Of a DNA stretch of 64,000 nt, positions 1 through 64,000 are shown one piece after another. The stretch comes from a virus. The position numbers were made by a program, and so were the translations under genes. The notes below the pieces were generated by a model. That model saw nothing but the letters and a program-made list of their open reading frames with translations. It had not been told where the DNA came from and did not search any database. Position 1 is the first letter of the stretch. Each line of letters begins with the position of its first letter. The stretch lies in the IMG/VR virus record IMGVR_UViG_3300010370_000027. The stretch is one strand, 5' to 3'.

Positions 1-476
1 TGTGACATTCCCTTGCGTGAACCTGAAGTAGCCCAAGCAGCAAGCCCCTTTTTGTACTCTGCCTCTACAGAACCAGGAGTGAGACCTCGTTTCTCAGCTT
101 TCTTCCTAAGGGTTTCTTTGGTCTTAGCAGAAAGAGCCTCATTTAAAACTTCAGATATGAGATCTTGAAGAAGCGCTATACCTTCTTTTGCAGACTCAGA
201 ATCATCGCGTGGCTTACTCTTGAAGCCGGGTTTCTCACGCTCTTTCTCTTCCATGTCAGCCCGTAGTTTATAAGCTCGCTTCCTGTCTTCGGGATCATCG
301 CTCTTTGCAAGCTCTTTCGCTCTGTCGAGGTCACGATCACGCTTTGTCCCCTGTTTTGCACCGTATTGTCTTGGGTGGGGCTTGTCTGAAGCATCTTTCT
401 TCTTAGCTTCTTCTAGGGCATCTTTGATAAGGTTGCGAAGATCTTCCTCTGTCAATGATAGCTCTTCGTTCGACAT
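1..476 (-). CDS. Partial (runs off window start) DUF5824-like phage protein, probable head-associated protein
   Basis: Not in the ORF track. I translated it from ATG at 476: MSNEELSLTEEDLRNLIKDALEEAKKK...LISEVLNEALSAKTKETLRKKAEKRGLTPGSVEAEYKKGLAAWATSGSRKGMS. The 'GLAAW-T-G-R-G' segment resembles DUF5824. Start lies next to the stop of 478..1092. Confidence 0.7.
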   Translation of the reverse strand, partial: MSNEELSLTEEDLRNLIKDALEEAKKKDASDKPHPRQYGAKQGTKRDRDLDRAKELAKSDDPEDRKRAYKLRADMEEKEREKPGFKSKPRDDSESAKEGIALLQDLISEVLNEALSAKTKETLRKKAEKRGLTPGSVEAEYKKGLAAWATSGSRKGMS

Positions 477-477
477 T

Positions 478-1092
478 TCACTTCTCGCTTGGCCACTTTC
501 CTGTGGCCTTGTGCATCATCCAAGCTGCTGCCGCCTCTGGTTCATCAGCCCACTTCTCAACCTTCTTAACCTTGTCTTTGAAGGTCTTTGTTCCCTTTAG
601 TATCTTCTGTGCAGTCTTCTTGGAAGGTCCCTTAGATTTCGCTTCAGCGTGCACCTCGTGCTCGTGCTCGTCTTCCTCGCCGTATGCTTCGAGATTCGCA
701 TCGCCAGTAAGATAACCGTGAACCTGCTGAAGATTCTCGTGAGCAACTGCTATGTGGCTTTGTACCCATCCGGGAAGCTGATCATCATAATCGAGAAGCT
801 CGCAGATGTCATGCGCCATCTCCTTCATTGAAGAGAGCTGTGACTTTGCCATGTATCCTTCGTCATCTTGAGCAGCACCATGCTCAGAACCGTGTAGAAA
901 TCGATCATCATCATCAAAATCAACAGCAGGTTCATGATCGTCCCCGGCGACGTAACCCCAGTTTCCGTTCTTCCAGGCTGCCATCTCATCTTCTGTGATG
1001 CGAGTCATTGCTTCTGTAAGATTCTTCTTTGGCTTTATCTTAGAAATCTCCTCTGAGATAATCTTTCTAAGCATCGATGCTGTAAGCTTCAT
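478..1092 (-). CDS. Hypothetical acidic protein, probable internal head protein
   Basis: N-terminus MKLTASMLRKIISEEI; internal 'EGYMAKSQL...QLPGWVQSHI' segment typical of large-phage virion proteins; overlaps the dps stop (ATGA). Confidence 0.6.
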   Translation of the reverse strand: MKLTASMLRKIISEEISKIKPKKNLTEAMTRITEDEMAAWKNGNWGYVAGDDHEPAVDFDDDDRFLHGSEHGAAQDDEGYMAKSQLSSMKEMAHDICELLDYDDQLPGWVQSHIAVAHENLQQVHGYLTGDANLEAYGEEDEHEHEVHAEAKSKGPSKKTAQKILKGTKTFKDKVKKVEKWADEPEAAAAWMMHKATGKWPSEK

Positions 1093-1640
1093 TGTGGCAT
1101 AATCCTTTGTTTGAGGAGATAGATGTGTCCTTCATGCTTGTCCTCGATTCCAGCGAGAAGGTTGTCGAGTCCACGGGACATAGTGCCGTTCGCCTTGAGA
1201 TGCTCCGCTAGATGAGCAGCAGCCTTAAGGAAGTTCATCTCAGCGAGGTAGGAACGCTTAGCAAGTTCGGTGGGCTGTGGAATCGTGGCAGTCATTCCAT
1301 ATCCCTGAAGTAGCTGGCATAGCTGCTTGTGCTGAAGGACGACGTCCACGTTCGAAGTGCAACCGAGACCGATGGCTTTTTCTGCAAGAGAGTCAATGTC
1401 TGCTGCAGTAGCCTCATAGATTCGAGAGAAGAGGAGATGATCTCCGTAGAAAGGATCGCCCTTCGTGATCCAGTGATGATTCTGGTGGACTGCAGCGAGG
1501 AACTTGAGGTGGACGAGGAGGACAGAGAGCTCTGGGTACGGAACTCCTCCCCACTCTGAAACCATGTTCTCTGTGATGATGTCGAGGTTGGGTTCCACGA
1601 CAAGAGCCATCTCAAGGGTTTCTACGAGTCTTTTCTTCAT
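1089..1640 (-). CDS. dps: Dps/ferritin-like protein with N-terminal extension
   Basis: HQNHHWITKGDPFYGDHLLF..Y.....DIDSLAEK matches the Dps ferroxidase pattern (HW..G..F...H.lF, D.lAE); C-terminal HEGHIYLL helix. Confidence 0.85.
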   Translation of the reverse strand: MKKRLVETLEMALVVEPNLDIITENMVSEWGGVPYPELSVLLVHLKFLAAVHQNHHWITKGDPFYGDHLLFSRIYEATAADIDSLAEKAIGLGCTSNVDVVLQHKQLCQLLQGYGMTATIPQPTELAKRSYLAEMNFLKAAAHLAEHLKANGTMSRGLDNLLAGIEDKHEGHIYLLKQRIMPQ

Positions 1641-2794
1641 TACTTAAGCTCCAGGTTGAATCCGACCATATTGATGCCAGATCCGTGGGGTCCCCACGAA
1701 AGTCTATAAGGTTCTCCTGCAAGTGCCTGTCTCTTATTCCATGAATCTACATATCGATCAAGAGCCTGCTCAACCACGGAGGTCATCGAACCACCAGGTA
1801 TCTTGCCATTAACTGGGACGAGAGTTTCAACGTGACTCCCTTCACCAAGCCTGTACTTCTTTATTCCGCTTGGAACACTCGACTTCTTTACGGAAAATAA
1901 TCTTTCAGCTTCGTCGACGTACTGCGCCGTAGAATAGTTCGATTCCAGTAGATCGACAACGGGGTCTCTCACGTCTTCTTCTACGATAGGCATAACTGAA
2001 GAATCAAGATACGACTCTTTCATGAGACGGCGAGCAATTGCTCTGAGAGATCCCTCACCGAGGACCTCGTCTTCTCTTTCCTTTATGCAGTCATAGATAG
2101 AATTGAGAAGCTTGTCTCTGTCGAGCTTGACGCCGGTCGTAGAGTAGTGACTCGCGACTATTCGTGTTGCGATGGTCTCTTCCCAGTTTCCTTCAAGGTT
2201 TCCACCGTAGTCACTACAAATCTTGTGTGCAAGACGCTTATACCAAGTATCTGGTAGGTCCTTGTCGCTCTTGTGTGTTTTAACTGAATCTCCGAGCGGC
2301 TCTTCACCGTACATGTCAAAAGGCTCGTCTACTTCTTCTGGATCTGGGAGACCGGCTTCTTGCAGCTTCTTCTGCCTGGCTATCGTGAGAAGCTGATCGT
2401 CATTTGGAAACTTTTTGATTGACTCCCTTATTGCCTCGTAAGGCAAGCGCTTGGCAGCTGCGCATCTAACAGAAGAAGAAGGATCTTCGAGGAGTCTAAC
2501 AACCATTTTTTCAGGAAGAAGACGAGCAGCAACTTTTCTCAGTGCTGCAGAATTGCTTATAGAAGCCTCTATAAGGACAGACGTCTTGACGCTGCCTCGC
2601 TGAACCTCTCTTCTAAAGGCTTCAGAAAGATCGAGTTGTTCATTAACTGCCTCTGCAACTCTATCACAATTTTTTGATACCATCACTGGTGGACCGAAAA
2701 CGCGGAAAAACTCTTCGCGAATTGTCGCATACTTCTGTTCTTCTTTTATCGTTTTCTTTGCTACTTGCTGCAGCTCTTTAAGCTTCAGATGCAT
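1640..2794 (-). CDS. Hypothetical protein with HEAT/LRV-like repeats, probable virion protein
   Basis: KVAARLLP...LLEDPSSSVRCAAAKRLP repeat-like segment; N-terminal LKELQQVAKKTIKEE; ATACTTA motif and AGGAG upstream. Confidence 0.5.
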   Translation of the reverse strand: MHLKLKELQQVAKKTIKEEQKYATIREEFFRVFGPPVMVSKNCDRVAEAVNEQLDLSEAFRREVQRGSVKTSVLIEASISNSAALRKVAARLLPEKMVVRLLEDPSSSVRCAAAKRLPYEAIRESIKKFPNDDQLLTIARQKKLQEAGLPDPEEVDEPFDMYGEEPLGDSVKTHKSDKDLPDTWYKRLAHKICSDYGGNLEGNWEETIATRIVASHYSTTGVKLDRDKLLNSIYDCIKEREDEVLGEGSLRAIARRLMKESYLDSSVMPIVEEDVRDPVVDLLESNYSTAQYVDEAERLFSVKKSSVPSGIKKYRLGEGSHVETLVPVNGKIPGGSMTSVVEQALDRYVDSWNKRQALAGEPYRLSWGPHGSGINMVGFNLELK

Positions 2795-2844
2795 ATTGAA
2801 AAGACTCCTAGCTCCTAAGTATTAAGCGTCCATAAAATCATACG

Positions 2845-3039
2845 CTATTTAGTGGACAACTTCATGTCTTTGGCCCAAGATAATATCTTTTTCTTTGCAG
2901 AATCTCTAACAAAGACGCTTTTTTCCTTAAATTTGGGATCACTTAAAAGCTCTTCAGTATACCCTTCTTCGGGTTGAGATCCTGCCATCTCAATTTCTTC
3001 TCTGATTATCTTTCTTAGATCACTCAATTTTATTTTCAT
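2845..3039 (-). CDS. Small hypothetical protein, probable internal head protein
   Basis: MKIKLSDLRKIIREEI leader; ATAGTTA motif 5 nt upstream of the ATG. Confidence 0.6.
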   Translation of the reverse strand: MKIKLSDLRKIIREEIEMAGSQPEEGYTEELLSDPKFKEKSVFVRDSAKKKILSWAKDMKLSTK

Positions 3040-3043
3040 GTAG

Positions 3044-3574
3044 CTAACTATCTAACGAAAAGAAAGAAGTCCAGTCAGGATGCCAAGTTCCTGTCGGGCT
3101 AACGTCCCAGAAGTGATTCATTAGAGGAATAGTAGGAGCCTTTCTAAGATGCATTCCAGACTCAGCAAGAAGCCTAGAGCCTTTCTTTAGATTGCACCTC
3201 TTGCAAGCAGAGACACAGTTTTTCCAGTCAGTTCCACCGCCTTTGGAGCGAGGCAATACGTGGTCAATTGTGATCGTCTTGTAATCAAGATTTATTCCGC
3301 AATATTGGCACTGCCAGTTATCACGATTAAATAGAACTCTTTTTCTAAACCTTGGTGTAGAGTATTTTCGTGTTACGCGGTCCAAAAGTCTAACAGTTGC
3401 AGGAACCCTATAGGCTTTGCCTGGTGATGTGTATATTTCGTCCCAAGAGCTTGACTGCTCTCCCATTATTATGACTTCTGCTCTTCCCTTGAAGAGGAGA
3501 TTAAGGGCCCGGATTGAGGACACAAAATTTAGCGGAGTCCAGTCGGCGTTAAGAAGTAATACATTTCTTTTCAT
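3044..3574 (-). CDS. HNH endonuclease (McrA-like)
   Basis: VLLLNADWTPL N-terminus; RDNWQCQYCG...TIDHVLPRSKGG...WKNCVSACKRCNLKKG HNH motif. Confidence 0.92.
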   Translation of the reverse strand: MKRNVLLLNADWTPLNFVSSIRALNLLFKGRAEVIIMGEQSSSWDEIYTSPGKAYRVPATVRLLDRVTRKYSTPRFRKRVLFNRDNWQCQYCGINLDYKTITIDHVLPRSKGGGTDWKNCVSACKRCNLKKGSRLLAESGMHLRKAPTIPLMNHFWDVSPTGTWHPDWTSFFSLDS

Positions 3575-4527
3575 GACGACATCTTGAAGTCAAATGATAC
3601 TTCGCCCGTGTCCGCATCAACGCAAGTATTTGCGCCGATAGGTATCGGGCTCGTGAGGGGGCCGTGGGAGAAACTGTAGCCGTAAGCACAAGGTGGACCA
3701 TGACCGCAATATTCGAGAAGAACGTCTTCTACTGATGGAACCTTCCCTTCGAGATCTTTCGGTACGTCCTCAAATTGTCCAACGACAATTCCTGAAACAC
3801 TACCAAGAAAACCAGAGAGTCGCAGGTGAAGAAACTCTCGAGAAAGCTCAACGCCTTCCTTGTGAACATCCTCTACGAATAGAATCATATTCTCAGGGAT
3901 GGGCATATAGGGGGTTCCAACTAGATGGACAAAAGTGTCAAGATTTCCTCCAATAGAAATTCCCGAGACTTTTCCGGGAGATACTGTTCTTGGAAAGAAA
4001 GGATTAAAGTAGAAGGGACGAGAACCCCACAGTTGGTCGGACTTAAGCAATTCAAGAGTAAGTTTGAAAGATTCTGAGTCCGCCTCTTGAATTTTTCTTC
4101 CCTTGTCCAGACGAATAGAGGGCGTCTGGCCATTTATAGAAATGAGACCAGACTTGGTAAACAGTGCTGTGTTGATCGCAGTGAGATCAGACATTCCCAA
4201 AAATGGCTTTTGGGAAGCACGTATCTTGTCGTAATCAAGATAGGGAAGAACTGCTGCAGATCCTTCACCTCCAACAGCACCTATGACTCCTGCAATGCCA
4301 GGCTGTGAAAATGCCCAGTTGAGCTCATCAACTCTATCTCTAACAGAGCCTGCATGATCTCCTGTAGTCTTAAGATTCTTAACACAAGGTCCCAAGACAG
4401 GCTCAAGGCCGCACTCTCTGATGATATCAATTCCTGCCTGGACTTCGTCCGAGACGATAGGGCCAGAAGGAGCCACAATAGCTACGCGAGAGTTATTACG
4501 TAATCGTCTTGGAGGAAGAATTAGCAT
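3571..4527 (-). CDS. Peptidase S66 (LD-carboxypeptidase / MccF-like)
   Basis: VAIVAPSG, GMSDLT (catalytic Ser), GGNL, LFVED (Glu), FSHG (His), IPIGA: Ser-Glu-His triad order of S66. Confidence 0.88.
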   Translation of the reverse strand: MLILPPRRLRNNSRVAIVAPSGPIVSDEVQAGIDIIRECGLEPVLGPCVKNLKTTGDHAGSVRDRVDELNWAFSQPGIAGVIGAVGGEGSAAVLPYLDYDKIRASQKPFLGMSDLTAINTALFTKSGLISINGQTPSIRLDKGRKIQEADSESFKLTLELLKSDQLWGSRPFYFNPFFPRTVSPGKVSGISIGGNLDTFVHLVGTPYMPIPENMILFVEDVHKEGVELSREFLHLRLSGFLGSVSGIVVGQFEDVPKDLEGKVPSVEDVLLEYCGHGPPCAYGYSFSHGPLTSPIPIGANTCVDADTGEVSFDFKMSS

Positions 4528-4542
4528 GATGTAATTATTATG

Positions 4543-5331
4543 TCAACGCTTTCTTGGGTGACCAGATCGCATAGATGAAACAGCATCATCAAAAATCTTT
4601 TCATCTCGTTCAACGCAAATCCAATTTCTATTCAACTTTCTTGCAGAAATTGCAGCTGTCATGGACCCGCCGAAGGGATCAAGAATCCAGTCGCCTTCAT
4701 TGGTGTTTGCGAGAATGGGTATCTCAAAGACCTGTAGTGGCTTCTGAGTAGGATGTACCTTACCAGAGAAGATCTCTGTGATGTCCGTCCAAACGTTGGT
4801 CCTCCGGTAGAACTCGCTCTTGGCAGGATACTTCGCATCATAACCTGCATATCCACGCTTCGTGTCGAGGTAAGGAACATTGAAGGTGGCAGGCTTCTTG
4901 ATGTTGCCCTTCACCATGTAGAGGATCTCTTCGCGAGTGGAGAGATAGTTGTGCTGAACGCCGTACGCACGCTTCTTATGCCATGTGACGAGATTGGCAA
5001 TTCTCATGGGAGTCTCATACTCCACACGATGTGCATACTCAAAGAAAGGACGGAAGCCCGGAATTCCGTATCCACCCCACACGTACATGGCACCACCGTC
5101 TACCAATAAATCAGAGAATGTGTTTGTCCAACCCACCATCCAATTAACGAAGTTTTTTTGTCCTTCGTGCCACTTATCCCACTCCTCATCGATGATGTTA
5201 CCGTAAGGAGGATCTGTGATGACTGCCTTCAGCTTAGAAGCTCCGAGAGTATTCTTGATCTCGTCGATTACCTCTTGAGAAGTGCAGTCACCACAGATCG
5301 CCAGGCCGTCTTCGAATTTCTCAATCTTCAT
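4543..5331 (-). CDS. DNA methyltransferase, N6-adenine/N4-cytosine, beta class
   Basis: TDPPY catalytic motif N-terminal; HPTQKP and ILDPFGGS SAM-binding motif C-terminal. Confidence 0.92.
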   Translation of the reverse strand: MKIEKFEDGLAICGDCTSQEVIDEIKNTLGASKLKAVITDPPYGNIIDEEWDKWHEGQKNFVNWMVGWTNTFSDLLVDGGAMYVWGGYGIPGFRPFFEYAHRVEYETPMRIANLVTWHKKRAYGVQHNYLSTREEILYMVKGNIKKPATFNVPYLDTKRGYAGYDAKYPAKSEFYRRTNVWTDITEIFSGKVHPTQKPLQVFEIPILANTNEGDWILDPFGGSMTAAISARKLNRNWICVERDEKIFDDAVSSMRSGHPRKR

Positions 5332-5756
5332 GTTGATCTAATCTTATCAATTAGCTCGTCAGTGTTCAACTTACGTGTAAGACGCTTCTCCTGACAAGGA
5401 TCACAGAGGGTGCGGATCCAACCACCAGGCTGCTTGTGTCCAGGAACACCGCAGTCCTCACAGATTTTGAAAGACATTGCCTCTGCCATTCGAATGGCGC
5501 CTCGGATTTCATCGTTTCCACCATAGATGTAGAAGCGAAGTCCACCGAACTTCTCCTTCACTTGTACAGCGAGAGGTTGAAGCGCTTCCTTCTCTTCATC
5601 ACTTAGTCTATAGCCAGCGTTGTCAGCTTCATTCTGAATGACTGCACAGAGACGTTCTACGAGGTCGTACCAGCCATCTCCGCACTCGGTGTACTTGAGA
5701 TTGCTGAAGATCTTTGGATACTTTTTGAATAGTTCTTCTTGCTTTTCGGGACTCAT
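5328..5756 (-). CDS. Conserved phage hypothetical protein
   Basis: CGDGW..L, QVKEKFGGLRFY and CEDCG...GWIRTLC motifs, a pattern common in phage proteins. Confidence 0.7.
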   Translation of the reverse strand: MSPEKQEELFKKYPKIFSNLKYTECGDGWYDLVERLCAVIQNEADNAGYRLSDEEKEALQPLAVQVKEKFGGLRFYIYGGNDEIRGAIRMAEAMSFKICEDCGVPGHKQPGGWIRTLCDPCQEKRLTRKLNTDELIDKIRST

Positions 5757-5770
5757 ACCAAGATACTAAA

Positions 5771-5799
5771 TTGGTCGATGCAAAGATTACATCGACCAA
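5771..5799 (-). terminator. 10-bp inverted repeat; terminator-like hairpin overlapping a promoter
   Basis: TTGGTCGATG-N9-CATCGACCAA just downstream of the 5812..6717 stop. Confidence 0.5.
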
Positions 5800-5811
5800 A
5801 TCAGAATTTAG

Positions 5812-6717
5812 CTACTTTACTTCGATAACGTCCAAGTCATCGAGAGCAATTAAAATGTCCATGATCTCTGTAGACATCTCTTCGTCGTTTTCTGCGCCTA
5901 GAGCCTTTTGAAGATCGTCTAAGAAATCACCGAATTGTTTCTTTGCTGCTTCCTTCTTCTTGTCATCAGCTTCGACGATAAGACCAGCAATCTTGCCCCA
6001 CTTCTCTACTGAAATTGACTCTGTGATCGTTCTGGACTTTTTTGCCGCGTTCAAGATAACAGTCTCGCTAATTCGACGACCTCCTTCGGCAAGTAGGTGA
6101 TTGTTCTTGATGAGCCAATTGATCACCTTTTCAGCAACCTCTGGATTTGTCTTGGTTTGCTGAGAAATCGCCTTTGCGAGTGCCTTAGAGGCCTTGGGTG
6201 AATCGATTTTCTTCTCTTGGGCTTGTGCAGCGACCTTCTCTGGGTCTTGTCCGGATGCAGCCGCTGCTGCTCTCACTATTGTCGAGATCGAAGAATCCCC
6301 AGCTGTGATGGGACTTCCCGACTTTGGAGCAGCAGTCTCAGCAGGTGCTGATCCTGATCCGCCTGTGCTGGGGGATTCTGCTGCTTTTTCTATCTTTGTA
6401 GGCTCAGCACCCGCGCCTGTAAGTATTGAATTAAGTAATTCAAGGGCTACTTCGGGAGAGACACCTGCATCCTTTGCAATAGACTTAAGATCTTGAATCT
6501 CTTTCGTGATGTTGTCTGCAGCAACCTTCACTCTTCTATTAAATTTGTTATTGGCGAAGATTTTACCTATGTCGGTAGCGCCTGTGTCCTTCACGGCTCC
6601 AAGCCAAGACTTGAGATTGTCAAACCAACCCTCAAGAATAACTTCTCGTTGGGCATCAGACAAGTTTGCTTCCAAAAGAGTCTGATATATCTTGTAGCGC
6701 AAAGCAGAATTTTCCAT
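5812..6717 (-). CDS. Hypothetical protein, probable internal head protein
   Basis: Many L/I-x-E sites (LLEA, ILEG, LAEG, ITES, IVEA); ATAATTA motif and GAGGA upstream. Confidence 0.55.
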   Translation of the reverse strand: MENSALRYKIYQTLLEANLSDAQREVILEGWFDNLKSWLGAVKDTGATDIGKIFANNKFNRRVKVAADNITKEIQDLKSIAKDAGVSPEVALELLNSILTGAGAEPTKIEKAAESPSTGGSGSAPAETAAPKSGSPITAGDSSISTIVRAAAAASGQDPEKVAAQAQEKKIDSPKASKALAKAISQQTKTNPEVAEKVINWLIKNNHLLAEGGRRISETVILNAAKKSRTITESISVEKWGKIAGLIVEADDKKKEAAKKQFGDFLDDLQKALGAENDEEMSTEIMDILIALDDLDVIEVK

Positions 6718-6762
6718 ATTTCCTCTTCAATAAACGAATTAATTATAATCAACAGACAAATA

Positions 6763-6796
6763 AAAAACGGCAGGACTTTAAAGTCCTGCCGTTTTT
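6763..6796. terminator. Perfect 34-bp palindrome, intrinsic terminator after hsp20
   Basis: AAAAACGGCAGGACTTTAAAGTCCTGCCGTTTTT; T-run follows the stem on both strands. Confidence 0.85.
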
Positions 6797-6811
6797 CTAC
6801 AGTTCAATAGC

Positions 6812-7201
6812 TTACTTTACCTTGATCTCAACCGTCTTTGTTTTTGCGCTCGACGTCTTCCCGAAAGTGAGAGTGAGGACTCCGTCTTCGTGGGTAGCCA
6901 CAACAGTTTCTGGATCGTGGTCTCTGGAGAGAACGTAGGAGTACTTGAAGTCTTCTCCCCTAAGTTTTCCGGTAACTTTGATCTCACGCCCCGTGACCTG
7001 CACGGAGATGTCCTTGCTCTTTACTCCCGGTAGATCGATGGAGAGATGGAGTTCGTTGTCTTTCTCTTCCGTCCTGTACACTGAGGTGTTGGTGTACACC
7101 CTCGTACGAGACGTGGGGGTCGAGTAAAGGTCCTCTAGCGTACGAAGGGTGTCGAAGAGAGTCGGTGTCTTCAGCATCGAGTCGTATCTAATGTTCATCA
7201 T
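6812..7201 (-). CDS. Small heat-shock protein (Hsp20/alpha-crystallin family)
   Basis: LSIDLPGVKSKDISVQV and VATHEDGVLTLTF alpha-crystallin motifs; AGGAG SD 8 nt upstream. Confidence 0.9.
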   Translation of the reverse strand: MMNIRYDSMLKTPTLFDTLRTLEDLYSTPTSRTRVYTNTSVYRTEEKDNELHLSIDLPGVKSKDISVQVTGREIKVTGKLRGEDFKYSYVLSRDHDPETVVATHEDGVLTLTFGKTSSAKTKTVEIKVK

Positions 7202-7210
7202 CTATTATTC

Positions 7211-7249
7211 TCCTGTGATCTTGAGGCTCATTGCCTCGTGGTCACAGGA
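7211..7249 (-). promoter_or_regulatory. SD-sequestering hairpin in the hsp20 5' UTR (candidate RNA thermometer)
   Basis: mRNA UCCUGUGA-CCAC-GAGGC-AAUGA-GCCUC-AAGA-UCACAGGA-G; AGGA of the SD is in the lower stem. Confidence 0.6.
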
Positions 7250-7291
7250 TAATCATCAGCATCGGGAAGGTAACCCCCCACGAGAAACTTT

Positions 7292-7540
7292 TTAGACCAA
7301 AATATCTCGAGTGATTTCTGTATCTGCCTGCTTCTTTGCAGCTTCAGCGAGGTACTGTTCATGCATCTTCTCTACTGAAAAGACATACTCGGGATCAAGC
7401 GTCAACGTCCCAGGTTCACTGACATCTTCTACAAGTCTGACCTGTCTAAGAAGATCTGCACCGTCGAGGCCAAAAATAACTGCCTCCTGAAATATCTGAA
7501 TCATTCTCATTGCAACACTATCTGAAATCTTGTAGCTCAT
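7292..7540 (-). CDS. Hypothetical protein
   Basis: Start moved to ATG 7540 (MSYKISD), which has GGAG upstream. Confidence 0.65.
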   Translation of the reverse strand: MSYKISDSVAMRMIQIFQEAVIFGLDGADLLRQVRLVEDVSEPGTLTLDPEYVFSVEKMHEQYLAEAAKKQADTEITRDILV

Positions 7541-7551
7541 TGTTTCTCCGT

Positions 7552-8142
7552 TCAAGATGGTATGTTCCTTGTAGTCTTTAACACCACGATTATTTCTGTA
7601 AATACTGATTCTTTAGATCTATCTGAAGCTACTATGTGAGCTTCTTTTGGGTTCTTGTTGACCCAGTCAGCATAAAGCTTTCTCACTTTTTCCTGAAGCT
7701 CGTTATCTTTCTCATAGACGTCTTCAGCGACGTGTGCGTGGGGCTTGCCAAGAAGCACAAGCGTGTAATCTGGTTTTCTTAGCTTTCTATAGAAATAGTT
7801 GACAAATCCGTCATCGACTCCGGCAGCCTTGCCATACACTGTCGTAGAGAGACTCCACCTGTCAAAGATGAGATAGTCATATTCGTGATCGAGATCTGAA
7901 AGTTCTTTCGTTTGAAAGAGCCAGCGATTGAGGAACTGAGTGAGCTGAAAGATTCTTGGGAATTTTTTAGCGTGTCCCTTCTCAAGCATCCAGTAAATTG
8001 CGTCGTATGTAACTTTATCGTGTATGGGAACTTCCACCACTTTAGCTTTCTTTCCGCATTGCCAAAGATATTCACAGAGTAGCGCACTCTGTGTGGCCTT
8101 GCCGCATCTATCAGGTCCTTCAATCACTATGATCTTGCTCAT
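7552..8142 (-). CDS. tmk: Thymidylate kinase
   Basis: IIVIEGPDRCGKATQ P-loop; LIFDRWSLSTTVYG; KPDYTLVL. Confidence 0.9.
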   Translation of the reverse strand: MSKIIVIEGPDRCGKATQSALLCEYLWQCGKKAKVVEVPIHDKVTYDAIYWMLEKGHAKKFPRIFQLTQFLNRWLFQTKELSDLDHEYDYLIFDRWSLSTTVYGKAAGVDDGFVNYFYRKLRKPDYTLVLLGKPHAHVAEDVYEKDNELQEKVRKLYADWVNKNPKEAHIVASDRSKESVFTEIIVVLKTTRNIPS

Positions 8143-8798
8143 TCGAAAGGTCCTCTTAGCTGTCCATCAACAAGCAAACCGAAAGCTTCGAGTGTGGCAT
8201 CAAACTGTCCAGTTTCCTTGACGAGTCTCAGCATCTCACCTGCCAAGTCGCGAATCTCCAGCTGGGCGTGTGTGGAGTATCGCAGTCTGAGGAAGTGAAC
8301 GAAGCTCCTGAAGTTGAACATCACGTCAGCCGTGAGCTGATTCCCGTAAGGAACATACATCCTGGCAGATTCCTTGGCTCTCTTCCGAGGAACGCCCTTC
8401 TTCTCGAGACGTGTGAGAACCTCGTGGTATCTCTTCAGGGAAGCCTCCATGTGCTCGACGTACTTCGTCTTCTCCTCTGTGTCCCAGTCTGTAGGAACGT
8501 AATACTTGTCGTCCTTCAACTCCTTGTATCGAGCTGACTCTCCGTTCACGGAGACTCCGATGCGATGCTTAATCAAATGGATATGTGAAGCAATCTCGGT
8601 CGTGCACAGGAAGTGGAGCGAACTCTTCTCGAAGGGAGTTTCGTGTCCATTCTCTGCGAGCATTTTCAGAAGCTTGGGACTTCTCTCCCTCTTCTCGTCC
8701 GTCAAATCACGAGAGGTGGAGGTCCACGCCGAAAGGGCGTGGGATTCATCTCCACCATAAAAACCGATTAATTCTACTCTGTTGAGTTGTTCGGGCAT
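8139..8798 (-). CDS. thyX: FAD-dependent thymidylate synthase
   Basis: GHETPFE, IKHR...SVNGESARY, KESARMYVP, NFRSFVHFLRLR..HAQLEIR. Confidence 0.93.
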   Translation of the reverse strand: MPEQLNRVELIGFYGGDESHALSAWTSTSRDLTDEKRERSPKLLKMLAENGHETPFEKSSLHFLCTTEIASHIHLIKHRIGVSVNGESARYKELKDDKYYVPTDWDTEEKTKYVEHMEASLKRYHEVLTRLEKKGVPRKRAKESARMYVPYGNQLTADVMFNFRSFVHFLRLRYSTHAQLEIRDLAGEMLRLVKETGQFDATLEAFGLLVDGQLRGPFE

Positions 8799-8804
8799 GT
8801 AGTC

Positions 8805-8834
8805 ATATTACTACACACTACGTACGAATTTCAA
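8805..8834 (-). promoter_or_regulatory. Sigma70-like promoter, probably leaderless thyX mRNA
   Basis: TTGAAA-N18-TAATAT-N6-ATG; no SD. Confidence 0.55.
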
Positions 8835-9098
8835 CAACTTTTCCTCAAGAAGTTCCTTCATTTCACCCTCGAGTTCACGGAGAACGGCGTTTGCAGAAGC
8901 AAGCATTGCACGCTGCTTTGCAGGATTGTTAGCCATTTGGCTAATGTGTCTCCTGAGATGACGCTTGAGACCTTCAGTTGCGTCTGCAGCAACTTGAGAG
9001 AGTGCGAAATCAGGAATGCCTCGGGCGTAATCCTCCTTGAGGAGAGACTTCACTTCCGAGGCAATTACCTGTTTGAGAGCTTGTTGCTTCTTCATCAT
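8811..9098 (-). CDS. Hypothetical protein, probable internal head protein
   Basis: LKQVIASEVKSLLKED leader; translationally coupled to 9095..9529. Confidence 0.55.
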   Translation of the reverse strand: MMKKQQALKQVIASEVKSLLKEDYARGIPDFALSQVAADATEGLKRHLRRHISQMANNPAKQRAMLASANAVLRELEGEMKELLEEKLLKFVRSV

Positions 9099-9529
9099 TC
9101 CTCAGGGACAGAGGCGACTTGAACAGCTGCCTCCATCATGCGCTTTGCATAGGCCTGAATGGCGTTTGAGATATCAGTCGCGAGCTCCATCTGAGCCTCA
9201 TAGATGTCGTGCATCTCGAGCTCATCTTCCCAGGCGCTTGGAGTCATGTTAACTACACCTGAAAGTCTCATGTAAGAAGCAAGGCTCCTATACAAGACTC
9301 TGTTGATCTGAGGAATGAAGTCACGTGAATAATTCGTGACATCATCTTCAATATCTTTGACAAACTTTTCGGGAGCTCCCTCAAGGCCGCTCTCCTCAAA
9401 CATGAGAGCTTCAGACATCAAAGACTTCTTCCTGTTCTCGTACATGCTCTCGTGCAAGTTCTTTCTGACTTCTGCTTCCTCGCTGATAAGGCCGTTGATC
9501 TTGTCAAGTTGTCTCTGGGTAAGTTTCAT
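9095..9529 (-). CDS. Hypothetical protein, probable internal head protein
   Basis: MKLTQRQLDKINGLISEE leader; ATAGTTA motif and GGAG upstream. Confidence 0.6.
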   Translation of the reverse strand: MKLTQRQLDKINGLISEEAEVRKNLHESMYENRKKSLMSEALMFEESGLEGAPEKFVKDIEDDVTNYSRDFIPQINRVLYRSLASYMRLSGVVNMTPSAWEDELEMHDIYEAQMELATDISNAIQAYAKRMMEAAVQVASVPEE

Positions 9530-9551
9530 TTTCGACTCCGAACTTAACTAT

Positions 9552-12083
9552 TCACCCGCACTTGGAATTTCCGCAAGATTTACAGGTGAGACAACCTTCC
9601 TGATAGACGAGTCCGTCTGTAGCGCCACAAGATTGACAATTCTTATCAGAAGTTGACTTTGTTCCGTCAGGAATATACCCCTTAAGAACTCGAGAAATAA
9701 CTCTCGAGAAGCTCTGCATGTCGCTGTGCTTATCCTTCTGAAGCTGTTCAACAACGTATTGAACTGGGATACCGTGACGCAGAGCAAGAGAGAGCGAGCG
9801 TGTGAAAGCACCATGAAGAGGATTAGCGAAGAGCTCGACAACATCCTTAAAGACAACTACATCGTCGTCTCCGACGGGAATAGAGAGATTGTAAGTTGCA
9901 ACACCGTCCTTCTTGCCGTTCTTGATAAGAGTTCCATGCTTTGCCTTCTTTGGCACTTCGACGTGTGAAGAGAGTCCACAGAATACTTCGTAAGGCTTTC
10001 CTTCCATCATTCCGACAAGAACAAGATAGCTTTCCGTACCGGCAGAACCCTTTACGTTAATTCTATGAATATCGCAGGGTAATTCCTTAAGACGCTTTGG
10101 TGCGTGATTCTCTGTGATTGCAACAGGCTGACCGTCAGTTTGCACTTCTTCTTTCTTTGGTTCATCAGAAACGAGAACACCTGTCCTGCATCCATCGCGA
10201 TAGACAGTGAACCCCTTGCATCCGGACTCCCACGCTGCCATGTAGACCTGAGCGACGGTTTCCTTGGACGTTGCATTGGGAAGGTTACATGTCTTCGAGA
10301 GAGAGTGACACACCCACTTCTGAGCAGCAGCTTGAAGCTTCACAGACATCTCCCAGTCAACGTCATTCGACGTGGCCTTCCAATACGGAGACTCCTCAAC
10401 ATTGTCTCCCTTTCCTGTCACTTCCATCCACTTCTTATAACCGTGGTGATAAACCTTATACTCCTGCCACTTGTCACCGAGCTGATCTACAAAGTCCACG
10501 CGGGCGTCTACGTCTGTCGATGTAATCTTCTTCCTGCGTGTATAGGAGACCAAAAACGCCGGCTCAATGCCACTTGTTGTTTGCGTTAAACAAGAAACAG
10601 AGCCTGCCGGTGCTGTAGTGGTAAGGGCTATGTTCCTACGACCATACTTTAGGTAATCTGATCGAAGCTCTGGATCTGCAGAAATCACCTTCTGGATAAA
10701 CTGATGATCTGCTTCGAGCTTGTGGGAGAAGATCGGAAATGCACCGCGCTCTGCTGCCATTCGAACAGAAGATCGATAGGCGTTCACTTCGAGAACCTTG
10801 TAGATCTCTTCTGTCTTGTCAACCGATTCCTGAGATCCATAGCGGATGTTAAGTGCTGCGAGAGCATCTCCCATGGCGGTAATACCCAGGCCTGTTCGAC
10901 GTCCCTTCGAAGCAGCGTCCTTAATCTTTCTCCACAATGCTAGCTCAGAGTGCTTTACGGCCTCAGATTCAGGATCTGATTCGATCTTGGCTATAATTGT
11001 ATCAACTGCTTCGAGCTCTAGATCGACAAGATCGTCCATGAGACGCTGAGCAACCTTAGCCGCACGGCCGAAGGCGACATAATCGAATGTTGCACCTGCA
11101 TCATACGGATTCTTCACGAACTTAGCGAGGTTGAGCAGAAGGAGTCGACAAGAGTCGTACGGAGAAAGAACAATCTCGCCACATGGATTGGTAGAGACAG
11201 ATCCGTACCCAAGAGAGGCATATGCCTCTGTAGGGGTTGCCTTCTTAACAGTGTCCCAGAAAAGAAGACCTGGTTCTGCAGACGTCCAAGCAGCATCGAT
11301 GATCTGATCCCAGACTTCCTTGGCCTTGACAGTCTTGGTGACCTTTGCATCATTCACAGAAGCGTCAACAGGCCAGCGAAGCGTGTATTCAGATTCATCC
11401 TTTACGGCTTGCATGAAGTCGTCAGTGAGGCGAATTGAGATGTTGGCACCAGTAACCTTCTTGAGATCACGCTTGATATTGATGAATGTTTCAATCTCAG
11501 GATGGTTAACCGAGACGGTCAACATGAGAGCACCTCTACGGCCACCCTGTGCAACCTCACGGCAAGTGTTGGAGAAGCGCTCCATGAATACGCCGATGCC
11601 GTCAGTTGTGCCTGCGGCGTTGGCTGTGTGCATTCCCTTGGGACGAATTGTGGAGATATCGAATCCAACACCACCTCTACGCTTCATGATCTGCGCCTGC
11701 TCCTGGTCGGCGAAGAGGATACCACCGTATGAATCTTCAGGCGCCGCAATGACAAAACAGTTAGACAGAGACTGAATCTTGTAGGGATTTCCCATTGCAG
11801 ACATAGGAGAGCCCTGTGGAACAATCTCCCACTTAGACAAGTATTCGAAGATCTCCTCTTCGCCTAGAGGATTTGGATACTTCGCCTCGATTCGTGCGAA
11901 CTCCTTTGCGAGTCGACGATGCATGTCTGCAGGTGTCTTCTCGAGGAGCGATCCTGACGAATCGCGTAGTGCGTACTTCGATAGAAACACTGAGGCTGCT
12001 AACTCATCTCCCCCAAAGTATTCCAACGAACTTGCGTAAGCTTCTTCCTGCGTATACCTTGTCATGTTTAAAGTTGTCTCCAA
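9552..12083 (-). CDS. nrdJ: Adenosylcobalamin-dependent (class II) ribonucleotide reductase
   Basis: SLSNCFV, QGGRRGALM, TNPCGEI, APAGSVS, SGIEP, GCKGFTVYRDG, C-terminal Cys pairs; no beta-subunit gene adjacent. Start may be ATG 12065. Confidence 0.92.
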   Translation of the reverse strand: METTLNMTRYTQEEAYASSLEYFGGDELAASVFLSKYALRDSSGSLLEKTPADMHRRLAKEFARIEAKYPNPLGEEEIFEYLSKWEIVPQGSPMSAMGNPYKIQSLSNCFVIAAPEDSYGGILFADQEQAQIMKRRGGVGFDISTIRPKGMHTANAAGTTDGIGVFMERFSNTCREVAQGGRRGALMLTVSVNHPEIETFINIKRDLKKVTGANISIRLTDDFMQAVKDESEYTLRWPVDASVNDAKVTKTVKAKEVWDQIIDAAWTSAEPGLLFWDTVKKATPTEAYASLGYGSVSTNPCGEIVLSPYDSCRLLLLNLAKFVKNPYDAGATFDYVAFGRAAKVAQRLMDDLVDLELEAVDTIIAKIESDPESEAVKHSELALWRKIKDAASKGRRTGLGITAMGDALAALNIRYGSQESVDKTEEIYKVLEVNAYRSSVRMAAERGAFPIFSHKLEADHQFIQKVISADPELRSDYLKYGRRNIALTTTAPAGSVSCLTQTTSGIEPAFLVSYTRRKKITSTDVDARVDFVDQLGDKWQEYKVYHHGYKKWMEVTGKGDNVEESPYWKATSNDVDWEMSVKLQAAAQKWVCHSLSKTCNLPNATSKETVAQVYMAAWESGCKGFTVYRDGCRTGVLVSDEPKKEEVQTDGQPVAITENHAPKRLKELPCDIHRINVKGSAGTESYLVLVGMMEGKPYEVFCGLSSHVEVPKKAKHGTLIKNGKKDGVATYNLSIPVGDDDVVVFKDVVELFANPLHGAFTRSLSLALRHGIPVQYVVEQLQKDKHSDMQSFSRVISRVLKGYIPDGTKSTSDKNCQSCGATDGLVYQEGCLTCKSCGNSKCG

Positions 12084-12147
12084 GTTGGGTCTAATAACTA
12101 TACAGATCTCTTATGTCGAGTGATTTCGAGATTCGAAAACCATTATA

Positions 12148-13560
12148 TCACACCTCGACAGGAGGTTTTCCAAAATCTTTCTTTAGCTCTCTCCACTTTG
12201 AGAGAATTGCCTTCTTTTGTTCATCTTCGGCTGCCACGTTGTGAACATCAGGAGAGTCTGATTCACCCGTGATTTCAAACTTACTTCTTGCCGTATTGAT
12301 CTTAATAGGGTAAACAAGACCGTCTCTACCAGCTCTGTTCTTGGCAATATAAAGACGTCCCCAGCCACCAGCTTTTTCGTGAGGTCTACGAGAAACCGAT
12401 ACGATCACGTCACAAATCATTGCTTTTCCGTAAGCTTCTGACATGTTCGTCATGTCAATAACTTCGCTGTTTGCACCATCCTTATTAGACTGCGATGCGG
12501 TCCAAATAGGAACTCCGAGCTCCATCGCCATTCCTCTTAGCTCTTCGTAGACAAGCTTGAGTTCGTGTCGAAGAGAATCAAATTGTCTCGAAGAACGCAT
12601 GATGTCTGCGTAGTCAATGATGACCATGTCAGGCTTAAATCCCTTTAGATCAAGTCTTTCGATGTGTGACCGCAGCGTATAGACTGAAGCTGTGTTTGTC
12701 GGATACTCCTTGATGAAGAGGCGACCGAGTTTATTTTCTTCGTAGAACTTCACAACCTCTTCCTTGCGATCCATCACCTCATTGGAATCTATGTCGCAGA
12801 GGTTAGAATCGTATCGGATACCCACAGCTGTTTCTGAGAGCTCAAAGGTGTAGTGAAGCACGTTCTTGCCTTCGCGAAGAGCGTTAGCACCGATCATTGT
12901 GAGCCAGTGAGACTTACCTGAACCAGAGGCACCGACAACACAGAGCAATTCACCTTTACCGCTACCGCCGTTGAGAATCTCTTTCTTGTCGAGCTCTGGA
13001 AGACGGGTTGGAATGGTGTCACGCTTCAGCTTAGTGAATCGCGCATCCATCTCGTTGAAGAAGTCGTGGCCTACAGAAGGTGCTGTTCCAACCTGGACTG
13101 CCTTCTTGATCGTCTCGACAATAGACTCGTACTTGTTGGCCTGCATCTGATCGACGGCAGATTCCAGTGCCTTCTTGAGAGCTTGCTTACGACAGAATTC
13201 TAAGGATTTTTCCTTAACGTACTGAAGGTCTCCTAGGTCTGGATTAGACTTCATCCGTTGAAGATAATCAATTATCTGATCTCTAAGGATGACGTCAGTA
13301 CCAGACTTTAGGTCGTCTTTGATAATAGTAACAAGCAGCTGAAGAGACGGATAGACTTTGTACTTCTTTGAATAAGAAAAGTAACGATCTGCGAGGAACT
13401 TTAGATAATTGACCTCAAAGTATGAGATGTCAATGACTTCCATCATCTGTTCAGCGAACTTGTTGTCAACTAAAAGAGCTTGACACAGCTTCTCCTGAAA
13501 TGACTTGCCGAACTGACCGAATGATACGCTGTTTAGTTTGCTTTCGTTATCTTGCATCAT
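12148..13560 (-). CDS. dnaB: Replicative DNA helicase (DnaB/T4 gp41-like)
   Basis: GASGSGKS Walker A, VLHYTFELSE, VIIDYADIM, IWTASQSN, IAKNRAGRDG. Confidence 0.92.
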   Translation of the reverse strand: MMQDNESKLNSVSFGQFGKSFQEKLCQALLVDNKFAEQMMEVIDISYFEVNYLKFLADRYFSYSKKYKVYPSLQLLVTIIKDDLKSGTDVILRDQIIDYLQRMKSNPDLGDLQYVKEKSLEFCRKQALKKALESAVDQMQANKYESIVETIKKAVQVGTAPSVGHDFFNEMDARFTKLKRDTIPTRLPELDKKEILNGGSGKGELLCVVGASGSGKSHWLTMIGANALREGKNVLHYTFELSETAVGIRYDSNLCDIDSNEVMDRKEEVVKFYEENKLGRLFIKEYPTNTASVYTLRSHIERLDLKGFKPDMVIIDYADIMRSSRQFDSLRHELKLVYEELRGMAMELGVPIWTASQSNKDGANSEVIDMTNMSEAYGKAMICDVIVSVSRRPHEKAGGWGRLYIAKNRAGRDGLVYPIKINTARSKFEITGESDSPDVHNVAAEDEQKKAILSKWRELKKDFGKPPVEV

Positions 13561-14525
13561 TTATTCTCCGAAGCGAATCTCAATCCGTCGACACACGACA
13601 AATCATAAAAGAATCCTTCGTAATCAAAATCACTGATTCCTTCTTTAATTAGCAATTTGATAAGACCCATCTTATTTACTGAGGGTTCAAATGTATCTAC
13701 AACGTGTTCTACGCGCTTCATCTGATCACCCGACAACATACTGCCGTCTAAGTGGACAAGCTGCCAGTTTCTGTTGACAATGGCGGTCTCATCAACAACG
13801 CGCTTGTAGAGAACGCCCCGCTGTGTATGTGCGTAATTTATTAAGTCTTGCAACACGATTGTCTCTTCGCTTCCAAGCATTGGAAACTTCTTTGCTACGC
13901 TCTTAAAACCAAGACCTTGAATACCAGGTATGTTATCTGAATCATCACCACAAAGACACTTTGCGAGAGCAAAGTTGTGGGATCTTATCCTGAACTCTTC
14001 AAACAAGTCTTCATCTGTAATGAATTTCTTCTTATAGAGAGAATAGATCTTAGTCTTCGGTCCAAGAAGTTGATACATGTCTTTGTCTGCAGAAACTATG
14101 ACAATTTCTTTGTCTCTAAGTGGACCATTTGTCAAAAATGCTACGATGTCATCACCTTCACAATCAGACACATAGACTTGACAAACAGGTACGTTTTTCA
14201 GAGCATTGAGCAGTGTAATCAACTGATGCTGCTTGTTCTCTTCGGTGTCAGGAATGTCATCTCCGTAAAATCGGTTTAATTTTCCAGGTTTCCTATTGGC
14301 TTTATATTCTGGATATAATTTTCGTCTTCTCTGAGATCCTCCGCCCTCCCAAGTAATGTACACGCTTGTAGGATGAAACTCTCTACATAAGCGCTGCAAA
14401 GACTTAAGAAATCCTATGCATCCCCCCATCTGATAACCGTGAGATGACATCTGAGGGAATGCACTGTAAGAGCGAAGAAACATATTAAGTCCATCGATTA
14501 CAAAGACTGGACGTTCGTCTGACAT
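13557..14525 (-). CDS. 5'-3' exonuclease/flap endonuclease (Pol I N-terminal domain / T4 RNase H-like)
   Basis: VIDGLNMFLR, YPEYKANR, EGDDIV, SADKDMYQL, GDDSDNIPGIQGLG. Confidence 0.92.
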   Translation of the reverse strand: MSDERPVFVIDGLNMFLRSYSAFPQMSSHGYQMGGCIGFLKSLQRLCREFHPTSVYITWEGGGSQRRRKLYPEYKANRKPGKLNRFYGDDIPDTEENKQHQLITLLNALKNVPVCQVYVSDCEGDDIVAFLTNGPLRDKEIVIVSADKDMYQLLGPKTKIYSLYKKKFITDEDLFEEFRIRSHNFALAKCLCGDDSDNIPGIQGLGFKSVAKKFPMLGSEETIVLQDLINYAHTQRGVLYKRVVDETAIVNRNWQLVHLDGSMLSGDQMKRVEHVVDTFEPSVNKMGLIKLLIKEGISDFDYEGFFYDLSCVDGLRFASENK

Positions 14526-14531
14526 GCTGGA

Positions 14532-14561
14532 AATCTACTTTATGATTGCTTCACTTGTCAA
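14532..14561 (-). promoter_or_regulatory. Sigma70-like promoter, probably leaderless exonuclease-helicase mRNA
   Basis: TTGACA-N18-TAGATT-N6-ATG; no SD. Confidence 0.6.
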
Positions 14562-14917
14562 ATCAAAGTAATACTAGCGTACCAGTATTTTCCCATGCCT
14601 TCGCCGATGTCAAAGCATGCTTCGATTCTCATCACTGAATCTCCGAACATTTTCGTCTTGAAGAGCTTGAAGTTATCAAAGCTTGCCACTGCTTTGTGAC
14701 ACGCAGAGTCAAATTCTTTGCTCTTAATGGGAGTATGGCCTTCGGAAAGAAGTAAGAGTTCGCACACTTTTTGAGATGCACTAACTCTATAGTCTTGTAT
14801 CTTTGCAGAACCAAACTTTGAAAAACAATTCTTAGTCAGTTCTTTTTTGCACGTCATTATAACCTCCAAGAGTCCTTCCGGACTCTCGGAGATATTCCAC
14901 GTTGTATCAAAGTCCAT
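14558..14917 (-). CDS. Hypothetical protein downstream of the actin-like gene
   Basis: Start overlaps the actin-like stop (TAATG). Confidence 0.55.
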   Translation of the reverse strand: MDFDTTWNISESPEGLLEVIMTCKKELTKNCFSKFGSAKIQDYRVSASQKVCELLLLSEGHTPIKSKEFDSACHKAVASFDNFKLFKTKMFGDSVMRIEACFDIGEGMGKYWYASITLI

Positions 14918-15921
14918 TAGAGAATCTGAGATGCGATTAGGCAGCCGCGAGCGACTGCGTGAAGCGGATCAGAGGCATGCTTTACCTCTCTGACAGGGAG
15001 CGGGAAACCGTTCTCATTGAGCTTCTTCTCAAAGTGATTAACAAAACCCTTGGCTTTCGTGGTGCCACCAGCTACTACGACTGGGAGGGGGTCCTTAAAC
15101 TTTGGAAGAGATTTGTGACCATCCATTGCCGCTGCAAGCTGCTTCGTAGTGTAGTCAATAAGTCTATCGTAATACGACGAAACTGCAGCTAGGACTTGAT
15201 TGTCACACGGCTTTCCGATCGTGAAATCTCCTTGCTCCTTCTCAGATTGTACTACTGAGTCTGTCTCTCCAGTGGCAACAGCAGCCATGCGATCTACCCA
15301 GTCACCGGACTTGGTGGTGGAGAACTTGACGACAGGTTCACCGTTCAGCATGACACAAACGTTAACCATACCCGCGCCCCAAGACAGGGCAACACCGGTA
15401 TAGTCATCGTCCGCAAGCTCCGAGTAACATAGCGCTTCTGCTTCATTGATTGCCCGAGCTTCATAACCACATTCTTCGAGGACCTTCTTGACGACGTCCT
15501 CATGGTAGCCAACATCAAAATCATCGTCTTCCTGATCCACTGGTTGTGCAGGAACGCAGAAGACAAGTTTTTCGCCTCTCTTTGTTGCCTTTCCAGCGAC
15601 TTCCTTAAGTATATACGAGAGAACTCTTCTGGCGTCTTTCTCCTTTGTGGAGACTACTCCTCGATACATCGGACGCTTGGCAGAGTCATTTCGCTCTACA
15701 GCTTTTTCAATTGCGTCCTTGCCGAGAATGATGTATGACCCGTCTGTATCTTTTACGAAAACTTTTCCAGCGAGTCCCTTTTCAATCATCTTCGATGCGA
15801 TCGGAGTTGTGGGCTTGATCACATAGAAAGCATCTCTGAAATCCTTGTACTCAACAGTTCCTCCGTCACCCTCGGATGAGAGGACGATAAATGAGGTTCC
15901 AACGTCTAATCCTTTAGCCAT
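14917..15921 (-). CDS. Actin-fold ATPase (MreB/MamK/FtsA superfamily, volactin-like)
   Basis: Phosphate-1 GLDVGT, connect-1 INEAEA, phosphate-2 region SWGAGMVNV, adenosine VVAGGT, connect-2 DPLHAVARGC; 334 aa. Confidence 0.85.
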   Translation of the reverse strand: MAKGLDVGTSFIVLSSEGDGGTVEYKDFRDAFYVIKPTTPIASKMIEKGLAGKVFVKDTDGSYIILGKDAIEKAVERNDSAKRPMYRGVVSTKEKDARRVLSYILKEVAGKATKRGEKLVFCVPAQPVDQEDDDFDVGYHEDVVKKVLEECGYEARAINEAEALCYSELADDDYTGVALSWGAGMVNVCVMLNGEPVVKFSTTKSGDWVDRMAAVATGETDSVVQSEKEQGDFTIGKPCDNQVLAAVSSYYDRLIDYTTKQLAAAMDGHKSLPKFKDPLPVVVAGGTTKAKGFVNHFEKKLNENGFPLPVREVKHASDPLHAVARGCLIASQIL

Positions 15922-15929
15922 GCTTATAA

Positions 15930-16241
15930 CTATCCTTTCATCTTCTTAAGCTGAGCAAGTTTATTCGCAGCTGACGATATGTCGTCTTTTGACTGCGATA
16001 CCGTCCCAAGCGGAGAACCTTTTGATTCTATGCCGTCTGTAGAAATATCAGTAACATACGTTGAATTATCTATGGAGATTTTCGCCTTTGCTTGACGCTT
16101 CTGGTCTCTGTTCACCTCAGTGACAAAAGAGGAAACAGAAGACTCAGTGTGTCCGGAAACTCTAAGCGAACGTCGAAGACTGTCCAAAGATCCGGCAATG
16201 TAGCCAAGGGAAAAAACAACAATGAGATAAAAGCTTTCCAT
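15930..16241 (-). CDS. Small protein with N-terminal membrane anchor
   Basis: FYLIVVFSLGYIAG hydrophobic helix, polar linker, C-terminal DISSAANKLAQLKK helix; coupled to the dut stop. Confidence 0.65.
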   Translation of the reverse strand: MESFYLIVVFSLGYIAGSLDSLRRSLRVSGHTESSVSSFVTEVNRDQKRQAKAKISIDNSTYVTDISTDGIESKGSPLGTVSQSKDDISSAANKLAQLKKMKG

Positions 16242-16666
16242 TATCGTCCCGTGCTTCCAAATCCGCCTTCTCCTCTTTCTGTAGGAGAGAAATGTTCTAC
16301 ATGCCGCATCTCTGCCTGAGCAAAAGGTAAAAAGACTAGTTGAGCAATTCTGTCACCCTTCTTTACTGTATAACGTAAAGAATTATGATTTATAAGAAGA
16401 ACTTTGATTTCTCCTCTATAGTCAGAATCAATTATGCCAGGGGAGTTGAGTACTGTCACTCCGTGCTTAAAAGCCAGACCTGATCGAGGGCAAACTTGGG
16501 CAACGTATCCATTTGGAATTTCTAGATGGAGGCCTGTGCTTACTGCGCTCCACTTTCCTGGTGGGATTGTAATTTCTTCACTTGCAATTAAGTCACACCC
16601 AGCAGACCCAGGGGTTGCGTACTGAGGTGGAGCTTGGTTCTTGTATCCTACTACGACATCACTCAT
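16241..16666 (-). CDS. dut: dUTPase (trimeric)
   Basis: GSAGCDL, PRSGLA, PGIIDSDYRGEIKV, GDRIAQLV, RGEGGFGSTG. Confidence 0.96.
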   Translation of the reverse strand: MSDVVVGYKNQAPPQYATPGSAGCDLIASEEITIPPGKWSAVSTGLHLEIPNGYVAQVCPRSGLAFKHGVTVLNSPGIIDSDYRGEIKVLLINHNSLRYTVKKGDRIAQLVFLPFAQAEMRHVEHFSPTERGEGGFGSTGR

Positions 16667-17840
16667 CTGAAGTTATCTCCTCTTCAATGATCTGCTCAAT
16701 CTCACTTGGATTTATTGTCAAAGCAGCTTCAATCACAGCATTGACGTACTTCCTGTACTTCTCATCTCTCATTACGTCTCCGAAGTCTGCCTTGTAGAAC
16801 TTCTTGGTAATGAGAACTTCACCAGTCTTTTCAGAAGATACGACAAGTTCCTTCCAGGCTCCGTCTCCGGTAATGATTATCTTGTTGTCTTCGAAGACAA
16901 CACCGCCGTTCTCCTTGCAGTAAGTTCGAACTTCGTCGAAGATGTACTCGTGCTCCACGATGCCCTTACCGAAGATGATGTCGAACTCGCACTTCTTGAA
17001 AGGAGGAGCGACCTTGTTCTTCTTGATCGTGCAAATGACGTGAATACCGATGATGTTTCCGTCCTTGTCCTTCACAGGGTTGCCGCTGGATAGCGAGATT
17101 CTGACAGAAGCATGGAACGGAATGGCCTTACCGCCAGGTGTAGTGGTTGGATCACCATACATGACACCGATCTTGTCGCGGATCTGATTGATGCAAAGCA
17201 ACGTCACGTTGTTCTGACCGATCACGCCTGTAATCTTTCGCATACCCTTAGAGATGACACGAGCTTGCAGACCAATCGTGTTGTCCTCATACTCACCGTC
17301 GAGTTCAGCCTTGGGTGAAGTCGCTGCAACGGAGTCCCAGATGACAACGATTGGTACGTTCTTCTCGATTATTTGCTTTGCCTTGGTAATGGTCGATTCA
17401 ATAATCGAGAATACTTCTTCGGTCATGTGGGAGTCGCAGTAGACAAACCGCTTCTTAACGTCGATTCCCATGTCAGCGAGCTTCTGAACGGGCGTGGCAT
17501 TCTCAGTATCCACATAGACGACAAGGCCGCCCATCTTCTGGGCAACTGCAGCAGCATGATAGGCCAGGTGAGACTTTCCACTTGATGGTGGACCGCTAAT
17601 CTCAATGATTCGTCCCTCAGGATATCCGCCATCGACGGCATTTCTAATGGCGTAGTTCAGTTGAATGGAGCCTGTATCGATCCATCGCTTGACAATGGTT
17701 GGTGCATCCATTTCCGAGAGATTGTAAGCAACCCTCGTTCCGAACTCCTTGTTGATGGACGTGATGAGATCCTTCATCATGTCATCTACGTCGCTCTTCT
17801 TTGAAGAGGTTGTTTCTAATTCCTTGTCTTTCTTAGCCAT
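16659..17840 (-). CDS. recA: RecA/UvsX recombinase
   Basis: GRIIEISGPPSSGKS, YVDTE, WDSVAA, INQIRDKIG, TTPGGKAIPFHASVRI, KNKVAPPFK. Start moved to ATG 17840 (GGAG upstream); the track start lies inside a hairpin. Confidence 0.93.
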   Translation of the reverse strand: MAKKDKELETTSSKKSDVDDMMKDLITSINKEFGTRVAYNLSEMDAPTIVKRWIDTGSIQLNYAIRNAVDGGYPEGRIIEISGPPSSGKSHLAYHAAAVAQKMGGLVVYVDTENATPVQKLADMGIDVKKRFVYCDSHMTEEVFSIIESTITKAKQIIEKNVPIVVIWDSVAATSPKAELDGEYEDNTIGLQARVISKGMRKITGVIGQNNVTLLCINQIRDKIGVMYGDPTTTPGGKAIPFHASVRISLSSGNPVKDKDGNIIGIHVICTIKKNKVAPPFKKCEFDIIFGKGIVEHEYIFDEVRTYCKENGGVVFEDNKIIITGDGAWKELVVSSEKTGEVLITKKFYKADFGDVMRDEKYRKYVNAVIEAALTINPSEIEQIIEEEITSDE

Positions 17841-17861
17841 TAATTTGTCTCCGTAAGAAGA

Positions 17862-17889
17862 AAGGGCACACACGACTGTGTGTGCCCTT
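17862..17889 (-). terminator. Intrinsic terminator between ssb and recA
   Basis: AAGGGCACACAC-AGTC-GTGTGTGCCCTT followed by TCTTCTT. Confidence 0.75.
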
Positions 17890-17897
17890 CATAGTAA

Positions 17898-18731
17898 TCA
17901 CTCTTCACCGATTAGATCTGCGAATGCATCATCAAGAGACTGCTTCTTAGCTTCTGTCTTCTCCACCTTCTTTACAGGTTTCTTGTCGGATTGCTTCACT
18001 TCCGCGACGAGACTTTCAAGTTCATCAACAGGCTCGGAGCCGCGAGAGGATCCGCCGTCGGCCGAAGAATCTGCAGATCCTCCGCTCAGCCAATTGTTGA
18101 GGATGGTCTCAATTTCTTGGGTAGACTTGAGCCTGTACATGTCGTCGATGCTCGGAATGTTATCAAGCCACTTCTGGGATACAGACTGGTCAGAGTGGAG
18201 AGAAGTAGACTTGCGTGCAGGATCTACGGTAGTGTCATTAAACTGCTTGCCAGGCTGCTTCGAAATAGTGACCTTGAGATCGAAACCTTCGGTCGGAGAG
18301 AGGATATCACCAACCTCCTCGTCGAGGAAGAAGCCAAGCATGCGCTGGTAGACGAGCTTACCAAAGCTCCAGATTTGGACCCCCTTGTCTTCCTCGCCTC
18401 TAACAATAACGGGAGCATAGCATCGCATCTTCGGTGCTAACTTCTTGGCAAGAACCCTGTCCTCTGGCTTTCCACTGCTGTAAAGCTTGCGGATGAGATC
18501 GTCGATGGGATCGGGCTTGCCAAATTGCTTTGGTGTCAAAATTCCTGCATTTTCACCGATGTAGTAGAACCAGCGTTCTGCGAATGGCTGACCGTCCGGT
18601 GAGTTCTTCCAAGGGAGGCACCTTACCTTGTATTCGCCTACAGTCGGCTTCCACATCTGAACCGAAGATGTCTTCTTGACACCGCTGAGTTCTGCGACAC
18701 GACGCTTAATTGCCTCTAGATCAATAGCCAT
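17898..18731 (-). CDS. Single-stranded DNA-binding protein (T4 gp32-like)
   Basis: WKP..GEYKVRCLP, VIVRGEEDKGVQIWSFGKLVYQ, GDILSPTEGFDL, acidic tail LDDAFADLIGEE; adjacent to recA. Confidence 0.8.
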   Translation of the reverse strand: MAIDLEAIKRRVAELSGVKKTSSVQMWKPTVGEYKVRCLPWKNSPDGQPFAERWFYYIGENAGILTPKQFGKPDPIDDLIRKLYSSGKPEDRVLAKKLAPKMRCYAPVIVRGEEDKGVQIWSFGKLVYQRMLGFFLDEEVGDILSPTEGFDLKVTISKQPGKQFNDTTVDPARKSTSLHSDQSVSQKWLDNIPSIDDMYRLKSTQEIETILNNWLSGGSADSSADGGSSRGSEPVDELESLVAEVKQSDKKPVKKVEKTEAKKQSLDDAFADLIGEE

Positions 18732-18869
18732 TTTTACCTACTTTCCTTTTCCGTTTCCTATTGTTATTTGTAGACGGTATACCGCACCGCGCGGGAGTAC
18801 CGTCGTTGTTTGAGTCCTTAACTTAACACATGGAGTCAAGACTGTTCAATTGTTGTGTCCCGACAGAGA

Positions 18870-19163
18870 TCACTTCCAACGCACGTAATTCTTTTTCGTT
18901 TTCTTGAGCTTCTGACCAGGCCTGGTGGGATTTGAGCCCACGTCAGCTGAAGAAGCACCTAACGGCGCTGTATAACCTGCAATGTTGGCGACAACACTCA
19001 TTTCGTCCATCTCTTCCGTCTCCTCTTCCGAATCCTTGTTCGCATCGTCTTTTTTGTCTTTTTGCTTCTTTGGTGATCCTTTAGATACCAACTGATTGGG
19101 TACACGATAATCGACAACCTCGGAGAGGACTGCCTCTATGTACTGTCTCAGTAAAGCGCTCAT
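18870..19163 (-). CDS. Small hypothetical protein, probable virion protein
   Basis: LLRQYIEAVLSE leader; MDEMSVVANIAGYTAPLG; ATACTTA 5 nt upstream. Confidence 0.6.
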   Translation of the reverse strand: MSALLRQYIEAVLSEVVDYRVPNQLVSKGSPKKQKDKKDDANKDSEEETEEMDEMSVVANIAGYTAPLGASSADVGSNPTRPGQKLKKTKKNYVRWK

Positions 19164-19182
19164 GCGAATAAGTATTCAGAAG

Positions 19183-19770
19183 CTACAGATTCTTTTCCTG
19201 CTTGCAGGAAATATAGTCAGCAAGATGAACAATGTCAGCAAGCAGAGGTTCTTTCATCTTATAGGGAGCGTTCTCCTCGGCATACTGCCCATCATTAAGC
19301 TTGATAGCAAGCCATTCATCCTGTGTAAGTCTAAGACCAAACTGCTGACACAACCACACACCTCTATCTGGTACCGTCATGTAGAGAATTTCTTTGTTGT
19401 GCTTATACATCTCACCAAGCTTTTCTCTGTGCCAGTCTGAATCTTGTGGAACGTAATAGTCTTTTTCGTGATCGCCTACCTTGCCCAAATCATGAAGCAG
19501 ACAGCCAATAATGAGTGAATCCTTAGGAACTTCCCAGTTAAAAGTCTTGCAAAGCTTCAGCGCATTACTAAGAAGTCTGAGAGAGTGATCGACCAAACCG
19601 CCTGGGAATGCAGCATGGTATTCCTTTCTAGAGGAGGCGGGACACATTGCAAGTCGTTCTCCTAGATGATCTACTAATGCAAGCGCAGGCTCAGACCTAT
19701 CACCAAGCTTCTCCATAAAGCTTCGAAACTTTTCAAAATTTTCTGCAATTTGTTCTGGGGTGAGTTCCAT
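19183..19770 (-). CDS. HD-domain phosphohydrolase
   Basis: YHAAFPGGLVDHSL, LLHDLGKVG, VHLADY. Start moved to ATG 19770, 7 nt after TATCAT. Confidence 0.85.
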   Translation of the reverse strand: MELTPEQIAENFEKFRSFMEKLGDRSEPALALVDHLGERLAMCPASSRKEYHAAFPGGLVDHSLRLLSNALKLCKTFNWEVPKDSLIIGCLLHDLGKVGDHEKDYYVPQDSDWHREKLGEMYKHNKEILYMTVPDRGVWLCQQFGLRLTQDEWLAIKLNDGQYAEENAPYKMKEPLLADIVHLADYISCKQEKNL

Positions 19771-19784
19771 GCTGGTAATGATAA

Positions 19785-20993
19785 TCAAGTAGAAGAAAGT
19801 TGTTCAAACTTTACTGGGAAGGGAGATTCATAGGTCGGAATGTTAACGTTGCAAATCTTCTCGATCTCGCCTATCCTGTCTCCCCTGACATCTATGATAA
19901 TAGCGTCGTGAAGGACGAACAGCGGTCTGATTCCCTCAGACCCAAGGATACGAAGGATGTAATCGAATCCAAGGAGTGACACATCAACTCCCGTGGACTG
20001 AGCGTACGTGTTGACCAATAGATTGTCTTGACCGGTCGGGATGGTAAGCGGCCGTCCAAATCTATTGATCATCTTACCGCTATTTCCCACCTGATCTTTT
20101 AAGCGGCTACGCAATTCATTGACCTTAAAGTAGTCTCGAATGACTCCGATAAAAGAGTCAAGCTTTTGGTCTGAAACTCCGAGTCGAGACTTGAGAGATG
20201 AACGAGATATTCCGTAAAGCTCAGAAAGAACTGCGACTTTAACTATGTCGCGCGGGAGAACACCCTTGAACTGACTGTTTGCTACATCCTCATAGAGATC
20301 TTCTGAGGTAGAGTATCTGCCTGCCTCTCCGAGGACGATTCTCGCCTCTAACGCCCTGAAGTCGACATAGGCGATTATTCCGTCTTCAAACGAAGACTTG
20401 ATGATTCTCCTATTCTCTTTTTTGAGAATCAAAATGTTGGGTCCGTCTATGACGGTAAGCCTACCAGTGCGCGTAGCAAATCTATCGTAGATAACAGGCC
20501 TAGAGAAGCCGCTGCGCTTCGGTCTAAAGCTTTCAAGACCGGGTGATGCAGGATTCTGAGAGAGGGCATCGTTAAAGGCGTCCAAGTCTATGGCGCATGG
20601 ACGGAGAGAGTTGAGAACACGTGTCCCTGCGACCCAGGCTGTCTCGTAATAGTCAAAAGGTAAATTAGGAAAAACAGTAGTTGTTTCCCTTACGACATTT
20701 TTAAAGAATTGCTTAAAGACGCCCTGGGGTAGAACCATTTGCCACGGTATTGAGTTCGAACCTGTGACCAACGTCTTCATAGAAAGAAGGTATCTCTCGG
20801 GGACTTCGGTCACTTTGTGGCCAGACATCTTGAAGAGAGTGTCGAGGCACCGGGCAGTTGAAGAAGTCTTTAGATCGCCTGTCATGTGCCATGCATCACG
20901 TGGAACAGAATCGGACCAAAGAAATCCTTCCTCGTCGCCGACGAGGTGTTTTTCCGTCCCAAGCACGGATGAGTCTATGGCAAATCGATGCAC
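19785..20993 (-). CDS. polA: Short family A DNA polymerase (polymerase domain only)
   Basis: TRTGRLT, motif A YVDFRALEARI, motif B RDIVKVAVLSELYG, NTYAQSTGVD, motif C VLHDAII; only 402 aa. Confidence 0.8.
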   Translation of the reverse strand: MHRFAIDSSVLGTEKHLVGDEEGFLWSDSVPRDAWHMTGDLKTSSTARCLDTLFKMSGHKVTEVPERYLLSMKTLVTGSNSIPWQMVLPQGVFKQFFKNVVRETTTVFPNLPFDYYETAWVAGTRVLNSLRPCAIDLDAFNDALSQNPASPGLESFRPKRSGFSRPVIYDRFATRTGRLTVIDGPNILILKKENRRIIKSSFEDGIIAYVDFRALEARIVLGEAGRYSTSEDLYEDVANSQFKGVLPRDIVKVAVLSELYGISRSSLKSRLGVSDQKLDSFIGVIRDYFKVNELRSRLKDQVGNSGKMINRFGRPLTIPTGQDNLLVNTYAQSTGVDVSLLGFDYILRILGSEGIRPLFVLHDAIIIDVRGDRIGEIEKICNVNIPTYESPFPVKFEQLSST

Positions 20994-21031
20994 CTCACAA
21001 GTGTACAGCTTGGGAAGTCATGTTTACACAA

Positions 21032-23974
21032 CTATTTCTTTGAAGGCTTTGGAGCTAAAGCTGCAACTGCTTCATTTATGACAATCCTAGCTCTCTGATC
21101 CATTAAGCCTGTAATTGTCGGGGGAGCCGTAAACTTTCCGTAGCCGCTGGCGTACATGAAAGTCCAGTTAGTAGTGAACTTACCTGGTGTTATGGAGTGT
21201 TGAAGCTGAGTGCAGTTATAGATGTTGTCTAAAGACGTTCCTGTCTCGAAGTCTACGAAGTACGTCTGATAAAGCTGTGCGATGGGCACTCCCATCGTCG
21301 TCATTGTCAATTGAATTGGAACAGTTCTGAGAGGCAATCCTCCGACTTCCTCGAGAGGATTGCCCGAGACAGTAGCCTGACCTTTTGCTGCAGACTTAGA
21401 GGCATTCATTATGTTTATTGCACCTTGGAGACCAGACGTGGAAGATGCAGCGTTACTGCTAAGAACCATAGTTCCGTTAGTTCCCACAAATATGCAAGGA
21501 ACTTGAGACATCAAGTACTCTTTCAACTTCTTTCTGTCCTTCGGTATTACAATCTTGTCAGCGCCAGCGCCGGGTTGTCGAATCTTTACGATGCTGTTAA
21601 CAGTCTCTTGACCTACTCCTGCATTGTTGAGCGCCGTCTTATAATCTACGCCGCTGTTAAGATCTGTCTGAAGCTTCTTTAGCTTTGCAGAGTCCATTCC
21701 CTTTATGGCCTCTCTTAGATTTGCGTCAGCAGGTCCAGTGAGAACTTCTGCAACTTCAAAACTCGAACCAGTATCTATTATTTGCTGCGCCAATCTATAA
21801 GGATTGTTGGCACGATCATAGATGTGAATACGCTTTATGATCCGCTTGGATCCTCCTCTGGAAGCAGGTACGGCATTGTTCTCCTCGTAATTGAGACGTG
21901 TCGCACTTCTCTTTAATTGTTCTACAGTGTACTTTATCTTGTCGCTTTCTTCACCGTTCTCTACGAACATCTCTATGATTGGCATTGTGAGAGAACCGTA
22001 CCGAGAAATCCACTTGCTCATGCCAGCTTCTACGTCTTTGCTGTTTTCGATCCTGTGTATCTCATTGGGCTTCGTGGGATCAATTTGGTCAAAGTAGGAA
22101 TTCATACCGTAGCCTATTGCACGCTGATCAGAAAACTGTGTCTCTATGATCAACCTAAGGAAAGCCTGTACCGATAGAGATTCGAGGCCCGTGGTTTTGA
22201 TGGCATTGTTATAGGCGTATTTTAGGGCTGTAAGATTGACAGGAAACTCTGCGATGCTCTGGTTGCTGAGGGGACCGCACTGATCGTTGAGTCCGTAGAA
22301 AAATATTTGCAATTCATCGCAAGATTCAGACGAAGCGACTCGAGGAGCAACAAAAGAGGTGAAAAGCTTTCCAAAAGAAACGACCTCAATGCCAACGTTC
22401 AAGTCCGGGTTGTTTTCCGCGGATTTTCTGATGACTTCCATTCTCTTTTCGTGCTTTTCTTTAAAATCGCTGATGGATTTTGCAAGCCACGAATCGACAA
22501 AATACTCAGGATTTTTATCTTTAGAAGCAAGAAACGGATCCTTGTTGTTTGACAAGTCCTTAAATTTCTTTGCGACAGACGCCCCGATAGACTTCTTTAT
22601 TTTATCGTAGCTGTACTTGCCTTCGTTCAAGGAGTCGAGCTTGTCTTTCAATTCATTTGACTGTGCTTCAGGTAAGTTGCTGTACTCAAGATTCGCTTTG
22701 AGCGAAGCTATGGTTCTCTTTACGTCTTTTAGCTCGTTTAGGAAGCCGCTAGTGGATGCTGCGTTAAGTAGCTGGTCAGCAGAAACGCTGATGGCGAACT
22801 TATTCTCACCGACAAGTTTTGTCTTTATCTCAGCGATTGACTTTATCACGTTGTGAAAGTCTTTTATCTCGTCGCTGACTTCATCGACAGTTAGATTCTC
22901 GAGAGCTTTTGCAGCTCTACTGACAAGCTCAAGGTTCATCGAGACCTGACCCGATCCGTCAAAAGAGAATTGAGAATTCACGACGGACCAACACTCGCGA
23001 ATGATCATGGACTCGTTTATGAATTTCGCGTAGTCGTCGTCCTGCATCCTGTTCATGGGAGCAATCCAGCCGTAAGTCGTCCAAATTATGGCCTTGTTGA
23101 ATCCAGAGCTTCCCTTAATAAATTCTGCAATCTCAGAGATCCTTGCCTTATCGTGTATTACGAATTTTAATGTGCCCTTCTTGTGCGCGAACGCTCCCGC
23201 ACCAGCATTGGAAATTGTAACGTCGAATCCCTGGAGAGTTGCAAATGGTAGAAAGGGTTTCGCGCGGACGAGGCGCCCCTTGTGCGGAAGGAGGTCGTCC
23301 ATGTTTGTGAGAGTCTGAGGCATTAGAAACATTTCCATCCCAGACAAACCAAAGCTTTCCTCCCCATTTTGAGGCTTAAATAAGTCAGAGTCTCTGATGA
23401 CCTTGTCCTGTGGAGTCAGCTCGCTATCGGCTTTTGCACCTATCAAAAATCTTAAAGCACTGGGGGTATTGAGCGAATCGAGGGAAGCGCCCTGCATTTG
23501 AAATTCAACGTCAAGGTAGGGCACCATAGAAGAGGCGACTACGGGAGGTGTATAATTCAAGAAAAAATCAACGTTGTCTGTCCCGCGAGCTGCCGGTGTT
23601 ATGTAGGGACTTTTTGTTACAAAGACCGAGGCCACGAAATTCTTCTCTTTTATGGCTCCGATAATTCCGGACAAATTTTCTACACCTTTCCCCCAGTAAT
23701 CCTCATCAGCGAGATTAAGACGTTCTGAGCTTGTTATCGCATGAAATTGAGTACCGGTATTTTTTCTTGTGGTTTCTTCGGAAGTTTTGCTAAAATGTTT
23801 TTTTACTTCTTCAAATATAACTTTGCTTGAATACAGTTCGCCGCGGGGAGCCAAGATCATCTTAGAGAGAATGTCGACGATGCTCTCTTTTTTAGTCGTA
23901 GACTCTTGAAAGCTTCCTTGTAAGTCGGAAGGCTTTAGATACTTGTAGATGTCTTCAAGATTCTTGAAATCCAT
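21032..23974 (-). CDS. Large baseplate hub-like protein
   Basis: Position after the LysM baseplate gene; C-terminal YNCTQLQHSITPGKFTTNWT resembles hub (gp27/late control D) C-termini. Confidence 0.5.
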   Translation of the reverse strand: MDFKNLEDIYKYLKPSDLQGSFQESTTKKESIVDILSKMILAPRGELYSSKVIFEEVKKHFSKTSEETTRKNTGTQFHAITSSERLNLADEDYWGKGVENLSGIIGAIKEKNFVASVFVTKSPYITPAARGTDNVDFFLNYTPPVVASSMVPYLDVEFQMQGASLDSLNTPSALRFLIGAKADSELTPQDKVIRDSDLFKPQNGEESFGLSGMEMFLMPQTLTNMDDLLPHKGRLVRAKPFLPFATLQGFDVTISNAGAGAFAHKKGTLKFVIHDKARISEIAEFIKGSSGFNKAIIWTTYGWIAPMNRMQDDDYAKFINESMIIRECWSVVNSQFSFDGSGQVSMNLELVSRAAKALENLTVDEVSDEIKDFHNVIKSIAEIKTKLVGENKFAISVSADQLLNAASTSGFLNELKDVKRTIASLKANLEYSNLPEAQSNELKDKLDSLNEGKYSYDKIKKSIGASVAKKFKDLSNNKDPFLASKDKNPEYFVDSWLAKSISDFKEKHEKRMEVIRKSAENNPDLNVGIEVVSFGKLFTSFVAPRVASSESCDELQIFFYGLNDQCGPLSNQSIAEFPVNLTALKYAYNNAIKTTGLESLSVQAFLRLIIETQFSDQRAIGYGMNSYFDQIDPTKPNEIHRIENSKDVEAGMSKWISRYGSLTMPIIEMFVENGEESDKIKYTVEQLKRSATRLNYEENNAVPASRGGSKRIIKRIHIYDRANNPYRLAQQIIDTGSSFEVAEVLTGPADANLREAIKGMDSAKLKKLQTDLNSGVDYKTALNNAGVGQETVNSIVKIRQPGAGADKIVIPKDRKKLKEYLMSQVPCIFVGTNGTMVLSSNAASSTSGLQGAINIMNASKSAAKGQATVSGNPLEEVGGLPLRTVPIQLTMTTMGVPIAQLYQTYFVDFETGTSLDNIYNCTQLQHSITPGKFTTNWTFMYASGYGKFTAPPTITGLMDQRARIVINEAVAALAPKPSKK

Positions 23975-23975
23975 G

Positions 23976-24272
23976 TTATCTCACATATAGAAGCGCATCA
24001 GAGAGGCTAACAACGTTAATGACAGTCCCAGGTGGAACCTGAAGTCCCCATCCAATTCCACTAGCAATTGCCAGTACCCACCAATACTTGGCGTCGCCGT
24101 AGACTGTACCCGCTAAAGAGTCGAGTCTGTCGTTGCCCGTGAGAGTGAATGAAGAGACGATTGGAACTCGTCCTTCTTTTATGGCGCGCTTCAGGAGAAG
24201 AGAAGCGTCTGGTGTTCCAAGCTGTTGTCCAAGATTTATTCGAGAGTCTGTGCCGTATCTGCTTGTTGCCAT
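23976..24272 (-). CDS. LysM-like baseplate protein (gp53/tail X-like)
   Basis: DRLDSLAGTVYGDAKYWWVLAIAS...VPPGTVINV. Confidence 0.8.
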   Translation of the reverse strand: MATSRYGTDSRINLGQQLGTPDASLLLKRAIKEGRVPIVSSFTLTGNDRLDSLAGTVYGDAKYWWVLAIASGIGWGLQVPPGTVINVVSLSDALLYVR

Positions 24273-24287
24273 GCTACACCTCCTGCT

Positions 24288-27200
24288 TTACTTCCTAAAG
24301 AACCCACCAACTGAATAAACTGGTGCTCTGTTGCCACCTTCGTGATCAAGACCAGGGGATATGTCGTGGATGGGTGAGAATGATATGGTGACCTTGCACA
24401 TCTTGGGAGCCTTTCCAGAATTTCCTGCAACTTCCCAGGTGACCCTGTCGTACCAATCGAAGCTCATTGACTCGATAAACCCAGCGAGTCCTTTGCCGCC
24501 AGAAGACTTGAAAGACTTAGTGATAGAGTTTTTCTCTTCAGACATGAATTCAACTACGCTGGCAGAGTATGAGCTTTCTTTGTCGTTCAATCTCAATAAC
24601 TCTTGTTTGTAAAATTCTTCTGTATCTTCTGAAAACTCTATTAGTTCCTCGCTAAAAGAAACCTTGGCACCCAAAAGATTACTTGCATCCATATCTGCAG
24701 CGAGAGCATAGCTATCTTCGGTCGAATTATTAGGATCTGCTATAACTTCAAACTCATATAATTCGTCCTTTTTTACTACTTTAGTGAGCTTTAATAGTAA
24801 GTAATCTAACGAAGTAGACTTCAGATTAATGGAAACATTATCAGATGAAGCGCTCGTGACTTGAGCGCCCGTTATTTTACCACTCTTAGTCATAAAAGTC
24901 TTGCCTATAGAATAAGCCCTGCTTCTAGCTTTTTCTACGGCCACCTTTTCATCGATTTTCTTTTCATTCTCTGTAGTTGGCACATCAATGTCGTTAAATT
25001 TAGTACCTCTATATGTGTAGCCAAACAGTCTTGCAAGATTAAACTTGCTATAGTTGGATCTGATAAGATCACCAATTCTTATTCGAACAAGCGGCGAAGC
25101 CTGTATTGTCTGACTGAAAGGCATGTGTATGTTGTACTGCTTGTCAGGTGTCGCAAGCAGTCTTCCCTCTGTGTATTGAGGATAGACTAGTGTGACAAGT
25201 TTATTTATTTTCTCCCACATAGCATTGAAATCGTCCTGGCTAGTTGATGCTACGTAGAAAGAAAATCCTATCCTTCGCTGTGTTCCCTTGTAGGTCTTGA
25301 TGGGTTCTACTCTTCCAAATCCCTCAGAAGAATCGTAAGTGGCAGAATAGTCATCGCTAAGTGATGCAAGAAAAGCGTGGAAACTCAATATTTCATTTGT
25401 TCTAACATCGTGAAAATAGAAAGGAACGTACTCAGCATCGAGAGATGCTTCCATTTTTTCTCTATCTGTTGTACTAATTCTATCTTTACCGGCTTCTCCT
25501 TCTTTGCCGCTTATGATTGCTGGTGCGCCTAGAGCTTTTAGAGAATTGACATCAACATGCTTTAGTCCCTTTGGATACAGTAGAAGATTTTCAGCAGTCG
25601 AAGCAGACCATGTAAGTTTAGTAAAAATTGTATCTTTTAGGCTAAGTCTTCCTTTGAGAACATTCGTATTTGGTTGTCTATCTATTTCAGATAAGTGTCG
25701 TCCATCTGTTGTGATCTTTGGGTCTTTTGCATCATAAAGGTATGCATCTCCAAGACGAGAAAAAACCTTAAGAGAGCCCATGAATTTTGACTCTCTAAAA
25801 ACATTTACAAATTCTAGCGTCTGCTGCATTCCTGTGACAAAGTTGCCGCTTGCAAAAGACTTTCCTAGAGAAAGAAGAGAATCACTGATCAGCAAAAAAG
25901 ATCTGTTGATGCTGCGTGCCATTATCGTGTAATAGCCGGGATTCTTCATTGCAGACTTAGGACCTTCCGCAGCGGCAATTCCTGAAAGATTTCCAATACC
26001 AAAACTAGCATTATCAGGTGGCGCAATTCCGAAGAATAGAAGGACTCCCGCGCCAAGACACTTACTCAATGGGTGCATCGTGGGAGGAAATCCTAGCAGA
26101 CCCCAGAAATCAAAATCGCTGCCCTGAGAAACAATAGATGCCAAACTGCTGTAGTCCAATCGATTGCTCTTCTTGCCGTAAGATCTTCCAAGCGGTCTTA
26201 TGCCACTGTTGTCCATTGGAGAAACATTTGGAGACAAGTCTATGCCTGGCAGGATCTGTGAAATAAGCGTGACAACGAGACTCAATGCAACAATGAGCGC
26301 GACGGCTAGAAGCTGCATTCCAAAATTGGATATTCCGGCATATTGATCAAGAACGTTGTTTAGTGTACCCCAAGACTGCTTCGCAGGATTGATCAACAGG
26401 TTGTCGTCAATTCCTTCCATCGTCAAGGACTCAAGTACGCTTGCCGCCTCGAGTTGCTCTCTCTCGAGTCTATAGACGCCAAGCTGAGTAGAGCCGGGCA
26501 ATATCGCGCCTGCTTGACTTGCGTTGTCTGTCGGGTTGTTTCCTGGGTCGAGAGACTTGAGCTCGAGGCCCGCTCTTATGGAAAGAGCATTTCCTATCTG
26601 TGCCAACCTCGCGTAAGAAATGTTTCTCTCGGGTGCTTCCTTTGGAAGACTCTTGCCCATGGGATACTTGTAGGCGTATTGGGCGTCTCTTATTTGAGAC
26701 GTCTCGGGCTTTGTGGGATAAGAATTGTCTGAGGTGAATCTGTTGTTGAGCAGTGATCTACTGTAGATTCCCACGGGATCGAGGTCAGAAAGCTTCTTGT
26801 ATGGTTTTTCGGGATCCGCCTCGAGCTCCAAGTTTTTCAAGAGTGCGTTGCCGTCGGGCGGGACAAGGACTCCAATCTCAACGGGTTGACGTCCGCGGAG
26901 CATTCTCAAATTTGCAGCGGCAGAAGACCGACTGTCTCCGGGCTGAACGTCAACAAAGTGTGGCTGTTCTTTGGATGACGGAGAGAGAGGTTGAGGAAAG
27001 CCCCTCTCGTCATTCAACGTGGATGAATTTGGATCCTCGTTCTCATTGTGAGCAATTGGATACTTGTTGCTCACAGATGTGGGCGAAGAAGGAGTCTGAC
27101 CGAGTGTGGTCTTGCTCAAATACGACGCGAGAGTGCGCTTCGTCCCGTTAGATATGTCCTTGTTCTCATGATCGACATTAATGTCTCCGGGACTCCAAGG

Positions 27201-27314
27201 AATCGGAGGCTCGTCGCCTACGGTCGAACCCGTGTCAAATGTGTACCTGTTGGTAGAATTTTTGACAGTAACGGAGAAACCACCTGTTCCTGTATCTAAT
27301 TTATCCCTAGACAT
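24288..27314 (-). CDS. Baseplate/tail-tube initiator-like protein with long N-terminal extension
   Basis: C-terminal FHAFLASLSDDYSATY...GRVEPIKTYKGTQRRIGFSF...YPQY...PLVRIRIGDL...GFIESMSF...PKMCKVTISFSPIH; between tape measure and LysM genes. Confidence 0.6.
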   Translation of the reverse strand: MSRDKLDTGTGGFSVTVKNSTNRYTFDTGSTVGDEPPIPWSPGDINVDHENKDISNGTKRTLASYLSKTTLGQTPSSPTSVSNKYPIAHNENEDPNSSTLNDERGFPQPLSPSSKEQPHFVDVQPGDSRSSAAANLRMLRGRQPVEIGVLVPPDGNALLKNLELEADPEKPYKKLSDLDPVGIYSRSLLNNRFTSDNSYPTKPETSQIRDAQYAYKYPMGKSLPKEAPERNISYARLAQIGNALSIRAGLELKSLDPGNNPTDNASQAGAILPGSTQLGVYRLEREQLEAASVLESLTMEGIDDNLLINPAKQSWGTLNNVLDQYAGISNFGMQLLAVALIVALSLVVTLISQILPGIDLSPNVSPMDNSGIRPLGRSYGKKSNRLDYSSLASIVSQGSDFDFWGLLGFPPTMHPLSKCLGAGVLLFFGIAPPDNASFGIGNLSGIAAAEGPKSAMKNPGYYTIMARSINRSFLLISDSLLSLGKSFASGNFVTGMQQTLEFVNVFRESKFMGSLKVFSRLGDAYLYDAKDPKITTDGRHLSEIDRQPNTNVLKGRLSLKDTIFTKLTWSASTAENLLLYPKGLKHVDVNSLKALGAPAIISGKEGEAGKDRISTTDREKMEASLDAEYVPFYFHDVRTNEILSFHAFLASLSDDYSATYDSSEGFGRVEPIKTYKGTQRRIGFSFYVASTSQDDFNAMWEKINKLVTLVYPQYTEGRLLATPDKQYNIHMPFSQTIQASPLVRIRIGDLIRSNYSKFNLARLFGYTYRGTKFNDIDVPTTENEKKIDEKVAVEKARSRAYSIGKTFMTKSGKITGAQVTSASSDNVSINLKSTSLDYLLLKLTKVVKKDELYEFEVIADPNNSTEDSYALAADMDASNLLGAKVSFSEELIEFSEDTEEFYKQELLRLNDKESSYSASVVEFMSEEKNSITKSFKSSGGKGLAGFIESMSFDWYDRVTWEVAGNSGKAPKMCKVTISFSPIHDISPGLDHEGGNRAPVYSVGGFFRK

Positions 27315-27325
27315 TTGTAGACGAC

Positions 27326-27571
27326 CTAACCTTCGGCACTGCCACTAGTAATTAATTCCTTGCCGATTTCTAGGTATGCGTTCTTCACAGCTTCGGGATC
27401 CTTTTCTATCGCTTGTGCCACCGGCTCGTATACCTGAGTGAAGAACTTGTCCATGAAGTCTTCAGTGTATGCCTTTATGGCGCGGCGCTCGGCGTCGCTC
27501 GTGGCTCGAGAGAGAACTGTCTTAAACACGTCGTTCTCTCTAAGCAGCTTGAGATAATCTTCCTTTTTCAT
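27326..27571 (-). CDS. Hypothetical protein
   Basis: Fills the gap in the tail operon; GGGAG upstream. Confidence 0.6.
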   Translation of the reverse strand: MKKEDYLKLLRENDVFKTVLSRATSDAERRAIKAYTEDFMDKFFTQVYEPVAQAIEKDPEAVKNAYLEIGKELITSGSAEG

Positions 27572-27606
27572 TGATTAAAAACTCCCATGAATATTAAATT
27601 ACAATA

Positions 27607-30600
27607 TTAGAGGGAGCCTGGAATGTCTGATCCGTAGTATCCTGTTATGGATGCAGGGGTCGACTTGAGGAGAGCATTCTTCGTGTTGGTGTCAGACTTT
27701 GCACCTCTATCGAGAGCAAAGTTGATTCTGTCTCTGATGACTGACTTCTTGTTGCCGATCATCACCTTCTCGAGCTCTTGGGCGTCCATGGTGACGTTGA
27801 ATGTCACGTTAAGAACGACTTCCTTGCTCTGTACTGTGTAGGTTTTCGAAGCAGATCCACCTAGACCCATAGCTCCAGCCACCTGCGTTAAACGAGCGCC
27901 AATGTCGATCTTGTCAATACTTGCGAGGGCGGCGTCCATCTTTTTAGTTGCTGCCACCATGTCTTCGACAGCCTTTAAAGTCCTCGCGATGCCCTGCCTT
28001 GCTACACCTTCAGAAGAGGAAATAGAGTTTGAGAATTCTGTCATCGAAGAAGAAAGACCAGCAGCGTCTTGGAACATTTTTCTTGCATTCTCGAGACCTA
28101 TCGAAGCCGTCTGAATCGCTGAGACATCAATTTTGTTTTCACCAGCAAACATGTCTTTTGTGGCGTTTATTGCCTTAGAAAGGTTGCCGTCTTTGCTAAC
28201 GGCTTTCATTGCAGCAGAGTCAGGGCTGAAAGCGTTTCCGAGAGCTGCCAGCTTGTCGGCTGCAACCTTCGTGGTTCCTCCAATGTCAGCGATGTTGGCC
28301 ATTATCTGCTGAACAGTCTGTAGACGAGCGAGAGCCGTGTTCATCTGCAGTTGCTGCGGTTCGTCCATTATGAACCAATTGATTCCGGACAATTTTGCGC
28401 GAATTGCGTCGAGCTTGCCTTGAATGTCGAAGTCTTTACTCATGACTTTCTTCGACATTTCTTCGATCTTTTTGAACCGCTCTGTTGCGTTTTCTATCGT
28501 GACGGGCCCAAGCTCTTTCAGTGCCTTCTCGCTATTCTTCGCGATCCACTCTTTTGTTCCCTGAGTATTTTCAGCTATAAGCTTTTGAACTCTCTCATTA
28601 GATCTACCTGCCTCTGCTCTTAATTCAGACCAGAGATTTTGTTGCGCTGCTTCAAATCTTCTAACGTGGCCAGCGTGTTCGTCACCACTGCCAAAGATAC
28701 TATCCACAGTTCTGTCAAACCAGCTGCCAGTTTTTCCAGCTTGTTTGCTGGCATCTTCCATTTCTTTTTGCAGCTTTTGCATCCTAGACTTAGGATCTAT
28801 GTCTTTTCCAAGGTCTTCATAGAATGATTCAGTTTCTTTTTGAGACTCTTCACGAGCTTTTGCATAAGAGTCCTTGAGCCATTGTGTGCCAAAGACTATG
28901 CCCGCCAATGCGGCAGCTACGGCGGCGGCGAGGACCGCAGGCGCTGCACCGATTCCTGCAACAAATGATGATACCCAAGCAGCGGCAGTTTTCAAACCAG
29001 CCGTACCGCCAATTGCGACGAAGCCGTTGACCAATGCTGGGCCGAACTTAACAAAAAGAATTGTTAATTTTTGTTCCCAGGGCATGGCATCCCAAACAGA
29101 CTGAACTGCTTGCCACAGCTTATCAACAATTACTGCGCCAAGTCTTGCAAGAGGACCAGAAAGTTTCTCGCCTGCATCCATGAGAGCTCGTCCAAGAGGC
29201 TTAAATGCCTCCATGACTGTTGACACCACCTTTGATGCAGGAGGTAAATTCCTTCTTAATTCGTTCGGTTTAAGCCAGTTAGTAAATGACTCAACTGCAT
29301 TGACAACAAAAGGCACAGCGGCGCTAGTTATCCACACGGACAAGTCAGAAATTGCTTTTGTCATATGTTGCATTACAGCTCGAGTCGTAGGGCCTGGGTC
29401 TTCAAACTCGTGTACTATTTTTTTGTACGTATCTTTCAGGGCGTTGAATGCCCACTCACCTGTTGCAATCAATATTCCAAGAACAGCTTTGCCAAACTTC
29501 TTAAATCCTTCTTTGACCTTCTCTCCCGCGCCGCCGCTCGTAAAATCTGCAAAGACCGCTTTTATCCTCTCGACAAAGTCTTCTATCTTTCCGCTACCGC
29601 TGACCCTAAAGACGTCAAGAGCCTTGAAGACTCCATCGAACATTTTTCTAAACCGTGCAGGATCAAACACTTCTTTGATACCGGTGAATATCTCCTTCAC
29701 GCCTGGAAACAAGTTGACAAATTCCCTTCCGAACTTGACGCCTTCCTGCGTGGCAATCCTCAGAACTTGTCTGATGTTCATCATCATGCCGATAAATTCC
29801 TTCGAGGTTTGTATGCCTCTAAAGAATCCGTCAAGGAAGTGATCCATGATACCGCCGTGACCGCCGCTTCCTGACGGGAAGGTCCTCTTGATCGAGTCAC
29901 CAAGAGCCTTTATAGCTTCTGTCTGGCTCATCGTGGCCTTCTCGGCCTTCTCGGCCTCTGTCTTCATCCTGTCGAGAGAGACGCCTGCGTTCTTCGCTGC
30001 AAATGCAGAGTTCATCAACTCGTCGGACATGCCGGTCTGCTGCTTGATGAACATTCTGTCCTGATATGTCAGTTTCGACATATCCTTGCCGGTTGCAGCG
30101 AAGGCCTTCCTGAGAAGCTCCACCTTTTCCGCAGGGTTCTGAGCCATCATCACCTCTGTGGCGTCGAGGTTCGTGCCGTACTGCTCGTTCAACTTCGACA
30201 TGCCTTCTGCAGCCTGGTCGTACGTGGCAGTCTGATCCATTATGGCTGTGAGCTTGTCAACGGATACACCGAGCTTATTGGCAAATGTGGCAGCGACAGC
30301 CATCTCTTTTGTCGACAGATGACCGAAGTGTGCGAGGTCAGACATCGCCTTTGCCATGTCCTTAGAGATGACTTTTGCATTTACGCCGAATGCCTTGCTC
30401 ATTCCGAGAGCCTGCTTCGTCATCTCGTTCTGGACTTTTGCGATACTCGTTCCCATCCTCATTGCATTTGATGCAATGGTGGACATCTGCTCGTTCGTAA
30501 TGCCGAGACCCCTCTGATACAGCATCATCGCTGTACCGTTCTCTTCGACCTCCCCTTGGAAGACTTGGAATGCTGCACCCATTCCCTGGGCCATCTCTGT

Positions 30601-31263
30601 GACAGCCTTTATTCTTCCTGCGAGATTTCCGAAGATTAGATAGGAGGGGACGCCCGACTCGTTCATCTTCTCGATGTTCTTGGCGGTGTCCACGATGGCG
30701 CGTGAGGACTCTGACTTCAAGTCACCAAATGCATCTCTAACGTTCTCAAGCGCCTCGAGAAGCTCGTTTGAGCCGCCTGTTGAGGCCATCTTGAAGAGTC
30801 CAGCCATCATCTTGAAGGGTATGGCAAGTATTGACTTTCCTACTTCAAATATACCGTCAGCAACGCTGAAGAAGAAGCCGAGAACTCCTCGGCCAAGCGC
30901 GACCACGTTCTTAAATCCTTGAGCGAGGCCCGTGAGAGCTCCTCCTACAAGCGATAGACCCTTTATTAGCTTGGAACCGGATCCGGAGACTTCTTTGAAA
31001 GCTTTAGACGCATCGCGTGATGCCTTCTCGTTCTTCAGTACTTCCTTTGTGACCTTCTTCCAGGCGTCTGGATTTAGAGCCTTGTTGTCTTGCTGAGAAA
31101 GACCGGACATGATCTTGGAGACTTCTTCCATTGCGTCACGCATTTGCGTGATGACTTTGAGCTGCTTCTGGAAAGAGTCGAGGGCTTCCTCTGCATACTT
31201 TCCGGCCATTTTGACGTTTTCAGCAAGCTCACCAGCCGCTTTAGGATCGATCTCACCAGCCAT
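27607..31263 (-). CDS. Tape measure protein
   Basis: 1218 aa, helical Ala/Gly/Lys/Met-rich with hydrophobic segments; between tail chaperones and baseplate genes. Confidence 0.8.
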   Translation of the reverse strand: MAGEIDPKAAGELAENVKMAGKYAEEALDSFQKQLKVITQMRDAMEEVSKIMSGLSQQDNKALNPDAWKKVTKEVLKNEKASRDASKAFKEVSGSGSKLIKGLSLVGGALTGLAQGFKNVVALGRGVLGFFFSVADGIFEVGKSILAIPFKMMAGLFKMASTGGSNELLEALENVRDAFGDLKSESSRAIVDTAKNIEKMNESGVPSYLIFGNLAGRIKAVTEMAQGMGAAFQVFQGEVEENGTAMMLYQRGLGITNEQMSTIASNAMRMGTSIAKVQNEMTKQALGMSKAFGVNAKVISKDMAKAMSDLAHFGHLSTKEMAVAATFANKLGVSVDKLTAIMDQTATYDQAAEGMSKLNEQYGTNLDATEVMMAQNPAEKVELLRKAFAATGKDMSKLTYQDRMFIKQQTGMSDELMNSAFAAKNAGVSLDRMKTEAEKAEKATMSQTEAIKALGDSIKRTFPSGSGGHGGIMDHFLDGFFRGIQTSKEFIGMMMNIRQVLRIATQEGVKFGREFVNLFPGVKEIFTGIKEVFDPARFRKMFDGVFKALDVFRVSGSGKIEDFVERIKAVFADFTSGGAGEKVKEGFKKFGKAVLGILIATGEWAFNALKDTYKKIVHEFEDPGPTTRAVMQHMTKAISDLSVWITSAAVPFVVNAVESFTNWLKPNELRRNLPPASKVVSTVMEAFKPLGRALMDAGEKLSGPLARLGAVIVDKLWQAVQSVWDAMPWEQKLTILFVKFGPALVNGFVAIGGTAGLKTAAAWVSSFVAGIGAAPAVLAAAVAAALAGIVFGTQWLKDSYAKAREESQKETESFYEDLGKDIDPKSRMQKLQKEMEDASKQAGKTGSWFDRTVDSIFGSGDEHAGHVRRFEAAQQNLWSELRAEAGRSNERVQKLIAENTQGTKEWIAKNSEKALKELGPVTIENATERFKKIEEMSKKVMSKDFDIQGKLDAIRAKLSGINWFIMDEPQQLQMNTALARLQTVQQIMANIADIGGTTKVAADKLAALGNAFSPDSAAMKAVSKDGNLSKAINATKDMFAGENKIDVSAIQTASIGLENARKMFQDAAGLSSSMTEFSNSISSSEGVARQGIARTLKAVEDMVAATKKMDAALASIDKIDIGARLTQVAGAMGLGGSASKTYTVQSKEVVLNVTFNVTMDAQELEKVMIGNKKSVIRDRINFALDRGAKSDTNTKNALLKSTPASITGYYGSDIPGSL

Positions 31264-31277
31264 GTCTTACACCCGGC

Positions 31278-31583
31278 TCAGAGTGGCCAACGGACTCCTA
31301 GCGTCCTCTCAAACTCGACAGCTGTAATATGCTTGAGCTTAAGCTTCTGAGAGATCGACTCGACGGTTGCTCCAGGTCTACGAAGCTCCTCTTGGAATCT
31401 CTTTGAGGCCATAAGGGCATTTGCAATCGCTCGTATCTCTTGCTGTGTGCCCCTTATCTTAGTGTTGACAGACTTACCGACGAGCCAAGCACCAATAGAA
31501 GCCAAGAGAAGCTTTCCAGTCAAACTACTGTAAACTTCTTCCTTCAGTATCTCCGGGTTTTGAGTAGACTCCATGCAACGCAC
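31278..31583 (-). CDS. Hypothetical protein
   Basis: Fills the gap before the tape measure gene; ILKEE site near the N-terminus. Confidence 0.55.
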   Translation of the reverse strand: MRCMESTQNPEILKEEVYSSLTGKLLLASIGAWLVGKSVNTKIRGTQQEIRAIANALMASKRFQEELRRPGATVESISQKLKLKHITAVEFERTLGVRWPL

Positions 31584-31629
31584 CTCTTAACAGTGTAAAT
31601 AAGAAGTAGCAAAAAAATATGACGACAAA

Positions 31630-31863
31630 TTAAGTAAAACGACGAAGTCTGGACGGTGACTGCTCTCGGGTTCGTCCCTGCATCGACCGTGTCTCAGGAG
31701 AGTTCTGGTGAAGCGCTCTTGATTGTGTCTGACCAGACTCTGATGTTCTACTTAATTCTTTGTTAATTCTCTCTATGAACCACCGCTTGTAGAATACAGG
31801 CATTTTCTGTATCTCTCCCCACGTGAAGCCGCCGTAGTATATCAGGAGAAACGCCGGCTCCAT
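31630..31863 (-). CDS. Tail assembly chaperone, C-terminal ('T'-like) part, possibly reached by frameshift
   Basis: LIYYGGFTWGEIQKMPVFYKRWFI; frame is open upstream into the end of the previous gene; no clear SD. Confidence 0.6.
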   Translation of the reverse strand: MEPAFLLIYYGGFTWGEIQKMPVFYKRWFIERINKELSRTSESGQTQSRALHQNSPETRSMQGRTREQSPSRLRRFT

Positions 31864-31876
31864 TATGAGGAGTTCT

Positions 31877-32749
31877 CTATCTTCCGGACGAAGGCCAAAG
31901 AAACGTGACGCCGAGGGGCATGCTGACCTCCTCTTCGTGACCGCAGGACGAACATGTTGTCTCCTGCTTCATAACGATGCCAGGCTCTTGATCTCTCATG
32001 TAATTCCTAAGGGCCAGCGAGTCGCGAGCCGGCATGTTCTTGATAAATCCTGCGATCTTGGCTCTGTCCTCAATGCCATCGACAGACTGTATCGTGTAGA
32101 GAAGGCTGGTTGTCACGTTGTTGTCAGAGGGAAGCCCGAGCTTCTTCTGCTTCTCTGCGAGGACCATCATCTCCTCCTCGTCGCGACCCGTCATGAACTT
32201 AAACTTGACGTTCTTCTTCGTCATCGGAAGAACAAACTCAAAGAGATTAGATCCTGGGATGACGGGATCAATCTCTAGCCTCTTTATGGGAAGCTCAGCG
32301 AGATTGAACTCGTGAGGTGACTTGACGCCGCACTCGTTGCATTCGAGTTCTACGGCATACTCAGGACCATAGCCCGTGATGCGAATCGCAACCATGAGGG
32401 CGTTTCTGTCGCCGCTGAGGAGATCGAGAACGTTCACAGACTTGTCGACGAGACAGGACTTAATGAGCTCTGTGATGACGGTGCCCTTCTTGAGGAGAGC
32501 CCTCGACGTGAGGATGTCTTCCTCTCTGGCTGTCATTGCTCGTATCTCAACAGTCTCGACGCCATACAGGGAAGAATCCTGAGAATAGACCTTTCCGTTT
32601 GAGGGAAGTGGAACGACCTCTTGAGGAACATCGAGACCGAAATCCGCCTTCACCCTGTCTGCCTGTGACATCTTAGGCATGCGTGGGTCGACACCTGCGG
32701 GGCCCTGCGATGCAAAAATTGCGTTCTTCTGTTCTCTATCGTCTGACAT
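31877..32749 (-). CDS. Tail/baseplate assembly chaperone (T4 gp26-like)
   Basis: VPLPSNGKVY, MTAREEDILT, DRNALMVAIRITGYG, two CxxC pairs, ends FLWP. Confidence 0.75.
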   Translation of the reverse strand: MSDDREQKNAIFASQGPAGVDPRMPKMSQADRVKADFGLDVPQEVVPLPSNGKVYSQDSSLYGVETVEIRAMTAREEDILTSRALLKKGTVITELIKSCLVDKSVNVLDLLSGDRNALMVAIRITGYGPEYAVELECNECGVKSPHEFNLAELPIKRLEIDPVIPGSNLFEFVLPMTKKNVKFKFMTGRDEEEMMVLAEKQKKLGLPSDNNVTTSLLYTIQSVDGIEDRAKIAGFIKNMPARDSLALRNYMRDQEPGIVMKQETTCSSCGHEEEVSMPLGVTFLWPSSGR

Positions 32750-32909
32750 GTTGCTTGCTTTCTCCTGTGCTTATGAGGTTATACCAAACCAGGTTCAAGT
32801 AAATAGAGCATCGAAAAAAACTGACCCAATATTCAAGCAGAAAGTAACAAGCCACAATTATTATGTAAATTGTGGCAGAAAAGATAATTAAGGTAATCAA
32901 GGTGAATCA

Positions 32910-33305
32910 ATGGCATTAAATTATCCCGTACAAGGCGAAGGATTCGTCGCAGCATATCAGGTATCAGCAACACCGTTTGTTACATCGTCGACAGTGGCGA
33001 ACGGAGCAACGAGAGAAATAGTCTTTCCGCAGATATCGAGATTTATGACGATAAAGAACACATCTCCGTCAACGAACACTATTGCAGTGTCGTTCACAGC
33101 AGCGGGCTTCCTGCCTGCCAATTCAAACTACTTCGTTCTCAGCGGCTCGGAGACGTTCACCGGTGAGCTAAGGACGGACAGAGTCTTTATATCGGGTCTC
33201 TCAGGCGCTTCCTCGACCTTTTCGTTGCTCGCAGGTCTCACTTTTATCCCTTCGAAGATGCTAACACCCATCACGGGATCTAATGGTTTTTCAGGAGTAG
33301 GCTGA
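32910..33305 (+). CDS. Hypothetical virion protein
   Basis: Ser/Thr-rich beta protein; ATAATTA upstream; first gene of the plus-strand island. Confidence 0.6.
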   Translation: MALNYPVQGEGFVAAYQVSATPFVTSSTVANGATREIVFPQISRFMTIKNTSPSTNTIAVSFTAAGFLPANSNYFVLSGSETFTGELRTDRVFISGLSGASSTFSLLAGLTFIPSKMLTPITGSNGFSGVG

Positions 33306-33306
33306 C

Positions 33307-34263
33307 ATGTCAATATCCATAAACACATCAACACGCATAAATGGATCAATAAGAATAGGCTCCGCTTCGGGCGGCGGGGGAGGTGGAGCATCAAATCCGC
33401 CGACGACTCTTGAAGCGCTTGTAGTTGCAGGCGGCGGTGGAGGAGGAAACTCTTATGGCGGTGGCGGCGGCGGCGGCGGACTTAGAACCACATCTTCATT
33501 TTCTGTAACAAGAGGATCTTCTTACGTCGTGACAGTAGGCGCGGGCGGCGCAGGTGGAGTGACAGGTACGCCCGGTGTTATTTCTACATTTCTTCAAGGT
33601 AGCAATGGTTCAGCAAGCGCTCTTGACACTTTTCAATCAGCAGGAGGCGGTGGCGGAGCATCTGTTGCTAATTATGCTGCAGGAACTGGTGGGTCGGGCG
33701 GTGGAGGATCGGGTCTAAACTCAGGATATTATAGCGCAAAACCGACAGGTGCTGCAGGTAACACTCCTGTAACGTCTCCTGCCCAAGGATATGCCGGCGG
33801 TAACGGAGCAAACTCTATAGGAGATCCAGGACGAGGCGGCGGTGGCGGTGGCGGCGCTTCGGCTGTAGGCGAGACAGGTAATGACACAAAGGGAGGCAAC
33901 GGAGGTGCGGGAGCTAGTTCTTCCTTGTCTGGTGTTTCTGTCACATACGCCGGCGGCGGCGGCGGAGGATCATTTAGAACAAATCCTGGGTACGGAGCCG
34001 GTGGGTCTGGTGGCGGTGGTCGTGGAGGAAACGGTCCTACGGGTCCAACTGCAGGAACAGCGAACACAGGTGGTGGCGGGGGCGCTGGTGGCGATACTGG
34101 AACAGCGAACAGACCGGGCGAGGCAGGAGGCTCAGGAATCGTGATCATCAGACACCCGGACACCTATTCACAAGCATCCACAACAGGTAATCCCACGATT
34201 ACAACGTCAGGCGGATATGTAGTATATCAATTTACGGGCAGCGGAACCATCGGATGGAGTTGA
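33307..34263 (+). CDS. Glycine-rich domain virion accessory protein
   Basis: LVVAGGGGGG...YAGGGGGG...ANTGGGGG...GGSGIVIIRH pattern. Confidence 0.75.
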   Translation: MSISINTSTRINGSIRIGSASGGGGGGASNPPTTLEALVVAGGGGGGNSYGGGGGGGGLRTTSSFSVTRGSSYVVTVGAGGAGGVTGTPGVISTFLQGSNGSASALDTFQSAGGGGGASVANYAAGTGGSGGGGSGLNSGYYSAKPTGAAGNTPVTSPAQGYAGGNGANSIGDPGRGGGGGGGASAVGETGNDTKGGNGGAGASSSLSGVSVTYAGGGGGGSFRTNPGYGAGGSGGGGRGGNGPTGPTAGTANTGGGGGAGGDTGTANRPGEAGGSGIVIIRHPDTYSQASTTGNPTITTSGGYVVYQFTGSGTIGWS

Positions 34264-34276
34264 TGGAGTATAACAC

Positions 34277-34639
34277 ATGGCACATTTTGCAAAATTAGAT
34301 CAGAACAACGTAGTCACAGAAGTATGTGTGGTCAATAACTCGGTGATCACAGTTAACGGAGTAGAGTCAGAAGCGGCAGGTATCGCATTCATGAAGTCTA
34401 TCACTGGGCACGACTCCTGGCTGCAGACGAGCTACAATGCGACATTCAGGAAGAACTACGCTGCAGCAGGATACACCTACGATGCAGTTCGTGATGCATT
34501 CATCGCCCCGAAGCCTTTCGCATCGTGGGTCTTAGACGAAGCCACATGTCTCTGGAATCCTCCTGTCGCATATCCGACGGATGGTGGCACATATGTGTGG
34601 GATGAGGGAACGACAAATTGGATCACAACTTCACCTTGA
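34277..34639 (+). CDS. Conserved phage protein accompanying Gly-rich genes (possible assembly chaperone)
   Basis: MAHFAKLD...WLQTSYN..FRKNYA..GYTYD...DAFIAPKPFASWVLDE; GGAG SD. Confidence 0.75.
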   Translation: MAHFAKLDQNNVVTEVCVVNNSVITVNGVESEAAGIAFMKSITGHDSWLQTSYNATFRKNYAAAGYTYDAVRDAFIAPKPFASWVLDEATCLWNPPVAYPTDGGTYVWDEGTTNWITTSP

Positions 34640-34669
34640 CGAAATCTCTCGAAGATTTTTATTTATGAG

Positions 34670-34707
34670 AATCTCCTGCTTGACAAATTCAAGCAGGAGA
34701 TTTTTTT
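34670..34707 (+). terminator. Intrinsic terminator
   Basis: AATCTCCTGCTTGA-CAAAT-TCAAGCAGGAGATT then a T-run. Confidence 0.85.
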
Positions 34708-34766
34708 AGACTCATCTATCTCTACCTTCCACAATTATTCAAGTTAATTAAGGGTCAATAATATTC

Positions 34767-35150
34767 ATGGCAATATCAATAAATTATCCTGTTGTTATCA
34801 ATGGATCAACAACGTTCGGAAGAAATCAGCAGATTCCATCGATAGTAGAATATCTGATTGTTGCCGGTGGCGGTGGAGGCGGAGGTAGATCTACGTCCGG
34901 GACGAGCGGAGCTGGTGGTAATGGAGGCGGAGGAGCAGGAGCGTCGAACGCGGGAACTGCTAACACGGGCGGTGGAGGAGGTGGATCTCTTCCGTTTAGC
35001 ACCGGTGCTGCTGGAGGTAGCGGGGTCGTCATAATCAGGCATTCGAACGCTTACGGACAGGCGACTGTCACAGGATCTCCGACGATTACAACGTCAGGCG
35101 GATACATAATTTACAAGTTCACAGGTTCAGGAACTATAAGGTGGATCTAA
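34767..35150 (+). CDS. Short glycine-rich paralog (internally deleted)
   Basis: Same N- and C-terminal blocks as 33307 and 35324, but 127 aa. Confidence 0.7.
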   Translation: MAISINYPVVINGSTTFGRNQQIPSIVEYLIVAGGGGGGGRSTSGTSGAGGNGGGGAGASNAGTANTGGGGGGSLPFSTGAAGGSGVVIIRHSNAYGQATVTGSPTITTSGGYIIYKFTGSGTIRWI

Positions 35151-35211
35151 GCGGTATCCGTACTCTATTGATTGCACTGATTACCGTTTGGATTCTGTTA
35201 ATACTTATTGT

Positions 35212-35249
35212 GGGTCCGTAAGTTTTTTTGAGGCTTAACTTACGGACCC
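35212..35249 (+). terminator. 13-bp hairpin, probable terminator
   Basis: GGGTCCGTAAGTT-N12-AACTTACGGACCC followed by GCTTTT. Confidence 0.6.
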
Positions 35250-35323
35250 GCTTTTGTGCCCGATCATCAGCCAGTCTCTCTTCTCGATCATATATAAATT
35301 GTCTATGATTATATCGGAGTCAC

Positions 35324-36241
35324 ATGGCGATCGCGATAAACTCTCCTACGGTTATTAACGGTTCAACAATATTCGGAAGTAGACAGAAGGCGCCTACGTC
35401 CGTAGAATATCTCTTAATTGCCGGAGGTGGCGGCGGTGGAGCAGCATCGGGCGGCGGCGGTGGCGCGGGAGGTTTGCTGTCTGGTAGCTTCTCAGTGACA
35501 ACATTGACGACGTACACTGCCACTATTGGGGCTGGTGGTTCGGGTGGATCCGTGACAACAAACGGATCCACGGGAAGCAATTCACTCATATCAGGTGTAG
35601 GAATCTCCACGGTAACAGCGTTCGGAGGTGGCTTCGGAGCAGCAGCTTATACTGTAGGCGGAGCGGGAGGCTCAGGCGGCGGCGGCGGAACAGGATATAA
35701 CTTCCCATGGGCCTCAGGACAAGGCGGAGGAAGCGGAACTGCAGGTCCTCCACGTCAAGGATACAACGGAGGTGCTGCTGCATCAGATGCCTACTACAAC
35801 TACGGTGGTGGCGGCGGTGGCGGAGCCGGAGCGGCAGGATCAAACGGAATATATAGCAATCCTCCCATCGCCGGTGCTGGGGGTAATGGACTTCAATCCT
35901 CAATCACAGGCGTGACAAAGTTCTACGCAGGCGGCGGTGGCGGCGGCGTTTCGAGAAACAACGGAACACGCGGGACTGGTGGTGGCGGTGGTGGAGGTCT
36001 GGGTGGCCTCTCCAGTGATGGCGAAAATGGAACTGCAGGCCTCGGCGGTGGCGGCGGCGGCGGAGGAACCTACGGAGGAGGCAGCGCCACGGCGGGAGGA
36101 TCTGGTGGTGCGGGAATTGTGATCATTCGTCACCCAGACACTGCGCTTAGAGGTACCACGACAGGTAATCCTATAATTACAGCGTCTGGTGGATATATAA
36201 TCTACCAATTCACGGGTACTGGTACGATCACCTGGAGCTAA
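35324..36241 (+). CDS. Glycine-rich domain virion accessory protein
   Basis: Paralog of 33307; GGAG SD. Confidence 0.75.
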   Translation: MAIAINSPTVINGSTIFGSRQKAPTSVEYLLIAGGGGGGAASGGGGGAGGLLSGSFSVTTLTTYTATIGAGGSGGSVTTNGSTGSNSLISGVGISTVTAFGGGFGAAAYTVGGAGGSGGGGGTGYNFPWASGQGGGSGTAGPPRQGYNGGAAASDAYYNYGGGGGGGAGAAGSNGIYSNPPIAGAGGNGLQSSITGVTKFYAGGGGGGVSRNNGTRGTGGGGGGGLGGLSSDGENGTAGLGGGGGGGGTYGGGSATAGGSGGAGIVIIRHPDTALRGTTTGNPIITASGGYIIYQFTGTGTITWS

Positions 36242-36243
36242 CC

Positions 36244-36924
36244 ATGACGATACGAATAAACTCTCAGACAGTAATAAACGGTAAAACGATAATGGGCACA
36301 TCGCAGGGAAACACTGTCCTGTGGGATGCAAGCTCTCTTACTGTAGACCTCGTAGGAAATACAATAACGAATAACGCTGTGACTACAAGTACCTCAATCT
36401 ACACCATTGGCACACAGTCGGCAGCGATCGATGCATACAACGACAGACTTGTTTGGCCTACTTCGACAGCTCCTGGTACACAAGACTTCTTCTACGGAGT
36501 ATGGGCACGTTGGACAAGATACGGATCGGGAGACTCCTGTATGATAGCAGGATTTGGAAACGGATACGACGCTAATACATTGCTTGTGGCTGTGAGAAAT
36601 CCTAGCTACAGCGCTGCTGGTGTGTTCTTGGCGAAGGCCGCTGACTACACCTCGTATACGACGAACTACATACCCACAGAAAACGTATGGCACCACGTAG
36701 CGGTGTCGCGCTCAGGAAACACATACAGAATCTTCGTGGACGGAACGCTCAGGGGAACACACACGATCGCTGGTTTGAACATAACAGCTCCCTTCAGAGT
36801 GGGAAGCGGTTGGTCAACGGGAGAATATCTAAACGGCTACATCAACTCCGCGCAGCTGGTGATCGGTCGCCCTGTTGTGACGAGCAACTTCACAATCACA
36901 TCTCCATCTTACATAGTGACGTGA
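36244..36924 (+). CDS. LamG/concanavalin A-like domain protein
   Basis: DFFYGVW, NVWHHVAVSRSGNTYRIFVDG, YLNGYI. Confidence 0.8.
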   Translation: MTIRINSQTVINGKTIMGTSQGNTVLWDASSLTVDLVGNTITNNAVTTSTSIYTIGTQSAAIDAYNDRLVWPTSTAPGTQDFFYGVWARWTRYGSGDSCMIAGFGNGYDANTLLVAVRNPSYSAAGVFLAKAADYTSYTTNYIPTENVWHHVAVSRSGNTYRIFVDGTLRGTHTIAGLNITAPFRVGSGWSTGEYLNGYINSAQLVIGRPVVTSNFTITSPSYIVT

Positions 36925-36974
36925 TAGAATCTTTTAATAAATTAACTGCATAAACGGTCAGTCAGTTTATTGAG

Positions 36975-37931
36975 TTATTTCTGTCGGGCGTGTTGTTCAA
37001 CGTGGCACGATGAGATGTGATAAGGTATTTGAGAATTAAAACCAATAAATGGATGTGTCTTTTCAGTCCATATCTCAAATGACATGTTCATTTTAAGTGC
37101 AAATAATTCGGCAGCATTAAACTTTGCAAGGTTCTTAGGATCTTTTAAATGGCAGCTTGGTTTTAATTCGATCAATAACTTTCGTCCATCTGCGTATTCT
37201 ATTAGGCAGTCGATGACGTAATTTCTAATTTTCTCATCGTGCTCGTATTGAATTCTATACGGTTCCATTTCATATGAAATGATGTCTGCGTTGCTCTCAA
37301 AATAGAGGACAGCATTTAGTTCAAACAAAGATCTGTAGTACACAAGCTTGGACGACTTTTTTGGATTCTCGAAGTATCCATGAACTCTAGTCGCCTTAGT
37401 TAACATACCGTTCTTGACACACTCAGCCTGCCTCAAACTTTGCTTTGCCTTGTTGTCTTCATCAGACCAGTAAGCCTGCATTTGTTCTTTTATTTTTGCT
37501 TTATGAGCATCAGATTTTTTCTTTCCGGAGAGAGAATCTGAAATCTTCTTCGCTCTTTCGGGAGTGTTCATCTTCTCCACTATCGAAGCAATTCTTGGAT
37601 CTTCTTTGGTCAAACCGGCGCACCAGCCTTTTATCTCTCCTCTTTCCCACATTCCTTTGCGAGTCTTAAGGCTCTTCTCTTTGGCCAACTCGTTGTGGCC
37701 CCAATTGTTGTTAATCTTTGCAGCATGCCCCCACACGTATTCAGAATAACCTTGTAGCGGGCCGTGAAACTTGGTTGCAGTTCCACATCCACATTTGCAT
37801 GTAGGTTTGACACCTTTTAACACAACTTCGACATAAAGATCTTCGCTGCTTATATTATGCTTCTTTGAGGCATGAATTCTAAGCGAATTCATATTGTTAA
37901 TTTCATAATCGCAGCTTGGACACTTAAACAT
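36975..37931 (-). mobile_element. Free-standing homing endonuclease-like gene (zinc finger, CxCGCG, NUMOD-like, TnsA-like PD-(D/E)xK domain)
   Basis: CPSC...H....H, CKCGCG, KKKSDAHKAKI, YRSLFE...EPYRIQY...YVIDCLI...LLIELKP; visibly AT-richer than neighbours; GGAGG before ATG 37931. Confidence 0.7.
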
Positions 37932-38000
37932 AAAAACCTCCACAGGTTAATCCCATAGAGGTAATTATACTTCACCGAATCATTCGGTATAAGACTTCTA

Positions 38001-38492
38001 CTAAAACTGCAAAACGCAATTATCAAAGCGCAACGTGAGGGAGATCTCCATCGGGCCGCCGTCTTCGTAGGTAACTTCACCGAAGTTGGCTTCAGTTATA
38101 AAAGCACCCTTGATGTCCCAGAGCTCCACGACAGTTCCAACGGGATCGAGCATCTTCAATTGGATGTCGCGCTTATAGAAGTCGGCGTATCCTGCACGAC
38201 CTGACACAGACTCGAAGTGGGTGCGGACCCATTCCATGACCTGCTGTGCGCCCGAAGGAGCAATTGGGTCGTGGAGTGTCACTGGGATCGTGTTGAATGT
38301 GGTCTTGCCGGCGAGGTAACGACGGCTGTTTATGAAGGGGACTTCGACCTCTTCCGTCGCGATCGTCGGTCGAGATGTCGTCTTGATGATGTAGGCGTCG
38401 ATGCCTTCAATCATGAGTACCCAACGATTCTTACGCTTGGGTTCGAATTTCGCGGGAATCATTGATTCAACGTTGAGTGTCTCAGCAGCCAT
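38001..38492 (-). CDS. Tail tube protein (T4 gp19-like)
   Basis: FEPKRKNRW, TLHDPIAPSGAQQVMEWVR, YADFYKRDIQL..LDPVGTVVELW.IKGAF, LTLRFD. Confidence 0.9.
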   Translation of the reverse strand: MAAETLNVESMIPAKFEPKRKNRWVLMIEGIDAYIIKTTSRPTIATEEVEVPFINSRRYLAGKTTFNTIPVTLHDPIAPSGAQQVMEWVRTHFESVSGRAGYADFYKRDIQLKMLDPVGTVVELWDIKGAFITEANFGEVTYEDGGPMEISLTLRFDNCVLQF

Positions 38493-38602
38493 GTTATTTT
38501 CTCCTTTGATCTTAGCAGAGTGATCAAGATTAACTATGAAAAAAAATTTTTTTTTACTATTTTTTTAACGAATTTATAATTCGAACAGAGGTACAAGAAT
38601 AG

Positions 38603-40261
38603 ATGGGTGCAGTTAAAGGCAGAGAGATGAGAGAGGTACAGTGTCCCCTTTGCTCCTCCTTCAAGAGCAAACGGCTGACGGCGTTCGAGGCTCACCTCGG
38701 TGGTGCTCACGCTACGACTGCGAAAGACTTGTGGGACTCCATGAACGGAGGACCCGGAAAGTGTGCGTGTGGGTGTGGCACAGAGACAAAATGGAAGAGT
38801 TGGTGGGACGGCTACTCAAGCGTTGTGAACGGTCACAACGGATCGATATACGCGGTGTGCTCTCCCGAGGAGGCCGAGGAAATATCGAGGAAGCGGTCGG
38901 ATGCGCTGAGAGGTAAATCGACTTGGTCCAAGGGGCTCACGAAGGAAACGGACGAGAGAGTTCGTCTCCGCGGAGAGGCAACGGCTAGAGGTCGAAAAGC
39001 GTCATTCGACTCGGGAGCGCTGACGTCTTGGAACAAGGGTGCGAGCACTGAGTCTGACGTGAGAGTGAAGAATGCATCCGAAAACTTGAAGAAGAGATAT
39101 GCGGAGGGTGAGATCGTCCCATGGGCAAAAGGTCTCTCCAAAGATTCCGACGTACGGGTTGCAAACATGGCCGCTCGGGTCTCACTAACGATGAGACGTG
39201 ACAACATCCGCAGAAGACTCGACGCTATGAAACGTCTCCCTACAGAAGAGATCAAGTCGAGAATAGAAGACCTCGGAATGTTGAAGGTAATCGGCGGGCT
39301 AGAGGAGTACGTCAACGACGCACAGAAGGTGATACAAGTGGAGTGCGGGGGCTGTGGCGAGCAGTTCACAGGATCCCTCAGGTCGCTACAGTATGGTAAA
39401 TGCTTTAAGTGCTCTCCTGGTGGATCGGCTGCGCAGGAGAGATTGGCCAAGTGGATTGAGAAGCTAGGAGTCGAAGTGAAGAGAAACGACAGGTCATCTC
39501 TCGACAACGGTCTCGAGCTCGACATACACGCGATAGGATCGTCTTTTGCCGTCGAATACAACGGCCTCTATTGGCATTCTCACGCGAACAGATCGACGTT
39601 ATACCACTCCAATAAGACTGCGGCCGCAGGACGTTCAGGAATAAGTCTGATGCACGTATTTGAGGACGAGTGGAGGGACAAGTCAGAGATAGTCAAGTCC
39701 ATGATTCTCTCCCGCCTCGGCATGTCTCCTAGCAAAATTGGGGCACGAAAATGCTCTGTGAGGGAATTGAGTTCTCAGGAGAGAAAAGCCTTCTTTGAAG
39801 AAAACCACATCGATGGCGACACTGCGGCGGCGCGCGCTTGGGGATTAGTGTACGACGAATCGACCGTCTATGCGGTATCGATCAGGAAGCCGTTCCACAA
39901 ACGAGAGTCAACAATGGAAGTCGCGAGATGTTGTCCAAAGAAAGGATGCAATGTGCAGGGTGGCCTAAGTCGTCTCATGAAGACTGTAGCGGAAGAATGC
40001 AGAAAAGAAGGCATCAAGAACCTAATGACTTACGTGGACACTCGCCTCGGTGGCGCGGGCGAAGGTTACGAGAAGGCAGGTTTCAAGGCGATCAGCAAGA
40101 CTCCGCCGCGATTTTGGTGGACAGACTTCACGAATCGTTTCAACAGATTCAAGTACAAGGCTGACTCGAAGAACGGACTGACGGAAGCAGCAGTTGCAGA
40201 GACCGCAGGTGTCGTGAAGATATGGGGTTGCGAGAACATAGTCTACACGATGGAAATATAG
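38603..40261 (+). mobile_element. Free-standing Hef-like homing endonuclease gene
   Basis: Zinc finger and CACGCG; three WxKGxxxxxDxRV repeats; ELDI...AVEYNGLYWHS...LMHVFEDEW nuclease core; opposite to the tail operon; TATAAT at 38575. Confidence 0.72.
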
Positions 40262-40264
40262 AAA

Positions 40265-40286
40265 GGTCAGGAATCTCTTCCTGACC
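40265..40286 (-). terminator. Intrinsic terminator with GAGA tetraloop
   Basis: GGTCAGGAA-GAGA-TTCCTGACC-TTTCT between convergent genes. Confidence 0.7.
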
Positions 40287-40314
40287 CATCCATTCCGATT
40301 TCTTAGAGGTCTAG

Positions 40315-40701
40315 TCAGCGATTAGCTCGGACGGCTGCGGCCCAAGTGCCGTCGTCGTCCTCATCAGTATCTGTCTGAGCTGCCTCGTGCGCATCCTTGA
40401 GATAGTCAGCCAAGCCTGTATGGAAGTGGCTCAGTGCGGCCTGAAGGTCTTCCACTTCCTCTGCTGTGATGCTCTCTCCTCGACCGTCGAGAATCATGTC
40501 GAGATTCTTCCTGTCTTCGCGGGAAAGAGCAGCATAGGCTCGAGCGAAGTCCATGAGGTCGTCGACCGACATGGGCCCCTCTTCCTCTGTGTCCATCGGA
40601 TCCATCCTGTCCTCGATGAGGCGCCTGTTCTGACGCTCCAGAAGGGCTGAGGAAATCTCCTCGTTAATAAGGTCAGTTAACTGTTGACGTGTTATTCTCA
40701 T
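40315..40701 (-). CDS. Acidic hypothetical protein, probable internal head protein
   Basis: MRITRQQLTDLINEEI leader; GAGGA SD. Confidence 0.6.
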   Translation of the reverse strand: MRITRQQLTDLINEEISSALLERQNRRLIEDRMDPMDTEEEGPMSVDDLMDFARAYAALSREDRKNLDMILDGRGESITAEEVEDLQAALSHFHTGLADYLKDAHEAAQTDTDEDDDGTWAAAVRANR

Positions 40702-40708
40702 TTATTCC

Positions 40709-43700
40709 TCACTGAACCTGCTGAAGGTTGTTTGCAACCACGAAGTCGAGCGAGACGAATTCAATGCTCTTCGTGGGCTGTACGAATATCTTACCACGAA
40801 TTGTATTGTTTTCTATGTCGTCCTGTGTAGTTGTCGAGGAGTCGATCACGACCTTGAATCTCTCGAGACCGCTGAGCTGCTGAATTCTCTGGAGGCGTGG
40901 TGTGACCGCCGCAGAGAAGCGAGCGAGAGTTGCCTCGCGGTTTGGTTCGAAGAGGATCGTCTGTGCGATGTCGCGGACCTGACGACGGATGTCGATGAGG
41001 AGGCGGCGGACGTTGACTCTGTCGAGAGCTGAGGCCGAAACCTGAAGTGTCTTCTGTCCCCAGACCACGATGCCACCGCGTGGGTTTGTTCCCGCCTGTG
41101 GACCGCCGACGAAGGAAACGATCGGGTTGATCGAGACGTCGTAGAGTTTGTCCATGTCTCCCTGTGAGAGCTTGACGCGTGGCTCGAGAGCGTCCTGTGG
41201 GAGAGCGCCGCGAGTGAATCCTGCGGGAGCGAACCACGGATGTCCTACGCTGTCGTTGAGAGCGAGAGCTCCGAGGACGAGAACAGAGGGTGGAGCGTAG
41301 ACGTTCTTGCCCGTTGGATCACGGTAGAGGACGTCTGGGAAGTATGCCGCTGCGAACGATGAGTCGACCGAGCGATTTACGAACGTATCTACGGTTCTCA
41401 CGACCGAAGGAAGCTGTGTCTCTGCCTTGACAGATTCGTTGTTCTCATCGACCTGCTCAACGTCCATGATGTAGAGAGCGTCGAATCTCTCTTCAACGGC
41501 GAGCGTTGCTGCATCTGTGACGATGGGCTCACGAACACCAGGAAGCGCGAGGAGCTGAATGTCTACGTTTGACGTGTTCTTCATGACGTCGAGCGCCTTG
41601 AGGTAGGTCCTTACGTTCGGTCCTTCCTCTGGCTTGCTGGCTCTCTGGTTTGAGACTACCATGTCAGCAGCAACTGCAGCGTTGCTGATCTCTGTCTCTT
41701 CTGCATCGAAGATGTTTGTTCCGTCAAATCCGCCTTGCATGATGAAGGAGAACTTGGCAAACTGCTTGTTAGAGCTGATGTCTTCGACCTTGAAGAATCT
41801 TACCTTGCTCTCGTCACCAGGTGACCTTGCGGCAATTTCTGCAGCATTGACTGACTCACCGTTACGAGAATAGACGGCGTAGACCCACTTGTTAGGATCG
41901 GCAAGACCGTTTGATCCAGTAACAACCTGAACGTTCTCTAGCGAGAAGAAGTTGTTGCAGAACCTGTCAGCATCTATTATTCCGAACGCAGCTGTATCAG
42001 GTTGTCCTGGATTGCTTCCTGTAACGAACTTTGCTTCTGTGACAGCGAACGACGGGAAGAACTTAGCGAAAGACTTGAGAGAGTTGTTCGCAACAACACT
42101 GTCATTCTTCTTCTGAAGAGCTGCTGGGTGCTCGAACTGAACTCCCCAGTAGAAGCGGGAGTTGACCTGCTCTGTTGCTGTCCACTCTGTCGAAGTCGTT
42201 ATCTTCTTTCTGAAGGGAAGTGGAGGTGTAACAGAAGACTTCGCAGCATTTGTGAAAGAAAGAACTGTGTTATCCACTGCGCTGAAAGGTGCGAGAGGTG
42301 CAGATCCTGATGTGACGAGGTGATCTATTCCTCTGAAGCCCATTGGTATTGCTGTGGGATCAACAAATCCGTTCTCGACGTCAGGGTGTACTTCAACTCT
42401 GACGTAGTTAGATCTGTTCGGGTAGTTACCTTCGACGACGAGCTTCTGCTCAGATTCTTCACGATCGAAGTCGAAGTAGGCATACACGTCGCCTATGACC
42501 TTACCGATGTAGCGGTCTGAAGAAGGATCGAGGTTAACTCCTGCATAAACTTCTCTTGGAAGCTCCTTCTTGTCCTGGTCTCTGTCGCTCCAGTAGCGAA
42601 GTGTAAGAGTGAAGGATCCATACTTGTTGAGAGGATCGCTTGAAACCGTGATGTTGTCGACTGATACCTTGAACTGTGTTGAGGCTCCTGCGCCGTCGTC
42701 AAGGGCGTGAAGTCTAAAGAGGTTCTGGACCTTTCCACCGAACTTCTGAGAAACAACCCACGGAGAAACAGCGTGTGAGAATCTGTCCTCGAAGGATTCG
42801 TAAGCAGGAACTGTTGCGTTGCCCACGTTTCTTGCAAGTGAAGATGTGACGATGAATGCAGCAGGCTCCTTGCTAGAATTTCCTGTTACATCTGCACCGT
42901 AAGATGTCTTAACGAGGCCCGTACCTGTGACAACAGCGAGTGTTGGATGAATGTCCCAGTTTGCATAGAGGTAGTGTCCTGCCTCCTGAATCTTTGTTGG
43001 ATCAGTGTTGAACACGTTAGCGAAGTAGCTGCTCTTCGAAGTAGGGTCGAAAGAAGCCGTGATCGTATTTGGGTAACGTGAGTCTGTTCCCTTGTGTCCG
43101 TTGAGGAAGAGGACGAACTCCTGGGAAGGACTCGATCCGTCGGAAAGAGAGACAAATCCAACTGAGGAGCCCTTTGCAGCAGAATCAGTTCCAGGTGTGG
43201 TTGACGTAGGTGCAACACCTCCACCGCCCACAGAGGAAGAAAGTCTGAGAATTACTCCCGACGGAGCCATGATAACGCCTCTGATGATCGGAAGCGACGA
43301 TGTGACACCAGGCGTTACCGATCCAGGTCCTTGAAGTCCTGCCTCGCTGAAGTATGTGGATCCAGCAGATTCAGACATGAAGCAACCGAGAAAGTAAAGA
43401 CGACCCTCAGGAGCGCTTACTCCTCCCACAGCGTATGGGTTTGCAGAAATGGAACCGTCAGAATCAGGAAGACTCTCACCGACCACGAATCCTGCAGAAG
43501 TGACCTTACCAGAGGTCGAGTTCCTCTTGCGGCCGTCGCCCACGCCGAGAACCCTTAGATACGTAACTGACTGAGCGTATCTAAGCCATTCCACGACAGC
43601 AAGGGGACCAAACTTCTTTCCGTCTGTCTGACCAAACTTGGAATACCAATCGGAAAGATTACCGACTGTGACTGGAACGAACGCAGGTCCTTTCAGAGAG

Positions 43701-43807
43701 GTTCCCACAATTCCTGCAGGTATACCGACAGGTTGTTGCGTAGTTGGTCCTGAGATATCGATCTCTCTTGCCGTTACGCCTGCGCTTCCGAATTTCAGTT
43801 GTGCCAT
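40709..43807 (-). CDS. Tail sheath protein, paralog 2
   Basis: AGVTAREID, GTSLKGPAFVPV, PWFAPAGFTRG, VVWGQKTLQ..SALDRVNVRRLL, FEPN, IEFVSLDF. Confidence 0.92.
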   Translation of the reverse strand: MAQLKFGSAGVTAREIDISGPTTQQPVGIPAGIVGTSLKGPAFVPVTVGNLSDWYSKFGQTDGKKFGPLAVVEWLRYAQSVTYLRVLGVGDGRKRNSTSGKVTSAGFVVGESLPDSDGSISANPYAVGGVSAPEGRLYFLGCFMSESAGSTYFSEAGLQGPGSVTPGVTSSLPIIRGVIMAPSGVILRLSSSVGGGGVAPTSTTPGTDSAAKGSSVGFVSLSDGSSPSQEFVLFLNGHKGTDSRYPNTITASFDPTSKSSYFANVFNTDPTKIQEAGHYLYANWDIHPTLAVVTGTGLVKTSYGADVTGNSSKEPAAFIVTSSLARNVGNATVPAYESFEDRFSHAVSPWVVSQKFGGKVQNLFRLHALDDGAGASTQFKVSVDNITVSSDPLNKYGSFTLTLRYWSDRDQDKKELPREVYAGVNLDPSSDRYIGKVIGDVYAYFDFDREESEQKLVVEGNYPNRSNYVRVEVHPDVENGFVDPTAIPMGFRGIDHLVTSGSAPLAPFSAVDNTVLSFTNAAKSSVTPPLPFRKKITTSTEWTATEQVNSRFYWGVQFEHPAALQKKNDSVVANNSLKSFAKFFPSFAVTEAKFVTGSNPGQPDTAAFGIIDADRFCNNFFSLENVQVVTGSNGLADPNKWVYAVYSRNGESVNAAEIAARSPGDESKVRFFKVEDISSNKQFAKFSFIMQGGFDGTNIFDAEETEISNAAVAADMVVSNQRASKPEEGPNVRTYLKALDVMKNTSNVDIQLLALPGVREPIVTDAATLAVEERFDALYIMDVEQVDENNESVKAETQLPSVVRTVDTFVNRSVDSSFAAAYFPDVLYRDPTGKNVYAPPSVLVLGALALNDSVGHPWFAPAGFTRGALPQDALEPRVKLSQGDMDKLYDVSINPIVSFVGGPQAGTNPRGGIVVWGQKTLQVSASALDRVNVRRLLIDIRRQVRDIAQTILFEPNREATLARFSAAVTPRLQRIQQLSGLERFKVVIDSSTTTQDDIENNTIRGKIFVQPTKSIEFVSLDFVVANNLQQVQ

Positions 43808-43829
43808 TTATCTGCTCCCAATTTCTTTC

Positions 43830-43836
43830 TAACTAT
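43830..43836 (-). promoter_or_regulatory. Putative late promoter ATAGTTA (representative of the ATANTTA motif)
   Basis: The same motif precedes the tube (38531), both sheaths (43830, 46924), neck (50298), long fibre (60916) and other genes. Confidence 0.65.
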
Positions 43837-43853
43837 GTGCCTGAAGGCGAATT

Positions 43854-46800
43854 TCAGACGAATTGAACACCGCTATTTGTAACGATGAAGTCGATCGCGA
43901 TGTATTCCACCACGCGAGTTGGAACGACGACAATTCTACCATTGAGGCGATTGAGGTCGTAATCCTCTTGCGTGTTGTTCGATTCGTTCATTATGACCTG
44001 GAATGCTTCGACGCCGGCCTGTGATTGTATGAGTCCCAATTGGAACGAAGCGTCTGCAACGAACTTGTTGCGAACTGCAGGTGTGTTCTGTTCGAACACA
44101 AGGCGTTGAGCTATTCCCATGATGATTCTCTTGATCTCGAGCATCAATCTACGAACGTTGACTCTGTCGAGGGCTGACTTGTTGATCTTGAGCGTCTTCT
44201 GGCCGTAGATCACGTAGCCGAGTCTCGGGAACGAGGCGATCGGGTTGATGCGTGATTCATAGAGTCTGTCCTTGTCAGCTCCACCGAGTCTCACTGCGAC
44301 GTTGCTAACAAAGTCGAGAGCAGCTCGGTTGAATCCTGCGGGAGCAAACCATGGGTAAGTGACTCTGTCGTTGAATGCCAAAGCTCCGAGAGCTGCAACA
44401 GAGGCAGGAACCTTGACCTTTCTGCGGTTCGTTGCGTCGTCGATGAAGATGTCGGGGTAGTAGACGGCCGTGTAGTCGTTGTCTATTGCCCTCGAGTCGA
44501 AGTTAGCCGCGGTCTGGTTTATGTTCGGCTTGTTTGTCGAATCATCGAATATTCTGTTTCCGTTGTCGTCATACGAAGGAACGTCCATGACGTACATCGA
44601 AAGACCGTAATCTCTAACCTTTTGCATTGTCTTGTCAGAGATGTAAGTCTCACGAATACCAGGTATTGCGAGTATGTTGTTGTTCGACATGAGTGGGTTC
44701 GTCATGATGTCGACGGCGGCAAGATATGATGCGACGCCATTGTTATTGACATCTTGACCAGATGGATTCGACGAGAAGCCTGAGATGCTGTTGTTTGCAG
44801 ATGCACCACCGGAAGACTCAAAGGAGACAGACTTATCATTGAGACGACGTGCATCTCTGTTGAGGAAGTTTGTTCCGTCGAAGCCGCCATGCATGAAGTT
44901 TGTGAACTTAGCATAGGCTGAGAATCTGTTGAACTGGGCTGCGGTTCCCGTAGAGAGAAGAGTTGCGAACGTCATTCTCTTTCTACCACCTTCAGACCAC
45001 GTGTAATCAGTCGTGCTCAGTCTTGCGTTTCTAACGTAAGCAGCTTCTCTCATGTGGTTGTTAACAGAGCTTGTGAGCTCTGAGAGCTGTTGGTTGTAGA
45101 AGGCTACCTTCGAAAGAGAGAACTTGTTGTTGTGAAGATTGTCAGAATACGATCCTGTCGTGAGAGCATCAAGCTTTTCGATGCCGCAGAACTTGGTGAT
45201 CGATTCAAGAAGTCCGTCCTTCTCAGAGACGATGTTTGAGTTGAGGACGTTTATCGAATCAGCACTCGAAGCCGTCGAAGATCTCTCGAACTTAACGCCC
45301 CAGTAATAAGCCACGTTGGCTTGCTCAGATGGCCCAGGTGCTCCATCAAATCCTGCGCCTGACGTCTCGCCCCTTGTCACCTTGTATCTGTGTGGCACTG
45401 GTGGGAGGAAGGAGCTGCTCATCGATGTATATGATCCTAAGACTCCGCCGAGACGAGAATCAGTCGACTTGAGAGCATCAGAAACCTTGAGAGAAGGATT
45501 CACCTTGAGGAGGCTTGGTCCTCTAAATCCGAAAGGAAGCGCATTCGAAGGAATTGTTCCTCTCTCTATCTCAGGGCTCATGACTATTCTAACGTACTTC
45601 GAATTGTTCGCATACTTTCCTGTTGCAGCGAGTCGCTTCTCTGTGGGATTAGAAGCATCGAAATTGTAGTAGACCTTTCTGTCTCCTATGAGCTTGGCAA
45701 CGTAATTCTCAGAATTCGGATCGAGGGAACAGTTAGTGAATTGTTCAAGAATATTCAAGGACGTATCGGTGTCGTCCCAAGCGCGAATCTGTACGTTGAA
45801 CGTGCCGTAGGAATAAGCATCGTTGGTCGAAGCCTTTATGTTGCTTATGGAGACCTTGTAGAGATTATTTGCATATTCTCCGTCGTCAAGAGCTTCGACC
45901 TTAAAGAGGTCGTACTCTGTGTTTCCAAAAGGTTGCGATATGAAGAAGCTTGTTGACGGTGCCTTAAATCTTGTGTCGTAAGATCCAAAGACTTCCCTGA
46001 ATGTGAGACTTGTCTTTCCGTCGGAGCTGACATTGCTCGATCCAGAGAGGACTGCGACAGGGCTTGCAGATGCTACGGAGGCTACGTTGGGGTCAACGGC
46101 AAAGTCAGCATGGAGGTAGTGCTGCTCCTGATAGAACTTGTCAGGATCTGTATTGAGAATCTTCCCGAAGTAATCCTTGTCAGAAGGATCAAAAGAAGCA
46201 GTTAGAACCTTGACGCCAGAAGATCCATCGACGGTTGAGAATGCCGAACCGAGAGAAGAAGATATGACGATCTTGAACTTAGAAGAAGCGTCTACTTGAG
46301 TTGCATCAAGCGTGGCAGGTCCCAGACCGACAGCAGCAGCAGAACTGGTGAGAACCATTATTCTGGCTGTGTTTGGTGTCATAATGAGGCCTCTCACAAG
46401 ATTGACACGCGAGCCGTTGACTGTGTCATTGTCATTGAAGACCGGCATTCCGAATGCGCCGTTTGACGTTGGAACGTGCTCGGCTACCAAGAACTGAACC
46501 GTTCCAAGGGAACGCTTGTCGTCTGATAGAGCATCGACGCCACCAGGAAGGGTAAAGCCTGCGTTCTTTACTGTTCCGTAAGAAAGTGTCTCAGAGAGAT
46601 CTGCGTCGGTTGAATTCGCTCCTGCACCGAGGACTCTAGTGTATGTTAAGGCTGCGCGATGCTTCAAGAACTCGTTGACGGCATAGGGTCCATAATGCTT
46701 TGGATCAAGGTTGCCAAAAGTCTGTGAGAACTCATTGAAGTTGGACACGGTAACAGGAACGAAAGCGGGTCCTTTGTTCGAGGTACCGATCACGGCAGCG

Positions 46801-46889
46801 GGGACGCCCACGGGTCCGGTGATGGTTGGAGCTGAAAGGTCAATTTCACGCTCATAAAAGTTGGGCGACTTAAATGTCTGCTCGGCCAT
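43854..46889 (-). CDS. Tail sheath protein, paralog 1
   Basis: SPNFYEREID, GTSNKGPAFVPV, PWFAPAGFNR, IYGQKTL..SALDRVNVRRL, FEQN, VEYIAIDF. Confidence 0.92.
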   Translation of the reverse strand: MAEQTFKSPNFYEREIDLSAPTITGPVGVPAAVIGTSNKGPAFVPVTVSNFNEFSQTFGNLDPKHYGPYAVNEFLKHRAALTYTRVLGAGANSTDADLSETLSYGTVKNAGFTLPGGVDALSDDKRSLGTVQFLVAEHVPTSNGAFGMPVFNDNDTVNGSRVNLVRGLIMTPNTARIMVLTSSAAAVGLGPATLDATQVDASSKFKIVISSSLGSAFSTVDGSSGVKVLTASFDPSDKDYFGKILNTDPDKFYQEQHYLHADFAVDPNVASVASASPVAVLSGSSNVSSDGKTSLTFREVFGSYDTRFKAPSTSFFISQPFGNTEYDLFKVEALDDGEYANNLYKVSISNIKASTNDAYSYGTFNVQIRAWDDTDTSLNILEQFTNCSLDPNSENYVAKLIGDRKVYYNFDASNPTEKRLAATGKYANNSKYVRIVMSPEIERGTIPSNALPFGFRGPSLLKVNPSLKVSDALKSTDSRLGGVLGSYTSMSSSFLPPVPHRYKVTRGETSGAGFDGAPGPSEQANVAYYWGVKFERSSTASSADSINVLNSNIVSEKDGLLESITKFCGIEKLDALTTGSYSDNLHNNKFSLSKVAFYNQQLSELTSSVNNHMREAAYVRNARLSTTDYTWSEGGRKRMTFATLLSTGTAAQFNRFSAYAKFTNFMHGGFDGTNFLNRDARRLNDKSVSFESSGGASANNSISGFSSNPSGQDVNNNGVASYLAAVDIMTNPLMSNNNILAIPGIRETYISDKTMQKVRDYGLSMYVMDVPSYDDNGNRIFDDSTNKPNINQTAANFDSRAIDNDYTAVYYPDIFIDDATNRRKVKVPASVAALGALAFNDRVTYPWFAPAGFNRAALDFVSNVAVRLGGADKDRLYESRINPIASFPRLGYVIYGQKTLKINKSALDRVNVRRLMLEIKRIIMGIAQRLVFEQNTPAVRNKFVADASFQLGLIQSQAGVEAFQVIMNESNNTQEDYDLNRLNGRIVVVPTRVVEYIAIDFIVTNSGVQFV

Positions 46890-46952
46890 TATCTAATCTC
46901 CTTCAATCAGTGATTCTGTGACATAACTATCACTGATAAATGCAAGAAGACT

Positions 46953-48179
46953 CTACTTAATCACAACAATTTCTAGATCTTCAAGCGATGCGCCTGTATA
47001 AACAGTTTCTCCCTTGGAAGTTGTGTTTCTTACTTTGATATATCCCCTAGGAATTCCAAGAGAAGCAGGGTCGCTCTCAAGAACTGCAGGATCGTCTGAG
47101 GAGCCTATTGCATAAACTTTTTGTTGTCTCCAGCCAACGTCTCTTTGATCATCCCTGTTGTTTTGCTGTTCATCAAGAGGAAGAGTTGGATCATCAGAGC
47201 CAAGCACGTACTTCGAGTCACCTGATTCCTCAGAGATTGAGGGATAAGCGTTGGTATCAAAACTTACGAAAGGAGAAGAAACATAGCGCTTGATGGGAAT
47301 AGGAAGGCCTGGCGCAGAAGATACGAAAAAGTAGGCAGGAACCGTAACGCTAAATGTGTGCTTGATGTATCGCTCCTGTTGCGACATGTCATCAAAATTT
47401 GTCTCTGTATCGAAAGAGCCTTCATCCACTTTTGCAATGAACCAATAACCCTTTGCGGTGTCAAGACGCCAAGACTGTCCCTGGGGTAAGAAGGAGCTGA
47501 ATATTTTCTCAAGAACCTGGTTGGCGTGCTGCGTGTACTGTGTCCAAATCGTTACCTGATATTTCGCTGTATAGAACTGCGGCATCGGAACAACAAGCGT
47601 CTCGTATACGTTGTTCCTTAGATTTGGAGCAAGATAAGCACCGTCCTTGACGAATTTTTTTCCCGAGAGAGAGCCTGTGCTCCTATCAGAAGAAAGACCT
47701 GCAGGGGATGAATTGCTAGCGCTGGTCTGATTCGGTAGAAAAATCTTGTTAATTAAGTTCTGATAGTTTCTATCTGACTTATCCAGTCTTCTTTTAACAA
47801 CTATCTCTCCTAGCTGCTGATTTATTCCCCTACCGACTACGTCTTCGCCGACGCTTTGATTAAGCTCTGTCCTCATAATAGTGATGAGTGGCAAAATAAG
47901 CGTATTGTTTTTGTCTCTCAAGAGATTGCCCTTCTTCAAGAGAGCCCATTTCTCTCCTGCAGCAAAGATGACAGGAACCTTCTTGAGCGGTGAGGAATCT
48001 ATTCCCCCGCACTGAGCAGATATCTCTTTGTCAAATAAGTTGAACATAGACATATCAACGTCTTCTATTCCGCAAGAGGGAATAGAAAATTCAGGAGCTC
48101 CTGCCACATTCTCGTAGCCGGTGGGCAGAGGTGACTGCCCAAAGTTTCTCTTGGCATTTGATTTTAATCTAGTCGACAT
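46953..48179 (-). CDS. Tail terminator/sheath stabiliser (gp15-like)
   Basis: IEDVD, VPVIFAAGEKW, LPLITIMR, YQVTIWTQY; position between neck and sheath genes. Confidence 0.6.
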   Translation of the reverse strand: MSTRLKSNAKRNFGQSPLPTGYENVAGAPEFSIPSCGIEDVDMSMFNLFDKEISAQCGGIDSSPLKKVPVIFAAGEKWALLKKGNLLRDKNNTLILPLITIMRTELNQSVGEDVVGRGINQQLGEIVVKRRLDKSDRNYQNLINKIFLPNQTSASNSSPAGLSSDRSTGSLSGKKFVKDGAYLAPNLRNNVYETLVVPMPQFYTAKYQVTIWTQYTQHANQVLEKIFSSFLPQGQSWRLDTAKGYWFIAKVDEGSFDTETNFDDMSQQERYIKHTFSVTVPAYFFVSSAPGLPIPIKRYVSSPFVSFDTNAYPSISEESGDSKYVLGSDDPTLPLDEQQNNRDDQRDVGWRQQKVYAIGSSDDPAVLESDPASLGIPRGYIKVRNTTSKGETVYTGASLEDLEIVVIK

Positions 48180-48186
48180 TTATCCC

Positions 48187-48855
48187 TCACTCATCATAAA
48201 AGGAGGATCCGACGTTCTCTGGATCACCTTTGACAGAGACTTCCTTAGGACCCGCGAGAGGTTTGTCAAGGACACCATTGTCGACGAGATCTCTCTTGTC
48301 GCCGGTAGCAACTCCGTCCTGATCAAGACTCTCTCCGCGCTGCTGATGAAATTCTTTTTGAACTGAATCTGAATCTGTGTAACGAATGTCAGTTGGGCCG
48401 AGCGTGGGAGCAACAAACAGACCTTCGCGAGCTTTGACGCCAACGAGTTTGACTCCATCTTTGTGTTCAGGCATTCCGTAGATGTTTCGCATGAAGACAC
48501 GCTCTGTGATCTCATAGAAGACATCAGAGAACGAGAAGAAGTCGCCGATCGCCACGTTGATGCCCTTGTCTACGAGATCTCTGTGCTGGACATATACTTC
48601 GACCTTGTACTGAGCATCGATTCCGAACTTATCGATCTTGGTATCGTTTTGGAAGTTATTGTCTACGAGGGCGTCAAGAGCTATTGGATTGTCATACACT
48701 TTCTTCAGCGCTTCATTGTAGACTCCGTGTGTCTTAGTCTTCAGCTCAGAAATAGGATAGTAATAGACTTTCTGTCCCACGACATCTTTTATTAGCTCTT
48801 TAGTGATGTCAGAGATGAAGTTAAGTTCTCTCGGGGTGATGAATAGACGTGCCAT
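48187..48855 (-). CDS. Neck/head closure protein (gp14-like)
   Basis: ELIKDVVGQKVYYY, VYNEALKK, IGDFFSF...YEI; follows the gp13-like gene. Confidence 0.6.
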   Translation of the reverse strand: MARLFITPRELNFISDITKELIKDVVGQKVYYYPISELKTKTHGVYNEALKKVYDNPIALDALVDNNFQNDTKIDKFGIDAQYKVEVYVQHRDLVDKGINVAIGDFFSFSDVFYEITERVFMRNIYGMPEHKDGVKLVGVKAREGLFVAPTLGPTDIRYTDSDSVQKEFHQQRGESLDQDGVATGDKRDLVDNGVLDKPLAGPKEVSVKGDPENVGSSFYDE

Positions 48856-48861
48856 GATGCC

Positions 48862-49098
48862 TCATTTCTTCTCGAACAGAAAGATAAGTCCCATCCACAA
48901 AGGCCACCCAGCAGAAAAAATAAAAGAAGTAGGAATTGCAAGGACCTTGTTGGTTGCACACTGATATAGCAGACCAATGAAAGAGTTGCTTTTTCCCCAC
49001 TGTTCTGCGGAAGCAGCGGCAAAAACGTAGAGGAAGTAACCGACTGCAGTGTAAACTAAACCTGCAAGTATCAGTAGGACGGTCAGAAATATTGACAT
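48862..49098 (-). CDS. Small two-TM membrane protein
   Basis: Two hydrophobic segments and a basic C-terminus (FEKK); fills the gap between neck genes. Confidence 0.55.
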   Translation of the reverse strand: MSIFLTVLLILAGLVYTAVGYFLYVFAAASAEQWGKSNSFIGLLYQCATNKVLAIPTSFIFSAGWPLWMGLIFLFEKK

Positions 49099-49101
49099 GT
49101 T

Positions 49102-50274
49102 TTATCCAATCGTAATTGCGCTTCCCTTAGGCATAGGAACGTACTTAAGTTGCTTGTTCAGTGACTCAGCTGCTGCTGCATCTGCCTCGAGGAGTTTTTG
49201 ATGTGTCAACTGTGCAAGAAATTCTTTCATCTGCGTCTGAAGCTTCTCTTTGTCTTCTCGGCCTTGCGTCACCAGCGCCTCTCCGTTTAGCTGAAGGTCA
49301 GCATTTGGAATGGGTATGTTTTGAAACTTGGAACGAATAAGACCGAGAAGTTCTTTGGCAAGAGCAAGCGTGTACTGACGTATCCACTGACGCCCTGGTT
49401 GATTGATGGTTGAAAATGGAAGATTATCTAGCGGGACGTTAGAAGCACCGGAGATCCCGTAGATTGTCTGGTCCCCGAAAGCTGTCGGGCTTAACGGATT
49501 TTGAGGCGGAAGTACTTTACAAAATAGCTTTCCCACCTGAAGATCTGTAACTGGAATCGGGTATATCCTGAGCTTGCTTCCCATGATCTCATAAGAGTAG
49601 TGAGACCTGCGGACCCTGAAAGCGGATTCCAGCATTCCTCTCCTGAGGACGTCTTCGAAGATGGGAAGCACATAGAAGATCGTAGAGTTCACATACGACT
49701 CGTAGTTAAAGTTTGTTGCGAGAAAGTTCGTTATGTTGCTTGCATTGAGCAAGAAGTGTTGTGCAGCGAGCGGCTCACAGTGAAAGAGCTCTACGATTCT
49801 AAGCTTGCCTTTCTGCGCTAGACTGTCATACACATTGCTTCCGCTGACAACATCCTTGAGGTCAGCATAAATGTCATAATCTTGCTTACCTGCAACTAGG
49901 TCGAAATATCCGAATATTGCGTTCTCAGAACCACCTACGAAAGCATTGGTGGCATAAGGCTCGGCCATTCTCAGGAGATACTCGAGGGAGCGCTGTGTAT
50001 ACCTGTTTGTGATGTTGACAGAACCCGTTGCAGCTCCGAGGACGTTTGTCAACTCAGAGATGATCTTCGTCTCGTGGAGAAGCCTTGAATACTCGCAGAC
50101 GGACTCTTCAAAACATGCCCAAATTTCTTTCTTGGTCAACTCCACGGAGAGAACGTCGTCGCCGAGCTTTCTCTTGACGTAAGTGACCATGGCATCAGCC
50201 TCTGATTGAAAATCAGAATCCGAATCGAAGAAACCGAACGGCGTCGGAGAAATCGTGGTTGAAAAATTAGCCAT
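49102..50274 (-). CDS. Neck/head-tail adaptor protein (gp13-like)
   Basis: RKLG..VLSVEL, WIRQYTLALAKELLGLIRSKF..IPIP...LQLNG. Confidence 0.8.
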   Translation of the reverse strand: MANFSTTISPTPFGFFDSDSDFQSEADAMVTYVKRKLGDDVLSVELTKKEIWACFEESVCEYSRLLHETKIISELTNVLGAATGSVNITNRYTQRSLEYLLRMAEPYATNAFVGGSENAIFGYFDLVAGKQDYDIYADLKDVVSGSNVYDSLAQKGKLRIVELFHCEPLAAQHFLLNASNITNFLATNFNYESYVNSTIFYVLPIFEDVLRRGMLESAFRVRRSHYSYEIMGSKLRIYPIPVTDLQVGKLFCKVLPPQNPLSPTAFGDQTIYGISGASNVPLDNLPFSTINQPGRQWIRQYTLALAKELLGLIRSKFQNIPIPNADLQLNGEALVTQGREDKEKLQTQMKEFLAQLTHQKLLEADAAAAESLNKQLKYVPMPKGSAITIG

Positions 50275-50421
50275 GCATCACACCTATCTTAAACAGATAA
50301 GTATGCGATTAAGCGAGTTTTAGTTTCATCCGCCGTGAGATTTTATGGCTCTTTCCTGGTGTTCGGCTGCTGAATTGTCTCTGCTATCAATTCTCTTTCA
50401 GGAGTAATTCTTCTGAGATCT

Positions 50422-51030
50422 TCACTTAGAAAACTTCTCTTTGAGAGACGAAGAAGAAGATTCTTGCGATATCTTTTTGAGAAATGCGTCCCTAAGAGAG
50501 CCTGGTGTGGCAGAAGCTTGTACAGGCTGCTGAGGAGCAGGTTGACGAGGTGCCTCAGACTGTATTGAGGTTTCAATTTTTTGCTCTGTCTTCTGATCAG
50601 GCCTCTGTTCAAATTTAATCGTAGAGACAGCAGGAGCTGCAGGTCGCGATGCAATTATAGAAGAGGCAGTGACAGTAATTTCTGGTCTGGTTGGTCTTCT
50701 TGCAACCTGTATGGCTTCTGCAACAACAGAAAGCGTCTTTTTGAAATTGATCTGAAATTGAAGGGGAGCAAAGTACCTGTTGTCGACCAAGACTTCTACT
50801 CTTGCCTTGTACAATCCTTCTGAAAGCTTCTTGTCCATTCTCGGGAGTGTGAACTGTACTACTTCGTCTTCGCCAGTTCCGTATCCGTTGAACATGTAGG
50901 CAAAGTCTTCGTTCTCACAGACGAGCCGCACCTTTGCGGGAGACATTGCAGTTCCTTCCATCTTGATCTTAAAAGTAAGATCATTCGATTCTTCTAGGTC
51001 TAAATCTACAGTTTCTGTCAGCGGTTCCAT
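50422..51030 (-). CDS. Hypothetical structural-region protein
   Basis: Beta-rich N-terminal half, Pro/Gln/Ser-rich tail. Confidence 0.55.
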   Translation of the reverse strand: MEPLTETVDLDLEESNDLTFKIKMEGTAMSPAKVRLVCENEDFAYMFNGYGTGEDEVVQFTLPRMDKKLSEGLYKARVEVLVDNRYFAPLQFQINFKKTLSVVAEAIQVARRPTRPEITVTASSIIASRPAAPAVSTIKFEQRPDQKTEQKIETSIQSEAPRQPAPQQPVQASATPGSLRDAFLKKISQESSSSSLKEKFSK

Positions 51031-51046
51031 CGCAGATACATATCTC

Positions 51047-51454
51047 TCACTTTATTCTGTTGACTGAGATCTTTATGTCGTCGTAAATAGATCTCACCTT
51101 AACTGAAACTTTTCTCACAGCTCTTACCGCTATTTGTGATGCATCGGTTAGCTTTACCCTTACGGATCCTTGAAGCGGTCGGGCTAGAGCTTCATCATTT
51201 ACTCTTATGAGTTTTGCCCAAACGACTACCTCTTGAATCTCTTTTAATGCTCTTTTAGCGCCTGACTGACCCAGTTCAATGAATCTAAGGACAGCTTCAC
51301 TAATGAAAGCCATGAGACTGAATCCTTGTGCAACTATGTTTTGGTTTCTTCCAAAACCACGGGTGACCATCGTCATGCCGCGGCCGCGGCCTGGCGATAA
51401 TCCGCCCCCAGGACTCTGTACTCTACCAGGAGTTCCGACTGGTATTCTTGCCAA
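51047..51454 (-). CDS. Hypothetical structural-region protein
   Basis: Fills the operon gap; start uncertain (TTG 51454 or a later ATG). Confidence 0.5.
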   Translation of the reverse strand: MARIPVGTPGRVQSPGGGLSPGRGRGMTMVTRGFGRNQNIVAQGFSLMAFISEAVLRFIELGQSGAKRALKEIQEVVVWAKLIRVNDEALARPLQGSVRVKLTDASQIAVRAVRKVSVKVRSIYDDIKISVNRIK

Positions 51455-51455
51455 G

Positions 51456-51923
51456 TTACACCTTCAGTCTTTCGAACACTGCGTCGATCGATGGATTTCC
51501 TGCATCATCAAATAGATTGAAGCGGACAACTTCGGTCACATTGTCGTCTTTGTAAAAAATCATCTGGTTGTTGACGATCTTCCATCTTCCGAACTGAACG
51601 TCATAAATGCCCTGTATCCTCTCGTCCATTCCAGTGACAACGTTATAGAGGTCATCAAGCTTTGCGATACCGTTTAAATCTTCTGATGCGTAAGAAACAG
51701 AACTAAAGAAAGTACCAGTATCCCAAACTACTTGTCCGACAAAATCATTTGAAAAGGTTATTACTGCTGCATATATGCCCGGTGCTGTTTGATGTACGCC
51801 GTCTGTTGTCCTAGCAGTGACAACACTGCCTGTTTGGTCGAGCACTTTATATCCGACGCCATTGACGCCGACGGCGTCGGCCTTCAGTTTACCGAAATTA
51901 ACACTTAAAAGCTTTTGAGGCAT
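51456..51923 (-). CDS. Hypothetical virion protein
   Basis: GRWKIVNNQMIFYKDDN...RFNLFD; start moved to ATG 51923 because the track start lies in a hairpin. Confidence 0.6.
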   Translation of the reverse strand: MPQKLLSVNFGKLKADAVGVNGVGYKVLDQTGSVVTARTTDGVHQTAPGIYAAVITFSNDFVGQVVWDTGTFFSSVSYASEDLNGIAKLDDLYNVVTGMDERIQGIYDVQFGRWKIVNNQMIFYKDDNVTEVVRFNLFDDAGNPSIDAVFERLKV

Positions 51924-51967
51924 CTTTGAATTATAGGCAATTGGATTATCGAGTTCAAATAAATTAA

Positions 51968-51993
51968 TGTGCACGAACTTTCGTACGTGCACA
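51968..51993 (-). terminator. Hairpin terminator
   Basis: TGTGCACG-N10-CGTGCACA followed by TTAATTTATTT. Confidence 0.5.
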
Positions 51994-52011
51994 ATTTACT
52001 GAAAGATTACG

Positions 52012-52203
52012 TCAAAATACAGGCTGTTCAGGAGATGCTTGCTGAGGAGCGGCTTCCTGCTTTGGCGGCTGAAAAACAGCTATTGCGTCTGCAACGAGTG
52101 CAGCCTGCTCAAGCGAAAAAGCTCCTCTCGACTGAGCAAGTCTTGCTGCCTCGACAAGTACGTTAAGTGCCCTATTTTGTCTCTCTACGATTTCATTTTC
52201 CAT
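52012..52203 (-). CDS. Small hypothetical protein
   Basis: ALNVLVEAARLAQSRGAFSLEQA; AGGTGA SD. Confidence 0.65.
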   Translation of the reverse strand: MENEIVERQNRALNVLVEAARLAQSRGAFSLEQAALVADAIAVFQPPKQEAAPQQASPEQPVF

Positions 52204-52375
52204 GTTATCTCACCTGTGCAATTGTATGCACTACAAATTTAAACACTTGACATTACGTTGTAAATGGGCACAAAATGAGAGTTACTATATTTAGTGATCA
52301 TGTCTACAACAGAAGTTTGTCAGACAGCGAGATTTTACAGAATTTTAACGCTACAAAGAAGAGATACGGAATCTA

Positions 52376-53101
52376 ATGACCATTCAGATCGGAAGAAAAC
52401 TAAGTTTGCCTGCAGGATATTCTCTTCTGCTCGATCCCGCGATACCTGAGAGCTATACGGGCGGATCAGTGTGGACAGACCTCTCTTCACGATCAAACAG
52501 CGCAAGCTTAGCAAATACACCGACTTTCTCTCGCAACTCATTCGGGGCAGGTCAGATCAATTTTAACGGAACAAACCAATACGGAGCGCTGTCTGAGCTG
52601 GGTCTCAGTAGAAGTTTCACAATATCTACGTGGGTTAAGAAGAACGATACTTCTAGCACGGGATGGATGGTGGGTAGCGGCTGGGTAGCAACAACAGAGG
52701 GAGCAGGTCTTGGAGTCGGTTTTGGTGTTCAGGGATCAACGCTTACTCTAACTACGTGGGGGAATCCTGGTTACGTGACGTGGAGCGGAATCGAACCTAA
52801 CAAGTGGTATCACTTGTGCGCAGTTCAAAACGCAGGATCAGACTATAACGTAGGACCTTGGACCGCAAAGGTATTTGTGAATGGAAATCAAGTGACGTCT
52901 GGCAGTTTCTTCAACTATCACTACTACACGACGGGCGGGGCGGCTACGTCTTACATCGGCAGAAATTCACACAGTTCGATAGACTCTTACAACTATTTCG
53001 GAGGAGCTATGGGTCAGGTATTGATATATAATTCGATCGCTCTCTCAGACGCTCAAATTGTCGAAGTATTCAGTCAGACTCGTGGAAGGTACGGGGTATA
53101 A
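52376..53101 (+). CDS. LamG/concanavalin A-like domain protein
   Basis: SYTGGSVWTDLS, FNGTNQY, SFTISTWVK, NKWYHLCAV, VFVNG, IYN..LSDAQI...RGRYGV. Confidence 0.82.
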   Translation: MTIQIGRKLSLPAGYSLLLDPAIPESYTGGSVWTDLSSRSNSASLANTPTFSRNSFGAGQINFNGTNQYGALSELGLSRSFTISTWVKKNDTSSTGWMVGSGWVATTEGAGLGVGFGVQGSTLTLTTWGNPGYVTWSGIEPNKWYHLCAVQNAGSDYNVGPWTAKVFVNGNQVTSGSFFNYHYYTTGGAATSYIGRNSHSSIDSYNYFGGAMGQVLIYNSIALSDAQIVEVFSQTRGRYGV

Positions 53102-53102
53102 A

Positions 53103-53807
53103 ATGTCTATAGTGATAAAAAATCCAATCATCATAAATGGATCAACGAGAGTAGGTCCAGGACAAAATTCATCACCGATTGTGACAACAAACCTTATCAT
53201 GTATTATGATTTCGGGGATACGAGCAGCTATGCAGGTAGCGGCACTACAGTAACTGATCTCAGCGGCAACGGTTTGAATGCAACATTGATCAACACCCCC
53301 ACTTATGCTTCTGCAAATGGTGGCTACATGAACTTCTCGGGAACTTCTTATGCAAAAGTTGGGCCTAATGCACTCATAGGTTCAATAGGAACAGGAGATT
53401 TCTCAATAGATCTCTGGATATATCTTCCGAATGCTTCGGGATACGGCCACATCTACAGCATCGATTCACAAGGAGGCTATTTCTTAAAACATTCCAACGG
53501 AAATGTTTACGATGGTGCCAGTCAAGCGGGCAGTGGCGGTGGCGGTGTGATCGGTAGTGGCGCATGGAAACATCTTGTGGTTTCTAGAATATCAGGTACG
53601 GCAAGATATTACGTGAACAACGTTCAGGCTGCCTCGAGAGCGCACGGATTTAATATAAACGCAACAACACTTTACATTAGAAGCGATGGAGGAATGGGAG
53701 AGTGGGTTACGGCACACATTGCCCTTCCAAAGCTCTACAAGAAGGGCCTTACTGTGGCGGAAATTACTCAAAACTTCAACGCGCACAAGAGCAGATTCGG
53801 CCTGTAG
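53103..53807 (+). CDS. LamG/concanavalin A-like domain protein
   Basis: SYAGSGTTVTDLSGNG, DFSIDLW, WKHLVVSR, LTVAEITQNFNA.KSRFGL. Start moved to ATG 53103. Confidence 0.82.
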   Translation: MSIVIKNPIIINGSTRVGPGQNSSPIVTTNLIMYYDFGDTSSYAGSGTTVTDLSGNGLNATLINTPTYASANGGYMNFSGTSYAKVGPNALIGSIGTGDFSIDLWIYLPNASGYGHIYSIDSQGGYFLKHSNGNVYDGASQAGSGGGGVIGSGAWKHLVVSRISGTARYYVNNVQAASRAHGFNINATTLYIRSDGGMGEWVTAHIALPKLYKKGLTVAEITQNFNAHKSRFGL

Positions 53808-53873
53808 TAACAAATTAGAAAATCTATTTGGAATTAAGTAATTCTTGATCTATCCGCCATATAATTGTAAAAG

Positions 53874-54569
53874 ATGTTCACTCGAGTTTCTCTCAGCGGC
53901 TGCGGCTGGAAGGTGTTCTGGTACTACGGAGTGGTACAGAAGCTTGCAGAACATCGCCTCGTCGATCTGGAGAAAGTGGAGTGGATAACGGCGTCGGGCG
54001 GCGGCGGTGCTGCAATTCACTTTTTATCGGGATACGATGGATATGAGGGTTTTAAGCGTGCAGTTAGGATCGCCAACCTCGTCAAGGCGGACAGAGCCCA
54101 CAGGACTGTGACGGTGGCCGTGGATCAAATGGAGAAAGAAGCTCCAGATGACATTCACACGACGGGAAGACTTGTCATCTGCTATACGAAAGTATCTCTG
54201 TGGCCTTTCTACATGAGATATGAAATGATGGATGAGTTCCTCACGAAGAAGGACATGTTCGACGCGTTGAGGGCGAGCACTTCGATACCCGTGCTCAACG
54301 ATGTTCTACGATTTAAAAACAGGCACTTGCACGTGGACGCAGGTCTCCTGTGCAATCAGCCTGCGAGACACCATAATACTCTGCGAATATCTGCGTGGCC
54401 GCTTTCTTTCGGGTCCGACATTAAACCGCAGCCCAGCGCGTTGTTTGAAAATTACACAATATCTGTTCCGCCAGAAGAGGTGGCTGAAAAGATGTTCAAT
54501 GAAGGTCTCAAAGACGGAGAAAAATTCTGTCTAAAATACAAGAAAACCAGAGAAGTCGCTTCAAGATAG
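53874..54569 (+). CDS. Patatin-like phospholipase
   Basis: SLSGCGW...YYGV oxyanion loop, TASGG nucleophile elbow, ALRASTSIP, VDAG catalytic Asp. Confidence 0.78.
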   Translation: MFTRVSLSGCGWKVFWYYGVVQKLAEHRLVDLEKVEWITASGGGGAAIHFLSGYDGYEGFKRAVRIANLVKADRAHRTVTVAVDQMEKEAPDDIHTTGRLVICYTKVSLWPFYMRYEMMDEFLTKKDMFDALRASTSIPVLNDVLRFKNRHLHVDAGLLCNQPARHHNTLRISAWPLSFGSDIKPQPSALFENYTISVPPEEVAEKMFNEGLKDGEKFCLKYKKTREVASR

Positions 54570-55565
54570 CGCAACTTGCTTCCAGCTTCCATTGTAGATA
54601 TAAAATCTGTTGTTGGAAGAATCGTAATACATTGGCACTCTTCCTGAGATTGTCGACGGAACGGCTGTTGGCGGTCCAGCGGCAGCAGGTATGTAGAAAA
54701 ATCCGTTTGACATTCCCGTTGAACCCTCAGAAGTATAGGTGTTTCCGTTCGAATTCACAGAGAACAAAGACGTACCGCTTGAGTTCTGTATAGAAAGATG
54801 GTCCCCCGTAGCAGTGGGAGAGCCTGACCTATAGACGATTCCTGAGTCCGTTGAAGTCGAGGATCCTGTAATATAAAGCCTGGCTGTGTTTGCAACGAAT
54901 CCAAGACTTCCTCCGGCAAGTATGTTTCCGCTAGCGTCAATCGTTAAACGAGTTGTGCCATCTCCACCATAGAAGTTGTGTTGCAGAGACGTGTATGTGT
55001 TCGTTGCAACTCCAAAGACATTGGGAGCGCCTATTTGAATTCCATGAGAAGATCCACCGTAATTGCTTGTAACATGCAAAACTGCTAAGGGATTTTTAGT
55101 TCCAATTCCAACTCTTCCACCTAACGTTCCAAGAGTGCCGGTAACAAAAAAAATGGAAGTTCCTGCAGAATTCTGTACGTCTAAAAGACCTGCTCCGCCC
55201 GTAGGAGAAACCACGCCACCTTTTATGGTCATCGTAGGTATAGACGCTGAAGACGACCCAGAAACAGTCAACAGAGAAGTCGTTGATGTCGTGCCTATCG
55301 CTGTTGAGCCTAACAGAAGAGAAGTCGCTTTTACCTGCAGCGTATCTTCGTTCGTGTTATCGCCTAAAAAGCTCGAGCCCGACGTGACCAAGCTTCCTGA
55401 AACTACCATGGTTCCAGCGAAGACTGCTCTCGCCGAGCTCGAGCCCGAGACGAAGAACGTGGTATCGGAGCCGGGTATCTGTGGATTTTGAAAGACAATA
55501 CTTCCAGATATACCGATCACGGAATTGCTTCCGTATCCAGAAATATTACTTGTTATTATCGGCAC
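54561..55565 (-). CDS. Fibre-related virion protein
   Basis: SGS/TGS-rich beta repeats, RVGIGT, LDVQNSAG modules shared with neighbouring fibres. Confidence 0.65.
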   Translation of the reverse strand: MPIITSNISGYGSNSVIGISGSIVFQNPQIPGSDTTFFVSGSSSARAVFAGTMVVSGSLVTSGSSFLGDNTNEDTLQVKATSLLLGSTAIGTTSTTSLLTVSGSSSASIPTMTIKGGVVSPTGGAGLLDVQNSAGTSIFFVTGTLGTLGGRVGIGTKNPLAVLHVTSNYGGSSHGIQIGAPNVFGVATNTYTSLQHNFYGGDGTTRLTIDASGNILAGGSLGFVANTARLYITGSSTSTDSGIVYRSGSPTATGDHLSIQNSSGTSLFSVNSNGNTYTSEGSTGMSNGFFYIPAAAGPPTAVPSTISGRVPMYYDSSNNRFYIYNGSWKQVALS

Positions 55566-55601
55566 AGATTACCCAGCTCCTTTTACCTGATTATACGTTC
55601 T

Positions 55602-58600
55602 TTAGACGCTTGGTTTAGGACCGTTGGAGAAGTTTCCAATTTCCTCATCAAGCTCTGGTACTGCCTCAAGCATGAACTTGTAGCGCTTACCTGTCTTGTT
55701 GAAGCGGATCGTAAGGAAGTCCTCTTCTTCGATTAAGGTATAGTCACCGCGTTCGTTCTTGAGATGCAAGTCACCGGTGTAGATGTTTGCCCATCTGTTC
55801 GTTGATGAACCTAGCGAGTAGGTTACATCCGCGGACGGAAGGATGTTCGAATTCACTCGAGATGTGAACGTTACTGTGTCGGAACTTGCGTCGCCGAGCG
55901 TGACGTTACCGTTGAATCCGGCTGAACCTGTGACACCGAAGACGCCGCCAACCTGAGAGTTGCCTGCGAATGTCGTGGTTACGCTTGCGCCAGCGAAGGT
56001 CGTTGTGCCGTTGACTGTGACTGTGTCAGCAGATGCGTCACCGAGGGTGACGTTGCCGTTGAATCCAGCCGAGCCGGTGACACCGAGGACGCCACCAACC
56101 TGCGAGTTGCCTGCGAAGGTTGTTGTGACGCTCGATCCTGCGAAGGTCGTCGTACCGTTGACCGTGACAGTGTCAGAGGAAGCATCGCCGAGTGTGGTGT
56201 TGCCATTGACCGTTGCATTTCCAGCGAAGGTCGTTGTAACGGATGCACCAGCGAATGTTGTCGTACCGTTGACTGTGACTGTGTCAGCAGATGCGTCACC
56301 GAGGGTGACGTTGCCGTTGAAGCCAGCAGATCCCGTAACGCCAAGAGCGCCTCCAACCTGTGAGTTACCTGCAAAGGTCGTCGTGACTCCAGAACCCGCG
56401 AAGGTTGTGGTGCCGTTGACTGTCACAGTGTCGGCCGAAGCATCTCCAACCGTGACGTTACCGTTGAGGGTTGCCGCACCTGTAACAGTGAGACCGCCGC
56501 CAACTGTGGCATTGTCAGATGTTGAGAGACGATAGAACGAACCAGTGACGCCTGTGAGGGTGTCGGTCGTCTTGTTGTAGGTGAGACCGGAGTCAGCACC
56601 GAACGCGCCACCATCGTTGAACTGGATCTGTGTGTCGACACCGGCGACGAGTGCTGCCGCGTTCATCGAGGCTGCAATCGTAACCGATCCGTTAGATCCT
56701 GTTGTGATGGTAACGTTGTTACCTGCGACGAAGGCAGAGGAACCGTCGGTAAGTTTCGTGAGCGAGCCACTGAGGCCTGCGTTGAACTTGACCGCACCTG
56801 TGAAGGTGGTTCCGCTGACTGTTGCAACGACACCGTCATTGATTGCAAGTGAAACAGATCCCGAAGATCCGCCGCCAGTGAGACCGTTTCCAGCCGTGAC
56901 GTCGGTTATGTCAGCTTGTGTGCTGATTGTTACGGAACCATTTGATCCAGTAACGATCGAGATGTTGCTGCCTGCGATGAGGTAAGAAGAACCGTCAGAG
57001 AGCTTGGTGAGTGAACCACTGAGCCCCTGGTTGAAGGTTGCTCTGCCGTTGACCGTGATGATGTCAGCAGCTGCATCACCGAGGGTGACGTTGCCGTTGA
57101 AGCCGGCCGATCCAGTGACGCCAAGGACGCCGCCGACCTGTGAGTTTCCAGCGAAGGTGGTTGTAACACCTGCACCAGCGAAGGTCGTTGTGCCGTTGAC
57201 TGTGACTGTGTCGGAAGATGCATCACCGAGGGTGACGTTGCCGTTGAAGCCGGCCGATCCAGTGACGCCGAGTGTTCCTCCAACCTGTGAGTTACCTGCA
57301 AAGGTTGTTGTGACTGAAGAGCCGGCGAAGGTTGTCGTACCGTTGACCGTGACTGTGTCAGCGGCTGCGTCACCGAGCGTAGCGCTTCCGTTAACAGCAA
57401 GGCTGTTGTTGACTGTGGTTGTTCCTGTCGAAGCGCCGAGAGCTATAGCTGTTGCAGCGCCGCCGAGGTTGAGTGTCGTGACAGTCGAGTTGAGGAGGTT
57501 GAACGTCGTTGCCGACGATGTCATGTCTCCACCGTTAACTGCTACGTCACCGGCGATTGTCAGGGTGTCAGTTGTCTTGTTGTAGGTGAGACCAGAATCG
57601 CCTCCGAAGGCTCCTCCATCGTTGAACTGGATCTGTGTGTCAGCTCCGCCGACGAGAGATCCTGCGTTCATTGATGCAGAGATTGTGATCGCACCGTTCG
57701 AACCAGTCGTGACCGAAACGTTGTTTCCTGCTATGAAGGCGCTGGTTCCGTCTGTGAGCTTCGTGAGAGAGCCACTGAGACCTGCGTTGAACTTCACAGC
57801 TCCGGTAAACGTAGTACCACTGACCGTTGCAACAACACCGTCGTTAATTCCGAGAGTAAGATCCCCAGATGTGCCACCGCCCGTGAGACCGGTTCCGGCA
57901 GAAACGCTTGTGATGTCTGCTTGCGTGCTGATTGTTACTGATCCGTTGGATCCTGTAACGATCGAGATGTTGTTACCAGCAACGAGATAGCTGCTTCCAT
58001 CAGAGAGCTTGGTGAGTGAACCACTGAGCCCCTGGTTGAAGGTTGCAGAACCGTTTACTGTGACCGTGTCTGAAGAAGCGTCTCCGAGGATTGTGCTTCC
58101 GCTGACTGTGAGGCTGTTCTTGACTGTTGTCGTACCAGAGGTAGCGCCAAGAGTCATTGCTGTTGCAGCTCCACCAACATTGAGCGTTGTAACAGTCGAG
58201 TTGAGGAGGTTGAACGTCGTTGCCGACGATGTCATGTCTCCACCGTTAACTGCTACGTCGCCAGCGAACGTTGTTGTAACACCTGCGCCTGCAAAGGTCG
58301 TCGTACCGTTGACAGTGACTGTGTCAGCGGATGCGTCACCGAGAGTGACGTTGCCGTTGAATCCAGCTGAACCAGTGACGCCGAGGACGCCTCCAACTTG
58401 GGAGTTGCCTGCGAAGGTGGTTGTAACACCAGAACCGGCAAATGTTGTCGTTCCGTTGACCGTGACAGTATCGGAAGACGCATCGCCAAGAGTTGTGTTA
58501 CCGTTGACCGTTGCATTTCCAGCGAAGGTTGTGGTGACTGCTGCTCCAGCGAAGGTCGTCGTGCCGTTGACTGTCACTGTATCAGCAGATGCATCACCGA

Positions 58601-60884
58601 CTGTAACGTTTCCGTTCAATGTAGAAGCACCTGTAACGGTAAGGCCGCCGCCAACAGTTGAGTTACCTGAAGTGCTGAGGCTAAAGAACGATCCTGTCAC
58701 ACCCGTGAGGGTGTCGGTCGTCTTGTTGTAGGTGAGACCTGAATCTCCGCCGAACGAACCAGCATCGTTGAACTGTAGCTGTGTGTCTGAACCGCCAACG
58801 AGAGAACCGGCGTTCATTGAGGCTGCAATCGTAACTGCGCCCGAAGATCCAGTTGTGATCGTAACGTTTGCTCCTGCAATGAATGCGCTTGTTCCGTCAG
58901 TCAACTTGGTGTGAGAGCCGCTGAGGCCAGTGTTCGAAACGAGGAACACAGAAGATCCCGCACTGTTCTGAACATCAACAAGAGCACCTGTCTGTCCTGC
59001 AACACCCGCCTTGACGAGGAGGACCTTGTCAGAAGATGTTGAAGATCCAGAGACAAGAAGCTCTGTCGTGTTGGTTGGTGTGGTTCCAACTGCAACTCTT
59101 GATCCCGAAACAACGAGTGCATTGGCTCCATAGGCGCCAGCGATGACCCTGTTGTCAGAAGTAACTTCAAGAATTGGAAGTCCTGAAGCGTTGTTGACCG
59201 AGAGGAGAGATCCCGACATGCTGTCTGAGACAGAGAAGAGAGATCCTGATGAACCTACAACCTCAAGCTTTCCTGAAGGCTGCGTGGTTCCGATTCCGAG
59301 GCTTCCGCTGGCATTGTGCCAGAAGAGTCCGTTGGTACCGCTTAGTACGCCGCCCGTTCCAGCAAGAACGACTTGTCCTGCCGAGACGTTGCTGCTTGTT
59401 AGAGAACCGCTGATGTTTGCAACCTTGAGAAGGTTTGAGGCCTTCGTGAAGGTGAAGTTTGCATTTCCACCAAAGACGCTGCCGTCATTGAACTGAACCT
59501 GCGTGTCAGCTCCGCCAGCGTTTGCTGTAACAGTGATAGCACCGTTAGAGCCTGTGGTGACCGACATGTTGGTTCCAGCGATGATGTAGCTGGTTCCATC
59601 AGCGAGTTTCGTGTGAGAGCCGCTGATACCTGCATTTACCTTGACAGCACCCGTGAAGGTTGCGCCGCTGATTGTTGCAACAACTCCGTCGTTGATCGCA
59701 AGAGTAAGGCTGCCTGAGTTTCCGCCACCTGTGAGACCAGTTCCTGCAGTAATGTCAGTTATGTCTGCCTGAGTACTGATTGTGACAGCTCCGTTAGAGC
59801 CAGTTGCGATGGAGATGTTGTTACCTGCGATGAGGTAGCTTGTTCCGTCAGCGAGTTTCGTGAGAGAGCCGCTGAGACCCTGGTTGAAGGTTGCGCGACC
59901 ATTGACGGTAACCGTGTCAGCGGCTGCGTCACCGAGGGTGACGTTTCCGTTGAATGCAGCGGAACCTGTGACACCGAGAACTCCGCCAACCTGTGCATTA
60001 CCTGCAAAAGTTGTTGTAACTCCCGAGCCAACAAACGTTGTCGTACCGTTGACAGTGACTGTGTCTGACGAAGCGTCGCCGAGGGTGGTGTTACCGTTAA
60101 CTGCTGCATTACCAGCAAATGTTGTCGTAACTGATGTACCCGCGAACGTCGTTGTGCCGTTGACTGTGACTGTGTCAGCAGATGCGTCGCCGACTGTGAC
60201 GTTACCGTTGAGTGTAGAAGCTCCGGTAACCGTGAGTCCTCCACCAATTGTAGCATTGTCGGACGTGGAAACACGATAGAAAGATCCTGTCACGCCTGTG
60301 AGTGTGTCAGTTGTCTTGTTGTATGTGAGTCCAGCGTCACCGCCGAATGCGCTTCCACCGTCATTGAACTGGATCTGTGTGTCAGCTCCAGCAACGAGTG
60401 TGGATGCGTTCATCGTGCCGGCGATGGTGATCGAACCATTCGATCCTGTCGTGACGACGATGTTAGATCCTGCAACGAGGTAGCTCGAACCGTCCGTGAG
60501 CTTCGTAAGAGAACCGCTGAGACCGCCTGTCGCTGTGAGAGCTCCAACTGTCTGCAGTGTTCCTTGGACTACAGTGTTGCCTGTCGAAGAGGCAACAGTG
60601 AACTTGCTGTTACCTGAAGAGTCGCTAACAGTGACTCCTGTCGAACCTGCGTTGAACTGTGTGACTCCGCTTCCGTTCTTGAGTGAAACGCTTCCGGAAC
60701 CCACAATTGAGCCGCCGAAGAGTGTGTAGTCTCTGGTGGACGATCCAGAGACGAAGAACGTAACGTCACTCGGGATTGTCGGGAACAGGTTGTCCGGTCT
60801 GTTCGCGATCACTACTGATCCAGTAATTCCTACGGCGGAATTAGACTGAATACTGCCTGATATGCTACTTAATACTAACGCCAT
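55602..60884 (-). CDS. Long repeat-built fibre protein (1760 aa)
   Basis: Repeated modules SGSLTKLxDGxSYLxAGxNxxxxTGSNG, DTQIQFNDGGxFGGDSGLTYNKTTDTLT, GNVTLGDAxxDTVTVNGTTTFAG; C-terminal RWANIYTGDLHL domain. Confidence 0.8.
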   Translation of the reverse strand: MALVLSSISGSIQSNSAVGITGSVVIANRPDNLFPTIPSDVTFFVSGSSTRDYTLFGGSIVGSGSVSLKNGSGVTQFNAGSTGVTVSDSSGNSKFTVASSTGNTVVQGTLQTVGALTATGGLSGSLTKLTDGSSYLVAGSNIVVTTGSNGSITIAGTMNASTLVAGADTQIQFNDGGSAFGGDAGLTYNKTTDTLTGVTGSFYRVSTSDNATIGGGLTVTGASTLNGNVTVGDASADTVTVNGTTTFAGTSVTTTFAGNAAVNGNTTLGDASSDTVTVNGTTTFVGSGVTTTFAGNAQVGGVLGVTGSAAFNGNVTLGDAAADTVTVNGRATFNQGLSGSLTKLADGTSYLIAGNNISIATGSNGAVTISTQADITDITAGTGLTGGGNSGSLTLAINDGVVATISGATFTGAVKVNAGISGSHTKLADGTSYIIAGTNMSVTTGSNGAITVTANAGGADTQVQFNDGSVFGGNANFTFTKASNLLKVANISGSLTSSNVSAGQVVLAGTGGVLSGTNGLFWHNASGSLGIGTTQPSGKLEVVGSSGSLFSVSDSMSGSLLSVNNASGLPILEVTSDNRVIAGAYGANALVVSGSRVAVGTTPTNTTELLVSGSSTSSDKVLLVKAGVAGQTGALVDVQNSAGSSVFLVSNTGLSGSHTKLTDGTSAFIAGANVTITTGSSGAVTIAASMNAGSLVGGSDTQLQFNDAGSFGGDSGLTYNKTTDTLTGVTGSFFSLSTSGNSTVGGGLTVTGASTLNGNVTVGDASADTVTVNGTTTFAGAAVTTTFAGNATVNGNTTLGDASSDTVTVNGTTTFAGSGVTTTFAGNSQVGGVLGVTGSAGFNGNVTLGDASADTVTVNGTTTFAGAGVTTTFAGDVAVNGGDMTSSATTFNLLNSTVTTLNVGGAATAMTLGATSGTTTVKNSLTVSGSTILGDASSDTVTVNGSATFNQGLSGSLTKLSDGSSYLVAGNNISIVTGSNGSVTISTQADITSVSAGTGLTGGGTSGDLTLGINDGVVATVSGTTFTGAVKFNAGLSGSLTKLTDGTSAFIAGNNVSVTTGSNGAITISASMNAGSLVGGADTQIQFNDGGAFGGDSGLTYNKTTDTLTIAGDVAVNGGDMTSSATTFNLLNSTVTTLNLGGAATAIALGASTGTTTVNNSLAVNGSATLGDAAADTVTVNGTTTFAGSSVTTTFAGNSQVGGTLGVTGSAGFNGNVTLGDASSDTVTVNGTTTFAGAGVTTTFAGNSQVGGVLGVTGSAGFNGNVTLGDAAADIITVNGRATFNQGLSGSLTKLSDGSSYLIAGSNISIVTGSNGSVTISTQADITDVTAGNGLTGGGSSGSVSLAINDGVVATVSGTTFTGAVKFNAGLSGSLTKLTDGSSAFVAGNNVTITTGSNGSVTIAASMNAAALVAGVDTQIQFNDGGAFGADSGLTYNKTTDTLTGVTGSFYRLSTSDNATVGGGLTVTGAATLNGNVTVGDASADTVTVNGTTTFAGSGVTTTFAGNSQVGGALGVTGSAGFNGNVTLGDASADTVTVNGTTTFAGASVTTTFAGNATVNGNTTLGDASSDTVTVNGTTTFAGSSVTTTFAGNSQVGGVLGVTGSAGFNGNVTLGDASADTVTVNGTTTFAGASVTTTFAGNSQVGGVFGVTGSAGFNGNVTLGDASSDTVTFTSRVNSNILPSADVTYSLGSSTNRWANIYTGDLHLKNERGDYTLIEEEDFLTIRFNKTGKRYKFMLEAVPELDEEIGNFSNGPKPSV
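57481..58259. repeat. Identical 68-bp direct repeats inside the fibre gene (57481-57548 and 58192-58259)
   Basis: ACAGTCGAGTTGAGGAGGTTGAACGTC...CCGTTAACTGCTACGTC read at both positions. Confidence 0.85.
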
Positions 60885-60957
60885 GATGCATTTCTCCTAG
60901 GAAAGAGGCTTGCGCTAATTATTAAGCATCGAGATGTTTGTGAATTTAAAGACGATC

Positions 60958-61797
60958 TTAAAGATCAGGTCTCGGGCCTGTCGAGAACTTGCCCATCTCC
61001 TCGTCAAGTTCTGGCATGGGGGTCATATTTATTTTGTATCTCTTACCCGTCTTGTTGTTTCTAACAGTGAGGCAGTCGTCCTCTTCGATAATGGTCCAGT
61101 CGCCGCGCTCGTTCCTGAGGTGTAAGTCACCCGTGTAGATGTTCGACCATCTCTTAGTGACTGAACCGAGAGAATAAGACACGTCGCTACCTGGTAAAAG
61201 CGATCCAGTAACAGACATCGTTCCATTGACAGCAAGCTTGTCAGATGTCGCTGTTGTGCCTATTCCTACATTACCACTACCAGAGACAAAAAGAAGGCAA
61301 TTACCTGAGCTGTTCTGGATGTCTAGGACGGGTGCTCCTGCAGAAGGATTACCGGGTCTCAACGTGAGTGTCGATTGATTGATACTCGCTGATCCAGAGA
61401 CGAAAAGTCTCGCCGAGAACGAAGTGGTTCCTATTCCTATTCCTGAACCGTTGTCGTAGACCTCGCTGTCCCCGAGCGAAGTAGAAGAAGTGTACTTTGA
61501 AAGGTAATTTAAAGTTCCTTGACCGAAAAGAGTACCAGACTCTGAGTTAGAGGATATTGTCACCGCTCCCGTAGATCCAGTAGTAATCGTAATGTTGCTA
61601 CCGGCAACGAGATACGGTGATCCATCAGACAGTTTCGTCAGAGAGCCGGAGAATGCCGTAGCATAGACGTTGTTCCACTTCTTTGTAAGAGAACCAAAAT
61701 CATACGACGAGTCTATTCCCGGTGTCAAGGAACCGGTTATGGCAGCTGACCCTGTTATCGTCGTTATTCCAACTAAGCTTGGTGAATCTATTCTCAT
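60958..61797 (-). CDS. Short fibre protein
   Basis: Same SGSLTKLSDG module and RWSNIYTGDLHLRNERGDW C-terminal domain as the 1760-aa fibre. Confidence 0.72.
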   Translation of the reverse strand: MRIDSPSLVGITTITGSAAITGSLTPGIDSSYDFGSLTKKWNNVYATAFSGSLTKLSDGSPYLVAGSNITITTGSTGAVTISSNSESGTLFGQGTLNYLSKYTSSTSLGDSEVYDNGSGIGIGTTSFSARLFVSGSASINQSTLTLRPGNPSAGAPVLDIQNSSGNCLLFVSGSGNVGIGTTATSDKLAVNGTMSVTGSLLPGSDVSYSLGSVTKRWSNIYTGDLHLRNERGDWTIIEEDDCLTVRNNKTGKRYKINMTPMPELDEEMGKFSTGPRPDL

Positions 61798-61922
61798 TTC
61801 AGATTTTGGAGATAATGTACACCACGCAAGAGATGAATAAACGTGACAAACATTAGTCTTAAGGAGCCTTAAGTAATTCTACTACGGTTCCCTGTGACTG
61901 TTATTTATAAAATACCGAAAAT

Positions 61923-62162
61923 TTATGAAAGAGAATTTACAATTTGTGAAAGAGAAGCGATGTCTTCCGCATCGTCAATTTGAATTTGCAACATCGCATA
62001 TCGCTCCCTAATTTCTTGACGAGCATTTTCAGCCTGAGAAAAAGCAAGACCGGGTATCTGCTTTGAAATTATTTCATCGTAAGGAGAGAATTCCGCTGCC
62101 CTCGAAGCTCGTCTTTTATTGTGAGCTATTTCCTTTGCCTTATCAATATTAATTTTTATCAT
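61923..62162 (-). CDS. Probable fibre assembly protein
   Basis: INIDKAKEIAH..RR..R..EF pattern typical of genes after phage fibre genes. Confidence 0.6.
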   Translation of the reverse strand: MIKINIDKAKEIAHNKRRASRAAEFSPYDEIISKQIPGLAFSQAENARQEIRERYAMLQIQIDDAEDIASLSQIVNSLS

Positions 62163-62410
62163 GAATTATTCTCAAAATCAGATGAGCTGCCTCCGATGCC
62201 ATCAGTCAATATCCCGGGATCTATTTCCCACGCAGATCTAAAAGTTCTATCTTCGGGAACGTCGGCGGCATCTATGATCTTAAAAGGCTTGCCAGCTGGT
62301 ACGTCTTTTAAAGCGATGTTGATTATCCCATAAGCGGAAAGAGCTTCAGGAGACGGCACTATAATAGCAACGCCGCCGTCTTCAGTCTGATAGACTATCC
62401 TTAGACTCAT
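62159..62410 (-). CDS. Probable fibre assembly protein
   Basis: RIVYQTEDGGVAIIVP...KDVPAGKPFKII....PEDRTFRSAW; GGAG SD. Confidence 0.65.
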   Translation of the reverse strand: MSLRIVYQTEDGGVAIIVPSPEALSAYGIINIALKDVPAGKPFKIIDAADVPEDRTFRSAWEIDPGILTDGIGGSSSDFENNS

Positions 62411-62430
62411 GCCATCTCCTGAATCAAATC

Positions 62431-64000
62431 TTACCTAAAAATTGTAGCATTAACATTTGAAGCATCAGCAGCGGTAAATCCGCTGGTTAATGTTGATACT
62501 CTAAATAGGCTAGACGTTCTGGGGGTGACATCATCTCTAGATTTTATAATATCGACACCACTTGTACCACCAACAGAAAGAGATACAGTGTAGTTTTCGT
62601 CAGGCATGGGAGAAGAAAAATTCACAATGTAGTCTCCCGTTCCGTTGTCAGTTATACTAGAGACGTTCTGGCTAGCTCTGATGGATATCGTGCCCGTTCC
62701 ATTAAAGTTTACCCAGGCACGAGCACCGTAGTACGGTGCCGATCCTGCCGTGGGTGTAATATTCCCCAACGTAGAAGCGCCTGATCCCCCAGCTACTGGG
62801 CCGCCTACTGCGATGTATCCAGACGTAGGGATGGAAAATGTAATGCTTGCTTGCGTAGAAGAAGTCGCTGTCGCGGACTTCGGTATCATCTTGTTGAAAG
62901 AGGTGTCAAAAACCTCGATGTCATAGAGGCTTAGCCCGATGTCGTGATTTACGGTGACGGAAGTTGCATCCGAGAACGAAGCAGTTGCATAAGTGATCGC
63001 TCCAAGTGATATTGTGACGGAACCGTTAGATCCTGTGAGGACAACTATTCCATCACCCGCTCTTAGATAAGAAGATCCGTCTGTAAGATTGGTGAGCGAG
63101 CCAGAGAGACCAGCAGAATGCTTTGTAACACCTGTAAAAGTTGTTCCACTCACAGTAGCCACGACTGAGTCGTTTACTGAGAGCGTGACATTACCAGATG
63201 TTCCTCCGCCAAGTAGACCGTTACCTGCGTTTACTGAAGTAATGTCCCCCACAGTACCGTCATTGGTGATAACAACAGATCCATTAGAGCCTGTAGCAAT
63301 ACTGATTCCTGGTCCGGCAACGAGATAGGAGGATCCATCAGTAAGTCTGGTCAGGGAGCCACTGAATCCTGTAGAAGCAACAACATAAGTTCCGGTGACA
63401 GCTTGCGTGTTTTTGTTGTACGAGAGACCTGGGCTGGCGCCAAACTCTCCGCCATCATTAAACTGTATTTGCCTGTCAGATCCTGCGATAACTGCGGCAC
63501 CATTCATAGAAGAAGAAATGGTGATGGAACCGTTAGAGCCCGTAGTTATTCCGATGTTGTTTCCTGCAACAAGATAAGACTTGCCATCTGAAAGCTTCGT
63601 TAAAGAACCGCTGAATCCAGTTGTGGCAACAATTGTCTGAGAAGTTACGTTGGACGAGAAAGATCCGAAAGAAGCAGAGAGTATTCCCACATGGTCTATG
63701 GATGCAACTGTATTTCCGCTGTAATTTCGTACATCAACGACTTTTGCTGTAGGCGATGTAACACCAGCTTGCAAAATTGCGACGGGAGTGGATGCTGAGG
63801 AAGTACCAACAAGGTGAAATCTAGCAGACGGAGAAGCGGTTCCTATCCCGACAAGTGAACCTGTCACTGTAAGCGTGTTAGAGCTAAATCCTCCACCTAG
63901 AATGACCCTGTTGTCCGAGAAGACCTCGAAGATCGGGATTCCGTTGACGCCACATATTGAAATCAGTGATCCGCTTAAGTTGTCTGTGACGGAGAAGAGA
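62431..64000 (-). CDS. Tail fibre protein, 5'-partial
   Basis: Frame stays open past 63867 to the window edge (LFSVTDNLSGSL...PIFEVFSDNRVI); C-terminal ARAWVNFNGTGT..IRASQNVSSITDNGTGDY domain. Confidence 0.78.
   Translation of the reverse strand, partial: LFSVTDNLSGSLISICGVNGIPIFEVFSDNRVILGGGFSSNTLTVTGSLVGIGTASPSARFHLVGTSSASTPVAILQAGVTSPTAKVVDVRNYSGNTVASIDHVGILSASFGSFSSNVTSQTIVATTGFSGSLTKLSDGKSYLVAGNNIGITTGSNGSITISSSMNGAAVIAGSDRQIQFNDGGEFGASPGLSYNKNTQAVTGTYVVASTGFSGSLTRLTDGSSYLVAGPGISIATGSNGSVVITNDGTVGDITSVNAGNGLLGGGTSGNVTLSVNDSVVATVSGTTFTGVTKHSAGLSGSLTNLTDGSSYLRAGDGIVVLTGSNGSVTISLGAITYATASFSDATSVTVNHDIGLSLYDIEVFDTSFNKMIPKSATATSSTQASITFSIPTSGYIAVGGPVAGGSGASTLGNITPTAGSAPYYGARAWVNFNGTGTISIRASQNVSSITDNGTGDYIVNFSSPMPDENYTVSLSVGGTSGVDIIKSRDDVTPRTSSLFRVSTLTSGFTAADASNVNATIFR

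Follow-up and report, generated by a model that had tools for sequence, protein, structure and literature searches.

A stretch of DNA of 64,000 nucleotides from a large, uncultured phage (IMG/VR virus record IMGVR_UViG_3300010370_000027; the whole stretch is referred to below as the window) encodes, among its DNA replication genes, an actin-like protein and a small protein with a predicted membrane helix. What would a phage do with such a pair while its DNA is being copied? To our knowledge, the main examples of a cytoskeleton made by a phage are the tubulin spindle of PhuZ and a single actin of a prophage, AlpC, and a literature search turned up no description of a volactin encoded by a phage or of such a membrane partner. 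Because the volactin gene described here travels with the gene of a membrane-anchored partner that is predicted to plug the groove of the actin, these phages probably build membrane-tethered actin filaments during DNA copying.

The features of the locus are collected in Table 1. The actin gene, the partner gene, and the gene of the 119-amino-acid protein (o119) all lie on the minus strand and, as the sequence-only reading had placed them, within a replication cluster whose members make up the gene set of a lytic T4-like replication module. Overlaps of 1 nt (TAATG) join the dUTPase gene to the partner gene and the actin gene to o119, and a gap of 8 nt separates the partner gene from the actin gene. 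Terminator-like sites are absent from the minus strand between positions 16700 and 14500, and a search for sigma-70-like sites and terminators within the actin/partner module gave nothing decisive. To judge by how the genes are ordered, by their junctions of 1 nt and 8 nt, and by the absence of terminators, actin and partner are transcribed and translated with the replication genes. No lysis genes adjoin the pair.

Table 1. Features of the actin/partner locus and its neighbours in the window.
Feature	Position	Strand	Basis or remark
Accessory 119-aa gene (o119)	14558..14917	-	ORF; start overlaps actin stop (TAATG); not core to module
Volactin-family actin-like ATPase, 334 aa	14917..15921	-	Pfam PF25216, AF2 model, Foldseek
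SD-like AAAGGA in last adaptor codons, TAG stop, ATAGTTA	15927..15938	-	Junction sequence
Small adaptor/partner, 103 aa	15930..16241	-	Membrane helix at the N-terminus, then a variable basic linker and a conserved tail at the C-terminus
Conserved cytoplasmic tail of partner (predicted), residues 54-103	15933..16082	-	40-sequence alignment; residues 63-102 are the predicted interface
Predicted TM helix of partner, residues 3-19	16185..16235	-	Kyte-Doolittle 1.79 over 17 residues
DnaB-like helicase	12148..13560		Neighbour gene, window
5'-3' exonuclease	13557..14525		Neighbour gene, window
dUTPase	16241..16666		Neighbour gene, window
RecA/UvsX	16659..17873		Neighbour gene, window
gp32-like SSB	17898..18731		Neighbour gene, window

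The 334-amino-acid protein belongs to the volactin family and has an actin fold. It matches the Pfam Volactin model (PF25216) with 226.5 bits (cut-off 35; E = 7.4e-67), and the match runs from residue 1 to residue 330 and over positions 1–320 of the 321 profile positions. Among 14 control genomes, the Volactin model scored above its cut-off only in Haloferax volcanii. Other actin models do not claim the protein. The Salactin model reaches 26.9 bits (below its cut-off of 27.1), the MreB model PF06723 reaches 21.6 bits (below its cut-off of 27) and covers residues 59–127 only, TIGR00904 (MreB) reaches 14.2 bits against a cut-off of 365.75, and on the MreB, MamK, and BeeR family models, the protein scores far under the cut-offs. 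No PHROG or NCBIfam family scored above its cut-off, and a sequence search of the PDB returned nothing significant. The protein had been read from a sequence signature as a volactin rather than an MreB, FtsA, or ParM, and the full-length PF25216 match, the structure search, and the tree all agree with that assignment.

The AF2 model of the protein is confident (pLDDT 95.9, pTM 0.92), and its best Foldseek matches are BeeR (8r2n), MamK (5ljv), and MreB (4czm), which share the four-subdomain actin fold with the phage protein (TM 0.65–0.73) at just 14–19 per cent identity. These nearest solved folds are filament formers, not Hsp70 proteins or kinases, and no grouping with Hsp70 or sugar kinases was seen. 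The actin-fold nucleotide-binding motifs that had been recognized in the open reading frame are real: in an alignment of 56 relatives, the motifs D6-x-G8-T9, E160, S180-x-G182-x-G184, and G285-G286-T287 are invariant at D6, G8, T9, E160, G182, G184, G285, and G286 and at least 90 per cent conserved at S180 and T287. The phosphate-2 motif opens with Ser180, at a position that is Asp in actin, MreB, and ParM, and this Ser is a family-wide trait. Relatives bear inteins whose insertion points coincide exactly with the phosphate-2 motif and the GDW(I/V)D motif. From family membership and extreme conservation, we infer that the protein polymerizes into dynamic filaments.

Across 80 IMG/VR loci, the actin is 76–99 per cent identical. 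The relatives are genomes of 200–300 kb, one of them with direct terminal repeats. A DNA search of the phage collection returned trivial 60-nt RecA matches only, and a protein search of the same collection found matches only in two huge uncultured phages, at 33–38 per cent identity. When genes are compared at equal evolutionary distance, the actin retains 81–87 per cent identity, the exonuclease 62–71 per cent, the dUTPase 54–61 per cent, and the partner 33–50 per cent. Other cytoskeletal genes and copy number were checked in two relatives (G001 and G002); the tubulin family (PF00091) has no match in the complete 298-kb relative or in the 211-kb relative.

Among cellular proteins, the phage actin is 35–37.5 per cent identical, over 99 per cent of its length, to haloarchaeal members of the volactin family, and its N-terminus (M-A-K-G-L-D-V-G-T) is the same as theirs. 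The haloarchaeal comparison set consists of homologs from Halogeometricum, Haloarcula, and Natrinema replicons, used in place of the VolA protein of H. volcanii, and its members score 436–466 bits on the Volactin model. Identity of the phage actin to cellular volactin-family proteins is 35–38 per cent. We placed these sequences in a 68-row tree (IQ-TREE, quick search with SH-aLRT support), in which E. coli MreB is the sole outgroup and the haloarchaea are represented by sequences other than the H. volcanii VolA. The volactin-family sequences, including the three haloarchaeal proteins, group together on a very long branch from E. coli MreB, so that the grouping with volactin anticipated by the sequence-only reading is recovered against this one outgroup. 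The clade that contains the window sequence is monophyletic (support of 96), with a second phage lineage as its sister group (99), and the phage clade is distinct from the clades of haloarchaea (99) and of Planctomycetota (93), with weak support for the deep branches.

The partner protein was described from its letters as membrane-anchored with a basic C-terminal helix, and both elements are borne out, by the hydrophobic residues 3–19 and by a conserved basic tail. The hydrophobicity of the helix is moderate in the window copy (1.79) and stronger in relatives (up to 3.1). No basic residue precedes the helix and an RR..R cluster follows it, a charge distribution that suggests an N-out/C-in topology. 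In the 40-sequence alignment, the end of the helix (G-Y-x-x-G-[RS]-x-D) is conserved, with G13 invariant. The tail is laid out as an I-D-x-x-K-F-V-T-D-x-S-T block, an L-G pair, and then a D-D-I-x-S-x-x-x-K-L-A-Q-L-K-K-x-K-G helix; in the same alignment, I57, L95, and K99 are invariant and D58, T68, L78, G79, D86, K94, and L98 are at least 90 per cent conserved. The partner matches no PHROG or NCBIfam family and no Pfam family at E ≤ 0.1, and no DNA-binding domain was detected with these collections.

The two genes are tightly linked. Of the related loci, 78 include the DNA upstream of the actin, and every one of these has the partner there, directly adjacent to the actin in 76 and separated from it by an inserted methyltransferase gene in 2; the pairing persists where the dUTPase and exonuclease genes are no longer neighbours. 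The synteny expected of the membrane-protein gene extends to more distant lineages: in L141, a homologous TM partner stands ahead of a 53 per cent identical actin, and in L142, a 150-amino-acid partner that ends in A-I-D-K-L-R-Q-L-K-K-A-K-G stands ahead of a 44 per cent identical one. Pairing of volactin with this partner is not universal. Upstream of the actin of L144 (43 per cent identity) lies a gene for ClpP, and in the huge phage LR756511, the upstream open reading frame is of 76 amino acids and has no tail motif.

The partner is predicted to bind the actin. Multimer prediction with the membrane protein, which had been proposed as a check, gave a median score of 0.66, against 0.00 for the best of three controls, and passes a mark that 58 of 80 solved complexes attain, as do 2 of 110 mismatched pairs; these counts are a rough guide here, since the prediction was run on custom alignments. 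At least 86 per cent of contacts are common to the runs, and the pLDDT of the partner is at least 53. In the model, the last helix of the partner (residues ~86–101) occupies the groove that separates subdomains IA and IIA of the actin, residues 81–86 form an added strand beside actin strand 23–28, and residues 63–80 run along subdomain IB; the contacts with the lowest predicted error are those of partner residues 88–98 with actin residues 166, 170, 173–174, 193–195, and 329–333. The predicted interface shows no extra conservation: variability is 0.142 there, 0.111 in the rest of the actin, and 0.086 in the cleft alone. The actin groove varies so little that a covariation analysis of it with the partner tail gave no usable signal. 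The IA/IIA groove of actin, ParM, and MreB takes up the next subunit of the protofilament and is also the binding site of ParR and of WH2-type ligands; a partner seated in it would thus grip either a monomer or the end of a filament.

Two further elements of the locus had been drawn into the sequence-only reading and are not core to the module. An ATAGTTA motif does sit 5 nt before the actin ATG, at 15927..15933 on the minus strand, but its reading as a sign of late expression fails: it overlaps the TAG stop codon of the partner gene and is kept in 8 of 46 distinct upstream sequences, and we reject it as a conserved late promoter. What persists at this junction is an AAAGG/AGGAG ribosome-binding site. 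Motifs of the form ATANTTA are mildly enriched in the window (23, against 15 ± 3.3 expected). The 119-amino-acid gene is coupled to the actin stop codon as described, but it is present in 15 of 81 related loci, nearly all of them the closest relatives, and so is not a conserved part of the system. It has no Pfam, PHROG, or NCBIfam family. Its AF2 model (pLDDT 79) resembles the A-domain half of HK97-fold capsid proteins (Z 10.4–8.2).

We think it fairly probable that the module forms a replication-phase phage volactin filament that is tethered by its end to the membrane through the partner. The N-terminal helix of the partner would insert into the host cytoplasmic membrane and leave a tail of ~80 residues in the cytoplasm; this tail would bind the actin, with its last helix in the IA/IIA groove as modelled; and the partner, by holding a filament end or a monomer, would either nucleate filaments or anchor their tips at the membrane. 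By analogy with AlpC/AlpA and PhuZ, the filaments would then organize something inside the infected cell while DNA is being copied, and the likeliest cargo would be the phage DNA under replication or the factory that makes it.

The same parts could serve other ends. Membrane-anchored filaments might take over the host by altering its shape or volume, blocking its division, or displacing its cytoskeleton. Volactin is a cell-shape factor of H. volcanii that polymerizes in vivo and drives the rod-to-disk transition (PMC10869688), the CdpA-like HVO_2016 that adjoins volactin (HVO_2015) comes from a family that anchors the division ring (PMC12126565), and the only recognizable partner of the phage actin belongs to the membrane proteins rather than to those that bind DNA or capsids. 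Moreover, because volactin genes are common in Planctomycetota, some hosts may own a related filament. We nevertheless regard host take-over as unlikely, since the module lies within, and is coupled to, the DNA replication cluster, and since the distance of the phage actin from the cellular proteins, in identity and as a separate clade, makes co-polymerization with a cellular volactin unlikely. It is also improbable that the partner is a thymosin-like regulator that sequesters monomers or caps filaments, and so times polymerization instead of anchoring. The predicted interface covers the IA/IIA groove, IA, and IB, surface that would be buried or needed in a protofilament, and translational coupling would give near-stoichiometric amounts of the two proteins; strict co-inheritance is compatible with regulator and anchor alike, and the model cannot separate capping from nucleation or sequestration. 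Against a regulator, volactin filaments of H. volcanii end at the membrane, which fits end-anchoring (PMC10869688).

We give very little credence to segregation of the ParMRC or AlpAC type, in which the actin would move phage genomes (e.g. in a plasmid-like carrier state) through a centromere-bound adaptor. A small co-transcribed adaptor upstream of the actin does recall alpA-alpC, and its C-terminal helix is predicted to lie where ParR binds ParM, but this adaptor has a membrane helix and no DNA-binding domain was found in it, no iterated or centromere-like repeat array was found between positions 13500 and 17900 (just short two-copy matches), and the lytic T4-like replication genes, the size of the relatives, and the terminal repeats of one of them also speak against it. 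The last alternative is that the two genes are unrelated neighbours: a non-polymerizing chaperone- or kinase-like ATPase beside a holin, spanin, or exclusion protein. Phages commonly use small single-TM proteins with charged tails for lysis or exclusion, and the phosphate-2 motif of the actin is without its usual Asp. We find this alternative scarcely credible: the best structural matches are all filament-forming actins, the pair stays joined across lineages where every other neighbour changes, lysis genes are absent next to it, the suggested topology is the opposite of that of an i-spanin, and the complex model passes where the controls do not. The founder of the family, too, polymerizes in vivo (PMC10869688).

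The membrane-tethered filament also invites comparison with cellular volactins and their upstream neighbours. Volactin-family genes score above the cut-off in 65 of 151 Planctomycetota genomes; an 'archaeal' family is thus widespread in a phylum with debated cell biology. A broader genome scan drew on an alignment that, by its design, favoured this phylum. In three haloarchaeal replicons, the protein encoded upstream of the volactin homolog is a 4-TM protein that matches DUF7139 (E 1e-36 to 1e-48) and carries V-x-G-L-[RK]-x-L-[RKQ]-G-G, and the partners in Planctomycetota are coiled-coil proteins that end in L-[DE]-[RK]-L-K-x-M-R-G-G. The shared motif (L-x-x-L-K-x-M-R-G-like) was defined after all three groups had been seen; written as [LV]..L[KR].[LM][KRQ]G, it occurs in 8 of 40 phage partners (that of the window included), 11 of 17 planctomycete partners, and 3 of 3 haloarchaeal partners, and in 33 of 4811 background open reading frames, partners among them. 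An HMM of the phage tail searched against planctomycete open reading frames gave nothing significant (best relevant E = 2.9), and hhalign of phage and planctomycete partners gave a probability of 0.7 per cent (E = 0.078), with the C-termini aligned. As neither test was significant, we claim a resemblance at the level of the motif only. Phage and haloarchaeal partners are analogous in architecture, and homology of phage and cellular partners is without statistical support. Two candidate relationships were rejected: the phage partner is not a DUF7139/CdpA-like protein, by the Pfam threshold given above, and the long planctomycete forms of 700–900 amino acids are not adaptor-actin fusions, because their N-terminal extensions are acidic and of low complexity and do not represent the partner.

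A broader proposal can be put forward tentatively, as possible but doubtful: that a short basic tail helix (L-x-x-L-K-x-M-K-G) is the universal filament-end ligand of volactin-type actins, that volactin and an upstream adaptor with an interchangeable N-terminal anchor are one ancient, portable, tip-anchored system, and that the phage version nucleates filaments at the host membrane and positions the replication factory. Jumbo phages would then use one TM helix as the anchor, haloarchaea a 4-TM CdpA-like domain, and Planctomycetota a coiled coil. If this proposal holds, no actin-based cytoskeleton of a lytic jumbo phage would precede the one described here, which would be the counterpart of the PhuZ tubulin spindle.

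The closest known system is the volactin of H. volcanii (VolA, HVO_2015) with its CdpA-like neighbour HVO_2016; the phage protein matches the same Pfam family over its full length. In haloarchaea, as in the phage, the adjacent upstream gene has the same orientation and codes for a membrane protein that joins a TM part to a disordered linker and to what may be a shared basic motif, L-[KR]-x-L-[KRQ]-G. Volactin filaments of H. volcanii are dynamically unstable and contact the membrane by their tips (PMC10869688), which fits the end-groove binding predicted for the phage partner; an adaptor tail that plugs the groove at the filament end is a candidate explanation for this tip-only contact. The likeness has its limits: the haloarchaeal proteins form a clade separate from the phage actin, at the modest identity given above, the phage partner has one TM helix in 103 amino acids and the haloarchaeal DUF7139 proteins have 4 in about 300, and the phage gene belongs to a virus and is part of an operon for replication, unlike the haloarchaeal volactin gene.

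The AlpC/AlpA system of the Corynebacterium glutamicum prophage CGP3 likewise pairs an actin-like protein of a phage with an adaptor whose gene lies upstream and is co-transcribed. Its expression is early, phage DNA needs it to be replicated efficiently, and AlpA is a DNA-binding adaptor that links this DNA to AlpC filaments (PMC4446434). The phage partner described here is instead anchored, by prediction, in the membrane and has no detected DNA-binding domain, the actin is a volactin and not ParM/Alp-like, and the phage is large and apparently lytic and not a prophage. In the ParM/ParR/parC system of plasmid R1, the C-terminal helix of ParR occupies the IA/IIA groove at the filament end, the position that is predicted here for the helix of the adaptor. 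The phage module differs from it in having neither a centromere array nor a ribbon-helix-helix DNA-binding part, in its reversed gene order, with the adaptor first, and in its anchor, which would be the membrane instead of DNA. With PhuZ, which is thought to organize replication and assembly, the module shares a phage-encoded cytoskeletal gene in a large phage; PhuZ has a tubulin fold and no membrane-anchored partner, and the protein described here has an actin fold. Very strongly conserved and found in hundreds of environmental phage contigs of 200–300 kb, the module combines a distinct actin family with a predicted membrane anchor in place of a DNA adaptor.

The actin is matched end to end by the Volactin model of Pfam (PF25216; 226.5 bits, E 7.4e-67, cut-off 35). 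Other Pfam actin families score below cut-off for this protein (Salactin, 26.9 bits; MreB, 21.6 bits), and the salactin, BeeR, MamK, and MreB models of NCBIfam reach 14–37 bits against cut-offs of 290–530. Among 14 control genomes, only that of Haloferax volcanii, in which volactin was defined (PMC10869688), yields a match above the Volactin cut-off. A tblastn search of plasmid records retrieved haloarchaeal homologs on large replicons of Halogeometricum, Haloarcula, and Natrinema; these three score 436–466 bits on the Volactin model, are 35–37.5 per cent identical to the phage actin over 99 per cent of the query, and share its M-A-K-G-L-D-V-G-T start. Across 56 relatives (down to 31 per cent identity), little or no variation is seen in the phosphate-1 D-x-G-T, connect-1 Glu160, phosphate-2 S-x-G-A-G (with Ser in place of Asp), and adenosine G-G-T motifs. 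The solved structures nearest to the AlphaFold model (pLDDT 95.9, pTM 0.92) are BeeR, MamK, and MreB (TM 0.65–0.73, 14–19 per cent identity), followed by PilM, FtsA, and eukaryotic actin, and not by Hsp70 or sugar kinases; the protein therefore sides with filament-forming actins rather than with non-polymerizing ATPases. The volactin identity that the sequence-only reading had proposed from a signature is thus upheld by the model match, the homologs, and the trees described below.

In two phylogenies that agree with each other (FastTree, 130 rows; IQ-TREE quick, 68 rows), both with weak deep branches, a single outgroup, and no row for H. volcanii volactin, the window clade is recovered as monophyletic (SH-aLRT 96), with a 53 per cent identical phage lineage as its sister (99); it groups with other phage-context sequences and lies apart from the clades of haloarchaea (99) and Planctomycetota (93), and all volactin-family rows are far from Escherichia coli MreB. 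This placement indicates that, judged by sequence, the phage actin is a member of the volactin family on a distinct viral branch, and not a recent capture from haloarchaea or Planctomycetota.

At 50 per cent identity, the family comprises 977 clusters (E <= 1e-3), or 299 at E <= 1e-30. Its most acidic representatives, initially assumed to be haloarchaeal, are encoded on planctomycete chromosomes. Every one of the 52 loci (L089–L140) comes from a planctomycete metagenome-assembled genome (MAG), the search patterns having been built from those same sequences. This supposedly archaeal family is common in Planctomycetota: 65 of 151 genomes in a sample of the phylum carry a Volactin match above cut-off, often in 2–4 copies. 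Long planctomycete volactins (700–940 aa) have acidic low-complexity N-terminal extensions, one MAG (L086) encodes tandem paralogs of 381 and 517 aa, and one protein (P0127, 729 aa) contains two separate stretches matching the Volactin model. Some volactin genes (P0121, 695 aa; P0132, 702 aa) are interrupted by inteins with LAGLIDADG homing endonucleases, at two different sites that follow approximately residue 203 (the GDW(I/V)D motif) and residue 180 (phosphate 2); inteins tend to occupy sites that are strongly conserved and essential.

The window is DNA of an uncultured large phage, for which no close DNA relative was found among deposited phages. Relatives of the actin are encoded on 392 IMG/VR viral stretches. 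Contigs with relatives reach 298 kb; one is complete, with direct terminal repeats, and no tubulin-family gene was found in this complete 298-kb relative. An 85 per cent identical actin (P0033) occurs in an NCBI record named as a ‘Chlamydiae bacterium’ MAG; mis-binning of a phage contig is the probable cause, and the record offers no evidence on the host.

Our open reading frame (ORF) calls agree exactly with the three co-oriented genes of the sequence-only reading (see the table). They lie in a run of replication genes identified with Pfam and PHROGs: gp32-like SSB, RecA/UvsX, dUTPase, the three ORFs, 5'-3' exonuclease, DnaB-like helicase, and ribonucleotide reductase.

Genes of the actin module in the window
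Feature	Coordinates	Strand	Basis
Partner gene, 103 aa	15930..16241	-	ORF call; no family in Pfam, PHROGs, or NCBIfam
Volactin-family actin gene, 334 aa	14917..15921	-	ORF call; Pfam PF25216
Accessory gene, 119 aa	14558..14917	-	ORF call

The dUTPase stop overlaps the partner start in TAATG, as the actin stop does the start of the accessory gene; 8 bases separate the partner TAG from the actin ATG, and no terminator-like sites were found between the module genes on the - strand. An ATAGTTA upstream of the actin had been taken as a sign of late expression. This motif overlaps the stop codon of the partner gene and is kept in only 8 of 46 distinct upstream sequences; what the relatives conserve is a ribosome-binding site, AAAGG or AGGAG. 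Translation of the two genes together within the replication operon, with no late promoter of their own, is therefore the best reading. The degenerate form ATANTTA is only mildly enriched in the window (23 sites versus 15 ± 3.3 expected; examples, all -: 2816, 4532, 6740, 9545, 12095, 19169, 37962, 43830, 46924, 50298, 60916). Most copies nevertheless lie 5–40 nt upstream of - strand gene starts, so it may be a phage promoter element. Downstream of the module, the ribonucleotide reductase of one relative (L001, 9484..13005) contains an intein with an HNH endonuclease, which the 843-aa enzyme of the window (9552..12083) lacks.

The partner is the most faithful neighbor of the actin. Among 80 IMG/VR loci with 76–99 per cent identical actins, it is encoded in all 78 that include upstream DNA, bearing out the proposed linkage, and adjoins the actin directly in 76; the linkage is kept in many loci where dUTPase and exonuclease are no longer neighbors. 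In the remaining two (L047 and L051, approximately 3178..4008), a gene for a 276-aa DNA methyltransferase-like protein is inserted, and these are the sole non-adjacent cases. The partner evolves quickly (30–92 per cent identity among relatives) while the actin is nearly constant: at matched distances, identities are 81–87 per cent for the actin, 62–71 per cent for the exonuclease, 54–61 per cent for the dUTPase, and 33–50 per cent for the partner. Such conservation of the actin is what would be expected of a polymer with many interfaces.

An alignment of 40 partner sequences reveals three conserved elements, with basic linkers of variable sequence between them: a hydrophobic helix at the N-terminus that ends in G-Y-x-x-G-R-x-D, a block I-D-x-x-K-F-V-T-D-x-S-T-D-x-L-E-K-K-G-x-x-L-G, and a terminal helix D-D-I-x-S-x-x-x-K-L-A-Q-L-K-K-x-K-G. 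In the window's partner, the hydrophobic helix spans residues 3–19 (Kyte-Doolittle 1.79), and basic residues follow but do not precede it, which suggests that the protein is oriented N-out/C-in and that its tail is cytoplasmic. More distant phage actins follow the same pattern. The 53 per cent identical phage lineage has a clear transmembrane homolog with the same tail, the 44 per cent lineage a 150-aa partner ending in A-I-D-K-L-R-Q-L-K-K-A-K-G, the 42 per cent lineage a 245-aa coiled-coil protein, and the huge phage LR745208 a 207-aa partner ending in A-L-K-A-V-R-K-K. Exceptions are the 43 per cent lineage, with ClpP upstream of the actin, and the huge phage LR756511, with a 76-aa ORF without the motif.

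Cellular volactins also have upstream partners. On all three haloarchaeal replicons, a DUF7139 protein of approximately 300 aa, with four predicted transmembrane segments, an acidic linker, and a V-x-G-L-[RK]-x-L-[RKQ]-G-G segment, directly precedes the volactin homolog on the same strand; in H. volcanii, the CdpA-like, four-transmembrane HVO_2016 adjoins volactin HVO_2015 (PMC12126565). Short-form planctomycete volactins are preceded by 240–470-aa coiled-coil proteins without transmembrane segments that end in G-S-A-L-[DE]-[RK]-L-K-A-M-R-G-G. The pattern [LV]..L[KR].[LM][KRQ]G, set post hoc and applied to groups whose members are mutually related, matches the window's partner, 8 of 40 phage, 11 of 17 planctomycete, and 3 of 3 haloarchaeal partners; among the 4811 six-frame ORFs that these loci contain, those partners included, it matches 33. 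Profile methods gave no significance between phage and planctomycete partners; the shared motif is suggestive rather than conclusive.

Complex prediction for the actin (alignment A1) and partner residues 36–103 (alignment A4, the 40 sequences) gave a median score of 0.66 (runs 0.54, 0.71, and 0.66), whereas none of the three controls scored above 0.00. Of 80 solved complexes, 58 attain this mark, as do 2 of 110 mismatched pairs, rough counts because custom alignments were used. Contacts agreed by at least 86 per cent between runs, with partner pLDDT of at least 53. The model supports binding of the partner's tail to the actin, without showing it. The lowest-error predicted contacts join partner residues 88–98 to actin residues 166, 170, 173–174, 193–195, and 329–333, that is, the end of the helix following Glu160, the first hairpin of subdomain IIA, and the C-terminal helix; these three elements make up the groove that separates subdomains IA and IIA. 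Partner residues 81–86 are predicted to pair with actin strand 23–28, and residues 63–80 to run along subdomain IB. In actin, ParM, and MreB, the IA/IIA groove is the docking site of the next protofilament subunit and also receives ligands such as ParR and WH2 domains. A protein bound in this groove would grip either the end of a filament or a single monomer. Gripping an end would fit, by analogy, the filaments of H. volcanii volactin, which are reported never to run along the membrane but to touch it with their tips (PMC10869688).

The accessory gene, which had been noted as coupled to the actin, is present in only 15 of 81 related loci, nearly all with at least 92 per cent identical actins, and so does not belong to the conserved module. 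No sequence family was found for its product. Its AF2 model (pLDDT 79; alignment of 12 sequences, with three of five models poor) aligns, over 90–114 residues, with the A-domain half of encapsulins and of major capsid proteins of the HK97 fold, and the top 18 structure matches are all of this kind (Z 10.4–7.4). It is only among the closest relatives that a gene with this predicted mini capsid-like fold is coupled to the actin gene.

The best-supported reading, which we consider probable, is a membrane-tethered, end-anchored, polymerizing phage actin made during DNA replication. By analogy with AlpC/AlpA and PhuZ, the cargo of its filaments would most likely be replicating DNA or its factory. 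Filaments acting instead on host shape or division are an unlikely alternative, although the likeliest of those weighed. It is improbable that the partner sequesters or caps monomers rather than anchoring filaments. We regard ParMRC-like segregation as very improbable, since neither a DNA-binding domain in the adaptor nor centromere-like repeats near the genes were found, and that actin and partner are unrelated neighbors, as least credible of all.

Neither a phage volactin nor its membrane partner is described in the full-text literature that we searched on volactin, phage-encoded actin, and jumbo-phage actin-like proteins. AlpC/AlpA is the known phage case of an actin system (PMC4446434). 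Systems of an actin with an adaptor are known, as is this actin family; the putative membrane-anchor partner and the viral setting are new.
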